NCBI GenBank assembly: GCA_002811645.1
Contig: PDIP01000256.1
Location: 8,853-63,158 of the forward strand
Direction of reading: 5' to 3'
DNA: 54,306 bases
From: Corallochytrium limacisporum Hawaii
Taxonomy: Eukaryota; Protista; Pluriformea
Shown in pieces: positions 1 to 54,306 of this stretch. The translations under genes were made by a program, and so were the position numbers. Numbering within the stretch: the first letter of the stretch is position 1; every line of letters begins with the position of its first letter. The notes beneath the pieces are model-generated. The model saw only the letters and a program-made list of their open reading frames with translations, was not told the DNA's origin and did no database searches.

Positions 1-738
1 TGGTTCAAGTCATGGTGGTAATAGATGCTCATATTTAATTTTTTTGTACGACTACGATGTGTTCAATGTCAAGCCAAAGTCAAAATAGTCCTTTTTTGAG
101 AGTAGCAGGGACTCTTCGTTTGAATCAGCTATTTAAATATTTGTGCATGATTGTTAAAAAGAGCAAAATATAATAAAATAGAATAGAATCAATATAAATT
201 AACCTACAATCAAGATTGAAAAAGATCCTCGGGAGTCAAGTTTTTCGGAGTTTTGACCCTGACATACCAGACAGAGGGTGGTAGAGTTACACTTGGGCAG
301 TCGACAAGTATAGTAACTCATTAGTGAATATTGTGCGCCACTGGTGACTTGTACGAACGTCCCATCACTTAGGCTTAGGCTGGCATCCTTTTCAAGTACT
401 ATCAGTACTGAAATTATGAAAGAAAGGGAGTGACGAAACTATACCGGGACAATGGGGCTCCCTAGTTGCTTCACTTGCCTTCGACACTTCGGCTGCTTTT
501 CATTTGATGCGGTGTGAGGAGGCCCCAGGCATTGCCGCACACACCGCATCGCGGCGCGAAAATCTGACTTATCAATCAAGCCGCACTAGGAAATTACAAA
601 ATGTCAGTATATAAATGTCAACTTCGAACCTCTCATACATAGAATCACAATCTAAAATTGAAATATATTTACAATCAACCTTGCTGTTCCCCTCCTCCCA
701 AAAGCGGCGCTTCTTAGAAGTCGAAAAGATTCAAAGTT

Positions 739-2006
739 TCAGACAGGGCTATTCCTATGGTCTTCCATGACTTTGGGCACCACAGTCATGTCTTCAATCA
801 TTCTCAGTGCGTGATAAACCTCGTCATCGTCCATACTCTTGAGCTTGCTGTTGATCTGGTGAAGCAGATAATCTGTACCAACCGCACTACTCAATAGGGC
901 TTTCGCAGCATTTCATGCGCACGTCGAAGTTCCAGTAGGTCCATAGATACTGGTCGATGCACTGACAAAGTTCCTGCGTGTGCTGCGCGTAGATCAAAGG
1001 GATTATGCGCAGCAAATGCAAGCAGCCCATCTGATGATCCTCTTTCAGACGACCCGTAATCAATGTGATCACTGTTCCCGGGAAGCCTCAGGTAATGTTG
1101 CCGAATGCCTGACGGAACCAAGGATCTGTACCTTGGTACACAAGTTTTACTACAACGTCAATGATCTGCTGATTGTACTGCCTTTCGGAGCAGAGGGCAA
1201 AAAGCACTCTGTGAGGATGTTGAAGAGTACCCTTCCTATGCAAATCTTTCACCTTCGCAATTGCTATCTGATCACGCACATTCCACTCACACAATATGAT
1301 GCTGGCCAAATCGCCAGTCTCTCGGCCCCGTCTGCGCTTGCCAGTTTCAAAGCATTCAGAATCTGAGGACGGCCTAGTGACACCTGTTTCATAAATACTT
1401 TGTCGTGCTCCTGGGCAGCCCCAGCGCGTACTTTTGGACATTGAGGTTTTTCACTGTTTTCCGCATGTATTCGAAGTAAATATTTTCGAACTCCTGCTCC
1501 CTCATGATGGAATCTTGTCCCTGATCCGATAAATGACTCACTGTCCTATTCTCTACATTGGACTTTGATATAGGATCGGGATTTTGTGGTAGTAGCCAAT
1601 CATATTGCTTGCTTCCTCTTGCTTGCTTTACCGAATGAAGATCCCGAGGAACAATTCTCTGTCCACTACCTTCACATCTAGTGCCTTTGACCAACTTATG
1701 CAGGAGGGCTGCTTCTTTGTTCCATTTTGTGCAATCTTCCATTGATGGATCTTCTTGTGATGCATTGCAAATCTGCCGGCAGTTTGGCCTAATTGTTCGC
1801 TCAATGCCACCCTTCATTGCTTGCCTAATCGCATCCCGCTTTCCGGGTTTCTCTCCCAGTTTAGCCGATAATTCAAAGAGGTCTGGGTTCAATTGCGATT
1901 TCATGCACCTGGAGAAATACCATAATGGAGCCATGGACTTCACCATTGCCGAATCAACCCGAAACCCTGTAGGTTGGACAGTGCGGACCGAAACCCTCTG
2001 ACCCAA
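739..2006 (-). pseudogene. Disrupted HEAT-repeat protein gene, tentatively HEATR4-like
   Basis: Consecutive minus-strand segments 1389-2006, 1088-1441, 887-1072 and about 739-900 join into one helical protein. They are separated by a frameshift near 1390, an in-frame TGA at 1088-1090 and a 1-nt insertion near 901. The repaired text LWTYWNFDVRMKCCEALLSSAVG..LLHQINSKL resembles the HEATR4 motif MWNDWNxEVRxAAAQALG, recalled from memory. Confidence 0.5.
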
Positions 2007-2523
2007 CTCTTGTGCGAACTGTCACCCTCACATTAAGCTACCCGGTGCGCAGGCGAGTCTCCAAGGGAATCTTGGGGGAATTTGAAGGGAAGCATCTATT
2101 GTTAGAAATGCTCCATGTATAAATTTTAACACTATCTCTGTAGCCATCGCACGGGAATTATTTGATATACTAATGGTTTGGATCCTTGAAACCGTCCGGC
2201 GTGGAAAATTCAGTGCTGCGAGTCTGTAGAAACGATAGCGAATGTACGGCCAATGCGCCGCTCTGCGCAGAGAGCGGTCTGAAGCCGGGTCCCCTTCTGG
2301 GGGAAGGGGAGGTTGGCCCCACATGACCGACCACCAGATGGGCCAGCCTGTCCAAGGGGTGTTGATTGCTGGGTCGTCTACCCCAGCTATTTCGGACATG
2401 ATGGTCCGTCTCCTATGACTACGGAGATGCATTCAATCAGACGTGTGACATGTTTGAATCAGTGTGTTGTACAAGGACTTGACGTCAACAATGTAGTCAG
2501 TGACAGAGCGGAAGCCTCAAACT

Positions 2524-5500
2524 ATGACGCGAAAGCGGGAGAGGACTTTGTCCGCAGATGGACATCTTGCAAAGAAGAAAGTGGGATCTGCAAACAATGT
2601 CCTTGGATTGTATGCGCAACTCAAGGCTGCCATGGAGACAGCAACCTTGTCAGAACAGACACTGAAACTGAAAGCGCTGAATGAAGAATTGCTTGCAGCA
2701 AAGACATCTGGAACTCTGATGATAGCAGTTGAAGGGATCCTGGAGCAAGAGCGCAAGAACAAGGCCATTGAAGGCCCTATGGTTGGCTTGGGTGGATTTA
2801 TCACCACATCAGTCGTGAATCAGACACCTGTGCCCGTAGAATGTTGGTGTCTGCTCTTGATTTGGCTTCAGACCCTCACGCATTTGACCGAAGAGAAGTT
2901 CACGGCTGAGTACACCAAGGATCTCATCCAGAATGCTGGGGTGGCCATCCAAAGAGATTTAGGACGGTCAAAGTCGGTGTCATCAGCTTGTTACATTCTT
3001 CATTTGCTGAAGACTATCATTGTATTGGTACCTAGCGTAGCAGCAGGGATGCTGCGACAGATTCCTATAGATAAGTATTCCTTGCAGAAATGGCTGCGCA
3101 ATCGGGAAGAAGTGGTCATTGAATGTCTGAGCGACTTGCCGACATCGCCACGCCGGGAATATCTTATGTGGATTGCCTCAGCGATGCAGGCATCGGGGCA
3201 ATCCCTACGCATTCTTCTCGGCAAGCAGAACACCTTTGTTACTGTGGTGGAAGGTATTGCCGCGGATTCTGCTAGGGATGCTGTAGAGTTTTTGACAAGT
3301 GTCAAGTCTGCTATGTTGTCGACGGGGCGAGAGTCTGTGCAGCTACTGCGGTCATTTGCCTCTACTGAGGTTTGCTGCGCTTTAATCGACAGTTTGGCAG
3401 CTGCAGAGGATGTTGCACAAGCGGAAAACGGAATCACATCGGGTCCGGTGATTCATGAGATTATTGGTCTTACTTCACTGCTGTTGTCATCAGTGCACTA
3501 CGTGGAAAATGTAGAGGATCCCCCTTCAAATGACAGGCACGTGAATGTAGTCCTGTTAAACCTAGTCAAGCACATTGCAGGCAAGCACCTTCGCAGTGAC
3601 CGTAGCTTTGAAATTCTCCTTTCAATTGTGCATCACGTGCCGAGTATATGCTTGCCTTTTTGCCAGCAATTTCAACTGACGTTTGACACAAGCCAACCAG
3701 AAGTCTGCCTGTTGCGTTTGGTTCGCTGTCAGAAAGTTGTAGGTGCCCTGCTCAGTAGTCCGATGGATGAACATTTTGTGACGAGAGTTTTGCCCTTCGG
3801 TATCACTCGTCCGGTTCTCCTCAGACTGCTTCAGAGCAAGAATCTGGCGGTCAGACTAGCAAGTCTCTTGCTCCTTCATTCCATTGCTTCTCAGTTTATG
3901 AGGCAGATAGCCAGTATAGATGCGCACTCGAAGCGCAAAGGTCTGGATGGCATTCGAGCGGGCAATCGGAAAAGAATATCGCTGGTTTCCAGCTTCAAGG
4001 CCAAAGTGTTTAACTGGCCTGAACTTTCTGGCTTCTGCAAAAACCCAAAAAGTATCGTAGACGTGGAATGGACATTTGTACTGAACATAGCGACGATTGG
4101 AATTCAAATGGATGCAGACCACGCGGACGACATAAGAAGCATCATTGCGCCCACCCTTCAATACCTGCAGCCTGCGCTCAAGGGTGAAGACCGTATAGTT
4201 CTTGCTGGGGCGCTCCAAAGGTCACTCTACACGACCCTCTCTGAAATGGGAATCGAGTTTCTGCGCTCGAAAAGAAAAGCCTTGTGCGCCATTGTGACAG
4301 AGGACCTCTTGAATCCTGCTATTGACCAAATGGTAGTTCTGGCTTTGAAGCAATTTATGGTGGTTTGGTGGACCGCCGAGGGACAAAGAGGGTTCGAAAT
4401 GGTACAATTCTGTGACAGAACTCTGTTGGAGGCAAAAAGGTCAAATTTCAACGAAAGCGAGCTCCGTGAGAAGATCAAATCTGTATTCCTAAATCCTGGC
4501 AACGCTGACATATGCGGAGATTGTGACAATTACACATCACACGATATTTCAGCTTTCACCAGGATATATGAATATGAGGCACACATTGGCTCCTCAGACG
4601 TCCTGAAAACTGCCGACCTCTTATCCGTTGCACGGGCAGCCAAGGCAGTGGGTGAGAATGAAAGGCTACAGTCAGTAGTATACCATACAGTTCGAAAGAT
4701 GCAGAGCGAAATATCCTCCAAGAATGTCGTTACTATACTTTCTGAACTTCTAAACAACGCACAGAGCGGAGAATCGAATACCAATCTCCGACTGGCGTGT
4801 ACTACTGCTATTTCAATTCTTTCAAAAGCAGAATTGAATTTAGTCAATACTCTTGAGCCTACATTGAAATTGATATTTGACCTGATATTGAATTCAACGG
4901 ACGAGCAGAATTTACTTGGGATTGTGGGGCTCGCACGGTGTGGCTTGGCAAACGCATCGGCGGCCGAATTGCTGTCAATTTTGCCACACACGTGCAAGCT
5001 AGCCTTGACTGAACAGCTTAACAAGTGTTCTTTGTTTCATAGGGCTTCCAGACCGGATTCCGAAATTGCTGTGAAAATAAGCTTCAATGCAGCACAATTT
5101 ACACACTGTTGTAATTGTCAATTGAATTCAGGTGACATGGAAAGACACATTGTTGGCCAATTTTCTGATAACGGGGGTGGGTTTTCCATTTTCCCTGTTT
5201 GTGTCAATGAAATCTGGAAGCTCCTGGAAAACATTACGAATTTAGTATCAGAAATCAATGAGAGCTCTGAAACCCCGGCTATGCTGGCGTCAAAGTGTGA
5301 TATATTGTTCACACTCCTCCAAGTCGATGCCATTGTTGAGGATGGGGAAGTTTTGGCCTCTATGCGAACGATTCTGTTAGCTTTGGGCAAGCATGTCAGT
5401 GAATCCATTGACAACCTGACAAGTCCCTTAGGTTCGAAGTTTATTTTACTGCTACTCAAGAACTATGGTGGTACCTGGCAGGCCCAAGACTGTCTGTGTA

Positions 5501-7074
5501 GTGAAGCGTTGTTTGCAGTCGAAATGGGAATTTACAAGCTGCCTACCGCCACCCAAGGTGTCTCTTTGGTGGCTCTGTCAAAACGCCTACTGGAAGCCAA
5601 AAGGGAAGAAGAAGACTTGGAAGGTGACACTGCTGCGCAGAGTCTGATCACCCTAGCAGATATTCTGATGCAGAATGCACCCAATGACATCATGAAAATG
5701 TTTGATGTGCGTCACCTGTCTGCATCATGGAAGGCACAGTACACTGCGGAAGGTCATTACAATGCGGACTTTACCCTGCTTGTACTCAGTTTTATCATCG
5801 ATGATCCGTCAGCCATGGATTTGAAACTGTTCTTCGTTCGACCGTGGTTCTCTTGTCTGATGACCCTCCTTACAGTGTCCAGTAGAGACATGCGGCAGGC
5901 AGCCTACGATCTACTCGCTCTCTTGCACGAGCGTGTCGCAGGTGACAAGGCTCTCAAGGAAGGCAAGCAAATTGGCAATTTGCTGGAAAGCATGCGCAGG
6001 ACGATCACAGTACCCTTGATGCGTTTGCCAATGTTTTTAACCACATGGTATGCAGAGATTGCCACCATTTTGTGCCAGCCACTGCATCCTCTGTATCCCT
6101 TTGCAGGCCATGCCATCAATGCCCGGGCCTATTTTGATCCTTCAGACATTCCCATGGGCCACGAGGCCTTGAATAGCGGTGACTCAGACGCTGGGCCTGT
6201 ACTCGAAAGGTTTATTCTGGACATTATCACAGTTGCAACAAATGAAGCCGACTTGGCAATGATTGCGAAGCACCATTACCTGGAACTCGCTCTGGCCAAC
6301 GTACTCTCGCAAGCACAGCAGACTAACGGTCTTGACCAGCTGCTGGACTACGTGGAACGGTGCATAGCCGGTGTGGGACAGGCCTTTGTGTTTGACTTCG
6401 TGAGGCAGGGCGGACTTCAGCTCTTAATGGCTGCTCTGAGTGAGATCGGCAAGCTCAAACACCGACGGGTAGGTCTGGTGGCTAGTGCTGTGCTGGCAAT
6501 TGCTGGCAATCGTAAGCTTCTGCATACCAACCATGAGCAGATTCGTGCACTGTGTGCCAAAATTGAGGCTGTTGTGGTCCAAGAATCTGGCCTGCTGGAG
6601 GCCCAGGACCCCAGTGCTCTACTCAGCATCATGAACCTTCTTACCCGAGAAAACTGCCATTCTACTGCTGATGCAGTGCAGTCTCTGCACGCTGCACTTA
6701 TCGCCATTGGCTATGATAGTGCAGTCGCTTTGGAAGAGAATGTGAAGCGTTTGGTACTCTTCCCTGGCATTGTTCACAGACTGTTGGGCGAACTTCAGAG
6801 TGTGCAACCGTGTCTGCTAGCGGCTACTTTCTTGCTCCGCTGGCTGTCTAGCAGCATCCGCAGGGCCAGTTCTGCGCCCGTGGATGACATGAACACTTGC
6901 GGGGCGGTCCTCAATGTCCTTCTGACCCATTTGCAGGAGAAACAGAGTCTCGATCAAATCAAGGCGCACATGGTGGTTGCCGAGGTCTTAGCCACCAGAG
7001 AATTGCGCGATGATTCACCATGTAGGACAATGATAGAAACACATCTGTCGAGCTACTTTCAAGTAAATGGTTAG
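2524..7074 (+). CDS. URB1: Nucleolar pre-ribosomal-associated protein 1 (URB1/Npa1), large HEAT-like 60S biogenesis factor
   Basis: About 1516-aa helical ORF, first ATG at 2524. C-terminal NopRA1-like segment LSSRDMRQAAYDLL...LPMFLTTWYAEIATILCQPLHPLYP...FDPSDIPM. Confidence 0.75.
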   Translation: MTRKRERTLSADGHLAKKKVGSANNVLGLYAQLKAAMETATLSEQTLKLKALNEELLAAKTSGTLMIAVEGILEQERKNKAIEGPMVGLGGFITTSVVNQTPVPVECWCLLLIWLQTLTHLTEEKFTAEYTKDLIQNAGVAIQRDLGRSKSVSSACYILHLLKTIIVLVPSVAAGMLRQIPIDKYSLQKWLRNREEVVIECLSDLPTSPRREYLMWIASAMQASGQSLRILLGKQNTFVTVVEGIAADSARDAVEFLTSVKSAMLSTGRESVQLLRSFASTEVCCALIDSLAAAEDVAQAENGITSGPVIHEIIGLTSLLLSSVHYVENVEDPPSNDRHVNVVLLNLVKHIAGKHLRSDRSFEILLSIVHHVPSICLPFCQQFQLTFDTSQPEVCLLRLVRCQKVVGALLSSPMDEHFVTRVLPFGITRPVLLRLLQSKNLAVRLASLLLLHSIASQFMRQIASIDAHSKRKGLDGIRAGNRKRISLVSSFKAKVFNWPELSGFCKNPKSIVDVEWTFVLNIATIGIQMDADHADDIRSIIAPTLQYLQPALKGEDRIVLAGALQRSLYTTLSEMGIEFLRSKRKALCAIVTEDLLNPAIDQMVVLALKQFMVVWWTAEGQRGFEMVQFCDRTLLEAKRSNFNESELREKIKSVFLNPGNADICGDCDNYTSHDISAFTRIYEYEAHIGSSDVLKTADLLSVARAAKAVGENERLQSVVYHTVRKMQSEISSKNVVTILSELLNNAQSGESNTNLRLACTTAISILSKAELNLVNTLEPTLKLIFDLILNSTDEQNLLGIVGLARCGLANASAAELLSILPHTCKLALTEQLNKCSLFHRASRPDSEIAVKISFNAAQFTHCCNCQLNSGDMERHIVGQFSDNGGGFSIFPVCVNEIWKLLENITNLVSEINESSETPAMLASKCDILFTLLQVDAIVEDGEVLASMRTILLALGKHVSESIDNLTSPLGSKFILLLLKNYGGTWQAQDCLCSEALFAVEMGIYKLPTATQGVSLVALSKRLLEAKREEEDLEGDTAAQSLITLADILMQNAPNDIMKMFDVRHLSASWKAQYTAEGHYNADFTLLVLSFIIDDPSAMDLKLFFVRPWFSCLMTLLTVSSRDMRQAAYDLLALLHERVAGDKALKEGKQIGNLLESMRRTITVPLMRLPMFLTTWYAEIATILCQPLHPLYPFAGHAINARAYFDPSDIPMGHEALNSGDSDAGPVLERFILDIITVATNEADLAMIAKHHYLELALANVLSQAQQTNGLDQLLDYVERCIAGVGQAFVFDFVRQGGLQLLMAALSEIGKLKHRRVGLVASAVLAIAGNRKLLHTNHEQIRALCAKIEAVVVQESGLLEAQDPSALLSIMNLLTRENCHSTADAVQSLHAALIAIGYDSAVALEENVKRLVLFPGIVHRLLGELQSVQPCLLAATFLLRWLSSSIRRASSAPVDDMNTCGAVLNVLLTHLQEKQSLDQIKAHMVVAEVLATRELRDDSPCRTMIETHLSSYFQVNG

Positions 7075-7141
7075 CAAATAGTGTACTTATATGTATGTAG
7101 GTATGAAACGTTGCTGATGATATAGGTCGATATGAATTGTG

Positions 7142-8398
7142 TCATTGAATGGTGCAGGACCGGTCTTCCAGTTCTTTCCTGTCCTTTTTCGTCTTGCTTT
7201 CCACGGATTGTTCGTCCTTGTCCTTGTGAGCACCAGTGGTCTCGTCAGGCGTCCTATTTGCCGCAGCAAACTGAGGATCATTGCCCCACAAATCATCTCG
7301 CTCTGGTGCCTGAAAGGTCTCCACCTGAATGACCTCACGGGGCGCTGGAAGGTCCACAGCCTTCTCTGGTACCTTTTGGTGATACAGGAAATCATTTTCC
7401 CGCTTGGCCTTGTCAGTACTGACCCTCAGTTCCCGCTCAAAGCGATGATAGAACTCTCCGTTCGTAAGGCGCTGAACGTTGCGAGGGTTAGCACCGACTG
7501 CGCGGCACATGCGTTCAATATCTAAGGCAGCCTGAGAGCCACTCTGACAGCTCTTGATGGCAGCTCCGCTTTTCTCTTGTTTCAGCAATATGTTACCATG
7601 GTACGCATAGGCATAACCTTGGTACATCTTCTCTTTCACAGCACTATAAAACATTAAATCTTTTGCATTCACACTCTTGAATCCGTTCTTTGTCTCCGCA
7701 AATTTCATTGCTGTATCATTGGCAATGGATGAAATCAAAGAAGGATCGTGTTTGACATCAATTGCCTTATAGATACTGAGCTCCTGTGCCTGGGCCTTAC
7801 AAAGAAGAGCATACATCTCAGACACCTTGGGATCCGTGTCTGAGGAAGTCTCAGGGCTCACCAAGCTCGCAGATGCCAGATACTGGAAAATTGCTGCTGC
7901 GGTCTTTAGAGCATTAACTGCCTCTGAGAGGTCCCGTTCCAGTATAGCATTTGATTCAGTAAGGAATGCTGCCCGTCGCATGTGATACAAAGCCATGTTC
8001 ATAAGGACACTTGCCATTTCAAAGCCAATGTCAGATCGGGATGTTGTCAACTTTGCACTGAAGGTGTTGCTCCACACAAATTTTACCACCTTATTGGGGG
8101 TTTTTGGAGGGGTCCCTTCCTCTTCATGTTCACCATTGGCTGCTGAGAAGCCCTTCAGGAGCCTTAGGTACGCCTTGCCTGCCTCCATGACTTCTGCCTG
8201 CGGTGTCGGCTCTCCACCTGCTTGATCAACACGTATGCTTGCATTCTTCGCCAGTGCATTAAGAAAGTCTGTTCGGCGCTTCTGCAGTCCGAGGACGATG
8301 TCTTTCGCTGGAGAATTCTTCGCATAGGCCGAGAGCCTGGCTTTGAAATCAACCTGAGCAGTCCGCTTCATTTGCGGAAAGTACATGGCAAACGACAT
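7142..8398 (-). CDS. BROX: BRO1-domain and CaaX-containing protein BROX
   Basis: Bro1 motifs (FVWSNT, FEMASVLMNMA, AQAQEL, KAKRENDFLYHQKVP), no V domain, C-terminal CaaX CTIQ. Confidence 0.88.
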   Translation of the reverse strand: MSFAMYFPQMKRTAQVDFKARLSAYAKNSPAKDIVLGLQKRRTDFLNALAKNASIRVDQAGGEPTPQAEVMEAGKAYLRLLKGFSAANGEHEEEGTPPKTPNKVVKFVWSNTFSAKLTTSRSDIGFEMASVLMNMALYHMRRAAFLTESNAILERDLSEAVNALKTAAAIFQYLASASLVSPETSSDTDPKVSEMYALLCKAQAQELSIYKAIDVKHDPSLISSIANDTAMKFAETKNGFKSVNAKDLMFYSAVKEKMYQGYAYAYHGNILLKQEKSGAAIKSCQSGSQAALDIERMCRAVGANPRNVQRLTNGEFYHRFERELRVSTDKAKRENDFLYHQKVPEKAVDLPAPREVIQVETFQAPERDDLWGNDPQFAAANRTPDETTGAHKDKDEQSVESKTKKDRKELEDRSCTIQ

Positions 8399-8786
8399 GG
8401 TTGATGATGAATTCTAGACTATCCCGTAATAGTAGACATATCCTCGGCCAAACATCAGCGATAGTGGTTCCATGACTATGCCTTTTGTGATTCAAAGAGT
8501 CTACGAAGGATGTAGTCCCAAGTAGCATATCAACCGCTACCATGGCCCTTTGCCATGGCCCAAATGGGGCTTTGTCCCCTAGTCCCCCGGGGTTCCGTCC
8601 GCCGTGTTTGCCCTTTTGCTAAGTTGTGGGTCTCGGGGGGCGGGTTTTAGGGTTTTGAACGTCTTTCATGTAGCGGTATGACTTGGGGTGTCCGACGTTG
8701 GGAGAAAACACAAGCGAATTACAGAACGACTGACATCACAGGGCGGGAAGCACATAAGGACGCGTGGGGTTCTGATCCGAGTCAAA

Positions 8787-8820
8787 GTTTAATAGTGAGT
8801 GCGAGCACACACTATTAAAC
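8787..8820. other. 34-bp near-perfect palindrome/hairpin
   Basis: GTTTAATAGTG-A-GTGC-GA-GCAC-A-CACTATTAAAC, about 100 bp upstream of the methyltransferase ATG. Confidence 0.7.
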
Positions 8821-8919
8821 AGTGGGATATAGGGATGTTTTCATTGGTATTCGAACCACGCCACTATTCACGTCCAACGTCCAAGCTTCACGTTCAGGTT
8901 GCTTCAGATAGTGTTCACA

Positions 8920-9645
8920 ATGGCACACTACAACATTCTTGCAGAAAACTTTGATGAGTCCTGGGCCTTTGAACGGCAGTATGAAGAAGCGTTTGGAAAG
9001 GATCTTGTGCCGATCATGGGCCTCAAAGAGGGAGATGAGTTTGCAGATATTGGCGGAGGCACCGGTGAATGGACCCTCGCTATTCTCAAGGAATCAGGAC
9101 TTGGAAAGGAGAGGACTGTGGTAGTGGATCCTTTCCCGGAGATGCTGACGGTTGCTGAGCAAAAACGTGGATTGAAGACCTGTTGCCTTGGTGCTGAAGA
9201 GTACGTGAAGACGGCCTCCATCGATAAAGTGCTTATGAAGGAGGTGGTCCACCACATTGAAGACCTGGATACATATCTGGTAAACCTGTACAAGGCACTG
9301 CGACCGAAAGGCCGGGCAGTCATTATCACGAGGCCCACGCGCACTGAATTTCCCTTCTTTGAGGCTGCTCATGGGACCTTTGCGGACTCCCAGCCGGACA
9401 AGTCCGTTTACACAACGGCAGCAGAGAAAGCTGGATTCAGTGTTAAAGTTGAGGATCGGCCCTATCCGGTGGTGATCAAACGCGATGTATGGTACAAGAT
9501 GCTTCGCAGTCGTTTCATGAGCACCCTACGAGATTTTACAGAGGAAGAAGTGGAGGCTGGCATTGCAGATCTCGATCGATCCACTGCTGGCCAGGACTTT
9601 CATTTCAACGAAATATTCGTGGTGATAACTATGGAAAAGAAATAG
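8920..9645 (+). CDS. Class I SAM-dependent methyltransferase (UbiE/Methyltransf_11-like)
   Basis: Motif I FADIGGGTG, VVDPFPEML, DKVLMKEVVHH, LYKALRPKG. ATG at 8920 in ACAATG context. Confidence 0.88.
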   Translation: MAHYNILAENFDESWAFERQYEEAFGKDLVPIMGLKEGDEFADIGGGTGEWTLAILKESGLGKERTVVVDPFPEMLTVAEQKRGLKTCCLGAEEYVKTASIDKVLMKEVVHHIEDLDTYLVNLYKALRPKGRAVIITRPTRTEFPFFEAAHGTFADSQPDKSVYTTAAEKAGFSVKVEDRPYPVVIKRDVWYKMLRSRFMSTLRDFTEEEVEAGIADLDRSTAGQDFHFNEIFVVITMEKK

Positions 9646-9699
9646 AAAACGTGCGCATAGGAATATTACGTCATTCTTTAATTGATGGAATTCAGAATT

Positions 9700-10629
9700 T
9701 CAATTTAAGGTGTGGATCAGGTCCCGTACACTAGCGTCGTCGTAATCCAATTCTTGTGCACACTGTTCAGCGATAGCTCGTACATCGTTCTCCTGCAGAG
9801 CAGACATCACAGCCTCCTTGTCGTGGTCTTTGGAGACCGTCAATATGGAGTTCAGCAGATTGACGCATGTTACCCGCAATTGCAAACCATCAAAACTAAG
9901 CATGCTGATGATAGACGACACGTTCTTAGACAGTGACTCAATGGACTCCGGATATAGCCGTAGCAGCTTCGACAGGACGTGGCAGACCTTGAATGCCAGC
10001 GATGCGTTCTCCGCACTCCGGTCGTTTCCCAACATAATGAGCAGCTCTACGCCACCCACGTTGGCCACATACTTGGCATGCTCAGCATTGTCGTCAAAGA
10101 AGGCACTGATGGCGGAAACGGCACGTGTGCGGACCTCGAATGAGTTGTCATCAGTTGCCAATTTCATAAAGTCCTTCAGCATGCCATGATTCATGACATG
10201 TGCTTGACAAGTATTATTGTTTTGCATAGCTGTCGCTTCAACCCAGAGGGCACCGCTACGAATAGATTCATATTCGCTTTCAAACTGTTCCCGAAGAGCC
10301 TCGTGTACACCAAACTTGTCTAACGAGTTTGCGTTGTCAATCAGGTCTACGAGTTGGAGCAGATTGTCAAGAGCAAGTTCCTTTTCTTCCGTGTTTGTGC
10401 TCTGGTCTTCCAGTATGTCTCTGGATTCGCACATGACCTGCGCGTCTGTCTTCTTCCCCTCTCTAATATCAAGAATATTTGCACGGTCTCGGTCTCGACC
10501 AGGTCTACTTGGTCCCTGCGCAGCTATCGACCACTGCAAGATCTCCTGCAGGCGCTCACTGTCTCCAGGGAGGAGTAGTGGGATGTCTTCTATTCTGTTG
10601 TCTGCGGTCATGTTAAATCTATACCACAT
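9700..10629 (-). CDS. HSPBP1: Hsp70 nucleotide-exchange factor Fes1/HSPBP1 (armadillo repeats)
   Basis: LQEILQWSI; KELALDNLLQLVDLIDNANSL; ATAMQNNNTCQ; VRTRAVSAISA. The start may instead be the second ATG at 10611. Confidence 0.88.
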   Translation of the reverse strand: MWYRFNMTADNRIEDIPLLLPGDSERLQEILQWSIAAQGPSRPGRDRDRANILDIREGKKTDAQVMCESRDILEDQSTNTEEKELALDNLLQLVDLIDNANSLDKFGVHEALREQFESEYESIRSGALWVEATAMQNNNTCQAHVMNHGMLKDFMKLATDDNSFEVRTRAVSAISAFFDDNAEHAKYVANVGGVELLIMLGNDRSAENASLAFKVCHVLSKLLRLYPESIESLSKNVSSIISMLSFDGLQLRVTCVNLLNSILTVSKDHDKEAVMSALQENDVRAIAEQCAQELDYDDASVRDLIHTLN

Positions 10630-11174
10630 GTGATAAGAATGTTCAACAATAGTCCGTAGAACTTAGTACAGCGCTAGCGGACTCCTTAAGTACTTGCAGG
10701 GTAGGTGGCCTCCCGGGGCGGATCGTGCCGTTTGGTGCCCGCCGCTCTACTGGTGGGTACACCTGGTCATTCGTTTAAAGTATATGCAATTCCCCTATAA
10801 TAAGCTACTAATGCAAGAAAACTTTCATACACCATACATGTGGAACACCTAAGGACCATTCGAGGCCATTCGGGAACACATTGCTTGGTCGGGAGGGGGG
10901 CCAAAATTCCTCGCCAGTGAATGAGGGGGATTCCCGGACGCATAGCCAGTGCTATTGGAAACGGTATACTGACTGGGAGGGCTAAAGGTTTCCCGTCAGC
11001 CGGCGTCCAGCTGGTACTTCATTCACCGCCTGGAATCTGCAATAAATTACTGCAAATACGCTATACGTGCCTAAGAAGTGCAGACTTGCTCTCTTTCTCT
11101 CTTTCAGGTCTGTACAGAGCGTTCAAAGAATGACTTCCGGCTCCAGAAAATAGCGATACCATTTGAGCACAGAA

Positions 11175-11564
11175 ATGAGTACAGAGCAACCACCGTCCAA
11201 CAGTGTAGTGCGTTCCACAGTACAGTCCACTCCACCGGAGCCCACAGTGAATACAAACGATGTAGTTTCCGATGCAGCGCTGGCAGAACGTCTCGGCCTG
11301 CCTCCTGGTAGCAATCTTCCGACATTTCGGTTGATCACTATGGTAGCTCGGTGGAAACAGAAAGCAAGACGGCGGGCCCGTGGCACTGGGCGACCCTTGT
11401 CCATGTATATGGAGCGCAATCGGCTTGCTGGTGTTGATGAAATGCAGGATCGACTTAGAACCATAGCTTTCTCTGATAAACACTACCTCCCATTTCAACC
11501 ACCAGACTGTTCCATTCATGATGGTTACATTCCTTTACCAAAGCGAAAGTTCCAATACCAATGA
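11175..11564 (+). CDS. Small hypothetical protein (about 129 aa)
   Basis: ATG at 11175. S/T/P-rich N-terminus, then a basic amphipathic segment FRLITMVARWKQKARRRAR. Lies downstream of a GC island, divergent from HSPBP1. No family recognised. Confidence 0.5.
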   Translation: MSTEQPPSNSVVRSTVQSTPPEPTVNTNDVVSDAALAERLGLPPGSNLPTFRLITMVARWKQKARRRARGTGRPLSMYMERNRLAGVDEMQDRLRTIAFSDKHYLPFQPPDCSIHDGYIPLPKRKFQYQ

Positions 11565-12906
11565 AACGCCCCCGCAACTGTAATGGACGAAAACTTAACC
11601 CCTAAAGAACATCATTCAGCATACTCATTAAAGAACACACGCAATAGTTTCAGTGATCCACTTGTCTTGCCTTCAACGTCTCATTCCTTCCGACAGACGT
11701 CCATCTTTTCCATGATGCTGAAAATTACTGGGGACGAGGTGAATACTACCATACTGTCGGGTGCCCAAACTCTTGACTGCTTTACCCTTTAGGTGCGTCG
11801 CTGAGACGCTTTTTTCGCAGCTGCCGGGTCCCCGAATATGGAGCAATTTCTACAATCTCAACCCGAAATCTCACCTCCGACGTTAAATCGCCACATCCCC
11901 TTCTCGCTCGTTTTCCGAACTATAGGCTGGGATGACATCAATCAAATCTCCAAGCGATGGGTGCAGCGAAAAGAAGAAAACTAATCTATTTGCAACAAGT
12001 ACCCGGTGAACGGATCGAGGGGCATCGGCGGGAGAATAATGTGCACATGAGATCAACAATCGTCATCGTGACTCTGTTCTTGAGGTACTGGTTCTCGGAA
12101 AGATACAACAGTATCAATAGCATATTAGAGTATGATCAGTACATACATACGTACGCATTGGGAGCAATCGACACCTTGGCTGCTAATGCAAACTTTTTTC
12201 TGCAAGCATCACACCACAGCACACACAACCGGCTCCGGAAAGCTTGTGGATCTCGCATGTGGAGCTTTAGTGTACGATGAAAGTGTTTTCACTTTTTTGC
12301 CCGGTTCCATATTGTTCTCCGCTTCCATGGACTTCTCTTTTCTTCTTCATAGTAGCTGCAGTGTTGCGCTTCGTTGGGCGGGGAACCGATACGCAGAGGG
12401 AGAACGTCAGTTCATTGTTAGTGGCTGTACGCTGTATGGCTCCAGCGATGCAGGCGTTCATTGAAAGTGGCGCGCTGTGCGCTTCAAGCCCGTACTTCCC
12501 AGTACATTCTTCAAGAACAAGCCCTCTAGGTGTATGCAGCTCTATCCGGTGTGGTGAGTACTTCGGTCACACTGCAAGGGGGATTCTGGAGGAGGACCCG
12601 TCCGTCTGCGTTCGTATTTGTTTTTTTTTGGTACCCTGAACTATCCTATTGTGCTAATAGGTGTGAACCCGCAGGGAGGAGAGTCAGTACGTGGGGAGGA
12701 GATGCCCGACTCGACCCACTCGGAGTGCTCACTGTGCTCACTGTTTACTAGCTGCGCGGCCTTCCCATCGCTCTGAAGCGGACTCAAACCCACTCTGATA
12801 CTATTAGGGTACTAGAACAGTCTCTACGTTGAATTGACCTAACTGAGATTTTCTGCTCGATGCTTGGTCAGTCGATGATCTCGTTGTAGGTTTCGAACAC
12901 TTCAAA

Positions 12907-15900
12907 ATGAAGAAGATTGTCTCGAGGAGCAAGTCTCTCCTACACCGGGACGAAGCGTCCCGGGCCTCAAAGGCCAGTCGCCAGCAGAGATCTAATGGAA
13001 TGGATGGCAGCAAAGAAGCCCTGGACACCAAGAGCAAGGAAGATCTGAGAAAGGATGTGGACAAGGCTAAGGAAGTTGCGGGGAAGCTTACTACAAGCGG
13101 AGGGGAGGCGTCCGTGGGCGGCAAGCAGGTTAATACCCAAGAGGTGCTTCAAAAGCTTCAAAAGAGCAAGAAGGCTGCCAAGGCAATTCCGAGCTTCAAG
13201 AGCGTTGCCCGCAGTGTGCAAATCGGTAAGCAAATGACTCTTGGTGAACGTTTTGTGCAGATCTGGCAGGCTGCCAGCGCTCGAGCGAAAGATGAAAGCG
13301 AGACTTTGTACGTCATCCGCGTCTCCGCCGACAAGGAATACGAGATTCTGGTTGACTATCTGGAGAACGTTCTCAAAGAGTCCATCTTGAATTACGAGAA
13401 ATGCTTCGACAAGGAAAAGGAGTACCTTTTCTTCACGCTCAATGCACGATTGGACCTCCTACTGTTGACTGCAGAGTTCCTAGAAATCGAGAAGCCATTG
13501 AAGGAGCATGCGCCTGACGGAAGCGTTGTGAAAGCGGCATTCCGCTATGATGCACGAACGGAATTCAAGGGAAGTGATCGCATGCGTACTTTCTTAACCC
13601 CACTTGAACGAGATCGATGCATGTGGTACCATCTCAGCCAACTCTCCGTCAAGGCCCAGGATCAGAGCTTCAAGTTCAAGGGCACCGAGTTCTACGAAAA
13701 CGAGAAGATTATCAGTCGATTGGTCTCCGACGAGCACATTGAATGCTGGCCCTTGCACGACGAAAAGATTCGCAACGAATTGCTGTCGGAGTGGCTTGGC
13801 GGCACTGAAGTTGCTTCGGAGTCTATTCGATCCTACTTTGGTGAAAAGATTGGATTCTACTTCGAGTGGCTGAGATGGTACACTCGTTTCCTCGCGTACC
13901 CCGCCGGCCTTGGATTTATTGTTTGGCTCAGCATGTGGCTGCAGGACGAGTCTCCTCTGCTGAGTCTGATCAACGGCATTTTCTTGTCCACCTGGGCCCT
14001 GATGTTCAACACTTTCTGGCGTATTGAGCAACAGTCAGTTGCATTCAAGTGGGGTGTAGATGAGCTCTCCGAAGATAAAGCTCGCCGCCCGGAGTTTCGT
14101 GCTGAAATGATCCGCGATTCCAGCGGAAAATCAGTTCCTCACTTCAAAGAGAGTCCCATCACTGGTGAACTGGAGCCATACTTTTCGTCGGAAAAACGCA
14201 AGTGGATCTACGCTTTAACGTACTCCTTGACTACTTTGAGTATCGTTCTTGCCGTCTGTATTATGTTGTTCTGCTTCTACGCTGCGGATTGGTTGGAAGA
14301 CAATGTCCCTGGGTATCACCTCGGCACCATCCCTTCTGTTGGGTATTCTATCATCATCCCGGTTCTGAATAGCGTCTATCAAGGCTTTGCGAAAAAATGG
14401 ACTGAAATGGAGAATCACAAGTCTGATATTCAATTTGAGAACCACCTTATTTTCAAGCGCTTCTTGTTTGAATTCCCCAACTACTACTCTTCCTTATTCT
14501 ATGCTGCGTTCTACAAGTGTGACATTGCTCTGGTGCGTAGTCAGATGGCAACTATGTTGATCACGTTCCAAATTGTGGGTAACATGATGGAAGTTGTTCT
14601 TCCATACGGCAAAAAGATGTACGAGGTGTACAAGAAGGGCAGTGACATCCAGGCGGATCCCCAGCTGGAAGCGGAGGGTAAGCTCGAGGATTACGAATCC
14701 ACTTTTGATGACTTCCTCGAAATGGTGTCCCAGTTCGGTTATGTCACCATGTTTGGCGCGGTTTGGCCCTTGGCTGCTGTCTTTGCCCTGGCAAACAACA
14801 TTCTGGAGTCTCGCACTGATGGTATCAAGCTCACCATCAACACGCGGAAGCCGCGTGGCATGCAGCTGGCTAATGGTATCGGTACCTGGGGTAAGGTTTT
14901 GCATATTCTCTGTGTGTTCAGCATTTTCACAAACATGCTTTTGATTGGCTACACCACTGACTATTGGTACCAACTGCTGGTGGCTATCGGCTACGAAGGG
15001 GTTAGTCCCCTAGGCCAGGCTGTGTCTTTGCTGATTTTGGAACACGTCATCCTAATCGTGCTGTTCTCTTATGAGCGTTTCACTGAGACCGAAGCAAAAT
15101 GGGTCCGTGATGCCAAACGTCGTCGCGAATATCTACGCAATGAGAAGCTGAACAAAGAACGCCAGGGTAAGCTACAAAAGTTCTTGCAGGACACCAACCA
15201 CGAAGCTGGCCGGGATCTATTCAATGCTAAAGCCATGGACGAAGAGGGTAGGCGAAATCTGAACAAAGACGCTCAGGCCAGTTCCATTTCAGCACCGTCC
15301 AAGGATATCTTCCCGAAAGTTTACACCCATATTCTGGTCTTCATGGCCCTAACCTACTTCTTTGGTGCCTATGGTCTGCACTACCTGTGGGTAATCCTGG
15401 CATACCTGTTGCTGTCCCTCATTGAGGACAAAGATCGTAAGGGCTATGTGAATCGTGCACGTGAGGAGAAGGCTACCATGCAGAGTCTACGCAAAATTGC
15501 TGGTGCCAGCACAGACAATGAGAGCAGTGAATGGCTTAACGCTATCATCAAGACTGCCTGGGTTACTGCTGGTGACTCTATTGCGAAGGATGTCACAAAT
15601 ATTGTTGAGGACGTGATCCGTGCCTACTTAATCTTTCCCATCACCGATATACGTTTGAAGGTGAAGGTTGGTAGCAAGGCCATCAAGTTCAACAACATGC
15701 GCTGTGTACAGCCGGAGGATAAGCCTCATGAGCTTAGTTGGTATTTTGACATTGATCTGAGTACGGATATGGACATTAAGGCAAAGGCCATGATCAAGGC
15801 CGTGCCTCTTATCACCAAAATCGAGGACTTCCAAATGCAGGGTAAGCTGAAGATTCGCATGGTGCTTTCAAAGGACCCACCGATGTACGCTGAGAGTGTC

Positions 15901-17340
15901 TTTGTACAGTTCTTGGAGAAGCCATATATTGATTTCCGTTTGAAGCCACTGATGGGTACAGGTGACATTATGGCCCTGATTCCCGATAACATTTTTAACA
16001 ATATCGTCTACGGCGCCATTAAGGACATGATGGTGTTCCCGAAGGAGCTGGAGGTGCCTCTGAATGGTGCGCCGCGTCCGTCCGTAGTTAAGATTCTGAT
16101 CGAAAGCGGTCGCGACCTGCCTGTCAAGGACATCCTCACCCGGTCTTCAGACCCATACGTTACCATTCAGGTTGGTCTTGAGAAGCGTATCACTGCCATC
16201 AAGAAGCGTAATCTGAACCCCGACTGGAATCAGACATTCGAGATTCCTGTGTGGGGCTATGAGAAAGAAACCTTAAAGTTGGCTGTGTACGACAGTGATG
16301 CCCTGCCTGGTGAGCCCGACGACCTGATGGGTGAAGCCTTTTATCATTTGAAGGGATGTGAACCGGGTCGCGTCATTGAACAAACCGCACGCCTGCAGGG
16401 AGCAAAGAATGGTACGGTCAAGTATAAGCTCATGGTTGTGCCCAAGGTTGCGAATGAGAATGCCAAGGTCGGTTCCATGATCTTCAGCATTACCAATGTT
16501 CCGCAGTATAAGATCTTCCCTAACAAGGCATACAAGTTCATTGCCACCTGCGGTGCTTGTGAGGATTCCACGGATGCTTTCATGGGAATTGACAAGAAGA
16601 TTATCACAGAACTCAAGCTATCCCTACCTGCAATCGTCCCGGAGGAAGATCAGCTGGTCCTGCGTTTCGTCGAATGGGACACTCTGGAGGAGAAACAGAT
16701 TGGTGTTGTTGGATCCAGCAAGGCCACCCTGGCGTCTCTGAAGGAGGGTGAAAACGAGATCTATATGAACCTGAAGGAGACCCCCGAGGTCACTGTTCAA
16801 CTCCTGGCCGAATTCACTGAAGGCTCTACATCCCTCGACTCTGCCCCAGAGGCATCTGTGCGCCCCGGTGGCAAGGCAATCGTGCGACTTTTGAAGGCCG
16901 AGGGTTTGCAGCCTCGTCCTCGCAGCCTTGCGGGCAAGATTGTAGGTAAGGTTACTGGTGCAGGTGAGAAGCCCCGGAGTCCTTTGGTTGAATTCCAGGT
17001 TGCCAGCGAGAGCAAGCTCAGCAACATGATCAGTCACGATAACAATCCTGTCTGGGACCCTGAGGAAGAGACATTTGAATTCAAGGTGAACGATATCTAC
17101 GCTGCCGATGTTGGTATCAATGTTTGGCACAAGAAGAAGGGAGACGACATTAGCAGCACTATCGGATCCACCCGTCTGGTTATTAGTAATCATCTCAACG
17201 ATGGCACTCCAGAAGACATTAAGTTGCCTCTGGTCATTTTTGATGGTGGTGAGGAGATAGACACTGGTGATATAACAGTGCAGTTTGAATGGCACGCGGA
17301 CGAGCGCGTCAAGTCTAAGACCAACCTTGCTGCTGAGTGA
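12907..17340 (+). CDS. Anoctamin/TMEM16 (TMEM16K/ANO10-like) fused to extended-synaptotagmin/tricalbin module (hairpin-SMP-C2A-C2B-C2C)
   Basis: One 1477-aa ORF. TMEM16 at aa ~130-735 (WPLHD, IRSYFGEKIGFYFEWL, ENH, DDFLEMVSQFGYVTMF, NNILESRTD, LEHV). Hydrophobic hairpin at aa ~803-839. SMP at aa ~871-1052 (ESSEWLNAIIKTAW...FLEKPYIDF...MMVFPKELEVPL). C2 domains at aa ~1058-1178, ~1188-1303 and ~1321-1463. Confidence 0.92.
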   Translation: MKKIVSRSKSLLHRDEASRASKASRQQRSNGMDGSKEALDTKSKEDLRKDVDKAKEVAGKLTTSGGEASVGGKQVNTQEVLQKLQKSKKAAKAIPSFKSVARSVQIGKQMTLGERFVQIWQAASARAKDESETLYVIRVSADKEYEILVDYLENVLKESILNYEKCFDKEKEYLFFTLNARLDLLLLTAEFLEIEKPLKEHAPDGSVVKAAFRYDARTEFKGSDRMRTFLTPLERDRCMWYHLSQLSVKAQDQSFKFKGTEFYENEKIISRLVSDEHIECWPLHDEKIRNELLSEWLGGTEVASESIRSYFGEKIGFYFEWLRWYTRFLAYPAGLGFIVWLSMWLQDESPLLSLINGIFLSTWALMFNTFWRIEQQSVAFKWGVDELSEDKARRPEFRAEMIRDSSGKSVPHFKESPITGELEPYFSSEKRKWIYALTYSLTTLSIVLAVCIMLFCFYAADWLEDNVPGYHLGTIPSVGYSIIIPVLNSVYQGFAKKWTEMENHKSDIQFENHLIFKRFLFEFPNYYSSLFYAAFYKCDIALVRSQMATMLITFQIVGNMMEVVLPYGKKMYEVYKKGSDIQADPQLEAEGKLEDYESTFDDFLEMVSQFGYVTMFGAVWPLAAVFALANNILESRTDGIKLTINTRKPRGMQLANGIGTWGKVLHILCVFSIFTNMLLIGYTTDYWYQLLVAIGYEGVSPLGQAVSLLILEHVILIVLFSYERFTETEAKWVRDAKRRREYLRNEKLNKERQGKLQKFLQDTNHEAGRDLFNAKAMDEEGRRNLNKDAQASSISAPSKDIFPKVYTHILVFMALTYFFGAYGLHYLWVILAYLLLSLIEDKDRKGYVNRAREEKATMQSLRKIAGASTDNESSEWLNAIIKTAWVTAGDSIAKDVTNIVEDVIRAYLIFPITDIRLKVKVGSKAIKFNNMRCVQPEDKPHELSWYFDIDLSTDMDIKAKAMIKAVPLITKIEDFQMQGKLKIRMVLSKDPPMYAESVFVQFLEKPYIDFRLKPLMGTGDIMALIPDNIFNNIVYGAIKDMMVFPKELEVPLNGAPRPSVVKILIESGRDLPVKDILTRSSDPYVTIQVGLEKRITAIKKRNLNPDWNQTFEIPVWGYEKETLKLAVYDSDALPGEPDDLMGEAFYHLKGCEPGRVIEQTARLQGAKNGTVKYKLMVVPKVANENAKVGSMIFSITNVPQYKIFPNKAYKFIATCGACEDSTDAFMGIDKKIITELKLSLPAIVPEEDQLVLRFVEWDTLEEKQIGVVGSSKATLASLKEGENEIYMNLKETPEVTVQLLAEFTEGSTSLDSAPEASVRPGGKAIVRLLKAEGLQPRPRSLAGKIVGKVTGAGEKPRSPLVEFQVASESKLSNMISHDNNPVWDPEEETFEFKVNDIYAADVGINVWHKKKGDDISSTIGSTRLVISNHLNDGTPEDIKLPLVIFDGGEEIDTGDITVQFEWHADERVKSKTNLAAE

Positions 17341-17739
17341 TGGCCCAAACTATTCCCTTTGATGGCATATATAAATTTGCAGGAAAACTATCGAAATCCA
17401 CAGACAACGTATACCCCTCGCACCCCCACGAAGTACGAATACGAATAAACGACATATAATAGGTGTGTAAAGAGGGGAAGAAAGAAACATTCAGATCTGG
17501 AGGTGTTGGATGTTTGAGTGCCCCACCCCACCGCCCTGTAGGAACAGGTGCGGCTGACACGCTTCCAGACTATTTCAACGGCACACTTTGCCGGCACAAA
17601 GCTCAATCTACGGGTCCTCCTCACAATTTGAAGAAGAAGCAAGGCAACAAAGAAGACTAGCGCGGTAGGCAATGAAATCCTGTCGAAAAGAAAGGATCAG
17701 CAAGGATATTATCAAGTGTTTCAAAACTCACCGAGTGTC

Positions 17740-18009
17740 ATGACCGATCAGCAAAAGAACAATGCAGCTAAGAAAAGCGCGCAGGACTTCGACCCTCGAA
17801 GGCTGTCAGGGTCCATGGCCTTCAAAATTGTGAACTTTGAAGTCTATAGTAAGCCCAGTGCATGGATCTACATCCCTGGCACCGTAGTCTTTCTCGGGGC
17901 GTGCGCAGGGCTTTGGTGGAACTATATGGAAGGACAGGAACGATGGGAGCATGGTCCTGCAGCAGAGGATGGCACTGTACCGAGTCAGAAGAAGTCCAAA
18001 TGGTCATAA
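17740..18009 (+). CDS. SMIM8: Small integral membrane protein 8-like (mitochondrial microprotein)
   Basis: AFKIVNFEVYSKP followed by one TM helix matches the SMIM8 pattern FRAVNPELFIKP-TM. ATG at 17740. Confidence 0.7.
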   Translation: MTDQQKNNAAKKSAQDFDPRRLSGSMAFKIVNFEVYSKPSAWIYIPGTVVFLGACAGLWWNYMEGQERWEHGPAAEDGTVPSQKKSKWS

Positions 18010-18213
18010 GCACAGCACTGTAGACATAAAGAATATAGGAAATGGGGACCGCGTTTGGTCTGCTTGGGGCAGCTTTATTGATGGAAAGAATGATGTTGAA
18101 TGCAGACGTATGGAGCAGGAGACATGTTACGGTGCGAACCATGATGATGTTCTTGCAGTGACAATAAGCCGATGAAACAGATATGGTAATCTTATAACAC
18201 CTCAATGAAAGAT

Positions 18214-18942
18214 TCAGTCCTCGCCCTTGTTGTCGTCAGAAGGCTTATTTCTCCGCGATCGCTTACGTTTTCGCCTCGGTCCCTCCGCAGCGACATTGAA
18301 ACCATCGTTCTGTTGTGCCGCGGCTCTGTCCTGTTTCTTCTTCTTCAGCATGCTCAAAGGATTCGGGCCCTTGGCGCCGCGGCGTTTCTTCTTCGTCTCC
18401 GCTTCCACCTTGGGTCCCGCTTGCCCTGCATTCACTGCCAGCTTCAAACGCTTCAGCTCAATATCGTCATCTGTCTTTGATCGCGCTTTCGGTGGTGGCT
18501 GTAGCAGGATGGTGTTATAATTAATATAAAACAAAGGAATGTCTGCGTACACTTGTAGCTTCTTGCGGAGCTCCAGGTCCTGGCTTGCCACGCAATAGTG
18601 TTCCGCATTGCCGTTGCTCACCAAGGCATCTATGCATTCCTTTGGACTGACGTTCGAGTCCTTGTGGCGGCAGTGGAGGAATTCGAAGTGTTTGAGAATG
18701 GCTCGTGCTCCGCTGAATTGAGGCCCTAAAGAAGCAACTTCCTTCTGAACGCACCGTGTAGTGAATAATTTGACCTTGGCACTCAGATACTTGGGCATCT
18801 GCTCGGCAATCTGGATGCGGCATTTGAGAGCGACCTCTGCAAATGTGCCATCGACGATAACCTGAAAAGGCTCCCGAAAGTCATGGTGAAGTTTGTAATA
18901 CTGAATGTGCTTACGAGCGTGCTTGCGGCGCGTGACCCTCAT
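18214..18942 (-). CDS. UTP23: rRNA-processing PIN-domain protein UTP23
   Basis: FREPFQVIVDGTF, TTRCVQKE, YCVASQDLELR, KGPNPLSMLKKKK. Confidence 0.95.
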   Translation of the reverse strand: MRVTRRKHARKHIQYYKLHHDFREPFQVIVDGTFAEVALKCRIQIAEQMPKYLSAKVKLFTTRCVQKEVASLGPQFSGARAILKHFEFLHCRHKDSNVSPKECIDALVSNGNAEHYCVASQDLELRKKLQVYADIPLFYINYNTILLQPPPKARSKTDDDIELKRLKLAVNAGQAGPKVEAETKKKRRGAKGPNPLSMLKKKKQDRAAAQQNDGFNVAAEGPRRKRKRSRRNKPSDDNKGED

Positions 18943-19096
18943 CGTAAGTTTATGGTCTGTTTTGTATGTGGTATGGTATGATCAGGGCACCGGCCACGTC
19001 CTCTCTTGTCTTCCCAAAAATCCATTTAAAGTATTGATCCTACGCCTTAGTCACTGTCTCTTCAACCTCAAATTGTGGTTTCCTGAATCGCAAAGC

Positions 19097-19124
19097 CTGA
19101 ACCCCACACTCTGAACCCCACACT
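19097..19124. repeat. Exact 14-bp tandem duplication (CTGAACCCCACACT x2)
   Basis: Read directly in the UTP23/MRPL54 divergent spacer. Confidence 0.8.
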
Positions 19125-19566
19125 AATAAATACCGGTACGTCCTTTCTCACCAACCCAGTGACCCACAACCCTATCCGCCCTCCTCATGGGGACCGGGTT
19201 AGGGAACCCGCACCAAGCAGGGGCCGAACCCCGCGTGAGCATTTCTGAGCAAGGCGAACACAAAACGCAGGGGAGGAGGGGGAAGTCAAGGCGCATAGGC
19301 GCAGGCCGGCCAAAACGAATGGAGACGAAGGCCTGGGGAGAAAGAGGTGCACGGCTCAAACACACGAGCCTGGTGACACTAGCAAGAAGAAGGTCCAAAA
19401 GGTATTTGTTAAGGCAACAATGGTAGTGCATGTACTTGTTGTGTTGAATTTGTTCTTTTAGAAGTGATTAGAAATAGCCAACGGACAGAATGTGTGATTT
19501 GCATTAAACTAGGAAAGGTCCCAACTATAGATTTTGAGCATTCTATGGATCCTGCTGCAAACCACA

Positions 19567-19962
19567 ATGAACACTGTTACACATACGAGTTCCCTGGTAA
19601 GGGCATCCAGTGCTGCCATGCTTGCAAAAACTAGCACACTTGGTGGTCTATTCATTTCAATACGTAACAAAAAGAAAGCAGCTGCCAAGCCAACCGCAGC
19701 GGCCTCCAAGACTGCTGCCGTGGAAGAGGATGCTGAGGAGCAACTGATTGATCGGTACCGTGGAATTAACTACTTCGTGGAGGGTAAAGATCCTGAAGTA
19801 AAAGCGAACTCAGAATACCCAGACTGGCTCTGGCAATGTACTGAACCGCGGCCAGCAGCACAGCCTCATGAGCGTCGATTCTGGAAAGACCTGCGAAAGC
19901 AGACCATTCGTCAGCAGAATGAGGATCGGAAGAGTAGGTATGGGAAAGTGAACTTGGACTAA
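19567..19962 (+). CDS. MRPL54: Mitochondrial ribosomal protein mL54 (MRPL54/Mrpl37)
   Basis: GINYFVEGKDPEVKANSEYPDWLW...RFWKDLRKQTIRQQN, with a presequence-like N-terminus. ATG at 19567. Confidence 0.9.
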   Translation: MNTVTHTSSLVRASSAAMLAKTSTLGGLFISIRNKKKAAAKPTAAASKTAAVEEDAEEQLIDRYRGINYFVEGKDPEVKANSEYPDWLWQCTEPRPAAQPHERRFWKDLRKQTIRQQNEDRKSRYGKVNLD

Positions 19963-20111
19963 GTTCTATTCCCGATAAGCGAACCGTGTCCGTATGAAGT
20001 AATTGACAGAACAGTAAATAAACATATAGAAGGTCCATAGAAAGTACCACGAGTAGCTTGAATTAATGTTCTGTATGCTTTTAAATATGAAACTATGAAA
20101 GTGAGACCGCC

Positions 20112-20336
20112 TCACTTCTTCTTCAGCAGTTCCTGTAAACGTGCTTGATTCTCTTTCAATGACCGCGGGGGACGCTCTTCTTGAGGCTTCTCGTCTGGGA
20201 TCCAGATCCTATCCTGATGGGGCTCCACGTAATCTTTGTAAAATTCCGGTAAGTTAAAGTAGTAGAACGTTGCCACAGGCATGAAGACGTAAAGCCCAAA
20301 CTTCCAAATTTCTAGATTTGCCCTTGCCCTTGCCAT
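20112..20336 (-). CDS. PET100: Cytochrome c oxidase assembly factor PET100
   Basis: NLEIWKFGLYVFMPVATFYYFNLPEFY; 74 aa. Confidence 0.88.
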   Translation of the reverse strand: MARARANLEIWKFGLYVFMPVATFYYFNLPEFYKDYVEPHQDRIWIPDEKPQEERPPRSLKENQARLQELLKKK

Positions 20337-20910
20337 AGTTTCCAGTTTCTACTGTTTCTTTAATGCGTGAAATGTCATTGTTGATAAGTTGCAGTACACA
20401 ACGCCGACGTTTGAATATCCTCCATTGTGTGCCATGCTCAAGAAATACCCGCTCTCGGCGCTCGGTTCACTCGTGCGGCCGTCAGTCTCGGTGGCTTCAC
20501 TATTGGGCCCTCTCTTGCCCACACCGAATCCCTGGAGACACCGGCACTCTTCTTCACCGGGTGAGGCTGGCCAATTACATATACTTACATCTTTTAAACT
20601 GTGAAAAGATTGTTAGCGGGACGAAAGAGCAGCTCAGTCTTATAATGCCCTCCGCAAAGAGGACCGACGCACAAAACAGACGACAGCGGGCTTCTCAGCT
20701 GTTTTGGTGATCGGCTGTGGGCTTTATACATTTTGCAAAGGCTCTATCGGACGGGTCCTACCCGGAGGGGATGACGAGGCCTGCCACACAGGGGGTACTA
20801 AAGGATGAGACAGACTCGAGTTTGCACACCACAAGCAATCTCAATGACTCCGGTTGACATACTACAAAAACTGATATGAAAGACACAGAGCGCGATCTGG
20901 AGACGGAGTA

Positions 20911-22221
20911 ATGTTTAAGGGTCTCTTCGCACCTTCTGGATCTTCCCAGAAGGACGATATGACCGAAGACTTGTCCAAAACTGCAAAGAAGCACAGGGAA
21001 TACTATGATGCAGCATACTATTCCCTTTCGAATGCAATTCAGCTAGATCAGGCGGGTAAATTAAAGGAAAGTATAGAAGACTATGAGGAAGGAATTCGTC
21101 AATTGGAAGCAGGAATAGAGTTGTACAACAGCAGTCTGAAGACTGTTGTAAATGATGATGTAAAGGCATGTAATGAGAAAATGCACAAGACTTTGAAGAA
21201 TGCCAGGGAGCGGTTACGGGACCTCAGAGACAAGCGAAATACCCAGCGTGAGGAAAGAATGGGAGTCGGACAGGGTAAACCGGGTACCAAGCAATCTAAG
21301 GGGTTGAGTCAAGCTAATCCACTCAAGAACATTGACAATCGCATGGCACACGCGATTCTGGATGAGATCATACCTCCAGGTGACGTCCTATTGAGTGACG
21401 TGAAGGGTCTAAAGGAAGCAAAGGATGCAATCTACGAAACTGTAATCCTACCGGCTGTAAAGCCAGACATCTTCACAGGGCTACGAGCTCCCGACCGGGG
21501 TATTCTGCTTTTCGGACCCCCGGGCAACGGCAAGACGTTCCTCGCAAAAGCGGCTGCAAGCGAGGCGAACGCAAACTTTTTCAGTATCAGTGCAGCCACT
21601 CTGACTTCGAAATTCTATGGAGAAGGCGAGAAGTTAATTCGGGTTCTGTTCGAAATGGCAAGGCAGGTCCAGCCGAGTGTTATTTTCCTTGATGAAATTG
21701 ATTCAATTCTCACTGAAAGGAGCTCCGGGGAGAATGATGCTAGTCGGAGGTTGAAAACTGAGTTCCTATTGCGCTTCGATGGGGTTTCCTCTAGCAGCGA
21801 TGACAAGATTTTAGTTCTTGGTGCAACCAATCGTCCGTGGGATTTAGACGACGCGGTACTGCGGCGTTTCACAAAGCGGATCTATGTCCCTCTACCGGAT
21901 GTGGATGCTCGCAGTGCAATTTTGGAGGGATTATTGACAAAGCATCGCCACCGACTGTCTTCGCGGGAAGTGTGCAGCATTGCTTCGTCCTTGCAGAATT
22001 ATTCTGCGGCTGACATTGGAGTAGTTGCCAAAGAGGCTGCCATGGCGCCTGTGCGGGAGATTCCGGTGCATAGACTCAGGAACCTCGACAAGGACGCCAT
22101 CCGTTCCATTACTGCTCGTGACTTCGACGCTGCACGGCGGTCTGTAAATTCAAGCGTCCGCACGGAAATGCTTCGACAATACGACAACTGGAACCGTGAA
22201 TACGGGTTCAGCCGTACATAA
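20911..22221 (+). CDS. SPAST: Spastin, MIT + AAA microtubule-severing ATPase
   Basis: MIT domain (AYYSLSNAIQLDQ). Walker A GPPGNGKT, pore loop LTSKFYGEGEK, Walker B IFLDEIDS, ASRRLKTEFL, WNREYG. Confidence 0.93.
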   Translation: MFKGLFAPSGSSQKDDMTEDLSKTAKKHREYYDAAYYSLSNAIQLDQAGKLKESIEDYEEGIRQLEAGIELYNSSLKTVVNDDVKACNEKMHKTLKNARERLRDLRDKRNTQREERMGVGQGKPGTKQSKGLSQANPLKNIDNRMAHAILDEIIPPGDVLLSDVKGLKEAKDAIYETVILPAVKPDIFTGLRAPDRGILLFGPPGNGKTFLAKAAASEANANFFSISAATLTSKFYGEGEKLIRVLFEMARQVQPSVIFLDEIDSILTERSSGENDASRRLKTEFLLRFDGVSSSSDDKILVLGATNRPWDLDDAVLRRFTKRIYVPLPDVDARSAILEGLLTKHRHRLSSREVCSIASSLQNYSAADIGVVAKEAAMAPVREIPVHRLRNLDKDAIRSITARDFDAARRSVNSSVRTEMLRQYDNWNREYGFSRT

Positions 22222-22269
22222 CAACTGCACCCGCTAAAGAAGCAAAAGAATATAATCTTTAATGTACAT

Positions 22270-22611
22270 ACTGCATTCTACCTTGAATTGAAGTGGGATT
22301 TCCATAGCTGGGTGCCATTGGTGAGTCGACTGTGCCCGAAAGGCACATTTAAGATCTACAAAGGAAAGGATAGGTTGCGCATCGATACTACTCTGCGTGA
22401 GTTCGGTACGTCTAGTATGAGTTGGAAGCGTGGTAACCTGACCTATTTGATCAAGTTGAAACCGGCTCGGCTCGGACGACATCAAAGTAATCCGCTTGGA
22501 CTGAAGACAGAACTGACAATGCTTGACAACGAGGCCACATCGCTGTCCGAGACCTCGACGCCAGACGAGGGAATACGGGATATCATGCTCCCCGACTGGT
22601 GTTGTGTTTAA
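22270..22611 (+). pseudogene. ANKRD13-family internal fragment (no ATG, no ankyrin repeats, truncated)
   Basis: AFYLELKWDFHSWVPLVSRLCP..FKIYK....LRIDTTL..F...SWKRGNLTYL matches the ANKRD13 post-ankyrin conserved block. Confidence 0.75.
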
Positions 22612-22682
22612 GCATCCATCCCCGGACGCTGTAACACTGAGGCACAAACAGATGCCGGTGGTGTGTCAAAGAAGATCATGAA

Positions 22683-23729
22683 CTAGGCCTTCATCGAGCC
22701 CTGAGACAGGGTGGCATCGTGACCAGAGGTAGCAATCCTTGACGATCCTGGTTTGAAGCCGGTGTTGGTCCTTATCGCCATGGTTGAAAAGTAGTCATAG
22801 AATGATGGTTTGTTGGCGTTGTGATAGTCCTTTGGCGTTGCGGATGCTCCAGTGTACTTAGCTGACGGAGGTTTTACTTCTGTGGAGCGCTCTGCCTTGG
22901 GCTTCGCCAATTTCTTTCCCACGCTGGGTTCGCGTTTACGATAATACCGTGCTCCGGTAGCGCCGACCCGTGTCACCCGCTCTGTATGGTCATTGACAGC
23001 AAAGGGTCCAATGGCGTCACTCAGGTCGAACTCAGACTTCGCCAACATAATCTCTACCTCTTTTGCAATACTTGAACGCTGCACAGTGGGCACAAAGGCT
23101 GACGCTGCATCATCCCTGTGCTCCTGCACGTAATCCGGAACCTTCATCGAGTAGGCAACACTCTTCCGGTTCACGTCCGATTGCACATTTTCCTTTCCCA
23201 AAGACTCGTTGCGGGCTCCCTTGCCAAACTCGAACTGGCTGAATCTGCTCTTGTACGTGGAATCAAAGATGGACGGGCGTGAACTTGCATTGCTGGGCTT
23301 CCGACTACTGTCGTCAGTGATTTCCACGATCCGAGGGCTATTTATAGGAGATTCTTTTTGTGCAGGCAGCCAGGCCTGAAACTGTACCGACTGCTTCCGA
23401 CTGCCCTGGCTCACGGCACTAGGGACATTGACAATTTCAAAGGGCGTGGTAGTTGTGGTTTTGATCCCTGCATCATATGAAGTTGTCGTCGTCGTCCGCG
23501 TATTTGTTGCATGATTTTGAGAGGTAGACTCCGGTCTTGGCGACTGTGCACTGCCCTCGGGGTACCCTTGAGTTCGAAGGATGGCACAGGCGTTTTCTGT
23601 GTCCAGAGTGGTCCATACCGCGAACCTTACAGGGTCTACACCCGCCTGCGGGAAACGAGCCATGACAATTGGCATGAGGCTGTTGAATATCACGGTTCTT
23701 TCCGCACGGCTCAGTTCAGGGCGACTCAT
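22683..23729 (-). CDS. Hypothetical S/T-rich, mostly disordered protein (348 aa)
   Basis: Long ORF with ACCATG start that fits the convergent-pair layout. No family recognised. Confidence 0.7.
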   Translation of the reverse strand: MSRPELSRAERTVIFNSLMPIVMARFPQAGVDPVRFAVWTTLDTENACAILRTQGYPEGSAQSPRPESTSQNHATNTRTTTTTSYDAGIKTTTTTPFEIVNVPSAVSQGSRKQSVQFQAWLPAQKESPINSPRIVEITDDSSRKPSNASSRPSIFDSTYKSRFSQFEFGKGARNESLGKENVQSDVNRKSVAYSMKVPDYVQEHRDDAASAFVPTVQRSSIAKEVEIMLAKSEFDLSDAIGPFAVNDHTERVTRVGATGARYYRKREPSVGKKLAKPKAERSTEVKPPSAKYTGASATPKDYHNANKPSFYDYFSTMAIRTNTGFKPGSSRIATSGHDATLSQGSMKA

Positions 23730-24364
23730 GGTGGTAGTTGGTAGAGTATTCTGCGCTCTACAAGTCCGTTAATACACTGGTCAGTCTCTTACGAAGCGAT
23801 AATCGAATATGCATATAAAAATGTATGTATCTAGATGTCTCTACTTTACTGCAGAATTTTTTCTTACTTTTTAAGGATCTATAGTTGACGTACCTGACAA
23901 CAGAAAGCTAAACTCACCGAGCCCGATGCCTCTCGGCCCCATTTCTTTGATCCCCTGTTGGAACCCGGTTACCCCCGGCTTCCAGTCCCCGCCCAGTTTC
24001 GGCCTTACCTGCCTATCCTGAAGATAAGAGTCCCTCCGCACATAGCCGGGACTTCCGAGACTGGGAAAATCGCTGGAGCTTCCAGCCGCTAACACAAATA
24101 CAAGTTTGCAAACGGGGAAAGCACGGAGACGGATCCGAGAGGGTTACCCCGTCTTGCGTCACCAGCCACTACTGCACTTCTCTGAGGGTCGGGCGGACGC
24201 AGGAAAATGGTATAAAGCACCACAAAGGCAACCTAAGGTATTTCTAGCCACAAACGTACCAACTGCGAGACGATCACCTTTATGTTAAGTAAACTTTGTC
24301 AGATTCGAAAATGACCTAGCCATCGAGCACAGAGGGCTTTCGCGGAGAAGGAGATTATATAGCT

Positions 24365-24715
24365 ATGGCTGCCAGCAAGCGGCTGAGAAACGCGGCGCAG
24401 GCCCGCAGGCAACCATTAGATTTCCAGAGCCAGCAGCCGCAGAATCAGAAGGCATCACAGATGAACATGTTCTGGGTCACGCTCGGATTGAAGCTCTTGG
24501 TTTGGGTGGCTCTTTTCCTTGTTGCCTTGGAGGTCCAGCTTGGGGGACCGTATTTCCTGCTGAGCATCCTGTACCTCATATACGAGAACCTTGGAGAACG
24601 GAAACCTGGGGAACCCAGCGCCTTTAGTGTCTTCAACGAAAACTTCCAAAGACTGCAAGGTGAAATTGACCCGCAAGCGTTAGATCAGAGCCTACGTCGG
24701 GGCTGGGGATTCTAG
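24365..24715 (+). CDS. SAYSD1: SAYSvFN-domain protein SAYSD1
   Basis: TM hairpin followed by NLGERKPGEPSAFSVFNENFQRLQG. Confidence 0.9.
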   Translation: MAASKRLRNAAQARRQPLDFQSQQPQNQKASQMNMFWVTLGLKLLVWVALFLVALEVQLGGPYFLLSILYLIYENLGERKPGEPSAFSVFNENFQRLQGEIDPQALDQSLRRGWGF

Positions 24716-24827
24716 AGACCGACATTCAGTGTTACATACGAATGTATTTACCTTCACTACCCCAATGCGTAGAAACTCTCACAGTTTTCTTTATATGTAC
24801 AACATATGATTCCATCAGTTCTTCCTC

Positions 24828-26753
24828 CTAGCTATGGACCTTAAAGTGCTTGGCGAGCTCATTGACATCCTCCACTTTACGCTGCTCCTTCAGAATACGC
24901 CGGGCGAGTGGAATCTTGTCAAATATATTCCACAGAATCACACCCACCACAACGTCATCGCGAAGGTAGAATACAACACCCTTGCCATACTCTTTCTCCT
25001 TCTGAAGGACAGAGGGGACAATGGTCTTCGTCTCTGTCTCACCTTCCTTCGTTTGCTCTGTCTGCTCCTCGACCTTGGTCCGCATCGGAATATCTCCAGT
25101 AGTCTTCTGGGGAGTCTCTGGCTTTTCTTCGCTTGAATCGATAAGCTTCTCGTCGCCAGTTCGGTCACCGGCATACTTTGGCTTGTCCTCCTCGTCCGCG
25201 TAGGCCCAAATGCTAACGGTCGGCAGAGAAGCGTCACAGATACCGATCGCTTCGTAGCCGATCTCGGGGCCTAGATCACTCCAAAACATGGACTGGTGCA
25301 TGTACGGCTTGCGCTTTCCCACCATGTTCTCGCCTGCCAGACGACCGCTTACCACGGCATGGTCGTGGTGTTCAACGCGACGGCGACCCAGATCAGCATC
25401 GAAAAAGGACGCGAGATCACCCGCAACCCAGACGTCTCGGCGGCTCTCAAATTCACTGTTCACTAACAGTCCCCCGCTGGATGGGTCTACTTCAAGGCCG
25501 GACGCCTTGCCGACGTCTGTGTTGGCATCGATACCTACTGCAGCCACGATATGATCTACAATAATTGACTCGTCATCCTGGAAGGTCATCTTCAGTTTGT
25601 GATTCGCAAAGCTAACCTCGTCAACAAACTTACTGGCGTGCACCTGGACTCCCTGGGCCTCAACTTTCTGTTTTGTCCACTTGGATAGATATCTAGGAAA
25701 GACCTGACCCATATTACCCTCTTCCGGGTACACCTGATGAACTTTCAGGTTCGGATTATACTGTTTCAATTGCACAATTGCAAACGTAAGTTCACTACCG
25801 AGGAATCCACCACCGACAACGGCAATGGAGTTGATCTGCTTGCTCTTGATTGCAATGTAGAGCTTGCGATAGTCATCGATTTTGCGGTATAGTGTGCTGC
25901 GGGCCTTAACCTTCTCACTAGCATTCTCAAGCACCTTTAAGTTACGCGGGGTACCACCAGTTGCAAGCAAACACTTCTCATAAGACACTGTACGCCCTCC
26001 TTCGAAGAATGCCTTGCGAGCCAGCACATTCAAGCGTTCCACCTTTGTATCTGGCATTAGGGCCACCACGTGACCGTCCTTCTCGGGGTCCAATTCCTCC
26101 GCCTTGTTGTACCAATCGTAACCCTCGTAAGTCAGTGTGCGGTCTTTACCACTCCAGTCCTTAAACTTCAGGTTTGTAACCACATCGTCATCCTCAGAAA
26201 ACCACAGTTCCTTCGATAAAGGGGGACGCATATACGCCGGATCCTTTTCGTCTGTGACAACCAAGATCTTGGCGTTTTTGTCGTTCTCTAGAATAGCCTT
26301 CACTGCTGCAAAGCCAGCGGTACCTCCTCCGACGATTAAATATGCAACTTTCTCCGGCAATTCAGAATTCTTGAAACCGTCTACGATCTTTCGCTGACGT
26401 TCCAATTGCTCCCGCCGGTAACGTTGCAGATCGGAGCGAACCTGGTCCGCTAAGGCCTCATTCACACCTGTCGAAGGAGCTGCTGCCTGAGCATAGTCTT
26501 CTGCATCCTTGGCGACCCGAGAAATGAGTCCGGATATGTCCTGGCTACCCGCAATCAGCACGATGCCACCAATGATGGCGACGGTGCCGAGAACAGGTAT
26601 GCTGACGCCGCTGCCTTCGTTTTGCTTCTGATTAATGCTTTGGTACCTAATTTGATGCAAAGATCCCGTGGTGCGGTGTACGAGGCCAGCAACGCGGGAC
26701 CGGAGCACAGGCCGCGAGGCCTGGATCAGAGGCCTGGCAATCCGTCCGATCAT
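24828..26753 (-). CDS. AIFM1: Apoptosis-inducing factor 1, mitochondrial FAD/NADH oxidoreductase
   Basis: Presequence and TM segment; YLIVGGGTA, YMRPPLSKELW, VVGGGFLGSEL, RRRVEHHDHAVVSGRLAGENM, HQSMFWSDLGP, YGKGVVFYLR. ATG at 26753. Confidence 0.96.
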   Translation of the reverse strand: MIGRIARPLIQASRPVLRSRVAGLVHRTTGSLHQIRYQSINQKQNEGSGVSIPVLGTVAIIGGIVLIAGSQDISGLISRVAKDAEDYAQAAAPSTGVNEALADQVRSDLQRYRREQLERQRKIVDGFKNSELPEKVAYLIVGGGTAGFAAVKAILENDKNAKILVVTDEKDPAYMRPPLSKELWFSEDDDVVTNLKFKDWSGKDRTLTYEGYDWYNKAEELDPEKDGHVVALMPDTKVERLNVLARKAFFEGGRTVSYEKCLLATGGTPRNLKVLENASEKVKARSTLYRKIDDYRKLYIAIKSKQINSIAVVGGGFLGSELTFAIVQLKQYNPNLKVHQVYPEEGNMGQVFPRYLSKWTKQKVEAQGVQVHASKFVDEVSFANHKLKMTFQDDESIIVDHIVAAVGIDANTDVGKASGLEVDPSSGGLLVNSEFESRRDVWVAGDLASFFDADLGRRRVEHHDHAVVSGRLAGENMVGKRKPYMHQSMFWSDLGPEIGYEAIGICDASLPTVSIWAYADEEDKPKYAGDRTGDEKLIDSSEEKPETPQKTTGDIPMRTKVEEQTEQTKEGETETKTIVPSVLQKEKEYGKGVVFYLRDDVVVGVILWNIFDKIPLARRILKEQRKVEDVNELAKHFKVHS

Positions 26754-27496
26754 GTCTATCACTGTCAAGTATATGTCCCGATCGACACTACCAAAGTGTA
26801 CAAATCAGTCTATTCGAGATGATTAAGAAACGCCGTTTGATAGCTTTAACTATCTTTTTCTTGGAAGGCTTGAACGCTGGAATGTATAGGGGAAATTCCA
26901 AAGGACAGCGCGAATGTGATGTGAACATCGGCTGGTGCGGTCATTATTTCCAGACTGCCAGCAAACAGGCAATCCCATCGTCGGCAACAATGGGACCCCC
27001 GCAATCGCCCCCCCTGTGATGTCACGAGAGAGTTAAGGGATTGCACTGTTTCAGTACTGAGAACGGATATGAACACGCGGTTTTCGGAGGGGATCCTCCA
27101 CTCGTTACACTGAGAGAATGTAAGTAAAACCAGCGCCGCTCCCTTGAACGAAGGCTTGGGGTTCAATTGATCAGTATTTGTCGCTACAACGTAGTGAAAG
27201 CATTGAATTCCACCCTTCACGGTGGGAGGGATTCCACCCTTTGCTGTGTATCCGTGCGCCCACTCCGTGTGTGTTGGTGGGGGGGGGGGGGCGGCCTCAA
27301 GGGTGCTAGAGGAATCGGTTGCCCGGATAGTGATGCGGGTCACATCGATTTGGGCGCTTCCCTACGTTTCAGGGTATTTCAAGGGTGTATGCCCTGATCA
27401 TGTCTCTTTCGATTGAGATAAGATCATTTTAGTCCTGTTTAGACTTTTGGTACATACATGTAAGATACAGACACACCACAGCCTACAGCAGCAACC

Positions 27497-28465
27497 ATGA
27501 ACGTAACACTAGTAGACGAGACCATAATCCAAGCTCTTATGCATAATCTTGATCCCACGGACATTGCTCAGCTGCGCCTGACATGTAAACATTTTAGGGA
27601 TCTCATAGATGAAGAATCTACCTTCTGGATGGATATGTGGTCTGCAGTCTTCTCAGACTACGCTGAGGTAGTGCGCCAGGTACAGAGCGTTGACTTTGTG
27701 GAGGACATTGATCTGCAGGCATCAGTGAGCGAATGGAAGGATGCCTTCATCGAGCAGCGCAGCAGGACAGACACAGAATTAGACGAGTTGAGTAAGGAAG
27801 CAGAACAGAATTTCTTGCAAGGGGGACGGATTATTGAAGAAGCACAGAACAGTGGCGGCGAGGGCATTGACGGAACAGTGTTGGATAGTGCCATGAACCA
27901 TTTCCTGAACGCTATCCGCCTCTGCCCCAATCACCTCAGTGCCTTCTCTAAGATAATTGGTATGTGTATGTTAGTTGGAGCCCTGGATCAGGCCATGGTG
28001 ATTGCGGACCTGACTGAAGAGATTGAAGGAGATCGCGCTAGTAGCGGACTGAGCAGTATCGTTAATGAACTGCGCAATCAAATTAACAGGCGAGGGCAAG
28101 CATGCCAGAGTGAGGAATCTGATGCCTACAAGTTGCTCATTGAGAACGACCAACTGAGCACCAAGGCGGCTGTTGCGCTGTCAAAGGTATTCTTGCGCTT
28201 TGACAAGGACAGTGATGGTTTTCTGAACCGCCAGGAATTAACAGACTTTATCACATTCGCTGCTGGACAGAGGCCCTCATCAGAGTTTGTGGACATGTTC
28301 CTGCAGTACCGGGAAACCAATGAGAAAGGGGATCTGACGTTGGATGGATTTCTGGCCCACTATTTGATGCAAAGCTTGGATGATCCTGACGAGACTATGA
28401 ATGATCTCTGCAAGTTTGGTTTTGACCCCACACTCGACCATGTGGATGTCTTGCCGGACGCCTGA
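27497..28465 (+). CDS. F-box / TPR-like / EF-hand protein
   Basis: N-terminal F-box (LDPTDIAQLRLTCKHFRDL). TPR-like helices (FLNAIRLCPNHLSAF). EF-hand FDKDSDGFLNRQEL and a second module LTLDGFLAHY...DETMNDLCKFGFD. Confidence 0.75.
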   Translation: MNVTLVDETIIQALMHNLDPTDIAQLRLTCKHFRDLIDEESTFWMDMWSAVFSDYAEVVRQVQSVDFVEDIDLQASVSEWKDAFIEQRSRTDTELDELSKEAEQNFLQGGRIIEEAQNSGGEGIDGTVLDSAMNHFLNAIRLCPNHLSAFSKIIGMCMLVGALDQAMVIADLTEEIEGDRASSGLSSIVNELRNQINRRGQACQSEESDAYKLLIENDQLSTKAAVALSKVFLRFDKDSDGFLNRQELTDFITFAAGQRPSSEFVDMFLQYRETNEKGDLTLDGFLAHYLMQSLDDPDETMNDLCKFGFDPTLDHVDVLPDA

Positions 28466-28555
28466 ATCCGAACAGCAACCACAACAAGCCTCCTCAAATC
28501 AGCATTTACATTACATTTCATAGTCTACATGTTTCTTTCTTTAATGTTTAGTTAG

Positions 28556-29641
28556 TTAGATAAGCAAAGAGCCATAGTTCCGCTCCCGGATATTTTGGTC
28601 CATGATCAGTTCGAACGGCTTGCCATTGACCATGAATTCTGATCCGTACATCTCATCGTATTCTCTGAGCATACCCCGAAGAGTTCGCTCCAGGCGCAGC
28701 AGTCGTGGAAAAATGGTCTTGCGGAACTTTTGATGTTCTCGGTTTGCATGGCCTCGCAGCCTCTGCTTGCTGGTACATTGTTGCACGTCATTGAGGCCAT
28801 CGACGATACTGTACCATTCCGTAATCATATCGTTGAGCTGGGCCGCAATGGGTGCAGCCTTGTCAGGATCAGAAAGAGTGTGATAGTTCTTTCTGCTGTT
28901 CATCTGCATCGTGTTCTTCATGTACTCATTCTCTACTTCCGGGGAAATGTTCCTCGCCATGTTGCTCTGGGAAAACTGTGCATCGGCCACCAGGTCCACT
29001 GAATTTTGGTTCAACCGTTGAATAAGGCTCTGAGTCAGGTGTGTAAGCAGCTTTGTGCGTGTTTTAACTCGTTCTGTGGTGGTTAGAGAGTCACAGACGG
29101 TCTGCAAACCCGGAATATTGAGATCGGCAGAACGCATGAGGCGATACATTGCAGCGTTCTCATTCGCCAGCAAGAGCATTGTCTGCAGAAGTTCCTGATT
29201 TAGTTTTGCATGGAAGTCAATATAGCTCTGGGAGTCATGCTGCGGTGAGCGTACTAATTGAGTGACTGCATCGATCAGTTTTGAATCCACCTCTGTCAAA
29301 TCCTGAGGTCTAAGCTCGAGTACGTGCTCACTCCTTTGATGACGTTCCTCTTCCATCAAAGTTTGGGTATACTTCTTTCCAAATTCAATGCTGAGATTGA
29401 GCATATCTCGCTCTAGACTGGCATTTAGTCGCTTAAGCAGACTTCGAATGTCTTTTATGTCATCTTCTGGGTCCTTTGGCACATATGACTCGTCTAATCC
29501 CCGATCAGGAGTGACAATAATGCCTTCCAGCTGACGAACAACCTCGCGGATCTCTGATTCGATGCGTTGCCCTTCATCGTGCAGTTCCCTTTGGACCGCG
29601 GCAAGGCTTGTCGCTGCGACGCTTGCTGCCGTTGACATCAT
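28556..29641 (-). CDS. Divergent MAP65/Ase1/PRC1-family microtubule bundler
   Basis: Coiled-coil protein ending in RLRG...EHQKFRKTIFPRLLRLERTLRGMLREYDEMYGSEFMVNG, the MAP65/ASE1 conserved motif. First ATG at 29641. Confidence 0.65.
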   Translation of the reverse strand: MMSTAASVAATSLAAVQRELHDEGQRIESEIREVVRQLEGIIVTPDRGLDESYVPKDPEDDIKDIRSLLKRLNASLERDMLNLSIEFGKKYTQTLMEEERHQRSEHVLELRPQDLTEVDSKLIDAVTQLVRSPQHDSQSYIDFHAKLNQELLQTMLLLANENAAMYRLMRSADLNIPGLQTVCDSLTTTERVKTRTKLLTHLTQSLIQRLNQNSVDLVADAQFSQSNMARNISPEVENEYMKNTMQMNSRKNYHTLSDPDKAAPIAAQLNDMITEWYSIVDGLNDVQQCTSKQRLRGHANREHQKFRKTIFPRLLRLERTLRGMLREYDEMYGSEFMVNGKPFELIMDQNIRERNYGSLLI

Positions 29642-30283
29642 TGACTGTATGTTATGCAGCAGTCGTCGCTGCGGATGGCCCACATTTTTCGCCAATTTAG
29701 TATCGTTTTACCTATTACTAAACTCACTACCCAAGAGACACAGCAGACTTGTAAATAGGCAAGACATAGACCCCCTAAGTAAAGCTGGCATTATTAATTC
29801 CTCTTCTGTCCCTTCTACGCCGCAAGTGATTCGCCTGGGCGTCTTTTCTGCACTCCTCCGACCAAGCCAAAAAGTGGGTCTTTACTATGGGGTCACGCCA
29901 GGTTGCCAGCTCCGTCCTCGTCATCGCTTGTTGCTCTGCCGGGCCCCTAAGACGGCCGGCCCGTGTGTACAGAAGTTACAAGTCAGAAACCGAAGGGGTT
30001 TCCTAGCCATCTGCCCCTAACGGCCCCGACGGGCCCCAGCCACAACACTACTCCGCGTCAGGGCCATCCACGCTTCTCCGCCGCAACAAGAAGCCCCAGG
30101 CCCTTTTGCTATCTCTTAACAGCGGGTTCCAAAGAAGAGCGCGAGATGCCGTGGCAACCGGGGGTCCAATTTTGTAGTGTTTGTACCCACCGGAAGAAAA
30201 CAAAGCCATTTCTCCCGTACCACGGTACCCAAACCAGCTTAAACGGTCTCATTTTTGTTGTGCCCACCAACCGGGTGAGCAAG

Positions 30284-30442
30284 TTTTGGCGCGCATTGTT
30301 CAAAGCGAAACACACTTGGGCTCACTGCGATTTGCGAGGACTGCTAATACCAATCCCCCGGGTCGGTATGGCTCTGTCGAAAGGGATTGGATACAGGGAG
30401 GAATATCATCAGTACTGTAGTTATGGTAAATTTACGCGCCAA
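30284..30442. promoter_or_regulatory. Two inverted E2F-like sites (TTTTGGCGCG 30284-30293; CGCGCCAA 30435-30442), the first followed by CHR-like TTCAAA
   Basis: Located in the divergent spacer between the PRC1-like and GCNA genes; matches the E2F consensus TTSSCGC. Confidence 0.4.
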
Positions 30443-30875
30443 GATTAGGGGGAGGCGTGGATGCAATAGAAAAGAAAATGGGACCCAAGTGTACGATTCG
30501 GGAGATATGGTGTTCTGGTTAGCTGCTGCTGCTTTCGTTGGACGAATGCACATGCGGTATACACCGAGAAACGCCCAACGGCAGCCATTCTAGTGATCCT
30601 GAGCACACAGCTGTCAAAACGGTTCTGTTCTCAAAGGTGCGACAACCCCTCAGACCCACCCGTAGAATGTGTAGCCAACCAGAGGTCTCGGGATGCAGAG
30701 TTGCAGGGCGAGCTCGATGGAAACCAGCACCGTTCGCTAAAGTATGACGCATTGGCGGGTTAGCGTTGCTATCGTAGGTACTTCACAACTGTCTATGTAT
30801 TAAATTGTTGCTGTTGAATGTTTGAACCTAACGACATCAAGATATATTAATTCATCGCTGCCCCACAGGTCCAAG

Positions 30876-33443
30876 ATGAGCAGCGACAGCGAATTTTACG
30901 ATGCTGTGTCGTCACCGAACAGTGGCCACACTTCCGAATCAAACACAGATGTAACACAAACAGACTCTACCCCTTTCAAGAAAAGTCTTCATATCTCAGA
31001 GATTTACTTGGACTTTGAGGAACAAATGACCATGGATGCAAAAGGTTTGTCGGCGGCCTTGGATGCTGCCCTGCGTCGGGAACGTTCCATGTCACCGATC
31101 GAGGAGGCCGAAGTAGACATCATCGGAGACGTAGATGCTCTGGTAAACCCTTTGGCAACATTGGTTGACTATGACTCTGACTCATGCACTGACTCGGATG
31201 ACGAAGACGACGAAGATGTCTATGGGTCTCCGGACCTGCCTCAGCCGAAGCCAGAGGAGCTGAGTCCTCTGTTGGTAAAGATTCAGAAATTTCCTCAATA
31301 CCGACGAAGAAAGTATCGTAGTCTGTCCCCGTCCGTCTGTGACCCGGGATCTCGTTCGTCGTCAGTTATTGGCAGACTCAATCGCACACAGTCACCCGCT
31401 TTCCTATGCCCACGGTCGCCGGTCGCACCGTTGTTTGCGAAGGAACGTCTCGGAGACAACCGCCTGCGCAGCTTCTCTATGACAGCGACAAACTTTGTGT
31501 ACCCCACTCCGGAACAGTTTAATTCCTTGGCAAGGGATCTTAACTCCACCAATGACCGTTCAAGCAGCTGGAAAAAGACCCCTGCTATCAATACCCCAGG
31601 TTCCGACATTACTCAGGCCCTCGAACACCTAACCTTGCGGACGGAGGGGAAAAGGAATGTGGAAACTGTGTTAGACTTCAGCGACGACGACACAGATGAT
31701 ATTCAGCTTGAGTCCCTACCCTTGAAGGCGTCGTCGATCGTGCACACTGACAGGTCCGTAACCACTGTGGCCCTGCACACAACAGACTCCACACCATTCG
31801 TCAGCAAAGAATCAACATCGGTGGCCTCCAAGCAAGCTGTAATGGAGCCGCAATCTGCCGGGAAGTCCGACGAGCTTCTTCCAACCTTCTCCGATTCCGA
31901 AGAAGAGCGCACGGAGACAAAGGCGCGGACTAAACAGCTTACAGTCGGAGCCACATGTAAACCAGAGGTGATGCAAACAAATGAAGGTCTCCCAACGTTC
32001 TCTGACTCTGAAGGTGAGGCTGAGACCGAAGAAAAGGCTGTGCTGGTTGAAAGAGACCAAACTCCGACGCCGGTGCGCCAATCACTGCTCCTAGTGTCCT
32101 CTGACGATGAGTCCTCAGATGATGATGATCTGGTCATGAAGCAGCCAGTTGTGTCGAAGGTTGTCAAAAAGGAAGTCCCGGCCACAAAAGCAGCTCCGAA
32201 GACTAGCGGGAAGCAAAAGAGGACCATGATTATCCTGGATTCTTCCGAGGAGGATGACACACCGAACAAGAAGGACAAGGAGAATGCACAACCCAACAAC
32301 GTTCATTCCTCTGTGACTGCCTGTGCCAACAGACCTATGAACAAAGTTGCGAGTGACCTACATAGTGACTTAGAACGCATGACATTATCCCCGGTGCGTG
32401 ACTCGGAGAAAGGGACCGTCGTTGAGGAAAAGGAAATCATAAAGACCATGGAGAAGAAGCCTGCTCTGGAGCCTGCCACTCCGAAGGTTGAACCTTTCAC
32501 TCCCGCAGCGTCGACTCGTAAAACAGGGACCAAGCGTCGTGGCCTCTACTCCGCTGCCAAGGGTGCGCGCACACCATTCGGCCTTAACACTGTCAGCAAC
32601 CAAGCGATCTGTCTGGAGAACCCGACCGCCGAAGTCTTCGGCAAGAATAAGCCAACTATGATCAAGTTCGACGACGACCTCCTGGACGAGGAGCAGCCGT
32701 TCGTCGCGCAATGGAACACTATCAAAGACGTGGAGGGGCAGGAGTTCGTACGCATGCGCGAGGTACAAACAAAAGATGTCTTTGAGATTGTTGACCGCGA
32801 GGTGTTCCAGGGCAAACTCGGCGCAGCTGGCGTCCAGTGCACTTGGACCAACAAGCTCAATACCACCGCTGGTCGCACAACCATGAGCCGGACGGCTAGT
32901 GTCCACCGCGCAACCATTGAACTTGCTACAAAGATTCTTGACCGCACAAAGCGGCTAAAGAGCACTCTCTGCCATGAAATGTGCCATGCGGCGGCCTGGA
33001 TAATTGATCATACTGCAAAGCCCCCACATGGGCCACGCTTCAAGTATTGGGCTCGTATGACGGAACGCTACTTTCCGGAGCTTGATATCACGACATGTCA
33101 CGACTACGCCATCAATTTCAAGTTCCAATGGAAATGCACCAACGATATGTGTGGCCAAGTCATCGGACGTCACAGCAACACTCTCGGTGATGACAGTCAC
33201 TGCGGACGGTGTGGTAGTGCCTTCCGTGCACTACCGCGTGTCGCTGCAGACGGCACTCCAATCAAACCGCGGCCACTGAATGCGTACCAGCGCTTCATCA
33301 AACTGCAGACGCCCCGCGTGAAGAAGGCCTATCCAGAAGCCACACCAGCTGAACGGTTAAAGATTTTGGGGACCATGTATCGGAACCAAAAAGGTATTGA
33401 ACCAATCTTTACAGAGGAGGATGTGATTGATCTTTGTGACTGA
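30876..33443 (+). CDS. GCNA: GCNA/ACRC-like SprT metalloprotease (acidic IDR + SprT + zinc finger + HMG box)
   Basis: Long acidic disordered N-terminus; WTNKLNTTAGR, TLCHEMCHAAAW, PPHGPRFKYW, TCHDYAI, CxxxxC/CGRC zinc finger, LNAYQRFIK HMG-like. ATG at 30876. Confidence 0.92.
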   Translation: MSSDSEFYDAVSSPNSGHTSESNTDVTQTDSTPFKKSLHISEIYLDFEEQMTMDAKGLSAALDAALRRERSMSPIEEAEVDIIGDVDALVNPLATLVDYDSDSCTDSDDEDDEDVYGSPDLPQPKPEELSPLLVKIQKFPQYRRRKYRSLSPSVCDPGSRSSSVIGRLNRTQSPAFLCPRSPVAPLFAKERLGDNRLRSFSMTATNFVYPTPEQFNSLARDLNSTNDRSSSWKKTPAINTPGSDITQALEHLTLRTEGKRNVETVLDFSDDDTDDIQLESLPLKASSIVHTDRSVTTVALHTTDSTPFVSKESTSVASKQAVMEPQSAGKSDELLPTFSDSEEERTETKARTKQLTVGATCKPEVMQTNEGLPTFSDSEGEAETEEKAVLVERDQTPTPVRQSLLLVSSDDESSDDDDLVMKQPVVSKVVKKEVPATKAAPKTSGKQKRTMIILDSSEEDDTPNKKDKENAQPNNVHSSVTACANRPMNKVASDLHSDLERMTLSPVRDSEKGTVVEEKEIIKTMEKKPALEPATPKVEPFTPAASTRKTGTKRRGLYSAAKGARTPFGLNTVSNQAICLENPTAEVFGKNKPTMIKFDDDLLDEEQPFVAQWNTIKDVEGQEFVRMREVQTKDVFEIVDREVFQGKLGAAGVQCTWTNKLNTTAGRTTMSRTASVHRATIELATKILDRTKRLKSTLCHEMCHAAAWIIDHTAKPPHGPRFKYWARMTERYFPELDITTCHDYAINFKFQWKCTNDMCGQVIGRHSNTLGDDSHCGRCGSAFRALPRVAADGTPIKPRPLNAYQRFIKLQTPRVKKAYPEATPAERLKILGTMYRNQKGIEPIFTEEDVIDLCD

Positions 33444-33569
33444 TGGCGGCAGCGTAAATGATGTCCATCCTGTTCTCCCCATCCCGCTATCCATATGTAC
33501 TAATAGTTAAAGAAATCAGGTGAGGCATATAAACATAGAGAATATTGCAGTATGTTTTACTTTTGTTAT

Positions 33570-34925
<1,356 letters not shown>

Positions 34926-35447
34926 TCACAAGTGAATTTTTCCTGGTAAGGAACCTAATTTTTCTTTGACTATGTTTTGTGTACGAGGAACAGAGAAACC
35001 ACAATCCACGAAATCTCCGTCTGATTGCTGCGTATTGTAGTTCAAATAGTTCTTCCCAACACTTGAAGTCCAAATGAGACAGGCAGAAGCACTGCGGAGA
35101 CGGGAGGCAGAGGTACATTGAATACCGTAATCCCCCTCTTTCCAGCACAAGCTTTCGCGCTCTTCAAACCCTACGAAGCGACTTTGTAGATTTGGGGGCA
35201 TTATTATATACGGAAATCTATTAAATATTACCGGAGTGGTAACGGATGTCTAGGTCTGCACGATAAAAACCCGCCTCGTGGGGCTGGGCAGGTCAGCGTG
35301 ATGCCTACGAAACCATTGAAAGTTTGAAAGTCCTAGGAAGCCTACATAAACCAAACAAGGATGTGAGCAACGTGGAATGTATACTATGCACATTTATAAT
35401 GTACAATATACGATAGATCAGATGGAAGTAAACACAGAAGCGTAACA

Positions 35448-35933
35448 ATGCAGATGGATCCTGCCTCGGTGCCCCAGGGGCACGCTGACGAGCTTGTGGA
35501 GTGTGCCCGGTATGGAGAGCTGGATAATGTCAAGACCCTCTGCGAGACACACAACCTCCCTGTTTCTGTGACCGATATTGATGGAAATCTTCCATTGCAC
35601 ATGGCTGCTGCTAATGGACACCTAGACTGTGTGGAATACTTGCTGGAACGCGGCAACAAGGAACAGATCAACCAAAAGAACAAGTCGGGCAACACACCAC
35701 TACACTGGGCTGCTTTGAACGGACGGGAATCCGTGGTGCGTCTATTTGTTGACCATCAGGGCGATGTCAACGTTCAGAACGACGATGGTAAGAGTCCGAT
35801 ATACGAAGCCATGAATAACGGCCATGAATCTTGTGCTCAGATTCTTTTCGAAAAGGCTGAGGCACCTAACAGTGCCACTCAGGGTGAGACAACGGAAAAC
35901 GCAGAGGACGAGGCCAGTGGATCGGGTGCATGA
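35448..35933 (+). CDS. Small ankyrin-repeat protein, Yar1-like
   Basis: ARYGELD; PLHMAAANGH; NKSGNTPLHWAALNG; acidic tail. Confidence 0.82.
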   Translation: MQMDPASVPQGHADELVECARYGELDNVKTLCETHNLPVSVTDIDGNLPLHMAAANGHLDCVEYLLERGNKEQINQKNKSGNTPLHWAALNGRESVVRLFVDHQGDVNVQNDDGKSPIYEAMNNGHESCAQILFEKAEAPNSATQGETTENAEDEASGSGA

Positions 35934-36051
35934 CCTTGTCGAGCAATAGCATAAAATGTATTGAACCACAAGAAACAAAGGGCAATATACACAGCGTATT
36001 GTAATGATCAGGTTCGATGTCTCCTGCTAGAAATGAGACAAAGGTTTTTGT

Positions 36052-36954
36052 TCACTTTTTTGACTTCTTTTTGCCCAAAACCCGAGCCTGTGCCGCCTGA
36101 AACGCTTCCTCATCAATGTCGTCGTAAGGTACATGTTTTGCTTTACTGCCCTTCTTGCCCTTACTTGGCTTGCCATATTTCTCTTCAAGATCTCTAAAGA
36201 ATCCGTCTGCCTGTGCCTTCCGGCTTTCCTGGCGCTGTGCAATCATGTTAAATAGATCCGGTTCCATTTCGTCGCGTTTCCGTTTCGACGATCCTTTCTT
36301 CGTGCCTTCTTTTTCTTCCTTCTGTCGCCGCAGATTCTCCTTCTCGGCTTCGCGAGCTTCTTTCTCCCACTTCTTAGCACGCTTCATCTTCCGAGATTTC
36401 GGTTCGTTGAAGAAGATATCGTATCGTTCCTCGATTTCACCGTCTCTGATTCCCTGTTCGACCCTTTCAATAAAACGTTCCTCGTCTTGAATAGTGGAGA
36501 AGGGCACAAATTCTAGGATTTTGTCCATGTCCCCCTCGTAGATCGTGTAGCCCTTCATCAAGTCCTCCCATTCCTCAGCAGAATTGCGATACTTCTTCTC
36601 GTAGTCTTCCAGGTCCTTCAAGGTTACCTTCTTGAAAATTGCATCAAAATACTGCTCCCAGCTCATGTCACTGTTCTTCATTGCAGAGAATCCTTCCTCG
36701 TCGACGGTGCCGAACTGATCATAGTCTCCCCGGGATCCCTCATCTTTGAGAATGTCGTATGCCTTCACGAGGATCTGGAACCGAGCGGTGGCGAGCTCTT
36801 TACTGTGGTTTGCAGCTTTGTCAGGATGGCAGTCCCTGGCCTTCTTGCGGTAGGCCAAAGTGATGACCTTGATAGGAGCTGATTTCTCTACTCCGAAGAG
36901 CTGGTACAGATCATTGGTCCCGAATTGCTCCTCGCAATCTTCTAGCAGACCCAT
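36052..36954 (-). CDS. DNAJC9: DnaJ homolog subfamily C member 9 (histone H3-H4 co-chaperone)
   Basis: MGLLEDCEEQFGTNDLY; J-domain HPD; YRNSAEEWEDL...YEGDMDKI; FFRDLEEKYG. ATG at 36954. Confidence 0.93.
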   Translation of the reverse strand: MGLLEDCEEQFGTNDLYQLFGVEKSAPIKVITLAYRKKARDCHPDKAANHSKELATARFQILVKAYDILKDEGSRGDYDQFGTVDEEGFSAMKNSDMSWEQYFDAIFKKVTLKDLEDYEKKYRNSAEEWEDLMKGYTIYEGDMDKILEFVPFSTIQDEERFIERVEQGIRDGEIEERYDIFFNEPKSRKMKRAKKWEKEAREAEKENLRRQKEEKEGTKKGSSKRKRDEMEPDLFNMIAQRQESRKAQADGFFRDLEEKYGKPSKGKKGSKAKHVPYDDIDEEAFQAAQARVLGKKKSKK

Positions 36955-37375
36955 CGTTTCACTAAGCTCATTCAAATCAATTGGCCTAATTCTTTAAAGT
37001 TTCCCCTTAACAATGATTGGGCGCGCCTCAAGAAATATCGTGGATGCTAGTCCTGATGTACTTGAAGGATACTAACTGTGAAACGACACGGTTTCGCAAT
37101 GTGTATCGCTCGTTTGCCAAGCATTCGTGCCATTTTCCGCGCCTACGCTTGTTCCCGACCTCCCTGAACTGACCCACCCTGGGGAATAGAGGCCCCCCTC
37201 CCTTTGGGGCCTGGTGTACCCCGTGTCGGTCCGATAGAGGCTGGTCTGAGGGTATTTTGGACTGCTTTCAAATTTGACCCATCAGTGAAAGTCAGTCACC
37301 ACAAGAGACTACTGTGAAGTGATTTTGAATACCAGCGTGACAATGTGAGTGGGTACATGGTACACCTCTGCGAAT

Positions 37376-37762
37376 ATGCACAAGATCGGACTTGCGAGTG
37401 CAAAGGGCACAGGCACCTCCGGTTACCTCGTGCGCAATTATGCTGCAGAACGACGGAGAAAACACAATAAGCAGACAGCTAAACAGAAACCTGTTCTCAA
37501 AGATCCATACATTGTGATGCACGAGAAAAAGCGAGAAATTGAGGTTAAGTGCCTACAACTCAGGCTGGAACTGGAAGAACAAGGCCTCGCAGACGATGAC
37601 ATTGACATGGCTGTGGATGCTTTGCGAAATGAGTTGCTGGACCAAATGCAGGCTGCAGCCATGACGAGCTCTGAAGGATTACCACCGCTTCCACAGCCAC
37701 CGACTCTCGACGGTGGACCTCGCAAGGCAGAGGGCAGTGATAGTGACGATTCGAGCCTTTGA
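37376..37762 (+). CDS. CWC21: Splicing factor Cwc21 (SRRM2 N-terminal cwf21 domain)
   Basis: IGLASAKGTGTSGYLVRN; HEKKREIEVKCLQLRLELEEQG...VDALRNELL. ATG at 37376. Confidence 0.88.
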   Translation: MHKIGLASAKGTGTSGYLVRNYAAERRRKHNKQTAKQKPVLKDPYIVMHEKKREIEVKCLQLRLELEEQGLADDDIDMAVDALRNELLDQMQAAAMTSSEGLPPLPQPPTLDGGPRKAEGSDSDDSSL

Positions 37763-37881
37763 GAAACAAGTCCCTCGACCATCGAACATGTAAACAACTA
37801 GCACGAGCAAGTGTTGTAGCAGTGTATAATAGAAAACACAATTCTTTAACTTTCACATCCTCATTACTGAAGCTTTGCGTC

Positions 37882-39246
37882 TTAGCCTGTTGCAATCGGA
37901 ATCGGAATATAAGACATGTTCTGCCCGGCCGCATCCCCGAGAACTTGGCCATTGATTGCCTTTTCCTTGGCGTGGCTGATTGCCTGCTTCTCCTCCTCTT
38001 GGCGCTCCTGCAGCCGTTTAATTTCCTCACGCTTTTGCTTTGCACTGCGGACGATGCGTTTGCGCCCTCCGAACCACCGCGGAGTGATAGTCCAAGTGAA
38101 GGCTTTCCACATTGCCTCACCACCACTCATTCTGACGGAATCATCAGCCAGCACCTCTTTTACCAATTCTTTGGCCCTGGTTTTCACCTTGTCATCGTCT
38201 AGGACCATCATTGACACATTCCGGCTCAATTCATGGGTCTGCATAGTAAATGACTCAGAAGCAAGGATGTCCACAAAGAAAACCTTGGCACGGTACAGGA
38301 ACCGATCATTCTGTAGCGCATCAATGAGTAGCTGAACTAGAATCTCCTTCGTGTACGGCTGGGCAAATAAATAGCCCAAAAAGTCCTGAGCCTTGTCGCT
38401 TGTGGCCTTGTCCGCCAATACCTGTCCTATCATGTTTTTCACAAAGGATGTCATGGTTTCCAGTGCTGCTTCGTCCTTCAGAATGCCACTTACCAGACGG
38501 TTGATGGCATCGACAGTGTCTTGCTCCCGAGCAAGATTAAGCACGAACCCTTGCGCTGCATCCCTGATTTCACTGTCCGACAGTACTGAATGAATAAGCG
38601 ATTTGCTCAGCTCCTCGACGCGGATGACAACTGCTTTGTCCCCGATGGTGCGACCAGCAATCTCAGCAACTTCGCCGCTAACGTTGGTGCGGATACTTTC
38701 GCGGAAAATATACAGATAGAATCCCACGCAACCTAGCAGCACCGCGCCGATCCGAAGAAGACTGTAGCCTCGGTACTGCATGTGCTTGTCAAGGTCCTGT
38801 AGCCGAACGAGCAGGTATTCACCCGTTGTGTTTGCGTCTGCATAGGATCCACTGCTGCTTCCTGATCCTGATCCTCCTGTTGACTCAGGATTGGTTGATT
38901 CTTTAGTCTTGCCGTTTGTTTTCGTAGCATTGCTTGACGCACTGCTCTGCTTTCGGGCCTGAACAGTGACTGTCCCTTTCTTCGGGTCGCCCTGAAGGTA
39001 GATGTGTGCCTGCGAAGGGCGATTGTTAAAGGTATGTTGACTGAATGCAACACGGTGCTGCATGTTACTGTGAACCTGTCTGTTAACCTTGCGATTAGTC
39101 TCTCGGACTAAATTGCGACGGGCTTGGAGGATCGGGAAGTTGACGACTCTCGGCCGTGGCCGCAAGAATGTGGATCTCGTTGATCCCAGGAGGGCATGTG
39201 ACCACGTCTGCTGGCTGCTCCGGAGCAGTCGCGCAGACGACCACAT
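37882..39246 (-). CDS. Uncharacterised, probably mitochondrial single-pass membrane protein with helical repeats
   Basis: R/S/L-rich presequence-like N-terminus, TM IGAVLLGCVGFYLYIF, then a ~200-aa amphipathic helical-repeat region. Confidence 0.75.
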   Translation of the reverse strand: MWSSARLLRSSQQTWSHALLGSTRSTFLRPRPRVVNFPILQARRNLVRETNRKVNRQVHSNMQHRVAFSQHTFNNRPSQAHIYLQGDPKKGTVTVQARKQSSASSNATKTNGKTKESTNPESTGGSGSGSSSGSYADANTTGEYLLVRLQDLDKHMQYRGYSLLRIGAVLLGCVGFYLYIFRESIRTNVSGEVAEIAGRTIGDKAVVIRVEELSKSLIHSVLSDSEIRDAAQGFVLNLAREQDTVDAINRLVSGILKDEAALETMTSFVKNMIGQVLADKATSDKAQDFLGYLFAQPYTKEILVQLLIDALQNDRFLYRAKVFFVDILASESFTMQTHELSRNVSMMVLDDDKVKTRAKELVKEVLADDSVRMSGGEAMWKAFTWTITPRWFGGRKRIVRSAKQKREEIKRLQERQEEEKQAISHAKEKAINGQVLGDAAGQNMSYIPIPIATG

Positions 39247-40785
39247 GATCTCGCTGCGGACAAAGTATCTGTTGTTACCAAGTCTTCTTTTACATGATTT
39301 CAGAATGCCGTATGGCTCTATACTGAACCAGTCATCGTCACGGCAGGCAAATTCTCTCTGAAGCGTAGGCCCTGATAGCCGACGACATGATTACTTCGGG
39401 TCGGCTATTCAGTTCAAACACCTTCCAGAGACCGCCACGTAGGGACCAGTGATTTGCCGCACAAAGCTGTGCGCTGAGATACAGTCGCCCATACACAGCA
39501 CCATGTGACACAATCATCAAGAAACACGGCACAGTGAAGCAGAGAAAAAGAGACCGGCGTTGGATCTGGCGCCGGAAAACACACATGAACTGGGTCCTCC
39601 AGACTCATGCAATCCTTTGTCTTTCAAGCCGGTCCCGGGCAACAGCCGTCACAGCCCCAACACAGTCAGAAAACCTACAAAAAGACTGGGCAGCCCCTGC
39701 CGGGGTGGTCCGTCCAGCCACACCGCAGTCAGCAGAGAGAACTCCCCCTTTCCTCAGCAAGAAAGCAGGAAAGAAAGTACCGGCGCACGGAGCAGCACGC
39801 ACACGGGCCAAGTAGTCCCCTCCCCCCTCTTCCCCACTCACTCGCAGGCCTTCACCGTGCCAACCCAGAACCAGAACGAAGGTTGGAAAGCGCCCCCCCT
39901 CCCCCCCGGGGGGCCGGGGGTGGCGGGTGGTGGGGGTTTGCCCGCTCAGAGAGGCGGGAGGGACACTGAAGAACATAAAAAGCACCGTGGGTTCTTCGTC
40001 TCGGGCAACCGTGGGGTGTGTAGGGGCAGTGGGTAACGCACTGCTAGCAGCTTTGCCGTGCTCTTTATTTTCGGGATCCTTGGGTCTTTGTCGCCTGTAG
40101 CACTCGTTGCGATCGCTCTTGGCGCATTGCCTGGCCCAGCCATTCGAACCCTTAGCGCTTCTTTTTTTTTTTGCTTCAAAACCAAATATTTATGATTTGC
40201 AGTTTATCGGTACATTCACTATACGACGACAGTTCCAGTGATACTGTACCGGTGGCTATGGTGAGGCGGTGCGGGTGCTACCGACTGCCGGGTGGTCCCC
40301 CGCCCCCCCCCCCCCCCCCCGGGGCCCCGGGGGGGGGTTTAATTGAGAGATTGGGTGAGGAGGAGGATAGCGGGCTTCCCAAACTCCACACGCCCCCTCT
40401 CCCAAGGCTTTGGTGCGGTCGTATTCTGTGGTCAAGGTTTTCCCTACTGTTTACTTTGCTTATAGGCTTCCCTCGGGGGCCGGCCCCCCTTCCCTGGGGC
40501 GAGGGGGCGGGCGGTTGAGGTTGTGGATAGTGGAAATCTCTCAACTGGTGGGTTTCTTTCGTCATCGCTGCGTGGTGTCACAGAGGGACGGCGTAGGGTC
40601 GGGGGTTGGTTCTCATTGGCTGTAGAGGAAGCGGGGTTTGGTTGAGGAAGGGAGAGAGACACGCATCCGAACACAATATGGCATCGCATCGGCTTCCCCT
40701 CCGTATACGGGTGGATAGCATGATAGAGTGATCTCATTGACATGATGTTAGCTCAACACCAGGCGATTGAGTGACGCAGTGACGG

Positions 40786-41410
40786 CTAGATGGGGGTCGT
40801 CGTGTCGGCCTTCTGGGCTTTCCACACAAACACGCAGGTGTCAACACCGCCGGTGGAGATTGCATAGGCATCGTCCCAAGTGTAGCTCACGTTCGTGACG
40901 TTTGCAGAGTGGCCTGTAAAGGTCTTGGCATGGCTGCAGTGAGTGACAGGGTAGTTATTGAGCTCGACATTGCCAAAGTCATAGCCGACAACGATACGAT
41001 TGCCTCATTGGCTCACACAGGAAGAGTTGATGTCGGTACCATCCATCCACGCCCTTGGGGCAGATACCGGCCACAGTGGGCCCGAGGACACAGGTCCATG
41101 TCGCCCACCACCGTTGATGTTCCACTCCTCGTGTCGATGAAGATAATCTCGCCCGTCCTTGTTCCCAACAGAATGTAAGCCTTCATCACACATATTGATC
41201 GGATACATGGTGCAGTGCTTGCGTTGGTGGTGCCAATGCGGACGAGGGTCTCGAGTTTGCCATCCACGGACCGTATACACACCTTGTGACCTTTTGAGGC
41301 GCTGTAAATCTTCCCATCCTGCTCCGACATGCAGTAGATTGGACCCGCATGCACGTCGTGCTCGCATTTGAACGTTGTCGGCGAGTCAAGCCAGACGAAA
41401 CTACCTTGCT
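40786..41410 (-). pseudogene. EML5/EML6-like (TAPE/WD40) gene remnant
   Basis: Three frames give HAGPIYCM...IRSICVMKAYILLGTRTGEIIFID, then WATWTCVLGPTVAGICPKGVDG, then TDINSSCVSQ*GNRIVVGYDFGNVELNNYP...FTGHSANVTNVSYTWDDAYAISTGGVDTCVFVWK. These are typical EML C-terminal motifs, with a stop, a 4-nt duplication and an internal deletion. Confidence 0.8.
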
Positions 41411-41763
41411 TACGGGCTGACTTCTTGCCGACTGCCGCCCTGCCACACAACTGCCTTCCCCCACGTTCCAGCACTTCCCCTTCCCGGAATATGGGATCCC
41501 CATTCCCTTGGCCCTTCTTGCGCTGTGCGGGTCTCCCCTGAGGCGGCGGGGAGGCAGGCAGGTGAGGTGCCCGCCAGAACGCGGGAGAAAATGGCCAATG
41601 GCCCCGAGTAGTGCCGCGGACTGGGTCCGGTCCCACGAGACAACATGGGGAGTGAGAGCCAAGACACATCCGTAGGGAAAGGTACTGGAAAACCTCAGTT
41701 CGAGAGAAAGCCACCTGGCGATAAACATAAAAATAATACTGTACATTGTAATAGCGGGCCAAT

Positions 41764-42507
41764 ATGTCGATTTTCACGCCGAGCAATCAAGTTAAGCTAA
41801 CCAATGTCGCTGTGGTGCGACTCAAGAAGGGTGGCAAGCGGTTCGAGCTTGCTTGCTACAAGAACACAGTCATGGCTTATCGCCAAAATGTGGAGAAAGA
41901 CGTTGACGAGGTTCTGCAGACAGATCAAATCTTTGCTAATGTGAGCAAAGGCCAGTTAGCCAAACAGGAGGATATCAAGCGGGCTTTTGGGGACAAAACA
42001 GAGGATGAAATCCGTGACACAATTCTTCGAAAAGGGGAACTCCAAGTGTCAGATAAGGAACGTGCACAGGCGCAAGACTCCATGTTCAAAGAGATTGCCA
42101 CTATCGTCGCTGAGAAATGTATCAATAAGGACACTAAGACACCGTTCACAGTAAGCATAATCGAAAAGGCTATGAAGGAACATCACTTCAGTGTCAAGCC
42201 CAACCGCAATGCGAAGCAGCAGGCTCTTGAAGTCATTAGGGAAATCTCGGATACCCTGAACATTGCACGCGCTCACATGATTGTTCTTTGTACGCTCCCT
42301 GGTAAAGCAGGCAAGAAAGCCAAGGAACAGATCATTCCCCTGATGGTCAAGGTCAACCGGGAAGAATTCGTGGGTGACTTTGAGATTGAGGGGGTTGTGG
42401 AGCCAGGGATATTCCGCAAGGTTCAAGAAGTTGTCCAACGCGAGAGTCAGGGGCAGGGCACAGTCCAGGTTCTGAGCGTTGATCACATCGATGACAGCGA
42501 AGACTAA
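41764..42507 (+). CDS. SBDS: Ribosome maturation protein SBDS/Sdo1
   Basis: MSIFTPSNQVKLTNVAVVRLKKGGKRFELACYKN; NVSKGQ; KGELQVSDKER; AKQQALEVI. Confidence 0.97.
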   Translation: MSIFTPSNQVKLTNVAVVRLKKGGKRFELACYKNTVMAYRQNVEKDVDEVLQTDQIFANVSKGQLAKQEDIKRAFGDKTEDEIRDTILRKGELQVSDKERAQAQDSMFKEIATIVAEKCINKDTKTPFTVSIIEKAMKEHHFSVKPNRNAKQQALEVIREISDTLNIARAHMIVLCTLPGKAGKKAKEQIIPLMVKVNREEFVGDFEIEGVVEPGIFRKVQEVVQRESQGQGTVQVLSVDHIDDSED

Positions 42508-42625
42508 ACCAAAATTTCGTATAAATAGCCCTACGATATGTACAATGGTTGATGTGTAGTATATTGTGTTTTCCATGTGGGAGAGCCCCATCTGTCCCGC
42601 ATAGGCGCCCTCAGAATCCCCTTGC

Positions 42626-43333
42626 TTACTCTCCAACCAATGGTTTTGGCGATAATGGGGCCTCCAGTTCATCTTCTCTTGACATGCCACCTTTTTCGTC
42701 TGTGTATACCATACCGCTGGAAAGGGCATTGATGAAGTCATCCGCAAGTTTGGTCTTCGGGATGGTGATGTTCACATCAGTGTCTGGTATCGCTTTGATG
42801 TCCAGCACAACGGCACCATCTACGTTGCTTTCAGAGATTCCTATCTCTTCGATGTCGAGTAAGGGTACTTCATGAATGTGATCTGTCTCCGCCTCTTCCA
42901 GTTCTAAGCTATGTTCGTCCCGACTGACCCGGAGAATTGAGACGCCTTCTGTCCCAGTCACTCTGCAGTTTATGCCTCTTCGCAGCAGCGGCAGCCCGTT
43001 TTCATAAAATTCCTTTTCTGAGAAAGCCTGCTCCTCGCAATCCTTGCAGCAGCGGACCCTTGTCATGTATCCCAAGCGTGGAAGTTCGGTCATCGTTTTC
43101 GAATCATCGTGGCAAACGACACGTCCACAGCGCCGGCAGTGGTGCTTTCTCCGCGTCAGCCCAAAATGTTCACCACAAATGGGGCACTTTGTGACCTCGT
43201 CATCACCCTGCCATACAGGTTCAGGGGCTCTAAAAGCAGATTCATCTTTGATGAAAACAAACCGATAGCCCCCCTTACTCTTGACCAGGCGCATCTCGCC
43301 TTCGGCCCCACGGCGTTTTGCAATGTCTGCCAT
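42626..43333 (-). CDS. ZFYVE21: FYVE zinc-finger protein ZFYVE21-like
   Basis: RLVKSKGGYRFV...EPVWQGD..CPIC..F..TRRKHHCRRCGRVVC..VRCCKDC..EKEFYENGLPLLRRG, plus a PH-like C-terminus. Confidence 0.75.
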   Translation of the reverse strand: MADIAKRRGAEGEMRLVKSKGGYRFVFIKDESAFRAPEPVWQGDDEVTKCPICGEHFGLTRRKHHCRRCGRVVCHDDSKTMTELPRLGYMTRVRCCKDCEEQAFSEKEFYENGLPLLRRGINCRVTGTEGVSILRVSRDEHSLELEEAETDHIHEVPLLDIEEIGISESNVDGAVVLDIKAIPDTDVNITIPKTKLADDFINALSSGMVYTDEKGGMSREDELEAPLSPKPLVGE

Positions 43334-44019
43334 GGTCTTGCTGCTAAACGACTGTTCCTTGATGAAACCCTATCTTCAGTCACATTGGTCACTTTCTTCA
43401 AATTTTCTAAAGTATGTTTTCGCATTAGGATCAGGAAATGGCTTGGGATTCTTTCACACCCCTGTGATGTACCTTCACGAAACCCTCAAACCTCGTCGCG
43501 AAGTTAAACGCGCCCACCGGGTGGCGCTGGGCGGGCACGTCCCACAGTAAGCGCTCACCTGGTACTTTGGCTATTGAGACAATCTCCCGCTCATATCACC
43601 GCAGAGCCTCCTCCCCTCCGGCTGTGTGCTGCACGGCTGAACCAAATATTGAGGACATTCACTATGAACGGTTCTTCCCGTGTTCGCTTTGTTCTATAGC
43701 AAAACAACTGCAGCTGGGCCAACGACCAATTTTCGCTGGCCAGCTCGGTGGAAGGGGATATAGATACAGCTGGGGTCCCTGCAATGCATTCACTGTGTGC
43801 GTTTGGACTGTGGGGGCACAACAGAGTAACCGTGATCGGCGGAAATTTCAGCCAATGGCTTTGGACGGTGATATTGACTACTTGGTGTGCGCTTTCGGGA
43901 GTACATATAGTGAGATTTCGGACAGGTATATCAGTCATGTATTGAAAGGAAGACAGTACGGTGTCACCTTTATGAGGTGTGAGATTGGCTAACAAGGGCT
44001 CAAGGAACCCGGTGGCACC

Positions 44020-45345
44020 ATGTCGGATGACGAGTTTATGCTGGAGGACGACGACGATTATGGGTTTGACTACGAGGAAGAGTCAGGATCCGAGCCGGAC
44101 GTTGATCTTGAAAATCAATACTATAGTTCAAAGGCCTTGAAGGAAACCGATCCGAAAGCAGCCATTGAGTCGTTTCTAAAAGTATTGGATCTGGAAGAGC
44201 AACGAGGAGAATGGGGCTTCAAAGCATTAAAGCAGCTGGTGAAAGTCACTTTCCAAACTGGCGATTATACATCAACTCTGAAGTACTACAAGCAACTGCT
44301 AACATACATCAAGTCGGCAGTGACACGAAACTATTCCGAGAAGAGTATCAACTCAATCCTCGACCACATTAGCACAGCACAAGACATCAGTCTCCTCCAG
44401 GACTTTTACATGACCACCCTGCAGGCAATGCAGGAGACAAAGAATGAGAGACTCTGGTTCAAGACAAATCTCAAGCTTGGCAAACTCTACTTTGACCGCG
44501 GTGACTATGTCAATCTGAGTCGCATTATCAAGGAGTTGCACAAGAGTTGTCAGACAGAGGATGGCCAGGACGATCTGAAGAAGGGCACGCAGCTGCTTGA
44601 GGTTTACGCTTTAGAGATCCAGATGCATACAGCTCGCAAGAATAACAAGAAGCTGAAAGCTTTGTATGAGAAGTCACTGCGAATCAAGAGCGCCATCCCT
44701 CATCCCATCATTATGGGTGTGATTCGAGAGTGTGGTGGCAAGATGCACATGGCCGATGGTGAATGGGAAGCTGCCCATACGGACTTTTTTGAGGCATTCA
44801 AGAATTACGATGAGTCCGGTAGCAACCGGAGAATTCAGTGCTTGAAGTATCTGGTACTTGCGAATATGCTGATGAGCTCAAGCATCAACCCGTTCGACAG
44901 TCAAGAGGCAAAGCCGTACAAGAACCACAAGGAGATCATTGCTATGACAGACCTGGTCAACGCCTACCAGCACAATGATCTCGATGACTTTGAAAAAATT
45001 CTCCGATCCAACCGCACCAGCATCATGGACGATCCCTTTATCAGGGACTACATCGAGGATCTGCTGCGCAATATCAGAACGCAGGTCTTGCTCAAGCTGA
45101 TCCAGCCGTACAGCCGTCTGTACATTCCGTACCTGGCCCAGAGCTTAAATGTCGAGGAAGACGAACTAGAAAGCCTGCTAGTTTCCCTAATATTGGATAA
45201 GAAGATTGTCGGCGCGATTGATCAAGTTGAACGGATCTTGACCATGGATCGGGAACAGAGAGATGAGGAGAAGTACGCAGCCCTTGGTAAATGGGCCGAC
45301 AAGGTAGGCATGCTCCATCGGACATGCATTAATAAGATGGTATAA
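44020..45345 (+). CDS. COPS2: COP9 signalosome subunit 2
   Basis: [14 protein letters not shown]; EWGFKALKQ; [14 protein letters not shown]; [16 protein letters not shown]; PCI domain. Confidence 0.97.
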
Positions 45346-45407
45346 AATTTACGTATGTATTAGAATCTAGGAGAACTATTTGGTTTCTACATAGTGCCTT
45401 GCGAGAC

Positions 45408-45884
45408 TTAAATATCCACAATGACATAAACCTCACAAGTATCTGGCTTTTCGTGAACCTGCATGTTACTGTACGTGATAGCCTTTACCTCTGTGCCTTG
45501 AGTATGTTTTTCCAGATTGAACTCTTCACCTTTCGCCCGGACCTTCAGAGACCAGTTTGCGTTCTCAGATTCATCACCTTTGATGAATTCTACCACTTCC
45601 AGCTTCCGAGGGCACTCCAACTCCGTTGAGAAATGGAACAGCAGTTCGTCCATGAAGTTGTAAAGCAAGCTGTTGGCGTCGTGTCCGGTGACTTCGATAG
45701 TCCACTCCCTTTCTGGATCGATGTCTACCTTATCCAAGTCAGTCATGTACCCAAACATGCCCATCGCCGCCCAGCAGTATGCATCTGGGAGATCCTTACC
45801 CCACGCATGGATCTGTACATCCGCGGTGTGGTCCAAAAATTCCCACTGGGCCCAATTCGGAATGTCTTCTCCGAAATCCCCCAT
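45408..45884 (-). CDS. ZBTB8OS: Archease (RTCB tRNA-ligase activator)
   Basis: EFLDHTADVQIHAWG; GEEFNLEKHTQGTEVKAITYSNMQV; VIVDI. Confidence 0.96.
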   Translation of the reverse strand: MGDFGEDIPNWAQWEFLDHTADVQIHAWGKDLPDAYCWAAMGMFGYMTDLDKVDIDPEREWTIEVTGHDANSLLYNFMDELLFHFSTELECPRKLEVVEFIKGDESENANWSLKVRAKGEEFNLEKHTQGTEVKAITYSNMQVHEKPDTCEVYVIVDI

Positions 45885-46287
45885 TTTATTGGTTCTAGCG
45901 TATACCTCTTTTGTGGATTACTGAACAGGCATGGTATTTTCATGCCCATGGGTATGGCAGCCCTGGTTCTTCAATACCTCTATCTTGCACATGCCCTGCG
46001 GAACACGTCACGCCCTTGGCAAAGTTTACCCGCCCTGCTGCCAAGCGGGTTGAGAGGTGGCGAAGAGGTGGGTGAAGAGGAGGAAATGGCCAGAGGCGGG
46101 TTTTGGGCGTGGACGCATTTGCCGAAAATACGAGTGAAACCCCTCCCCCGGGGCGGCGGGGATTGACAGAAAGTAAATGGGCAATTTTGTGTTGCTTGCT
46201 GTGCACTGTTGTTTGATTTCTTTGGTCTGACTCTGGCGGGTATTTCTGGATTACTGGCTGTTGCTATTGCCTTCTTGGACAAGGAAA

Positions 46288-47373
46288 ATGTCAAAGAAGA
46301 AACGAAATAAAAGTGCTGCTAGTCAGCCGGGAACATCAAGCAGCATGGAGGAAGCAATTGGGCTCGGACGGTTACCTGGACTATGGATCTTTGTGTATTA
46401 TGTGCCGTCGCTGTTGCAGATCTACAGAATCTACAAGTGGTTCTATCGGCTGTTTACCGGCACGGGAGAGTTGCAAAGGCTCTTAAAGAAGGGTGAACTG
46501 ACGAGTTTTAGCAATAAGGAGGAGCTGCCATTGGGAAGGGATGCGGTTCAATTTGCCCACATCTTGACGACAATGGAGCTGTCCATCATCTTTTCCACTC
46601 AGTTGTTAGACGTCACCGAGACTGGAAGGTTACTCCAGGCCGACATGGAGCCATCAGAAGTGGCAGAAGCCGTTGGACGGTCAAAGTTGATGCACACTGC
46701 CGAAAGGACGAGGCTGGCAGAGTGGCTTGAGGTAACCCGGTGGCTGTCCTCGGACATCCACTATGCGAATACAGTTCGGAGGACAATGGTTCATCCTGAG
46801 AGCAAACGTGACTTGCATGACCTCACAATGGTGTACCAGTTGCACACAGGTAACGAAGACAAGCCCGACATCCCATCAAAAATCTGGGACAAGGTGGGGT
46901 TCCAGGGAGAGGACCCTTGTACTGATTTTAGGGGCATGGGAAGACTGGCCCTGGAACAGCTGGTCTACATTGGTGAGGTACACACAGATCGGGCACGGAG
47001 CATCTTGTCGGGATCACACCATCCCATTCACTGGTACTCCTATGCCATTACAGGCATCAATCTAACCGGTGTGGTGTTCCGTATGCTAACAGAAGGGTCA
47101 CATCCCCCTTTGAGGCCGTATATCTACGCCATCCTGGCCTATCGGAAGCAACCAAAAGGCACGGATCGTCTCTGGGCCATACATGAAGCGTACACGGACA
47201 TGTTTGAGTCCTTCCACGAATACTGGATGGCCAAGAAGCCACCGACCGTCATGCACTTTTCCGGTGTTCTGGAAGCCTATACCCGCACTGTGCGCACCCA
47301 ACTGAATGCTGGCCAGTTCCACACATTACGTATTCCACCTCAAACTCCCTACATTGATCCTCATCTAAGATGA
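46288..47373 (+). CDS. ELMO-domain protein (ELMOD1/2-like ARF-family GAP)
   Basis: WDKVGFQGEDPCTDFRGMGRLAL; WYSYAITGINLT; FHEYWMAKKPPTVMHF. ATG at 46288. Confidence 0.92.
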   Translation: MSKKKRNKSAASQPGTSSSMEEAIGLGRLPGLWIFVYYVPSLLQIYRIYKWFYRLFTGTGELQRLLKKGELTSFSNKEELPLGRDAVQFAHILTTMELSIIFSTQLLDVTETGRLLQADMEPSEVAEAVGRSKLMHTAERTRLAEWLEVTRWLSSDIHYANTVRRTMVHPESKRDLHDLTMVYQLHTGNEDKPDIPSKIWDKVGFQGEDPCTDFRGMGRLALEQLVYIGEVHTDRARSILSGSHHPIHWYSYAITGINLTGVVFRMLTEGSHPPLRPYIYAILAYRKQPKGTDRLWAIHEAYTDMFESFHEYWMAKKPPTVMHFSGVLEAYTRTVRTQLNAGQFHTLRIPPQTPYIDPHLR

Positions 47374-47543
47374 GGAGAGCCGACTTTGACGTGACATCCT
47401 AATGATTTAGAGACGTACACAAGATAAAAGGATTTCCGTGAACCCATTATTCAGTGTGATTTCTCGATTCCTTCTCGATCCCCCTTCCCCTCCTTCTTCA
47501 AACCGAGCCAGGGTCCTAAGAGAGGGGAGGGGCCAGAAAAAAA

Positions 47544-47551
47544 TTGGCGCG
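47544..47551 (+). promoter_or_regulatory. E2F-like site TTGGCGCG upstream of POLD1
   Basis: About 250 bp upstream of the POLD1 ATG, immediately after a C-to-G island. Confidence 0.4.
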
Positions 47552-47803
47552 AGAAGTACTTGCTTTACTTTTCAATACTGAACGCCCACTCTCCCATCTT
47601 CTAATATTTGGTGCTGGGTGCGTCGTGGTAGTGAATCACAGCAGGGACCCCCACAGCGGCCGCTGCCGTCTGCCCGTTTTCCTGCTTGGTCCGCAATGAG
47701 TTAAGCGGCTGTTATTTAAGTTCGGCGTTTGCGGGTGTTCAATTACTTTTGCGCCCTTGATCAAGAATAGTTTGTAGAGCCCATGGCAATTGATTAGGGA
47801 GCC

Positions 47804-50800
47804 ATGGTGGAGAAACGGGGAGGCTACAACGCCTCTCAGGGCGATCCGAAGCGCCAGAAAGGTCATGATGGGAGTGCGAAGCCTTCCGGATGGGAAGCTG
47901 AGCTGGCCAACATGGACGGTAATGACATCGATGAGTTCGATGAGGGAGTGTTGGCTGAAGCACGTCCCGATGCCATCTTCGAGTCCCGCGACGAACAGAA
48001 GCGTAAGGTTGCGCCTGCTCTGGATACAGAAAAGGATAGTCTAATTTTCCAGCAGATCGACATTGATCTTACGTCCCTGGAGCCAATTTCAAACCTTAGT
48101 GCTGTCCCACGGGCCTCTGTGAACACAGTCATCACTCTATACGGAGTTACAGAAAGCGGCCACAGTGTGGCAATGCACGTTCATGGCTTTTTACCCTACT
48201 TTTACTTCACAGCGCCTCCCGCGTTCTCAGTGTCGGACTGCGAGACCGTGAAGGTAGGATTGAATAACGCAGCAAAGGACCTGAGCGCCAGTAAGGATCC
48301 CAAAAAGGACGATTCGCCAATCATTAAAGTTGAAATGGTGACCAAACAGAGTCTCATGGGATACACTAAAACCAAGGAACGGAACTTCTTCAAAGTGACT
48401 TGCCTGAATCCGGCCATGGTGACTCGCTTGAGGGGCATTTGTGAGACCGGCTTTCATACGTCCGATAATCGGTTCATCCAGGGAGCTATTTTTGAAGGCA
48501 ATATTGAATTTATTTTGCGCTTTATGATCGATCTAGATATTGTGGGTTGTAGCTGGATCGAAATGCCTCCAGGTACATACCACATTCGCAACGAGAAGAC
48601 TCAATATGCCAAACGTACGTTATGTCAATACGAAGTCGATGTGAACTACAAGGATATTATTGCTCACGCTGCGCAAGGGGACTGGATGAAGCTGGCCCCG
48701 CTACGCATTCTATCCTTCGACATTGAGTGCAAGGGCGAAAAGAATGCCTTCCCGGATCCGGACAGAAACCCAGTGATCCAGATTGGCAACATGTGCAGCG
48801 TGCAAGGGACAAGCCGCCCATTTGTCCGTACAATCTTTACTCTCGGCAGCTGTGCTAATATTGTAGGTTCCGAAGTGCGGTCCTTCGACGACGAGAAAGA
48901 AATGCTGGAAGCATGGGCTGACTTTGTCACGCAGATTGATCCGGACATTCTGACCGGCTACAACATCATCGGATTCGATTTGCCGTACATAATCAATCGG
49001 GCTACGAAGCTGGGAGCCAAGAATGCGCTGTATCTGTCCAGGGACAAGCACAAGAAGACGGTGATCCAGCAGAAGCGCTTCAGTTCAAAGGCTTACGGTA
49101 CCAGAAATCTGAACGATATCAAAACACCAGGTCGCTGTCAGTTTGATGTGATCCAGGTGCTGCAACGAGACTACAAACTGCGTTCCTACTCACTGAACGC
49201 CGTCAGCGCAGAATTCCTGGGCGAACAGAAAGAGGACGTGCCGCATTCTATTATTGCCGACCTTCAGGACGGCAATGACAACACCCGACGTCGCCTGGCC
49301 GTGTATTGCTTAAAAGACAGTTACCTGCCATTGCGACTACTCGACAAGCTCATGTGTGTAATCAACTACATCGAAATGAGTCGTGTAACAGGTGTACCAT
49401 TCAGTTTCCTCCTCAGTCGTGGGCAGCAGATTAAGGTCGTTTCGCAGCTTTATCGCAAATGTAAGGACGTAAATATTTTGATCCCTACCGTGCGAAGTGA
49501 TCCATCCGGAGATCAGTACGAGGGTGCAACCGTCATCGAGCCACAGGCGGGCTACTATGATGTTCCCATAGCCACTCTCGACTTTGCCAGTCTATATCCG
49601 TCCATTATGCAGGCGCACAATCTGTGCTACACAACGCTTGTTGATGAGACTACCGCGAGGACACTCCCCGGCACCGACTACATCAAGACCCCGGCTGGTC
49701 ACTATTTTGTCAAGAATCACGTCCGTCAGGGTATCTTGCCTACGATTTTGACCGATTTGTTGGCTGCCCGTAAGCAGGCGAAGAAGGACCTCAAAGCCGA
49801 GACTGATCCATTTAAGAAGGCTGTGCTGGATGGTCGTCAGTTGGCCCTGAAGGTCAGCGCCAACTCAGTTTACGGTTTTACGGGTGCCACGGCCGGTCGA
49901 CTGCCCTGTCTACCCATCTCTTCATCTGTTACTTCGTTTGGTCGTCAGATGATTGACCAGACCAAGAATCATGTGGAGGCCAAGTACCCAAATTCCACCG
50001 TTGTATACGGTGATACTGACTCCGTCATGATCAACTTTGGCGAGACTGACATGGACAAGGTCTTCGAATTCGGCGAGGAAGCTGCAGAGTTCGTTAGTAG
50101 TAAATTCTTGAAGCCGATCAAGCTCGAATTTGAGAAGGTTTACTGGCCATTCTTGCTCATTTCCAAGAAGCGATACGCCGGGCTCTACTGGACGAACACC
50201 AAGAAATGGGACAAACTGGATGCGAAAGGTATCGAAACCGTTCGTCGTGACAACTGCCAGCTGGTAAAGCAGGTCATTGCCACCTGTTTGGACAAAATTC
50301 TGATTGACCGCGATGTCGATGGTGCCGTTGACTATGCCAAGCGCATCATTGCCGAATTGCTGCAGAACAAAGTCGACATCAGCCAGTTGGTTATTTCCAA
50401 GGCCCTTTCCAAATCTGCTGAGGACATGGGCAGCAAGCAAGCGCACGTTGAACTAGCTGAACGAATGCGAAAGCGCGACCCAGGTAGTGCTCCCGTTCTT
50501 GGAGATCGAGTGCCCTACGTGATCATTCGGAAGGATGCCAAGGCTCGAGCCTACGAAAAGGCAGAGGATCCCCTGTACGTGCTACAGAATAATATCCCGA
50601 TTGACACCAAGTACTACCTCGAAAACCAGCTTGCTAACCCGCTGACCCGAATTTTTGAGCCGATTCTGAGGGACAAGGTAAGCACCTTGCTGACTGGTGA
50701 TCACACTCGCAAGGTCACCATGGCCACTCCATCGGGGAACACGGGGTTGATGAAATTTGCTAAGAAGATTACGACTTGCCTGAACTGCAAGGTCCCTCTG

Positions 50801-51058
50801 AAGGCCGGAGAGCATTCCGTTTGCGCCAAGTGCAAGGACCAGGAAGGTTTCGTTTACGCCCGGGAACTGGAACACATGGGAGAGCTGGAGGCTAAGTTTG
50901 CCAACCTTTGGACTGAGTGCCAGCGGTGCCAGAACTCGCTTATCCAGGACGTCGTCTGTACCTCCAAGGACTGCCCCATATTCTACATGCGCAAGCGGGT
51001 TCAGAAGGATATGGTATCCCAGCGCCAGGTTCTGGACCGCTTTGGCGAAGTCTGGTAA
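47804..51058 (+). CDS. POLD1: DNA polymerase delta catalytic subunit
   Basis: Exo SFDIEC; LDFASLYPSIMQAHNLCY; RQLALKVSANSVYGFTGA; YGDTDS; C-terminal CysA and CysB (CQRCQ...CTSKDCPIFY). Confidence 0.98.
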   Translation: MVEKRGGYNASQGDPKRQKGHDGSAKPSGWEAELANMDGNDIDEFDEGVLAEARPDAIFESRDEQKRKVAPALDTEKDSLIFQQIDIDLTSLEPISNLSAVPRASVNTVITLYGVTESGHSVAMHVHGFLPYFYFTAPPAFSVSDCETVKVGLNNAAKDLSASKDPKKDDSPIIKVEMVTKQSLMGYTKTKERNFFKVTCLNPAMVTRLRGICETGFHTSDNRFIQGAIFEGNIEFILRFMIDLDIVGCSWIEMPPGTYHIRNEKTQYAKRTLCQYEVDVNYKDIIAHAAQGDWMKLAPLRILSFDIECKGEKNAFPDPDRNPVIQIGNMCSVQGTSRPFVRTIFTLGSCANIVGSEVRSFDDEKEMLEAWADFVTQIDPDILTGYNIIGFDLPYIINRATKLGAKNALYLSRDKHKKTVIQQKRFSSKAYGTRNLNDIKTPGRCQFDVIQVLQRDYKLRSYSLNAVSAEFLGEQKEDVPHSIIADLQDGNDNTRRRLAVYCLKDSYLPLRLLDKLMCVINYIEMSRVTGVPFSFLLSRGQQIKVVSQLYRKCKDVNILIPTVRSDPSGDQYEGATVIEPQAGYYDVPIATLDFASLYPSIMQAHNLCYTTLVDETTARTLPGTDYIKTPAGHYFVKNHVRQGILPTILTDLLAARKQAKKDLKAETDPFKKAVLDGRQLALKVSANSVYGFTGATAGRLPCLPISSSVTSFGRQMIDQTKNHVEAKYPNSTVVYGDTDSVMINFGETDMDKVFEFGEEAAEFVSSKFLKPIKLEFEKVYWPFLLISKKRYAGLYWTNTKKWDKLDAKGIETVRRDNCQLVKQVIATCLDKILIDRDVDGAVDYAKRIIAELLQNKVDISQLVISKALSKSAEDMGSKQAHVELAERMRKRDPGSAPVLGDRVPYVIIRKDAKARAYEKAEDPLYVLQNNIPIDTKYYLENQLANPLTRIFEPILRDKVSTLLTGDHTRKVTMATPSGNTGLMKFAKKITTCLNCKVPLKAGEHSVCAKCKDQEGFVYARELEHMGELEAKFANLWTECQRCQNSLIQDVVCTSKDCPIFYMRKRVQKDMVSQRQVLDRFGEVW

Positions 51059-52448
51059 GGCTTGGCTACCAACTGGAATAACGAACAGCCGAAGTGTGAT
51101 GGTCTGTGTAACCAGACACACAATCCCATACCTTCTGTTTGCCAGTATACCATGCTCTGAAGGAGATTCTCTAAGCTATCATTGCTCTTGCTTAAGTTGC
51201 CTCCACCCTCACTTTCCCTCCATTCCGCTGGTGTCTACGGTCCGCCCCTAGCGTTGCCCCTTAGTGGATGAAATATACTCTGCGTGTTCAGCGCTTTCTC
51301 CGTGACAGCAGCCGAGCTCAAAAATGGACGGGATGAGTGAGGACCGGGGCCACGCTAGGATGGTGTCCTGTAATTCACGATAAAAAGTGTGTGATGACAA
51401 CGATGTATCAACGTGTGGGTATCGTGTGCTGCACGCAAGCCGAAGAGCCCACAGTCAATGTAGTGCAGGAGGGCGCAGTGTGTACTGCTGATGAGCTCAC
51501 AAACTTTCTACGGACATCTGCCGGGGCTATCTTAGATCAATCAATAATTGCGATGTTTTGCACTTTAGTACACGCCCTGACGTGTAGTTCTTCATTCCGA
51601 TGGTGGGTTTGTGCAATCCAGGGACTTCCCATCCAGTTGCAAACATTGCCGACGGCAAACTTGACTCTAACACCCAAACGGCGATTTGGTCCGTGCAAGC
51701 TCCTACATTGGCGCCCTCGCCGAAGAGTTGCATTGGCCTGCGCTATTCTTTCGCTTGTACTGAGGGAGGGGTGGGGTCGTTCGGGCTTTAGTAGTATATA
51801 AAGGACATTTTCACACCGTTAAAAAAAACATGGTAGTGGGCAGCTAATGTGCATTTCGAAGATCTCCCACAATCTCTCGCCTTTGTCAAGAGAGACATAC
51901 AAACACACACCCTTTTCTCGGGAGGTCTTCCCTCGCTGCCTTCCCTCCTTCAATTTACTACCAGCCTAAGCCTTCCGGGGGAGGGAGGGAGGAGGAGGAG
52001 GAGGGGGGAGGGGGGGCCCGCGCTGGGCACTTTTGCTTCTCTCCCTCAAAATTCTCGTCCTTGGCGCGCCCTGCCCCGCTCTAGTGCCTTGCGCACTGGG
52101 GGACGAGGAGCATGATAAACAACACCGCATTGCAAATTGAAAAAGAGCCATGTGCGCACGCCCAGACTGTGTCCATGCCTTGCAACGAACCCGGCCGCAG
52201 GCCATACTACCTACCATTCCTCGCTACGTGAAAACAGCAGACCATGGCACCAAGGAAAAATACCGCAAGCTCTCGTCGCCGTACCTTTTGATCGGATTTG
52301 TACTTGTCCCTTTTAGAACTTTTGTGTCCATGATATAAATACTACGTCACAAACCACCGCTCATGCCCATGGTTGCGCGCCATCGTGCCGCAGATCCCTG
52401 TCAGTCTCGCGCGTCCGGGTCACACAAGCCAAGAAAAACCCTTGGCTA

Positions 52449-52516
52449 CACACCCACACCCACACCCACACCCACACCCACACCCACACCCACACCCACT
52501 CTCTCTCTCTCTCTCT
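52449..52516. repeat. Compound microsatellite (CACACC)n followed by (CT)n
   Basis: Read directly. Confidence 0.95.
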
Positions 52517-52625
52517 TGCCTTGCTTCCCAACGGCTCTTGCTAACTACTCTGCCCCCCCCCGGGGAGTCAAGGCCCTTCCTCTCCGCCTTCTCTCTTTCA
52601 GCACGGGGTAACCGAGTGCCCCTTG

Positions 52626-52696
52626 NNNNNNNNNNNNNNNNNNNNNNNNNNNNNNNNNNNNNNNNNNNNNNNNNNNNNNNNNNNNNNNNNNNNNNN
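52626..52696. other. Assembly gap (N run)
   Basis: Run of N bases. Confidence 0.99.
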
Positions 52697-52885
52697 GATC
52701 GTTAGACCCTAAGGGAGCGCGAGAGAATGACGAAAAGAGAACCGAAAAGCGAAGGCAACGCCCCCCCCTTCCCTTCCCTTCCCTTCGGCTCTCAATCATC
52801 ATCAGCTGTCTCTCTATCGCTTTGTCTTTTTTTCTATTTGCCCGCGCGGTAGATCCGCTTCGGGGCACCGGGCGATGCACACGCG

Positions 52886-52975
52886 TCCTCTACGCCAGGG
52901 GCAGTCATATAAAAACTGAACGCTACCAAACATTTCACCAAAGAAAAAAAAAGAAGGAAAAAAAAAAGAGCTGAT

Positions 52976-53038
<63 letters not shown>

Positions 53039-53128
53039 NTCCTCTACGCCAGGGGCAGTCATATAAAAACTGAACGCTACCAAACATTTCACCAAAGAAA
53101 AAAAAAGAAGGAAAAAAAAAGAGCTGAT

Positions 53129-53174
<46 letters not shown>
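52886..53174. repeat. Duplicated ~90-bp unit, each copy ending in (GA)n, separated by one N
   Basis: Copy 1 at 52886-53038, N at 53039, copy 2 at 53040-53174. Probably a scaffolding overlap. Confidence 0.85.
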
Positions 53175-53176
<2 letters not shown>

Positions 53177-54306
53177 CGCACACATACACACACGCACGCA
53201 CGCACGCATGCACACTGCTGAAGATCTTGTGATCGTTCTTGCGAAACTTCCGCAGTAGCGTAATATTGAAAGAACTGCCACTGACAAGAGCTTGGGTGTG
53301 GTGGTTGGGTGGACGCGGGAGACATTTTGTCACGGCCGTTCTTTTTTTGTTTTCGCCTTTGATCGCGGTACTGGGGTTCTGCCCTGGCTCTCATCATTTT
53401 CTCTTCGTTTCTTACGCTCGCGACACACAAAGCCCTGCTTGAGTTATTTTTTTTTTTGAAGATCCCTTTCTATGGAAATTTCAACTGAAAGAATTCCAGT
53501 GTACCGAAAAAGCACGAATAATGACACGTCCAATACGAATATGTGGTCTCAAAATCTGAGTGCAAGATCTCGGAGAGGTTGGTTGCCCCAGTTGATTTAA
53601 GGTCCGCCCGTTGCTCAAGGTACACGTATGGTGGTTAAAAAGTGAACGTGCGGCGGTTAACACGTACACAGATCGCACCAAGTTCTGGTGGAGATCCGTT
53701 TCCACATCACTTTGAACATCGCTTTTTCCGCCTTAGGTGCGCAAAAGAGAGTGCACACCTAAGGGCGTGCGGCCTATTTCTTATTACTCCGGGCATCCAT
53801 GACATCTTTGCTGAAGATCACCATTGGTCGGCCTTTTGCCCAGTATGATGAATCTGATGATGATCCGCGCGACCTCTGGGATCATTTTCAGATCCCGGGT
53901 GGATCAGATCAGGAGGCAAATGCCAATCTGCTTGATTTCTGTGAACTACAGGAGACCGACATCCGGTTCAGTGCTTTGGCCATGTGTTGCATCCTACCAT
54001 ATTTGTGAGAACACGAGCAGATGCATGTCCTTTGAATTCTGCGGGAAATTTGAAACGGCATTTTGATCTCTCAGTCTACGATGGAAACCGGGTCATCAAA
54101 ACTTTAAACAAAAAGAGGCTCCCATCTTCCGGTTCCTGAAGAAATGGGATTCCCTCTCTTCTCTCTCTCTCTCTCTCCCCCCCTCCCCCCCCGGCTATCT
54201 CGTGCGGGGTTACCCCTACCGAGAAGCCAGGTAAAAACAGTACCACCCTCTGTCTGGAAATATTGTATCGAATCTACTCATTTTGATTTGGCTCTGCCGT
54301 CGCTTG

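What the first reader, a model, noticed from the sequence alone, without database searches (positions are those of the whole stretch)
12907..17340. Natural fusion of a TMEM16 scramblase with an extended-synaptotagmin (SMP-C2) lipid-transfer tether
Seen: one stop-free 4.4-kb ORF. A full TMEM16K/ANO10-like domain (nt ~13300-15110) is followed by a charged linker, an E-Syt-type membrane hairpin (~15310-15420), an SMP domain (~15520-16060) and three C2 domains. Known: TMEM16K and yeast Ist2 are ER-resident TMEM16 proteins. E-Syts/tricalbins are ER-PM tethers whose SMP dimers shuttle glycerophospholipids. Scramblase-transfer coupling is established for ATG2-ATG9/TMEM41B/VMP1 and VPS13A-XK, but those partners are separate proteins. 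Inference: this is a Rosetta-stone, single-chain machine that tethers ER to PM, transfers lipid, and re-equilibrates the ER leaflets. The topology is compatible (the TMEM16 C-terminus is cytosolic) and both modules are dimeric. I do not know of this architecture being described.
Basis: partly seen in the sequence, partly recalled or inferred. Interest (0 to 1): 0.92.

Follow-up and report, generated by a model that had tools for sequence, protein, structure and literature searches.

The report
Scramblase fused to lipid-shuttle membrane tether
A marine single-celled relative of animals makes one protein that joins a lipid-flipping membrane enzyme (TMEM16) to a lipid-carrying tether between membranes (extended synaptotagmin); the same joined design turns up in distant protists and algae, which suggests the two jobs are naturally coupled and gives one molecule in which to test that.

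Summary
Window 12907-17340 is one stop-free 1477-aa ORF: an ANO8/ANO10-type TMEM16 domain (Pfam E 5e-111), a charged linker, an E-Syt/tricalbin-type hydrophobic hairpin, an SMP domain and three C2 domains (the middle one confirmed only by profile and fold). A 4495-nt contig from a probable RNA run of another strain spans just this gene without a joint, with six differences, all synonymous. The fusion is not unique: about 16 further TMEM16-hairpin-SMP-C2 proteins or loci occur in Diphylleia (CRuMs, two paralogues), Epipyxis (chrysophyte), Cladosiphon (brown alga) and unnamed protists, with similar junction length and conserved Ca2+ ligands. Trees lean against all fusions forming one clade (AU p 0.02-0.34 by test), so it is either repeated fusion or an ancient fusion with later fissions. 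No paper describing it was found in the held library. Best reading: an ER-anchored, Ca2+-switched tether that scrambles lipid and shuttles it at contact sites. The domains are shown; activity, location and coupling are inferred. The scan had noted it only on this same DNA.

The parts
12871..17365 (+). Span of a transcript-like contig (run X4, RNA status a guess) that covers just this gene, unspliced, six synonymous differences
12907..17340 (+). Whole ORF, 1477 aa, TMEM16-hairpin-SMP-C2A-C2B-C2C
12907..13296 (+). Basic, poorly conserved N-terminal extension (aa 1-130; 29 K+R vs 15 D+E; 9 K+R in the first 30 aa)
13297..13824 (+). TMEM16 cytosolic N-terminal domain (aa 131-306), aligned to TMEM16K from aa 186
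13825..15126 (+). Anoctamin membrane domain (aa 307-740), ANO8/ANO10 side of the tree; groove-neck residues Y480 S481 S529 L530 T549 M550 Y612 match TMEM16K Y366 A367 S415 L416 T435 L436 Y507
14590..14820 (+). TMEM16 two-Ca2+ site: E562, D602, E605, E634, D638, acidic in all 11 fusions aligned
15127..15318 (+). Charged helical linker after TM10 (aa 741-804)
15319..15423 (+). E-Syt/tricalbin-type hydrophobic hairpin (aa 805-839), 31 aa before the SMP domain
15514..16062 (+). SMP (TULIP) lipid-transfer domain (aa 870-1052)
16075..16476 (+). C2A with a full set of Ca2+-binding aspartates (D1075, D1082, D1129, D1131, D1138/D1139)
16477..16842 (+). C2B, divergent, without the Ca2+ aspartate pattern; present in the Diphylleia and L083 fusions, absent from the ochrophyte ones
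16870..17301 (+). C2C, no Ca2+ aspartates, basic loops at aa 1337-1348 and 1408-1411

Best explanation
A genuine single-chain TMEM16-extended-synaptotagmin protein, member of an apparently undescribed family scattered across eukaryotes. Shown: all modules are present, in one frame, with their functional residues. Inferred mechanism: the TMEM16 dimer and the hairpin sit in the ER with the SMP-C2 arm in the cytosol; the terminal C2 domain(s) grip an acidic membrane, most likely the plasma membrane; a rise in cytosolic Ca2+ loads both the TMEM16 site (opening the lipid groove) and C2A (tightening the tether and freeing SMP, as known for E-Syt1); SMP dimers then shuttle glycerophospholipids across the gap while the scramblase next to them feeds lipid from the luminal leaflet, relieves leaflet imbalance or loosens packing for extraction. 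One Ca2+ signal would thus switch lipid movement across one bilayer and between two bilayers together.
For: Single ORF with read support across the linker. Domain calls. ANO8/10-type placement, the branch holding the ER-resident TMEM16K and TMEM16H (48, 50, 51). Five acidic Ca2+ ligands conserved in 11 of 11 fusions; groove-neck 5 of 7 identical to TMEM16K, the other two conservative. C2A aspartates largely kept. Same order of domains and TM10-to-SMP spacing of 136-172 aa in 10 of 11 fusions (207 in one) across Opisthokonta, CRuMs and Ochrophyta. Precedent: Ist2 scrambling sustains Osh6 transfer in vitro (PMC12617493); TMEM16K and TMEM16H sit at contact sites (PMC12618243).
Against: No activity or location data. 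Scramblase and ion-channel TMEM16s cannot be told apart reliably from sequence; groove residues are poorly conserved across the family (PMC6718402). In yeast, Ist2 lies in flat ER sheets and tricalbins in curved ER, and removing most of the Ist2 scramblase domain barely affects PS transfer in cells (PMC13286939). The genome keeps four separate ANO genes and two separate hairpin-SMP-C2 genes, so the fusion is not the only route. The third Ca2+ site of TMEM16K (E259/D615) is lost in this protein (T369/T728). No confident model of how the modules pack (pTM 0.29).
Confidence: 0.6

Rival explanations
1. The fusion is real and ER-anchored, but the TMEM16 part serves mainly as a large anchor or as a Ca2+-gated ion/Ca2+-signalling module at the contact site (as proposed for ANO8); scrambling is absent or not coupled to SMP transfer.
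For: The domain is as close to ANO8-like as to ANO10-like proteins in the tree. Yeast data show little in-cell need for Ist2 scrambling. Ca2+ ligands are shared by channels and scramblases.
Against: A hairpin anchor is already present, so a ten-helix domain is not needed as anchor; groove and Ca2+ residues are kept over very long branches; the characterised relatives nearest in sequence (TMEM16K, nhTMEM16, afTMEM16) are scramblases.
Confidence: 0.2
2. The polarity is reversed or the partner membrane differs: TMEM16 lies in the plasma membrane, alveolar, contractile-vacuole, endosomal or chloroplast-ER membrane, and the C2 domains reach another organelle or fold back in cis for Ca2+-triggered membrane repair or exocytosis.
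For: TMEM16K works at ER-endosome contacts. The ochrophyte forms have only two C2 domains and the last C2 is poorly conserved (9-24% identity to the window protein). Net charge of the last 150 aa is acidic in the window protein (17 K+R, 26 D+E).
Against: The hairpin aligns with ER-inserted E-Syt/tricalbin hairpins; ER is where known SMP proteins are anchored (established knowledge); the ANO part is outside the plasma-membrane ANO1-7 branch represented by L010/L011.
Confidence: 0.15
3. Artefact or neutral accident: misassembly, or a chance in-frame join of two neighbouring genes with no joint function.
For: All reads laid were contigs, not raw reads; RNA status of X1/X4 is a guess; the DNA runs may be the source of the assembly.
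Against: Four contigs from three studies cross the junction unbroken; the strain differences are all silent; GC3 is even along the ORF (0.55-0.65); the same architecture recurs in unrelated genomes, transcriptomes and metagenomes.
Confidence: 0.03

Closest known systems
Human TMEM16K/ANO10 (PDB 5oc9) and ANO8/TMEM16H
   Same: Ten-helix anoctamin domain, E 5e-59; two-Ca2+ site acids and groove-neck residues kept; same side of the tree
   Different: Neither carries an SMP or C2 domain; the TM2/TM10 Ca2+ site is lost in the window protein; TM6 Asn444 is Gly558
Extended synaptotagmins / tricalbins / plant SYTs (PDB 4p42)
   Same: Hairpin-SMP-C2A(Ca2+)-C2B-C2C order as in E-Syt2/3; hairpin motif and hairpin-to-SMP distance (31 aa vs 25-47)
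   Different: Their N-terminus is a short cytosolic tail, not a TMEM16 domain; the window SMP lacks the LPxW motif that precedes SMP in animal E-Syts and in the ochrophyte fusions
Yeast Ist2-Osh6/7 (PMC12617493, PMC12618243, PMC13286939)
   Same: ER TMEM16 scramblase whose C-terminus tethers the PM and brings a lipid shuttle next to it
   Different: Osh6 is a separate ORP-family PS/PI4P exchanger bound to a disordered tail; Ist2 is Ca2+-independent; here the shuttle is an SMP domain, covalently attached, with Ca2+ sites in both halves
ATG2-ATG9/TMEM41B/VMP1 and VPS13-XK
   Same: Scramblase paired with an inter-membrane lipid transporter
   Different: Bridge-type transporters, unrelated scramblase folds, separate polypeptides

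Membership tests
Anoctamin/TMEM16 | Pfam PF04547 above cut-off over the whole model | tested here: met
   372 bits vs 28, model 1-460
Anoctamin/TMEM16 | Acidic Ca2+ ligands in TM6, TM7, TM8 | tested here: met
   E562, D602, E605, E634, D638 align with TMEM16K acids and are acidic in 11 of 11 fusions
TMEM16 scramblases (ANO10/TMEM16K type) | Polar TM4-TM7 groove with TMEM16K-like neck | tested here: inconclusive
   Neck 5 of 7 identical, but groove residues are weakly conserved in the family and do not separate channels from scramblases
TMEM16 scramblases (ANO10/TMEM16K type) | Lipid scrambling activity; ER residence | not testable with these tools
   Needs reconstitution and imaging
ANO10 orthologues | Groups with animal ANO10 in a tree | tested here: not met
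   Falls in the wider ANO8/ANO10 radiation, outside the clade holding mollusc ANO10-like P0024 and ANO8 P0009
Extended synaptotagmin/tricalbin | SMP domain | tested here: met
   Pfam PF25669 above cut-off, PF17047 E 6e-6; fold match to Mdm12/Mmm1 Z 13 and 4p42
Extended synaptotagmin/tricalbin | Hydrophobic hairpin 25-50 aa before SMP | tested here: met
   aa 805-839, aligns with E-Syt and tricalbin hairpins; that it inserts as a hairpin is inferred
Extended synaptotagmin/tricalbin | Two or more C2 domains after SMP, C2A with Ca2+ aspartates | tested here: met
Extended synaptotagmin/tricalbin | Hairpin is the N-terminal, sole membrane anchor | tested here: not met
   800 residues with a ten-helix TMEM16 domain precede it
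Extended synaptotagmin/tricalbin | SMP dimerisation, lipid transfer, ER-PM localisation | not testable with these tools
   Only single-chain models could be made
Ist2-type tether | Long disordered tail with Osh6 site and terminal polybasic helix | tested here: not met
   The tail is folded SMP and C2 domains
TMEM16-SMP-C2 fusions as one family | Common ancestry (one clade in both domain trees) | tested here: inconclusive
   ANO: AU p 0.337 against a weak free tree, 0.039 and 0.021 against a better one; SMP: 0.044 and 0.116 with few references. Ochrophyte-like fusions are one well-supported clade in both trees; a Corallochytrium+Diphylleia+L083 clade is not rejected (ANO 0.08-0.75, SMP 0.29)

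The most novel reading that the evidence does not exclude
An undescribed, very old eukaryotic protein family (present in Opisthokonta, CRuMs and stramenopiles, arisen once before their split or more than once by convergence) in which a Ca2+-activated scramblase is covalently wired to an SMP lipid shuttle and tether, so that one Ca2+ signal drives trans-bilayer and inter-membrane lipid flow in a single machine; it predicts that separate TMEM16K/ANO8/Ist2 and E-Syt/tricalbin proteins cooperate in animals and fungi.
Probability: 0.5. Interest if true: 0.88.

Novelty: new variant of a known kind. Interest (0 to 1): 0.76.

Why it matters
Whether scramblases are functionally coupled to shuttle-type lipid transfer proteins in cells is stated as open in a 2026 review (PMC13286939: in vitro support for Ist2-Osh6, no evidence yet in cells). 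A natural single chain fixes stoichiometry and geometry, so groove, Ca2+-site, SMP and C2 mutants can be compared in one purified protein and one cryo-EM specimen. Its recurrence across distant eukaryotes is Rosetta-stone evidence linking two ER-PM tether classes that yeast genetics treats as separate (Ist2 and tricalbins), and it adds a contact-site component to brown algae, chrysophytes and an animal relative that can be cultured.

Tried and rejected
Word-indexed homologue searches with the window protein and with an alignment found no other fusion; that blank was a sensitivity limit, as the full HMMER scan, the metagenome scan (42) and a search from a second fusion (59) showed. ESM Atlas searches gave no cluster with both Anoctamin and SMP. 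Seven literature searches and the anoctamin superfamily survey PMC5868767 gave no description of the architecture; most subscription papers and InterPro architecture tables were not searchable. The organism behind TSA record GILJ (P0006) could not be named. P0031, P0095 and P0007, near the fusions in the ANO tree, were checked: P0031 and P0095 are stand-alone ANO genes, P0007 is on a 1.3-kb contig and cannot be judged. Leave-one-out sequence profiles could not show that the C2B domains of the three-C2 fusions are specifically related. The first AU test for one clade was superseded because its free tree was suboptimal. Rejected: misassembly, two genes read as one, a luminal SMP behind a single extra helix (35 uncharged residues with a central Gly turn, like E-Syt hairpins).
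Full report
Observation. Window 12907-17340 (+) is one open frame of 1477 codons. Pfam places an Anoctamin domain at aa 307-740 (E 4.7e-111), SMP at aa 870-1052 (SMP_LBD E 6e-6, just under its cut-off; SMP_MUG190-like above cut-off) and C2 at aa 1061-1160. Against solved structures the best matches are human TMEM16K (5oc9, E 5e-59) for aa 186-771 and E-Syt2 SMP-C2A-C2B (4p42, E 1e-18) for aa 869-1176. An AlphaFold model of aa 595-1477 (mean pLDDT 58, domain packing unreliable) shows the SMP topology and three beta-sandwiches; its top Foldseek hit is 4p42, and VIA-align matches the SMP part to Mdm12 (Z 13.2, rmsd 2.8 over 165 residues) and Mmm1 (Z 13.3), C2A to plant SYT1 C2A (Z 19.7) and the last domain to a C2 (Z 13.7). 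The middle domain, invisible to Pfam, is C2 by profile comparison (92.6%) and when folded alone. Between TM10 and SMP lies a charged helix and then 35 uncharged residues (aa 805-839) that align with the hairpins of E-Syt-like proteins, tricalbins and the genome's own two SMP proteins.

Is it one gene? One contig, from a run guessed to be RNA, is 4495 nt long and spans 12871-17365, that is the ORF plus short ends; it differs at six sites, all silent third positions, as expected of a second strain under purifying selection. A second probable RNA contig runs from 12972 through the convergent UTP23 gene and, by its length, ends near that gene's start. Limits: these are contigs, not raw reads, RNA status is a guess, and the DNA runs may be the assembly's source. 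GC3 is even along the ORF.

Host. The assembly is 24,109,830 bases in 286 contigs, with nearly intron-free eukaryotic genes. This matches the 24.1-Mb Corallochytrium limacisporum genome of PMC5560861, an opisthokont relative of animals; the identification is inferred from size, date and style, not from a sequence match. The genome also holds four stand-alone anoctamins, a short fifth fragment, and two stand-alone hairpin-SMP-C2 proteins, so the fusion is an addition to the usual set.

It is a family. A full HMMER scan of 1.84 billion representatives with aa 280-1477 returned six other proteins that carry Anoctamin, SMP and C2 in the same order: two paralogues from Diphylleia rotans (CRuMs), one from the chrysophyte Epipyxis, one from an unnamed EukProt transcriptome (GILJ), and two from metagenome assemblies. 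Searching from one of these added the brown alga Cladosiphon okamuranus and four more marine clusters, one with a member filed under the foraminiferan Bolivina, which I take to be from its algal prey or plastid donors. A metagenome scan added L020, L021, L022 and the split locus L054, and an AT-rich, intron-rich genome has an ANO exon followed 117 bases later by an SMP exon and two further C2 exons (L083/L084). Split loci were read exon by exon and not joined. That makes about 16 further proteins or loci from at least three supergroups. Identity between groups is only 20-35%, yet the distance from the end of TM10 to the first SMP tryptophan is 136-172 residues in ten of eleven. Two subtypes appear: Corallochytrium, Diphylleia and L083 have a middle C2 and lack the LPxW motif before SMP; the ochrophyte-like forms and GILJ have two C2 domains and keep the motif.

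Origin. All fusion ANO domains fall on the ANO8/ANO10 side of the tree, away from the ANO1-7-like L010/L011. The ochrophyte-like fusions are one strongly supported clade in both the ANO and SMP trees. Holding all fusions together was not rejected against a quick free tree (p 0.337) but was against a better one (p 0.039 and 0.021; 32 rows left out for speed, long branches present); for SMP, with only eight references, p was 0.044 and 0.116. A Corallochytrium+Diphylleia+L083 clade is not rejected. So either the fusion arose two or more times, or it is very old and later fissions left stand-alone descendants inside its clade. Both readings favour a functional link; neither is shown.

Functional residues. 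The five acidic ligands of the TMEM16 two-Ca2+ site (E562, D602, E605, E634, D638) are acidic in all eleven fusions aligned. The groove neck named for TMEM16K in PMC6718402 maps to Y480 S481 S529 L530 T549 M550 Y612, five of seven identical. The TM2/TM10 Ca2+ site is lost here but kept in several other fusions. C2A has the full aspartate set; C2B and C2C do not, and C2C has two basic loops, the pattern of E-Syt2/3 as I recall it.

Mechanism. Shown: modules, order, frame, residues. From established knowledge: TMEM16 termini are cytosolic, both TMEM16 and SMP are dimers, E-Syt hairpins insert in the ER and their C2 domains bind acidic plasma-membrane lipid. Inferred: the protein sits in the ER, tethers through its last C2, and a Ca2+ rise opens the scrambling groove and engages C2A together, so SMP shuttles glycerophospholipid while the scramblase resupplies the cytosolic leaflet, evens the leaflets or loosens packing (about 0.6). 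Rivals: TMEM16 acts as anchor or ion pathway without coupled scrambling (0.2); another membrane pair or orientation (0.15); artefact (0.03). Cautions come from yeast, where Ist2 and tricalbins occupy flat and curved ER respectively and Ist2 scrambling matters little for PS transfer in cells (PMC13286939).

Comparison with the known. It works like Ist2-Osh6 (TMEM16 scramblase plus lipid shuttle at ER-PM contacts; PMC12617493, PMC12618243) built from an E-Syt. It is a member of the anoctamin family by sequence and carries a complete E-Syt module, but it is neither an ANO10 orthologue, nor an E-Syt in the strict sense, nor an Ist2. Seven literature searches and the anoctamin superfamily survey found no description of this architecture, and no large Atlas cluster carries both domains. 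Automatic annotation databases may list it unremarked; I could not query them. Earlier notes of this scan concern only this same locus.

Verdict. Real, conserved, apparently undescribed domain architecture from two known families; new variant of a known kind; interest 0.76.

Noticed in passing
P0004 (Thraustotheca clavata, OQS02448.1): A 2374-aa oomycete protein with several tandem anoctamin stretches (five Pfam stretches, 1214 bits); either a concatenated scramblase or merged gene models.
   Followed up: no
P0130: A 1118-aa protein with N-terminal C2 domain(s) before an anoctamin domain: a different C2-TMEM16 combination without SMP.
   Followed up: partly
L015:3002-6559 (+) and L016:2670-4856 (-), own genome: Two stand-alone hairpin-SMP-C2 proteins with about 190-270 residues between SMP and the only Pfam C2; they group with each other in the SMP tree.
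   Followed up: partly
L014:3595-4035 (-), own genome: A short anoctamin-like fragment (model 377-443) in a 147-aa frame, possibly an exon or remnant of a further family member.
   Followed up: no
window 12907-13296: Basic N-terminal extension, not conserved among the fusions; could be a second acidic-membrane contact.
   Followed up: partly
window 11163-11564 (+): 133-aa orphan ORF upstream of the fusion with a basic amphipathic stretch; also noted by the scan (s1-558801).
   Followed up: no
window 17716-18009 (+): 97-aa ORF with one hydrophobic helix between the fusion and UTP23, inside the X1 contig.
   Followed up: no
window 20112-20336 (-): 74-aa ORF that looks like a PET100-type cytochrome c oxidase assembly factor (from memory, not tested).
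   Followed up: no
L017, L019, L088: In the marine ochrophyte-like contigs the fusion gene is intronless and followed by the same calponin-homology gene (conserved neighbour).
   Followed up: no
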